Shown one piece after another: positions 1 to 16,531 of a stretch of 16,531 nucleotides of DNA. Within the stretch, counting starts at the first letter, position 1. Every line of letters begins with the position of its first letter. Under the pieces are notes generated by a model. That model saw nothing but the letters and a program-made list of their open reading frames with translations. It was not told the DNA's origin and did no database searches. The position numbers were made by a program, and so were the translations under genes. Source of the DNA: Planctomycetota bacterium (GTDB lineage: Bacteria; Planctomycetota; UBA1135; UBA2386); assembly GCA_947501605.1 (NCBI GenBank), contig CANMWZ010000057.1, forward strand, positions 1-16,531, in the 5' to 3' direction.

Positions 1-1
1 A

Positions 2-1129
2 ACGCGCCAGAGGACGGTTGCATTCGGCGGCCTCGCAAGCGCCGGCACCCTCGGCGACACATGGGAGTACAACGGCACCAACTGGACCAATGCCACCCCG
101 GCAAGCGCTAGCCCGTCGGCACGTCAGGGCCACACGATGTGCTTCGACCCGGCGCGCAATGTCACACTGCTCTTCGGCGGCCGTGATGCGATCGGAGCCA
201 CAGATGAGACCGGGGTGTGGAACGGCACGGCCTGGCAGCAACTGTCGCCGACCAATTCTCCGCCTCCGCGCGAAGGCGCGGGCATGGTCTTCGACCCGGC
301 ACGTCAGCGTGTCGTGCTCTTCGGCGGGTCCACCACCCTCTTCACTTCGAACTACTCTGACACGTGGGAATGGGATGGGACCAACTGGACCCAGAGCTCG
401 ATCATTCCTGCCAACAGCCGGTGGAATCCCGGCAGCCGCGAAGGCCAATCGATGGCCTATGACCCGCGCAGCGAGCGAGTCATCCTCTTCGGCGGCACGA
501 CGGCTGCGGGCCCGCAACAGGACGCATGGTCCTGGGACGGCACCGAATGGACGCGGCTTAGCGCGCAATCCGTCCCGATCCCCAGCGTTCGCGCGGGTTC
601 GCAACTGGTGTTCGACACCGTCGGCAACCGCATGCTCCTCTACGGTGGCGGCACGGACACCAGCTTCAACAACGACATGTGGGAACTCAGACCGCCGGTC
701 TTTGCGCGAGCGGAACCGTACGGGACGCCATGCATCGGTAGCCGCGGACCACTCGGCCTCCAGGTTGCGAACTACACGCTGCCGGTGATCGGGCAGACGT
801 TCCAGATGGAGATCACGAACATCCCCGTCTTTGCCCCAACCATCGGCTACTACGGATTCAGCAACACGCTGTTCAACGGCGTCCCGCTGCCGCTTGCCTT
901 GGACTTCGTCCAACTCTTCGGCTGCTTCGCCTACATGTCGGCAGATCGCAACGTGCTGCTGCCGGCGGCCAACAACGCAACCGGCATTGCGGTTTGGAAC
1001 CTGGCGATCCCGCTGGACCCGGTCTTCCTCTCGGTCCACGTCTATCTGCAGGCCCTGACCCTTGAGTTCGGTGGCACACGGCGAGGAACCCTGACCAACG
1101 GTATCGACGCCCGCATCGGCGACCGCTGA
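2..1129 (+). CDS. Kelch-repeat (beta-propeller) protein with C-terminal beta-rich domain, 5'-partial
   Basis: The frame of ORF 137..1129 is open back to position 2 (TRQRTVAFGG...DTWEYNGTNWT). Repeated kelch-like units: FDP-x-R-x2-VLFGG...DTWEWDGTNW. Stop TGA at 1127-1129. Confidence 0.85.
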   Translation, partial: TRQRTVAFGGLASAGTLGDTWEYNGTNWTNATPASASPSARQGHTMCFDPARNVTLLFGGRDAIGATDETGVWNGTAWQQLSPTNSPPPREGAGMVFDPARQRVVLFGGSTTLFTSNYSDTWEWDGTNWTQSSIIPANSRWNPGSREGQSMAYDPRSERVILFGGTTAAGPQQDAWSWDGTEWTRLSAQSVPIPSVRAGSQLVFDTVGNRMLLYGGGTDTSFNNDMWELRPPVFARAEPYGTPCIGSRGPLGLQVANYTLPVIGQTFQMEITNIPVFAPTIGYYGFSNTLFNGVPLPLALDFVQLFGCFAYMSADRNVLLPAANNATGIAVWNLAIPLDPVFLSVHVYLQALTLEFGGTRRGTLTNGIDARIGDR

Positions 1130-1619
1130 CCAGCAGTTCGCAGAAGTGCTTTCCCCACAAGTCGGCATGCGTGGCGGAGCAACCAAGACCGATGGCAAGG
1201 AGCGAGTTCGCAGCGGAATCTGTGGATTCCGTCGATAACTCGCGACGCAGCCATCGGCCTTCGGGGCCGGCCGAAGCCGCCGAGGTGTTGGGAAACCACT
1301 TCTAGCCTCAGCATCCAAGCATAGGACTCCGCGATCACGCGGAGCCCCTACTCGGATACCCAGAGCCTCCCCGTCCCCCACGCACGTCGGCGCCATAGCA
1401 ACTCCCACGGGGCTCTCGAACCACCCGCGAGCCGAGCGAGATGGTCGTCGTGGCTGTCCGAGTCGGACAGTTGGCGATCCCTCGAGCGCCGGAGACGGCC
1501 GGAGGGACGGACGGACGGAGGGCCGCTGTCGAGCCCGGCGTGTGGCGGACCTACGCAGCCACCCGCGGTATCGGCAGCTAAATCATCGACGCGCTGCAGG
1601 CCGCACATCGATGAGGTAG

Positions 1620-2006
1620 ACACCGCGCAGCAGTTCGGCCCAGGAGCGCGCCAGCTACCTGGAGAACGATGCCGACTACTCGGGGCCCGGCGCCGTGCTC
1701 TCCAGCTCGGTTCTCGTCGGCAGTGATTCGACGCAATGGATGACCGCACGGTGCGACGCGCGAGCTCCGTTCGGAGTCGAACTGAAGGGCATGCCACGGC
1801 ACGGGCTGTTCGGCCTCGGCTACCGTCGATGGCTTGGAAGCTCCCCGAAGGAACTCAACTTCACCGACTTCTATGAGCTGATGCTCGGGTTCGACTGGGA
1901 TGCCGACCCGGTGGTGCCGGCACTCGGCGTGGTGCGGTCCAGCGGTTCCTTGCTGCTCGGCGAAGACGTGAACGGCTGGACGGTCGGCTTCAGCGCCTCG
2001 TTCTGA
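1620..2006 (+). pseudogene. Probable remnant of an outer-membrane beta-barrel protein (solitary autotransporter-like barrel), C-terminal fragment
   Basis: Open frame from after TAG at 1617-1619 to TGA at 2004-2006. Ends in amphipathic strands FYELMLGFDWD...GSLLLGEDVNGWTVGFSASF with terminal Phe (BAM-type beta-signal). No signal peptide or convincing start, and too short for a barrel. Confidence 0.4.
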
Positions 2007-2077
2007 ACCGCATCACGGCAGTTAGGTGCCGCGTGGTCGATTGCGCCCCGCGAATTGTCCCGCCGTGTGCACAGGCC

Positions 2078-3700
2078 TCAGTGCCCGACGATCTGGTCGT
2101 GCAGCGACGCTGCCGTCTGCATGATCGTCGCTACGTCCGGCGCCCCGACCTTGGCCCATTGCAGCGTCGACTGCAGGTGGCCGGCGACAGCGGCGAAGTG
2201 CTTGTCGGTGATGCCGCGCCCGCGGTGCGCCGCGGTCATGTCTTTGCCCTTGTAAGCCTTGGGCCCGCCGAGTGCCGCCGTCAAGAACGCGACCTGGTGC
2301 TGCTTCTGCTTCTGTAGGTCGGTCTTGGCGAAGAGTGGCTTCAACAACGAGTCGGCGGTCACGCGGCGGTAGAACTCGTCGACCACTGCGTGCAAAGCGT
2401 TCTTGCCGCCGATGCGGTCATAGATGCTCGCTTTCGAAGGGGTATGCGTCGATCCGCTAGACGTTGTCGCTGGCCCCGACTTGGTGCCGCCGCGGATCTC
2501 GGCGAGGAAGCTCTCGACCGAGGAGTGCAGCATCTCCGCCTGCTCCGACAGGGCACTCGCAGCCTCGAGCATCTGGCTCGCCGCTGTGCTGGTCTCTTGT
2601 GCTGCGTGCGTCAAGGTCACGATGTTTCGGGCGACGTCTTGCGTGCCCGTCGCAGCCTGCTGCACGTTCTCACTGATCTCACCGGTCGCGAGGCGCTGCT
2701 GCTGCACGGCATTCGCGATCGACGAACTGATGTCGTTCATCTTCTGGATGGTCGCCGAGACCGACTGGATCACCGTGGCCGTTCCTTGCGACGCCGTCTG
2801 CATAGCCGAGATCTGGGTGCTGATCTCTTCGGTCGCTTTGCTCGTGTTCTGTGCCAGCGATTTGACCTCGCTGGCGACTACCGCGAAGCCCTTGCCCGCT
2901 TCGCCCGCGCGAGCAGCTTCGATGTTGGCGTTCAGCGCGAGCAACTGCGTCTGCCCGGCGATCTGCGCGATCAGCTTGAGCACCGAGCCGATGCGATGGC
3001 TGGCTTGAAGCATGTCGCGAACGCTCTGATCGGCGCGACCGGCGTGCTGCATGGCTTCGCCGGCGATCTTGGTGCTGTTCTCGGCTTCGCGACCGATCTC
3101 GGCGGCGCTGGCAGTCAGTTCTTCCGTCGCTGATGCGACGGTCTGCACGTTTGCCGAGGTCTGCTCCGAGGCGGCTGCCACACTGGTTGCGCGTTCGGTC
3201 GTGCCCTCGGCCGTGTGCGTCAGTGTTTGCGCTGTCGCCTGCATTTCGGTTGCGGAGCTGGCGACGGTCGCGACAACCCCCTGGATCTGGCGTTCGAAGT
3301 CGTCGGCGAGCTGCAGGCGTCGCTTCCCGGCATCGGCGATCGCCGCGCTAGCGGCCTGCATCTGCTCCGTGGCAGAGTTGATCTGCGTGGCGGCACTGCG
3401 GAATGTTCCAGGGAGCCCGCGCAGGATCACCCTGCGCCAGAAGTGTTGCTTGCTCGCGTGACTCAGCGCTGCGCACGATTCGCGGACGAATGCATCCGTG
3501 ATGTCGAGCATGCGGTTGATGGACACTGCGAGTTGCATGCAGTCCCCGTCGAGGTCGTCGAAGGCGATGCGCTCTTCCAGGTTGCCGTCGGCGGCAGCAT
3601 CGGCGGCGCGGATCGCGCGGCGCATCACGTCGCGGTAGCGAGCCAGTTCGTCGCCGGTATCGACGTGGATGGGGGCGATGTAGTCGGTGCTGGAGGTCAT
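2078..3700 (-). CDS. Soluble methyl-accepting chemotaxis protein (2x HAMP + MCP signalling domain) with C-terminal group I truncated haemoglobin
   Basis: Hairpin-tip motif [37 protein letters not shown]. No hydrophobic TM segment. N-terminal HAMP-like segments. C-terminal ~116 aa SIYDRIGG...VDEFY...PLF...[25 protein letters not shown]...HFAAV matches GlbN/trHbN. RBS AAGGA precedes the ATG. Confidence 0.92.
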
Positions 3701-3716
3701 GGATGGAGTCCTTCGA

Positions 3717-4235
3717 TCAAACGCGGAACGCGAACTCGCCGTAGGTCATCGAGGCCTTCTCGAGCATCGTCACCAACTCGCGGGTCGCCGCGGCGATGCC
3801 GTCTCTCTTGCTCTCGTGCCGTAGTTCTTCGCGCAGGAGCTGCTCGTAGATGGGTTGGATGCGCTGCACGGCAGCTCGATCCGGAGACCTCCGGTTGCTG
3901 TGAAAGCCGATGATGTCGCCCCTCGGGCCGAACGTCGGGGTCACGTGCGCGAAGACCCAGTAATGGTCGCCGTTCTTCGCGAGATTGACCACATAGGCAA
4001 AGATCTCGTCGCCGCGCTGGATCGTGTCCCAGAGCAACTGGAAGACTGACCGCGGCATGTCCGGGTGCCGGATCATGCTGTGTGGCTGCCCGATCACCTC
4101 GCTGGCGCGATACCCCGCGATCTTCAGGAAGACGTCGTTGGCATAGGTGATGCGGCCCTTCTGGTCCGTCTTGCTGACGATGATCTCCTCGTCTCCGAAG
4201 GTGATTTCTCGGCCCGATGGCGTGATGCGAGTCAT
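3717..4235 (-). CDS. Stand-alone Aer/CetB-like FAD-binding PAS domain protein
   Basis: IVSKTD-x2-[20 protein letters not shown]3-F-x2-LW and [19 protein letters not shown] are Aer PAS signatures. No TM or MCP domain. Ends 16 bp upstream of the MCP gene, consistent with an operon. Confidence 0.9.
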
Positions 4236-4402
4236 GAGTCCCGTTGCTCGTGGAAGTGGTCGCTGTCAGTTTCGACGTACGACCACCACCGAGTGCATCA
4301 GTCGTGGTTCGAAGGCACGGGGGGGCACTTAGCCCAGGGAGCGAGCCATCGAGCTGGCATCGATGTGAGTCGCTCCGGCGTCGCGTGCAGGCACACGCAT
4401 GG

Positions 4403-5188
4403 TCACTTAGCCGCCGGATGGCCGATCAAAAACGTCACGGGCGCGCGCAAGCCCTGCGCAGCCGTCTCGCCCACTTCCCACTCATAGCCACGGCCCGCCA
4501 ACTCTTCAGTAAACGCCTTCAGTTCCGCGACGGTGTAACTGCGTAAGACCGAGACGACGCCGTCAAGCATGACGATGAGCGGGACGATGGGCAGGAGGTA
4601 TGTCCAGAGCAAGCGCTTCCAACGAAATGGCCTGATGAACGGCGTGACGAACCAGACGATCAAGGGCGTGAGCAGCATTCCCAATACGGCGCTGGGTCGT
4701 CGTTGCGTACCCTCAAATATGCCGATGCCGCTGCGGCTCGCTACGGCATCGCGCAAAAGCGCTCGCGCCTCGCTCGGTTGGAAGTGATGAAACGAAGTGA
4801 ATAGCGTCCGAAAGCCGGTGAGTTCCGGCGGGACGCTCAAGGCATTGACCGATTGCGCGTAGCTCTTGAGCCTGTCGCCAACGGGATCGGAAGAGAGGCG
4901 TTCGTTTGTGGCTACATTGGGATGCAAGTCCGTAAGGCAGATTGCCACTGTGGGGTGGCGCGCTGCGAGCGTCGATTTCAGCCGCAGCCAAGGGCCTCCG
5001 CCGCCTGAGCACAGGTCAACGATGCGCGTAGCTCCGGCGCGCGCGATCGCGTCGTTGAGGCGTTCGGCGATGGGTTCATACGCATTGGCGGCGTTGATGA
5101 CGTATTGCAGGTAATCGGTGGCGCAATCACGAATGACGGCGGGACACCAAGACTGTTCGTGAATCTCGATTAGGTGTAGGCGGCGCAT
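4403..5188 (-). CDS. Class I SAM-dependent methyltransferase
   Basis: Motif I IVDLCSGGGGP, LTDL-x-PN and FTSFHHF. Start moved to ATG 5188 (MRRLHLIEIHEQSWCP) because the longer ORF's N-terminal extension looks spurious. Confidence 0.8.
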   Translation of the reverse strand: MRRLHLIEIHEQSWCPAVIRDCATDYLQYVINAANAYEPIAERLNDAIARAGATRIVDLCSGGGGPWLRLKSTLAARHPTVAICLTDLHPNVATNERLSSDPVGDRLKSYAQSVNALSVPPELTGFRTLFTSFHHFQPSEARALLRDAVASRSGIGIFEGTQRRPSAVLGMLLTPLIVWFVTPFIRPFRWKRLLWTYLLPIVPLIVMLDGVVSVLRSYTVAELKAFTEELAGRGYEWEVGETAAQGLRAPVTFLIGHPAAK

Positions 5189-5571
5189 CGTAATGTCTGG
5201 TTGAACCCATACCGGCTTTGGTGGAAGGCGATGCCGCCGCACGCCACTGCATTCTGCGTGGTTTTGCATGAGCATCGGGCAGATGCGGCAGCAACGCAAT
5301 GGCACCCGTGCAGCTCTGGTTTGCCAAACATCTGGCATCCAGGACGTTCATGGACCTTTCTTGAGCGCCGCATGAAGCATCTTGAGGAAACGTGAAAAGC
5401 TCACGGATGCTTGCTGAAACCGCACGCCGTTCATGGCTCGGCACAACGTTGGATCGCCGATCCACCCTACGCACAAGGCGCTCGCCCAACTTGATTGAGG
5501 GGATGGGCTGCGTGCAACCCGAGTTGACAAACTACGGCGAGCGCAGGCGAGATGCGTTCTTCAACGGGCGG

Positions 5572-6102
5572 CTAACCCTGCTCCCGCACCACGCGCAGAT
5601 ACGCCCGCCACGGCCCGACCGCTTCGCGATACTCCCGGGCCATCACCCTCGCGATCTGGGTCACGTGCGTGAGGTCATGCACAACCCACGTCGCGAGATG
5701 TTGCCCGAGCGTCACGAGGCCAAACTCCGGATGCCGACCACCACGCGCGAGGTCGTTGGGTCCGAAGTTCAGCGCCGCAAGCTCCGCCAGGCTCTCACGC
5801 CGCCTGAGGGCGAATTCGTCGAGCATCTGGTCGACCGTTCGCGTCTCGCGGCACTGCTGCGAGAGGCGATCGAACGGCGGGAAGGGTCGTTTCTCCCCGT
5901 GCTCGAGCAGGTGGCGCACGCGGGGCAGCCAATCGTGCACTTCGCCTTCGATCAGGTGACCGAGGACCTCGACGGCATTCCACGTCTCCGGCCCGTCATC
6001 GCAATGGAGCCAGCGGTTTGGAAGGCCGCGCAGCCACGCGTCGAGGATGGCTGGCGTTCGCGCTAGCAGGGTCGGACCATCGCTGAGATCGAAGTCGTTC
6101 AT
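5572..6102 (-). CDS. DinB/YfiT-like four-helix-bundle protein
   Basis: LARTP-x-IL start, W-x3-EVLGHLIEGE, GRHPEFG-x-VTL-x-Q and WVVHDLTH-x2-QI metal-binding His motifs. Confidence 0.85.
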   Translation of the reverse strand: MNDFDLSDGPTLLARTPAILDAWLRGLPNRWLHCDDGPETWNAVEVLGHLIEGEVHDWLPRVRHLLEHGEKRPFPPFDRLSQQCRETRTVDQMLDEFALRRRESLAELAALNFGPNDLARGGRHPEFGLVTLGQHLATWVVHDLTHVTQIARVMAREYREAVGPWRAYLRVVREQG

Positions 6103-6296
6103 GTGGCGGGCGAGCGGCCGTCGCAGCAGTGTGCCGATGGACCCTGCGCAGGGGAACGTGTCAGGGCCGATTGACCTTCGCGTCGTTCGCTGCTCCTGTG
6201 TCTCTGCATCCGGTTTGGCCGCCGCGACTCACTCGACCCGCGAGTCGGCGAGGAGACTGGGCCAAGCGTTACCCAAGGGAGCGAGGAATTCGCAGC

Positions 6297-8963
6297 ATGT
6301 CGACCCAGAAAAGTGCCAACGAAGCGCAGCCGGGCTATCACGCGGCCGCGGGGGGTGCGCACCGCGGTTGGTTGCTTGCGGCGCTTGTGCTCGCAGCGGC
6401 AGCCGTCGCTTTTTGGGTCCTTGCCTCGACTGGGGAGCCGGAGATCGGACTTGGCGACACGCCGACGCGGCAGGATGTCACGAATGCCGCGATCGCCGCC
6501 GACGCGGTGTTCGACAGGACCGAGGAGGGGACGCAGAAGCGCACCGAAGAAGCCGCCATCGCGAGCAAAGAACCAGCAACGGTTCGCCCGCTGGACCCTT
6601 CGAACCCACCGCGCGAACACGTCGTCATCCGCGTCGTCGACGGGCGCACGCTGGCGCCGGTGTCGGGTGCGACGGTGGCTGCTGACCCAGATGGTACGTC
6701 GCGCTCGCAGAAGCGCTTGCTCCTGGAGCAGAGCCTGCAGAGCGCGTTCGAAGTGAACCTTCGGGCTGGGCAGGTCGCGACCACGGACGCAGAGGGCTAC
6801 GTCTCCTTCAAGCTCCACGACCGCGCCGACGTGGGTGCCGCCAAGGGCGATCTCTTCGTCGCGACCGAGGTCGACTTCGACCACTCGGGCCCCGAAGGCG
6901 TGGTGTTGGAGCTACAGCCGGTCCGCCTACTCACCATCGCGGTCGTCGAGCCTGATGGTGCGCCGTGTGTCGGTGTGCCACTCGGGCTGCAGGCCATCTT
7001 TGCCCGCGGGGAGATGTCGCAGCAGTCGTCGGCGACGGCGATCGGCCGATCTGGCGAGGACGGCACCTTGGTTGTTCGGCTGGATGAGTTCCTTCGCAAG
7101 GGTGCGCCGCCGCGTTCGATGCGGGTCTACTGCACGGCTCCGGGTCTCACGGTCGCGCGCGTGCCGGTCGCGAGCGATCAGCGTACGGTGACGATGACGC
7201 TGCCCGCGCATGCCCGCGTGATCGTGCGCGCGGTCGACGAGCGCAGCCAGCCTTTGGCTGACCAACCGACGTGGTATGCGCAGGTGCACGAGCGCCGCGA
7301 TGGCGCGGAAACCGGCAATGAGGAGCACCGCATTGACGGCTACGCCTTCGGTGCGGGCCAGGGTGGCGAGGTCGTGTTTCCGTATGTTGGGCTCGGTCTC
7401 GATCTCAACCGATTTTGCAACACGTCGAACATCTCCTTCAACGAGACCGGTCCGGGGCCGACGCAATCTGGCCAAGAGGTTGTCTATACGTTTTCGCTCG
7501 CGGCGCAGCGGCACTTCTCATTGAAGGCGCGCCTGCTCGACCCGGACGGGACGCCGTTAGCCGACGCAAGGGTGATAGTCGCCAATCGCAGTGGCAGCAG
7601 CTGGCATGAGAACACTGACGCGGAAGGGCGGTTTGGACTCTACATCGGCCACGAGGACGACACTCCCACGACGATGGCGATGCAGCTCGCGGTTTCGCAC
7701 GACGACGAGCTGCCGCATTGGTTCGAGCCGTTTTCACTGAGCGTCAACCAGCCGTGCGACCTTGGTGACATTCGGGTCGAACCCGCGGTCGTGATAGCGC
7801 GCGGCAAGGTTGTGCACGACGGCTCCATGCCGCCTGGGCTCCACATGGAAGTGCAGGAGTACCACGACGACGACTGGCAGAGAGTGAGCAACTACAAGGT
7901 TCAGAGGACAGCGGACGACGCGTTTGTCGTGGTGCGCCTGTTCCCTCAGGTCAACCACCGCTTGCGTCTGGTGGCCGGTGCTCCGGGTTACCTGCAGGTG
8001 CCGCCGATCGACTTTGTTCCCGGCCGGGACGATCTGCTCGTCGAGCTTCGCCGCGGCACTTTCGTGTCAGCGCGGTTGCAGCTCGATTCTTCGGTCGTGT
8101 GGTTTGTCGAAGACTCCGGGCTCGACCTACTGTTCCGCCGCGAAGACGGCAATCAACAGTATGTGCGCGGTCTGATGCAGAAGGGCGAATGGGTGTTCGA
8201 CACCAACGCGTTGGTGCCGGGCATCTACAGCATCGCAGTGGAGTCCGGCAGCGCGACCGACGACCTCGCGCATATCGAGGCCGTGCGCATCATGCCCGGC
8301 GAACCGACGGACCCGCGGTTGCAGCCGTGGGACCTGCGCAGCACGATCCAGCTGATGACGATTCGCGCCCGCTCCGCCGAGGGTCGCTCGCTCGACGTCC
8401 GCGGCGAGGTCAACCGTCGCCGACGAATCGATGGCGAATGGGAAGGCAGCGGGTCCTTCGACAATGGCGTCGCGCAGTTCTTGACCACAGCCGAACCAGT
8501 TGATTTGTGTGTGCAAATCGAAGGCTACGGTCCGTTTTTGCTGACCAACGTGCAGGGCACGGTGGATCTGGTGCTGCCGCAGCCCGTGACCGTGCGCATC
8601 CAGGTCGACGACCTGCCGCCCATCAAGGACGAAGCGCGATTCCACGCGGACCTCGTCACCGTCGAAGGCTGGGCGCGTTCGCGCGGGCTGATGGAAGACT
8701 CCTCGGCCGTGATCGACTGCGAGTGGGACGCAACCACGAGGATCTGCAGCGCCACGGTCGTTGCTGGTGCGGCGGCGACGATGCGGTTCGTGCGCTACGT
8801 GCAGGTCAACGGCGAGGACCAAGAAGAGGTGCTCGGGCAGGTGCCGCTCTTGTTTTCGGATGGGAAGAGCGAAGTGCACGTGAGCGTGCCAGCGTCGGTG
8901 CGCGCGACGCTTTTGCCGTGGTTCGGGCCGTCGGTGCCGCCGCCGGTCGATATTGGGCGGTGA
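6297..8963 (+). CDS. Large membrane-anchored protein with multiple carboxypeptidase-regulatory-like (transthyretin/Ig-fold) domains
   Basis: ATG 6297 after GAGGA. N-terminal TM WLLAALVLAAAAVAFWVLA. Recurrent motifs IRVVDGRTLAPVSGATV, IAVVEPDGAPCVGVPL, VRAVDERSQPLAD, ARLLDPDGTPLADARV and TDAEG-x-F. Confidence 0.75.
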   Translation: MSTQKSANEAQPGYHAAAGGAHRGWLLAALVLAAAAVAFWVLASTGEPEIGLGDTPTRQDVTNAAIAADAVFDRTEEGTQKRTEEAAIASKEPATVRPLDPSNPPREHVVIRVVDGRTLAPVSGATVAADPDGTSRSQKRLLLEQSLQSAFEVNLRAGQVATTDAEGYVSFKLHDRADVGAAKGDLFVATEVDFDHSGPEGVVLELQPVRLLTIAVVEPDGAPCVGVPLGLQAIFARGEMSQQSSATAIGRSGEDGTLVVRLDEFLRKGAPPRSMRVYCTAPGLTVARVPVASDQRTVTMTLPAHARVIVRAVDERSQPLADQPTWYAQVHERRDGAETGNEEHRIDGYAFGAGQGGEVVFPYVGLGLDLNRFCNTSNISFNETGPGPTQSGQEVVYTFSLAAQRHFSLKARLLDPDGTPLADARVIVANRSGSSWHENTDAEGRFGLYIGHEDDTPTTMAMQLAVSHDDELPHWFEPFSLSVNQPCDLGDIRVEPAVVIARGKVVHDGSMPPGLHMEVQEYHDDDWQRVSNYKVQRTADDAFVVVRLFPQVNHRLRLVAGAPGYLQVPPIDFVPGRDDLLVELRRGTFVSARLQLDSSVVWFVEDSGLDLLFRREDGNQQYVRGLMQKGEWVFDTNALVPGIYSIAVESGSATDDLAHIEAVRIMPGEPTDPRLQPWDLRSTIQLMTIRARSAEGRSLDVRGEVNRRRRIDGEWEGSGSFDNGVAQFLTTAEPVDLCVQIEGYGPFLLTNVQGTVDLVLPQPVTVRIQVDDLPPIKDEARFHADLVTVEGWARSRGLMEDSSAVIDCEWDATTRICSATVVAGAAATMRFVRYVQVNGEDQEEVLGQVPLLFSDGKSEVHVSVPASVRATLLPWFGPSVPPPVDIGR

Positions 8964-9009
8964 AGGGGAGCGCGAACCGCGCGCTAGGCTGTGGCAACAT
9001 GTGTGGACC

Positions 9010-10353
9010 TTGGACGTCCTCCACGTCATCCACCAGTTCCCTCCCGAGACCCACGGCGGCAGCGAGTCGTATGTCCTCGACCTCGCCCAGCTCCAACGCG
9101 CCGCCGGGCTCGATGCGCAGGTGCTGACCGGCAGCATGGTCTGGCAGCCGCAGATCACGGTCGACAGCTACGAGACCCACGGCATCCCGGTCCGCCGCAT
9201 CCATCGCGACGATTCGTACTTCGACCACCACGTCAAGGTCTGGCACCCGGGCATCGCCGCCCGCTTTGCGCAACTGCTCGACGAACTGCGCCCCAAGGTG
9301 ATTCACGTGCACCAGTGGCTGCGGCTCACGAGCGACTTGATCGCGACGGCGCACGCGCGGGGCATCCCCGCCGTGGTCCAGCTGCACGACGTCTACACCA
9401 GCTGCCCGCGGGCGTTCCGCTCTCGCCACGATGACCCCGCCTGCATGCGGCCCGTGTCGGGCGCGAGCTGTTGGGACTGCGTGCCACGCTACGGGCACGA
9501 GCCGCGCAGCGAACTCGAGGAGGGCGTCGAGCTGTTTGCTGCCAGCCTGCGTCGCGAACTGGCGCTCGCCCACACCGTGCTCGTCGCCGTACCGGCGATC
9601 GGCGACCTGATTGCGGCCGGTGCAGGCATGCCGCGCGAGCGTTACCGCGACCTGACCTTGGGGTATCGGCCGAGATTTCACGGCTTGCCCAGGCTCGAAG
9701 AGCCGAGCCCCGACGAACCGGTGCGCTTTGCTTTCTGGGGCGGCGTCGGCAAGCACAAGGGGGTGCACGTGATCGTCGAGGCAATGCAGAAACTCGCCGC
9801 CGCGGGCACTCGCGCCGAGCTCCACGTGCTGGGGGGCGTGGACACGCCGGAGTACGATGCGCAACTGCGTGCGCTCGCTACGGGGCTGCCGGTCACCTTC
9901 CATGGGCCGTTCACGGCGGCGCAGTTGCACGCGGTTCGGCCGCACGTGGGCGTCTTTCCGAGCATGTGCATCGAGACCTTCGGGTTTGTGCTCGACGAGT
10001 GCTTCGAACTCGGCCTGCCTTGCATCGTCAGCGATATCGGTGCCTTCCCGCACCGGATCGGCAGTGGCGGGTTGGTGACGCGGGTCGGCGATGCGGCGTC
10101 CCTGGCGGCGGCGATGACCCGGATGGTCTTGGAGCCGCGCTTGCGCGAACGGCTGAAGGCAGCCCTTCCGCCGGCCTCGCCAACCATGGAAGAGCACTGC
10201 CGGCAGATCACGGCCATCTACCACGAGGCGCAGACCACGGCGGGCCCCGTTCCGTGTGCTGCGGAGGTGCCGGTGCTCCGGCGGCTTCGCTACTTGATGG
10301 CGCAGCGGGACTCGGCGTTTTCCCACCTGATCCCCAAGTCCGGGTTCCAGTAA
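9010..10353 (+). CDS. Glycosyltransferase family 4 (GT-B fold)
   Basis: N-terminal DVLHVIHQFPPETHGGSE-x-Y (TTG start at 9010 chosen; GTG 9001 possible), VIHVHQ, LHD, HKGVHV, and the E-x7-E motif PSMCIETFGFVLDE. Confidence 0.88.
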   Translation: MDVLHVIHQFPPETHGGSESYVLDLAQLQRAAGLDAQVLTGSMVWQPQITVDSYETHGIPVRRIHRDDSYFDHHVKVWHPGIAARFAQLLDELRPKVIHVHQWLRLTSDLIATAHARGIPAVVQLHDVYTSCPRAFRSRHDDPACMRPVSGASCWDCVPRYGHEPRSELEEGVELFAASLRRELALAHTVLVAVPAIGDLIAAGAGMPRERYRDLTLGYRPRFHGLPRLEEPSPDEPVRFAFWGGVGKHKGVHVIVEAMQKLAAAGTRAELHVLGGVDTPEYDAQLRALATGLPVTFHGPFTAAQLHAVRPHVGVFPSMCIETFGFVLDECFELGLPCIVSDIGAFPHRIGSGGLVTRVGDAASLAAAMTRMVLEPRLRERLKAALPPASPTMEEHCRQITAIYHEAQTTAGPVPCAAEVPVLRRLRYLMAQRDSAFSHLIPKSGFQ

Positions 10354-10426
10354 GCCCACGTGGGGCAAAAACGTCCGTGTCCCGCCGCTTGCGCACATTC
10401 GATCCGTTTGCCACTCTGCCCGACCC

Positions 10427-11212
10427 ATGTTGTCGATTGGCAGCCCCGCCCCCTCGTTCTCACTTCCAGATCAGGACGGCAAACCCGTCACACTCAGCGA
10501 GCTCGCCGGTCGCTGGGTGGTGCTCTACTTCTACCCGCGCGACGACACGCCGGGGTGCACGATCGAGGCCTGCGAGTTCACGAACGCACTGCCGAACTTC
10601 AGCAAGATGAACGCCGAGGTTTTCGGCTGCAGCGCCGACGGCGCGAGCGCGCACCTCAAGTTCATCGCCAAGCACGAGCTCGGCATCCGCTTGCTGACCG
10701 ATGCCGACAAGCGCGTGATGAATGCCTATGGCGCCTTCGGCAAGAAGGTCATGTATGGCAAGGAAGTCGAAGGCGTGATCCGTTCGACGGTGATCATCGA
10801 TCCGCACGGCAAAGTCGCGCATCACTGGCCCAAGGTCTCGGCGGCTGGTCACGCGGCCGAGGTCGGGCACAAGCTCGCGGAGTTGCGCGGTGACGTGATC
10901 CCGACGCCGACACCAGTGCCGGTGTTGCAGGGTGCACCGATCGCGAAGCAGCCGGGCATGAAGCCAAAGGCGTCGAAGACGGCGAAGACCGCGAAGACGA
11001 CGAAGACCGCGAAGACGGCGAAGGCGACGAAGGGCAAGAAGCCGGCGAGAGCCACCAAGCCCGCGAAGGTCGCGAAGGTCGCGATCGCGAAGCAACCCGC
11101 CAAGAAGTCGAAGTCGGCTCCGGTGAAGCAGCCCGCCAAGAAGCCGGCGAAGGCCAGCAAGAAGCCGGCGAAGAAGCCTGCCCCGGTTGCCCGCAAGCAG
11201 GCGCGCCGCTGA
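10427..11212 (+). CDS. bcp: Peroxiredoxin BCP/PrxQ with C-terminal histone-H1-like Lys/Ala/Pro-rich tail
   Basis: VVLYFYPRDDTPGCTIEACEF (P-x3-T-x2-C with resolving Cys, CxxxxC) and RST-x-IIDP-x-GK. After ~155 aa comes a ~105-aa KTAK/PAKK tail. Confidence 0.9.
   Translation: MLSIGSPAPSFSLPDQDGKPVTLSELAGRWVVLYFYPRDDTPGCTIEACEFTNALPNFSKMNAEVFGCSADGASAHLKFIAKHELGIRLLTDADKRVMNAYGAFGKKVMYGKEVEGVIRSTVIIDPHGKVAHHWPKVSAAGHAAEVGHKLAELRGDVIPTPTPVPVLQGAPIAKQPGMKPKASKTAKTAKTTKTAKTAKATKGKKPARATKPAKVAKVAIAKQPAKKSKSAPVKQPAKKPAKASKKPAKKPAPVARKQARR
10976..11029 (+). repeat. In-frame 9-bp tandem repeat, 6 units, encoding KTA/KTT/KAT
   Basis: aagacggcg aagaccgcg aagacgacg aagaccgcg aagacggcg aaggcgacg. Confidence 0.9.
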
Positions 11213-11309
11213 GTCTTCGGGCGCACCCGCGCCCGCGTTCCCGGTGGTTGCCGCTAGGGCTGCGTGCCGCCCACGTCCCGCGCCGCGCAGAGCCGCCGCC
11301 ACGCGCCCG

Positions 11310-11338
11310 TTGGTGCCTGCTTGCTGCCTCGCTACACT
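11310..11338 (+). promoter_or_regulatory. Possible sigma-70-type promoter for icd
   Basis: TTGGTG-N17-TACACT, 33 bp upstream of the icd ATG. The -35 match is weak. Confidence 0.3.
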
Positions 11339-11371
11339 GCTCGGCCCACATTCCGCCGAGAGCAGATTCCT

Positions 11372-12595
11372 ATGGCCGAACGCATCACCATGTCCAAGTC
11401 GGGCCTCCACGTGCCCGACCAGCCCATTCTCCCGTTCATTGAAGGCGACGGCACCGGTCGCGACATCTGGCGCGCATCGGTGCGAGTCCTCGACGCCGCG
11501 GTCCAGAAGGCCTACGGCGGCAAGCGCAAGATCGCATGGAAGCAGGTGCTCGCTGGTGAGGCCGCGTTCCAGCAGACGGGCAACTGGTTGCCGGACGAGA
11601 CCGTGCAGGCGTTCCGCGACTGCCTCGTCGGCATCAAGGGTCCGCTGACCACGCCGGTCGGCGGTGGCATCCGCAGCCTCAACGTGGCGCTGCGTCAGAT
11701 GCTCGATCTCTACACCTGCCTGCGCCCGGTGCGCTGGTTCAAGGGCGTGCCGTCGCCGGTCAAGGAGCCGCACAAGACCGACATGGTCATCTTCCGTGAG
11801 AACACGGAGGACATCTACGCAGGCATCGAGTTCCAAGAGGGCACCGAGGACTGCAAGCGCTTCCGCACGATGCTGCAGGAAGCCTTCCCCAAGCAGTTCA
11901 GCAAGGTTCGCTTCCCGGACAGCAGCGGCTTCGGCATCAAGCCGGTGTCGCGCGAAGGCACCGAGCGCCTCGTGCGTGCGGCCATTGAGTACGCGCTCGC
12001 CAACAACCGCGACTCGGTCACCTTAGTGCACAAGGGCAACATCATGAAGTTCACCGAGGGTGGCTTCCGCGACTGGGGCTACGGCCTCGCCAAGAACGAG
12101 TACGGCGCGCAGGACCTCGACGGCGGCCCGTGGCAGGTCATCAACAAGAACGGCAAGAAGCTCATCATCAAGGACGTGATCGCCGACGCGTTTCTGCAGC
12201 AGATCCTGCTGCGCCCCGCCGAGTACTCGGTGGTTGCGACGCTCAACCTCAACGGCGACTACATCAGCGACGCGCTCGCGGCGCAGGTGGGCGGCATCGG
12301 CATCGCGCCGGGCGGCAACGTCAACTACGTGACCGGCCACGCGGTGTTCGAAGCGACGCACGGCACGGCGCCGAAGTACGCCGACCAGGACAAGGTCAAC
12401 CCGGGCTCGGTCATCCTCAGCGGCGAGATGATGTTCCGCTACCTGAAGTGGAACGAGGCCGCGGACCTGATCCTGAAGGGCATGGACGGCGCCATCGCCA
12501 AGAAGCAGGTGACCTACGACTTCGCCCGTCTGATGGACGGCGTGAAGGAGATCAAGTGCTCGGAGTTCGCCGACGCAGTCATCGCCTCGATGTGA
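11372..12595 (+). CDS. icd: NADP-dependent isocitrate dehydrogenase (E. coli-type homodimeric)
   Basis: [65 protein letters not shown] and [10 protein letters not shown] (KY is the NADP-type signature). Start placed at ATG 11372. Confidence 0.97.
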
Positions 12596-12657
12596 TCGCT
12601 GCTCGCGCGCCGATTGCAGCGCGCACCGTGCCGATGGAGGCTGGCGTCTGGGTCCAG

Positions 12658-12706
12658 AAAAAAAGAACGACGCGAGTCGCCTGAGGAGTGGCGGCGCGCG
12701 TCGTTC
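12658..12706 (-). terminator. Intrinsic terminator, copy 1
   Basis: Minus strand GAACGACGCG-C-GCCGCC-ACTCCTCA-GGCGAC-T-CGCGTCGTTC followed by T7. The 10-bp outer stem is perfect. Confidence 0.8.
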
Positions 12707-12831
12707 AGGTGCTGACAGCAACTCGACCACCGCGAAGAGGCCGAGAAGTTCGTCGCGCAGCAGCCCCCCGAGCTCTTGGACTCAGGACTCGGAGACTCGT
12801 TGCGACTCACTCGAGGAGCCGCTGCGCGACG
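12658..12831 (-). ncRNA. Putative sigma-54-dependent structured small RNA, copy 1 (~175 nt)
   Basis: Bounded by the sigma-54 promoter and an intrinsic terminator. 22-bp 5' stem (12751-12831) begins at the predicted +1, a second 7-bp stem follows, and there is no credible internal ORF. Confidence 0.7.
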
Positions 12832-12910
12832 TGAGCCATAGAGCAATGGCTGTGCCAGCGCTGCGCAGTGGTCGAATGCGCGTTTCGGCGACAGCGCTTG
12901 CGGCGCGCCA
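12665..12910. repeat. Direct repeat copy 1 (246 bp; weaker similarity extends to ~12960)
   Basis: Ungapped match to 13126-13371 at offset 461, with 9 mismatches by manual comparison. Confidence 0.95.
12842..12857 (-). promoter_or_regulatory. Sigma-54 (RpoN) -24/-12 promoter, copy 1
   Basis: Minus strand reads TGGCAC-AGCCA-TTGCT, a perfect TGGCAC-N5-TTGCW. Predicted +1 near 12831. Confidence 0.85.
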
Positions 12911-13117
12911 TGTCGTCTCGTGCGTCATGCCGAACGCGGCGTGTGCGCGGCGCGGACGCGATGCGCGGGCGTCTGCCGGCGGTGGGCTCGCCGAGGTCGG
13001 CGCACAAGGCAGTGTTGCGGGCGTCGCGGCTGCTGCACCATCTCCACGAGGCACAACTCTCCACCCGTCACAGCGGACGCCACGAGTGAGAACCGCGCAC
13101 GGCAAAGAGGGCGGCGC

Positions 13118-13167
13118 AAAAAGACGAACGACGCGAGTCGCCTGAGGAGTGGCGGCGCGCGTCGTTC
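13118..13167 (-). terminator. Intrinsic terminator, copy 2
   Basis: Identical hairpin followed by GTCTTTTT on the minus strand. Confidence 0.7.
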
Positions 13168-13292
13168 AGGTGCTGACAGGAGCTCGACCACCGCGAAGAG
13201 GCCGAGAAGTTCGTCGCGCAGCAGCCCCCCGAGCTTTGGGACTCAGGACTCGGAGACTCGTTGCGACTCACTCGAGGAGCCGCTGCGCGACG
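13118..13292 (-). ncRNA. Putative sigma-54-dependent structured small RNA, copy 2 (~175 nt)
   Basis: Same architecture as copy 1. The four internal differences fall in loop or linker positions. Confidence 0.7.
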
Positions 13293-13371
13293 TGAGCCAT
13301 AGAGCAATGGCCGTGCCAGCGCCGCGCGGTGATCCAATGCGCGTTTCGGCGACAGCGCTTGCGGCGCGCCA
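13126..13371. repeat. Direct repeat copy 2
   Basis: Ungapped match to 12665-12910. Confidence 0.95.
13303..13318 (-). promoter_or_regulatory. Sigma-54 (RpoN) -24/-12 promoter, copy 2
   Basis: Minus strand reads TGGCAC-GGCCA-TTGCT. The only difference from copy 1 lies in the N5 spacer. Predicted +1 near 13292. Confidence 0.85.
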
Positions 13372-13846
13372 AGTTGCGTTGTGCGTCGGAGCGCACGCCC
13401 CGTGTGCGCTACGCATACGCAGGCCGGTGGGAACGCAGGGCGCACGGCGCACGGCGCACGCAGCTAGCGGCAACAGCAGCAGCTGCTGATGCAGGTGCCG
13501 CGCATTCGCAGTGATGCAGCAAGCCTTCCACTCCGGCAGGCGAAGGGCATCGCCGTAGAAAAGAGCATGCGCTCGCGAGCATGCGAGCTCGCGAGCGCAC
13601 ACCGGCCAGGAGCGCTGTAGTTCGTGGTCTCGGTGGTGCGCGACCAAGTGGTTTCGACTCGAGTCCGCCAGTGCCCGCGTGGTGCGCGGCCCGACGAACT
13701 GCTGAAGACAGGCTTGCCGCGGAAGAAGCAACGAGTGTGCCGGAGCTCAAATGTCCTCGTTGCGAACGCCGGCCATGCGGCGCGAGGCGACGGTGTCCGC
13801 AAGGCGCGCAGGGCAGCGACGGAAGGCTGCGCGCGACCCTCGGACA

Positions 13847-16531
13847 TCAGGCATCGTCGTCGTCGTCGTCCGCGCACGGCGCCACGGCCCATTCGGGATA
13901 CGGCTCGGCACTTCCGCGCATCGCGCGCCACAGGATGCGGTTGAGCGTGTCCTCGGGGGCGCGGTCGATCTCGCGGAAGTTCAGCGACTCGGAGACCTCG
14001 GCATCGCGCCGCAGCTGCGGATCGAGGATCGCCGTCTTGGCCGGGCTCTTCTCGTCGAGCGGCACGTTGCTCGGCAGCGCCGTGAACGGCGTGTAGTCCG
14101 GCGTTTCGGTGAAGCACTCCGTCATCGGCGAGGCGCTGGCGTCGAACACGTTCATCGGTGGGATGCCGAGGACTTGTTCGATCGTGCGCAACACGCTCGT
14201 GGTGTTGTACTGGTGACTGACGGTGACACCGCGCTTGCAGAACGGGCTCGCGAGGTAGCACGTGGTGCGATAGCCGCTGACGTGGTCCCAGCCGTTCTGC
14301 GGGTCGTCCTCGATGCCGATCACGAGCGAACTGCCCCAGAAGCGCGACTTGCTGATCCCTTCGACGATGCGTCCGAACGCGAGGTCGTTGTCGGCGAGGT
14401 AGGCCGCAGGCGAAGGCCATTTCGGCGAGGTGCCGTTGGTGTGGTCGTTGGGCAGGCAGATCAACACGAGCTGCGGCATCGTGCCGTCGCGTTCCCACGT
14501 CGCGAGATCCTCGAGGAAGCGATCGGCGCGCAGCTGGTCGGGCACGGCCATGTTCCAGCCGACGGTGTCGAGGCGACTGTGCGGCACGAGCGACGGCAGC
14601 GAGGCCGTGCACGCGAACACGACGTCATCGCCCTTGTCGCGCCACGCGCGGAAGCACGCGTCGAAGGACGGCTCGCCCTTCCTGCCGTCGCGCCACGTGA
14701 CGGCGGGCATGCAGAACTCGCCGTAGTTGCGCAACGTGACGCCGCGCGCGATCGCGTGGTCCCACAGGAAGCCGGCAGGCGAATACGACAGCGCGTCGAC
14801 CTCGTTTTCGCCCATGCCGTCGGGATAGCTGCGCGGCCACCCGGCGAAGCTCTTCTCGAGGTAATGGCTCGCGAACGCAGCCGTGCTCCACTGGTGACCG
14901 TCGGCGCTGAGGATGCCCGCGCAGTAGGTGTTGTCGAGCAACACGAACTGCCGCGCGATGGCGTGCTGGTTCGGCGTGATGCGCTCGCCGAACACGCACA
15001 GGCTCGGATCGCCGTTGCCCTCTTTCATGTCACCGAGGACCTGGTCATAGGTGCGGTTCTCCTTGATGACGTAGACGACGTGCTCGATGCGGCTCGGCTC
15101 ACCGATGCGCTCGGGGATCGCGCGCGCAGCCACGCCGTCGCGCGGCGGCAGCAGTGCCTGCTCGATCGTCTCGGCGCGCAGGTTGACGTCGACCTTCGCG
15201 GTCAGCTCGGCGAGCTCGTCGTCGGAAGGCACGGGCACGATCGACAGCGAACCGTGGTACTGGTGCGTGTTGAACTCGTTGCCCTTGCCCTCGCGCGCGC
15301 GGCCGAAGGGCAGACCCTTCACGTTGGCGGCGATCACGCGTTCGCGCTCGGCGTCGAAGGCGAGCGCACCGGGATACCAACCGACGGGCACGTAGCCGAG
15401 CACGCGGCTGTCACCCTTGTCCTCGGGCTCGAACTGCAGCACGGCGATCGCATTCATCGACGCATTGGCAACGAACAGGCGCTCGCCGTCCTCGTCGAAG
15501 CAGAGCGACGACGGCGTGGCGGTCAGCAGGTCCGAGGGTTTGCCGCGCGCCCACAGGGTCTCGACGAGCGCACCGGTCGTTGCGTCGAGCACGGACAACG
15601 TGTCGCTGCCGGGATTGGCGCTGACGACGAAGTCGCCGTCGGGCGAGACGGCGAGGCCGGCGCACGACAGGCCGGTGATCGTCTCGGTGACGACGTGGAA
15701 GCGCGCGAGGTCGATCACGCTGACGCTGCCCTCGCTGGCGATGTGGCGCACGGGATCGACGCGCACGGTCGTGCCGCGGCCGGCGGGACCGGTGAGGTCG
15801 CCGTTCGCAGGCCTTCGCCCGCCCTGGTTGCTGACGAACAGCTTGTCGCCGGCGAGCACGACGTCGTACGGCGCGACGCCGACGTCGATGCGGCGCAACT
15901 CGGTACCTGTCTTGGCATCGAGTTCGAGGAGGCGGTTGCCGAGATTGCCGCACACCCAGAGGCGCGCACCGTCGGGCGACACGGCGATGCCGGCGGGGAT
16001 CTCGGCCTCGCGGCCGGGCGCGTTCGCGGGCGGCAACGGGATCGAATGCGACGCGGTCACGGTGCCGTCGTCGGCGACGGCGAAGACCTTGATCGAGCCC
16101 TGCACGTTCGCGAGCCAGATCGTGCGGCCGTCGGGCGAGACGCAGAGGCCGGTGTAGCTGACCTGGGAGTCCTTCTCGGGCGCGAGTTCGCGATCGCTGG
16201 GCTTGTTCGCAGGCTCGCGCAGCTTGTCGCTCGGCAGCTTGACGCGTTGGAGCAATGCGCCGTCGTCGGCGGACAGCACGACCAGTTCGCTGGTCTTGCC
16301 GGAGACGTAGATGCGCGAACCGTCGCGCGAGAGCGCGGTGACCTGCGGGCGCAGGCCGGCGAGGTCGACGTAACCGCCGTGCGGGGTGAGGAGTTGGTTG
16401 ACGGGGGTTTGTTGGGTGCCGGAGGGCTGGCGGCCGACGGGGGCTGTGGGGGCCGGCGGGAGTGGGCGCGGGCGCGCGGAGCACGCGGCGAAGAAGGATG
16501 CGGCGAAGGCGGCGGCGAGACGGAGTCGCAT
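13847..16531 (-). CDS. Lipoprotein, bifunctional YVTN/YncE beta-propeller + phosphoesterase (alkaline-phosphatase superfamily)
   Basis: Signal peptide with lipobox FAA-C. Propeller repeats (SPDG...VG-x-AP, VPVGWYP). Phosphoesterase motifs HVVYVIKENRTYDQVLGD, SADGHQW, LPNDHT, DND and EDD-x-Q-x-G-x-DHV. The ATG lies exactly at the window edge. Confidence 0.88.
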   Translation of the reverse strand: MRLRLAAAFAASFFAACSARPRPLPPAPTAPVGRQPSGTQQTPVNQLLTPHGGYVDLAGLRPQVTALSRDGSRIYVSGKTSELVVLSADDGALLQRVKLPSDKLREPANKPSDRELAPEKDSQVSYTGLCVSPDGRTIWLANVQGSIKVFAVADDGTVTASHSIPLPPANAPGREAEIPAGIAVSPDGARLWVCGNLGNRLLELDAKTGTELRRIDVGVAPYDVVLAGDKLFVSNQGGRRPANGDLTGPAGRGTTVRVDPVRHIASEGSVSVIDLARFHVVTETITGLSCAGLAVSPDGDFVVSANPGSDTLSVLDATTGALVETLWARGKPSDLLTATPSSLCFDEDGERLFVANASMNAIAVLQFEPEDKGDSRVLGYVPVGWYPGALAFDAERERVIAANVKGLPFGRAREGKGNEFNTHQYHGSLSIVPVPSDDELAELTAKVDVNLRAETIEQALLPPRDGVAARAIPERIGEPSRIEHVVYVIKENRTYDQVLGDMKEGNGDPSLCVFGERITPNQHAIARQFVLLDNTYCAGILSADGHQWSTAAFASHYLEKSFAGWPRSYPDGMGENEVDALSYSPAGFLWDHAIARGVTLRNYGEFCMPAVTWRDGRKGEPSFDACFRAWRDKGDDVVFACTASLPSLVPHSRLDTVGWNMAVPDQLRADRFLEDLATWERDGTMPQLVLICLPNDHTNGTSPKWPSPAAYLADNDLAFGRIVEGISKSRFWGSSLVIGIEDDPQNGWDHVSGYRTTCYLASPFCKRGVTVSHQYNTTSVLRTIEQVLGIPPMNVFDASASPMTECFTETPDYTPFTALPSNVPLDEKSPAKTAILDPQLRRDAEVSESLNFREIDRAPEDTLNRILWRAMRGSAEPYPEWAVAPCADDDDDDA

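Follow-up and report, generated by a model that had tools for sequence, protein, structure and literature searches.

The window analysed here, one complete 16.5-kb contig (16,531 nt) from the 4.65-Mb draft genome of a Planctomycetota bacterium (89 contigs, 66% G+C, 91% completeness), carries a cluster of short minus-strand units with sigma-54-type promoters between two genes that served as syntenic anchors. The first of these is icd (11264..12595, plus strand; Pfam Iso_dh, E 1e-89), which encodes isocitrate dehydrogenase and is convergent with the cluster, while the second (13847..16531, minus strand) was assigned by Pfam to a beta-propeller and phosphoesterase protein and is located upstream of the cluster on the same strand; its conserved C-terminus is also found upstream of the sRNA cluster in relatives. 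The icd-proximal part of the cluster consists of two direct repeats on the minus strand, 461 nt apart, which share a unit of 253 nt at 12658-12910 (proximal) and 13119-13371 (distal) and are separated by a unique, unrepeated spacer of 208 nt (12911..13118). The original prediction, made from the letters of the window, had described an ungapped, ~96% identical tandem pair of sigma-54-driven sRNA genes in which differences between the copies avoid the stems and the promoter boxes, and both of these observations were borne out by repeat search and pairwise alignment. No gap interrupts the alignment of the two units, and 11 of its 253 columns differ (95.7% identity). Four of these differences precede the promoter and one falls into its N5 spacer, while the big loop, the stretch that separates the second hairpin from the terminator, and the U-tract account for two each. 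The stems and promoter boxes, which make up ~41% of the positions, contain none of the 11, and the chance of such avoidance is ~0.003.

The proximal unit, read along the minus strand, comprises an upstream part (12858..12910) inside the 253-nt repeat, which holds a duplicated promoter-proximal block, followed by a sequence match to the sigma-54-type promoter TGGCAC-N5-TTGCT (12842..12857) and a predicted sRNA of ~174 nt (12658..12831, both ends being predicted). The latter begins with stem 1, whose 22-nt arms (12831-12810 with 12772-12751) enclose an apical loop carrying four GAGUC motifs, two of which read GAGUCC (12779..12808), and continues with hairpin 2 (12745-12722) and, according to a terminator scan, a terminator hairpin (12706-12665) with its U-tract (12664-12658). 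The distal unit, also on the minus strand, has its upstream part, with the same conserved block as in the proximal copy, at 13319..13371, the matching TGGCAC-N5-TTGCT promoter at 13303..13318 and a predicted sRNA of ~174 nt at 13119..13292, within which are found stem 1 (13292-13271 with 13233-13212), four GAGUC motifs in its apical loop (13269-13240), hairpin 2 (13206-13183), and the terminator hairpin (13167-13126) and U-tract (13125-13119) identified by the same scan. In both units the arms of stem 1 are 22 nt in length, 86% complementary and 37 nt apart, and the 174-nt RNAs are predicted to fold at -92.3 and -90.7 kcal/mol (z -4.8 and -5.2), a stability equalled by 0 of 200 shuffles. The perfect promoter, the 22-bp stem and the GC-rich hairpin with U-tract that had been proposed for each copy were thus recovered by repeat search, terminator scan and folding, and the proposed transcription start on the first base of the stem (12831 and 13292) agrees with the spacing from the C of the -12 GC at 12843 and 13304, this being a start deduced from spacing rather than a mapped 5′ end. 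The 7-bp second stem of the original prediction held up in part: it is present in the predicted folds of both RNAs of this genome, but relatives carry a GAGUCC-rich linker at this position, and the hairpin is specific to the genome studied here.

Just eight perfect TGGCAC-N5-TTGCW sites occur on the two strands of the 4.65-Mb genome, and two of these are held by the units, while three of the other six are located directly upstream of genes and three within genes. Across 14 aligned units (see below) GGCAC-N5-TTGCT is invariant (14/14), whereas the N5 spacer and the flanks vary, and stem 1 starts 13 nt past the -12 C in every one of them. At ~35-65 nt upstream of the -24 box, most of the 14 units have a block that fits CCGCA-N5-6-GCGTYCRC-WWT; here it falls within the duplicated part and is common to both copies, and it is a candidate site for activator binding or for DNA bending. 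The presence of rpoN, on which the original prediction depended, was established by two Sigma54_DBD loci above cut-off in the genome, and a further 25 Sigma54_activat matches, ~18 of them full length, represent its enhancer-binding proteins. We consider it likely on these grounds that transcription of both genes is sigma-54 dependent. The Pfam search of the window returned no activator gene, and the neighbouring icd, phosphoesterase and peroxiredoxin genes give no firm clue to the inducing signal.

Homologues of the units were obtained by synteny with icd, as BLAST searches of 60 relatives with the unit yielded short matches only (≤45 bits). Beside icd, each of the other four genus genomes again has two units in which TGGCAC-N5-TTGCTCT is combined with a long hairpin and with a terminator, and a distal and a proximal unit are present between the phosphoesterase gene and icd in 5/5 genus genomes and in two metagenome lineages (L070 and L081). 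A search with a pattern of the promoter, hairpin and terminator features detected the units in 5/5 genus genomes and in 0/86 genomes from 40 other genera of the family, and the reversed-pattern control over these genomes gave no match. For large collections a stricter pattern was employed in which GAGTCC was required twice; among all species genomes this returned 13 loci, comprising four members, eight chance promoters before ORFs and one array from Victivallales, while among metagenome contigs it returned 16 loci, including four members, and added the lineages L070 and L081. Likewise, a covariance-model search of 91 family genomes did not find the GAGUCC family outside the genus, the best matches there being a look-alike terminator (in G087) and, at 27 bits, a unit of genome G018, to which we return below.

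The comparative alignment comprises 14 non-identical units from seven lineages, and both main helices covary in it, as the original prediction would have it. In the two helices 96.3% of cells can pair and 14 of the 29 pairs have changed on both sides, a level reached by 0 of 500 shuffles, while slid controls pair at just 23-49%. Rfam 15 gave no match at gathering score over the whole window, Qrr, CsrB/Rsm, CrcZ and GlmY/Z included, and the best sub-threshold matches on the minus strand inside the units, at 20.1 bits (gathering 268) and 17 bits (gathering 50), represent noise; the claim that the family is not a recognised one was thereby upheld. Comparison of the 14 units in seven lineages indicates that promoter boxes, long 5′ hairpin and terminator are kept by selection. 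It is because of this synteny, the invariant promoter boxes, the covariation and the lack of a conserved ORF that we regard the units as real non-coding genes with sigma-54-type promoters, and their status as predicted sRNA genes is accordingly held with high confidence; comparison among relatives lends support to their being a new sRNA pair. The pair itself is old, and the near-identity of its two copies in the genome studied here is an exception among the lineages: identity between the distal and the proximal unit is 55-67% in the six other lineages as compared to 95% here. As near-identity occurs only in this lineage, it points to gene conversion or re-duplication as its probable origin.

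Sequence comparison further identifies a feature overlooked in the original prediction, namely an array of GAGUC(C) motifs which, rather than the stems, forms the conserved core of the RNA. The 14 units (2318 nt) contain 82 GAGUC, 56 of which are GAGUCC, as compared to ~2.6 expected from shuffles, which in two runs peaked at 9-10, and to a genome rate of 0.92 per kb. Each RNA has between four and eight copies among orthologues, all on the same strand and spaced by 7-14 nt, within an extended consensus of roughly A-R-U-GAGUCC-W-R-A-G. The array is placed in the big loop of stem 1 and, in relatives, also in the linker before the terminator, which is the position occupied by the lineage-specific 7-bp hairpin in this genome. 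The consensus structure from RNAalifold leaves the array unpaired, whereas thermodynamic folding gave the motif an unpaired probability of 0.39 versus 0.33 for the rest of the RNA, which is no clear difference; GAGUC can pair weakly with itself, and the motifs are for this reason not clearly single stranded in folding. These two loci are alone in the genome in having at least four GAGTC within 50 nt, and no other GAGUC array, in mRNA leaders for example, turned up in the genome; two further GAGUC clusters (C38:18960 and C42:17029) were rejected as relatives since neither looks related. A possible tRNA mimicry, in which GAGUCC would resemble the T-loop/T-stem and CACCA the 3′ end, was also considered and dropped, as GAGUCC is present in just 4 of the 46 tRNAs of the genome.

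The GAGTC sequence is also a GANTC site, and with the unit tandemly repeated it might be proposed that the locus represents a DNA-level element, be it a protein-binding or methylation array or a repeat of the REP/MITE type. Such a reading is largely refuted and we regard it as very improbable, since the array consists of the G variant on one strand only (82 GAGUC versus 2 GACUC, with 0 GAUUC and 0 GAAUC), since compensatory changes preserve pairing at the RNA level, and since the array is flanked by a conserved promoter and terminator; the strict strand specificity in particular argues for recognition at the RNA level. Moreover, the units do not behave as a dispersed REP/MITE-type repeat, a check that had been proposed for them, because the genome contains two copies only: BLAST and the covariance model gave two matches each, all at the sRNA locus. 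That the units instead encode small proteins, or serve a downstream gene as leader or attenuator, is hardly credible. A frame of 50 amino acids does open in the units of this genome, yet the longest ORFs in the 14 units, of 13-51 codons, differ in length, frame and sequence and most run through the terminator, with none being conserved across the alignment, and the units are followed on their strand by no gene that they might lead into, the next feature being another unit and then the convergent icd. Finally, two copies of 95.7% identity in an 89-contig draft could be suspected of being an assembly artefact, the likelihood of which we consider negligible because contigs bridge the spacer and every relative has two units. 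Contigs from four metatranscriptome runs of two studies extend over units, spacer and icd with much the same depth and end where the repeats do, a coverage that is neutral as to a discrete RNA, and contigs from independent RNA libraries span the unique spacer (piece 12881-13197 of X1 and piece 12906-13155 of X2), so that the tandem layout stands as originally described.

The pair is part of a larger cluster. Directly upstream of it lies a third sigma-54-type unit that had been overlooked in the original prediction, designated sRNA-3 (13558..13741, minus strand), which has a GGCAC-N5-TTGCT promoter (13741-13727), a body of ~150 nt and a strong terminator (13603-13564). This unit belongs to a different family that lacks the GAGUCC array, and in this genome it contains CACCAC-type motifs; 7/7 lineages have it at this position, with its terminator region conserved. 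Among 26 icd loci from other genera, 23 of which extend over 1500 nt downstream, sigma-54 sites were found in G018 (genus g15) only, where the 2.1 kb downstream of icd has five consecutive sites on the convergent strand. The first of these belongs to a unit that resembles sRNA-3 and has two GAGUC in its loop, three belong to units in which a long hairpin at the 5′ end gives way to arrays of CACCAC-type motifs, and the fifth site precedes a small ORF.

The kind to which the pair belongs, that of sigma-54-dependent, paralogous, terminator-bounded sRNAs, is known, while the family is new. Sigma-54-dependent sRNAs include Qrr, CrcZ/Y, GlmY, NrsZ and Pxr. Qrr1-5 of Vibrio (RF00378) resemble the present units in combining sigma-54 with an enhancer-binding activator, in occurring as several paralogues and in being terminator-bounded small RNAs; however, they pair with their targets through a single conserved region with the help of Hfq, without a motif array, and gave no Rfam match here. 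Pxr of Myxococcus and Cystobacter shares the sigma-54-type promoter and the tandem paralogues, and NrsZ of Pseudomonas the sigma-54-type promoter and repeated modules inside one RNA, although neither is known to carry a GAGUCC array. Parallels in design are also offered by two groups of RNAs that titrate a protein, CsrB/RsmZ sequestering CsrA and the sigma-54-dependent CrcZ sequestering Hfq/Crc. CrcZ, CrcY and CrcX of Pseudomonas are ~400-nt, sigma-54- and CbrB-dependent sRNAs with the motif AAnAAnAA and Hfq/Crc as partner, and they have in common with the present pair the promoter type, the repeated short motif in each RNA, the existence of paralogues and, as predicted here, the titration of an RNA-binding protein. 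They are unlike it in that AAnAAnAA is present 0 times in the 14 units, Hfq was found in 0/6 genomes searched and the RNAs described here measure only ~170 nt, and the Rfam search revealed no relation in sequence to CrcZ/CrcY/CrcX, Pxr or NrsZ. CsrB, RsmX, RsmY and RsmZ similarly carry a short motif in multiple copies, placed in loops and linkers and differing in number from one species to another, and they too have redundant paralogues, but they are defined by GGA, which is rarer than chance in our units (30 as compared to 49.5 in shuffles); their genes are activated by GacA/UvrY-type regulators and not through sigma-54, and CsrA was found in 0/6 genomes searched (completeness 62-93%). As neither GGA nor A-rich motifs are enriched, the RNAs are not of the CsrB or CrcZ type. 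The titles and abstract openings of the literature surveyed contained nothing on planctomycete sigma-54 sRNAs, on post-transcriptional control in planctomycetes or on GAGUC-repeat sRNAs.

Our preferred explanation, advanced tentatively and at somewhat less than even likelihood, is that the ~170-nt RNAs act as decoys which titrate an RNA-binding factor by means of their GAGUCC arrays. An enhancer-binding activator located at the conserved upstream block would turn on both genes in response to some signal, the RNAs would accumulate from their sigma-54 promoters, and each molecule would present several binding sites to a sequence-specific partner, the titration of which would release its other targets. 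Such a partner would be other than CsrA, Hfq or ProQ, and two RRM-domain proteins, encoded in the genome at C1:13026-13241 and C6:15527-15742, are candidates. A change in copy number around a fixed motif is typical of sponge RNAs and not of sRNAs with a single seed, and the two-fold variation in the number of motif copies between orthologues, with the motif itself retained, thus favours a decoy, as do the enrichment and strand specificity of the motif, the unpaired state of the array in the consensus fold and the counterpart in G018, which is of the same build but has another motif. Counted against it are the unclear opening of the motif in folding, the lack of further GAGUC arrays in the genome, for example in mRNA leaders to which the same factor might bind, and the fact that CsrA and Hfq (in the six genomes) and ProQ (in this genome) were not found, together with the occurrence of sense GAGUCC at gene starts, where just 41 sites were observed versus 30.9 expected. 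GAGUC is also absent from the leaders of the two RRM genes.

The same promoters, covariation and absence of a conserved ORF would be equally expected of sigma-54-dependent sRNAs that act by base pairing, with each GAGUCC as a redundant seed for mRNAs containing GGACUC and two genes for dosage, an explanation we regard as possible but rather unlikely. Exposed repeated motifs are found in base-pairing sRNAs as well, multi-seed designs being exemplified by sRNAs with C-rich loops and by the repeated modules of NrsZ, and paralogous sigma-54 sRNAs such as Qrr act in this manner. Against this, the complement GGACUC was not enriched at -60..+20 of 1624 gene starts (33 sites versus 30.9 expected), nor in the other windows, and the duplex energies of the loop with gene-start regions (mean -25.2 kcal/mol versus -26.5 to -28.9 kcal/mol) were weaker than those of 10/10 shuffled loops; both results also favour the decoy. 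These are weak tests: the gene starts are crude, having been called from ORFs with a GC3 rule that yields 1624 genes spanning about half of the genome, and a small base-pairing regulon would for this reason slip past them. The two-fold difference in motif number among orthologues and the failure to find Hfq and ProQ likewise speak against pairing. A decoy is preferred to multi-seed pairing because the searches for CsrA, Hfq and ProQ found none and because gene starts show no excess of complementary sites. It is also conceivable, albeit improbable, that the sigma-54 transcripts have some other role, as precursors of smaller RNAs, as scaffolds, or through a promoter cluster that serves as a sink for sigma-54 or its activator. 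The density of promoters, three in 1.25 kb here and five in ~2.1 kb at the corresponding position of G018, would accord with this, and the 22-bp stem would probably be a substrate for an enzyme of the RNase III type; but the strand-specific conservation of GAGUCC would be left unexplained, and no test gave a result in favour of such roles.

If the decoy reading is correct, the CsrB/CrcZ principle would have been invented independently in this pair, both motif and partner being new, whereas if it is not, one more lineage-specific family of sigma-54 sRNAs will have been described from an uncultured genus. The classical sRNA partners Hfq, ProQ and CsrA were not found in the genomes searched. The conserved pair offers a concrete handle, its short, highly enriched and strand-specific motif providing a bait for an RNA-binding factor, or for targets, in a lineage with none known, and the sigma-54 promoter hints at a signal-controlled switch. 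The GAGUCC array in a lineage where the classical RNA chaperones were not found could be the part with wider potential. A broader, speculative and rather doubtful reading would join these observations: a family in which CsrA, Hfq and ProQ were not found may run a sigma-54-controlled RNA-sponge system of its own, with the region beside icd as a nursery of sRNAs that each carry one short-motif array (the motif being GAGUCC in this genus and CACCAC for both sRNA-3 and genus g15) and titrate sequence-specific RNA-binding proteins, perhaps of the RRM type. The principle may even extend across the PVC superphylum, as the Victivallales genome recovered with the stricter pattern has a sigma-54 promoter followed by ~17 GAGUCCCAAG-like repeats.

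A third sigma-54-type, terminator-bounded unit, designated sRNA-3, lies on the minus strand at 13558-13741, between the phosphoesterase gene and the predicted sRNA pair, and is kept at the same position in all seven lineages in which the pair was located beside icd. A pyrimidine-rich stretch, CUCUCGUC...GUCGCCCC, is common to the sRNA-3 of six of these lineages, whereas that of GCA_947501605.1 itself carries CACCAC-type motifs in its place. Downstream of icd in a genome from another genus of the same family (G018), at the position occupied by the sRNA cluster, five consecutive sigma-54 sites were found on the minus strand (C10:194494-197641, locus L090); one precedes an sRNA-3-like unit, three precede units composed of a long 5′ hairpin followed by four to six CACCAC-type motifs and a terminator, and the remaining one precedes an ORF of approximately 66 codons, as counted from the sequence.

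Over the proximal unit of the pair, a contig from the RNA library of metatranscriptome run X1 has the five upstream variants of the distal copy (12851-12874); this reflects either variation among strains or a chimera of the two copies produced by the assembler.

Repeats were also observed at two other loci. In a Victivallales MAG record (L062), approximately 17 tandem repeats of 9-10 nt (GAGUCCCAAG, GUGUCCCAAG and variants) directly follow a perfect sigma-54 promoter on the minus strand, from position ~1500 of the reverse complement of the locus, and this array is situated upstream of a gene at a distance of ~330 nt. The motif is similar to the GAGUCC-W-R-A-G consensus of the planctomycete pair, a likeness that could be due to chance, analogy or a common partner. 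In GCA_947501605.1, a 13-nt tandem repeat, CUGCGAACUGRGUCC, is present in 4-5 copies at C38:18960-18980 (minus strand), immediately 3′ of a stop codon.

Hexamer enrichment was assessed from -60 to +20 of 1624 crude gene starts of this genome, and no Shine-Dalgarno-like enrichment was found in this interval. The C-rich hexamers CCCCCC, CCCCTC and CCCTCC, together with CCCATGA, were 4-5 fold enriched, GUGGUG was depleted upstream of starts, and TAGACT was 16-fold enriched (25 cases), possibly representing a -10-like box of short-leader mRNAs.

The genome harbours two rpoN paralogues, at C3:214129-214605 and C1:207562-208038, whose open reading frames span 482 aa and 524 aa, respectively. Elsewhere in the window, in the product of a minus-strand gene (2078-3700), a globin domain of the bacterial (truncated) type lies C-terminal to a methyl-accepting chemotaxis signalling domain, a domain order which is unusual for a globin-coupled sensor; this gene is adjoined by one for a small PAS protein (3717-4235).
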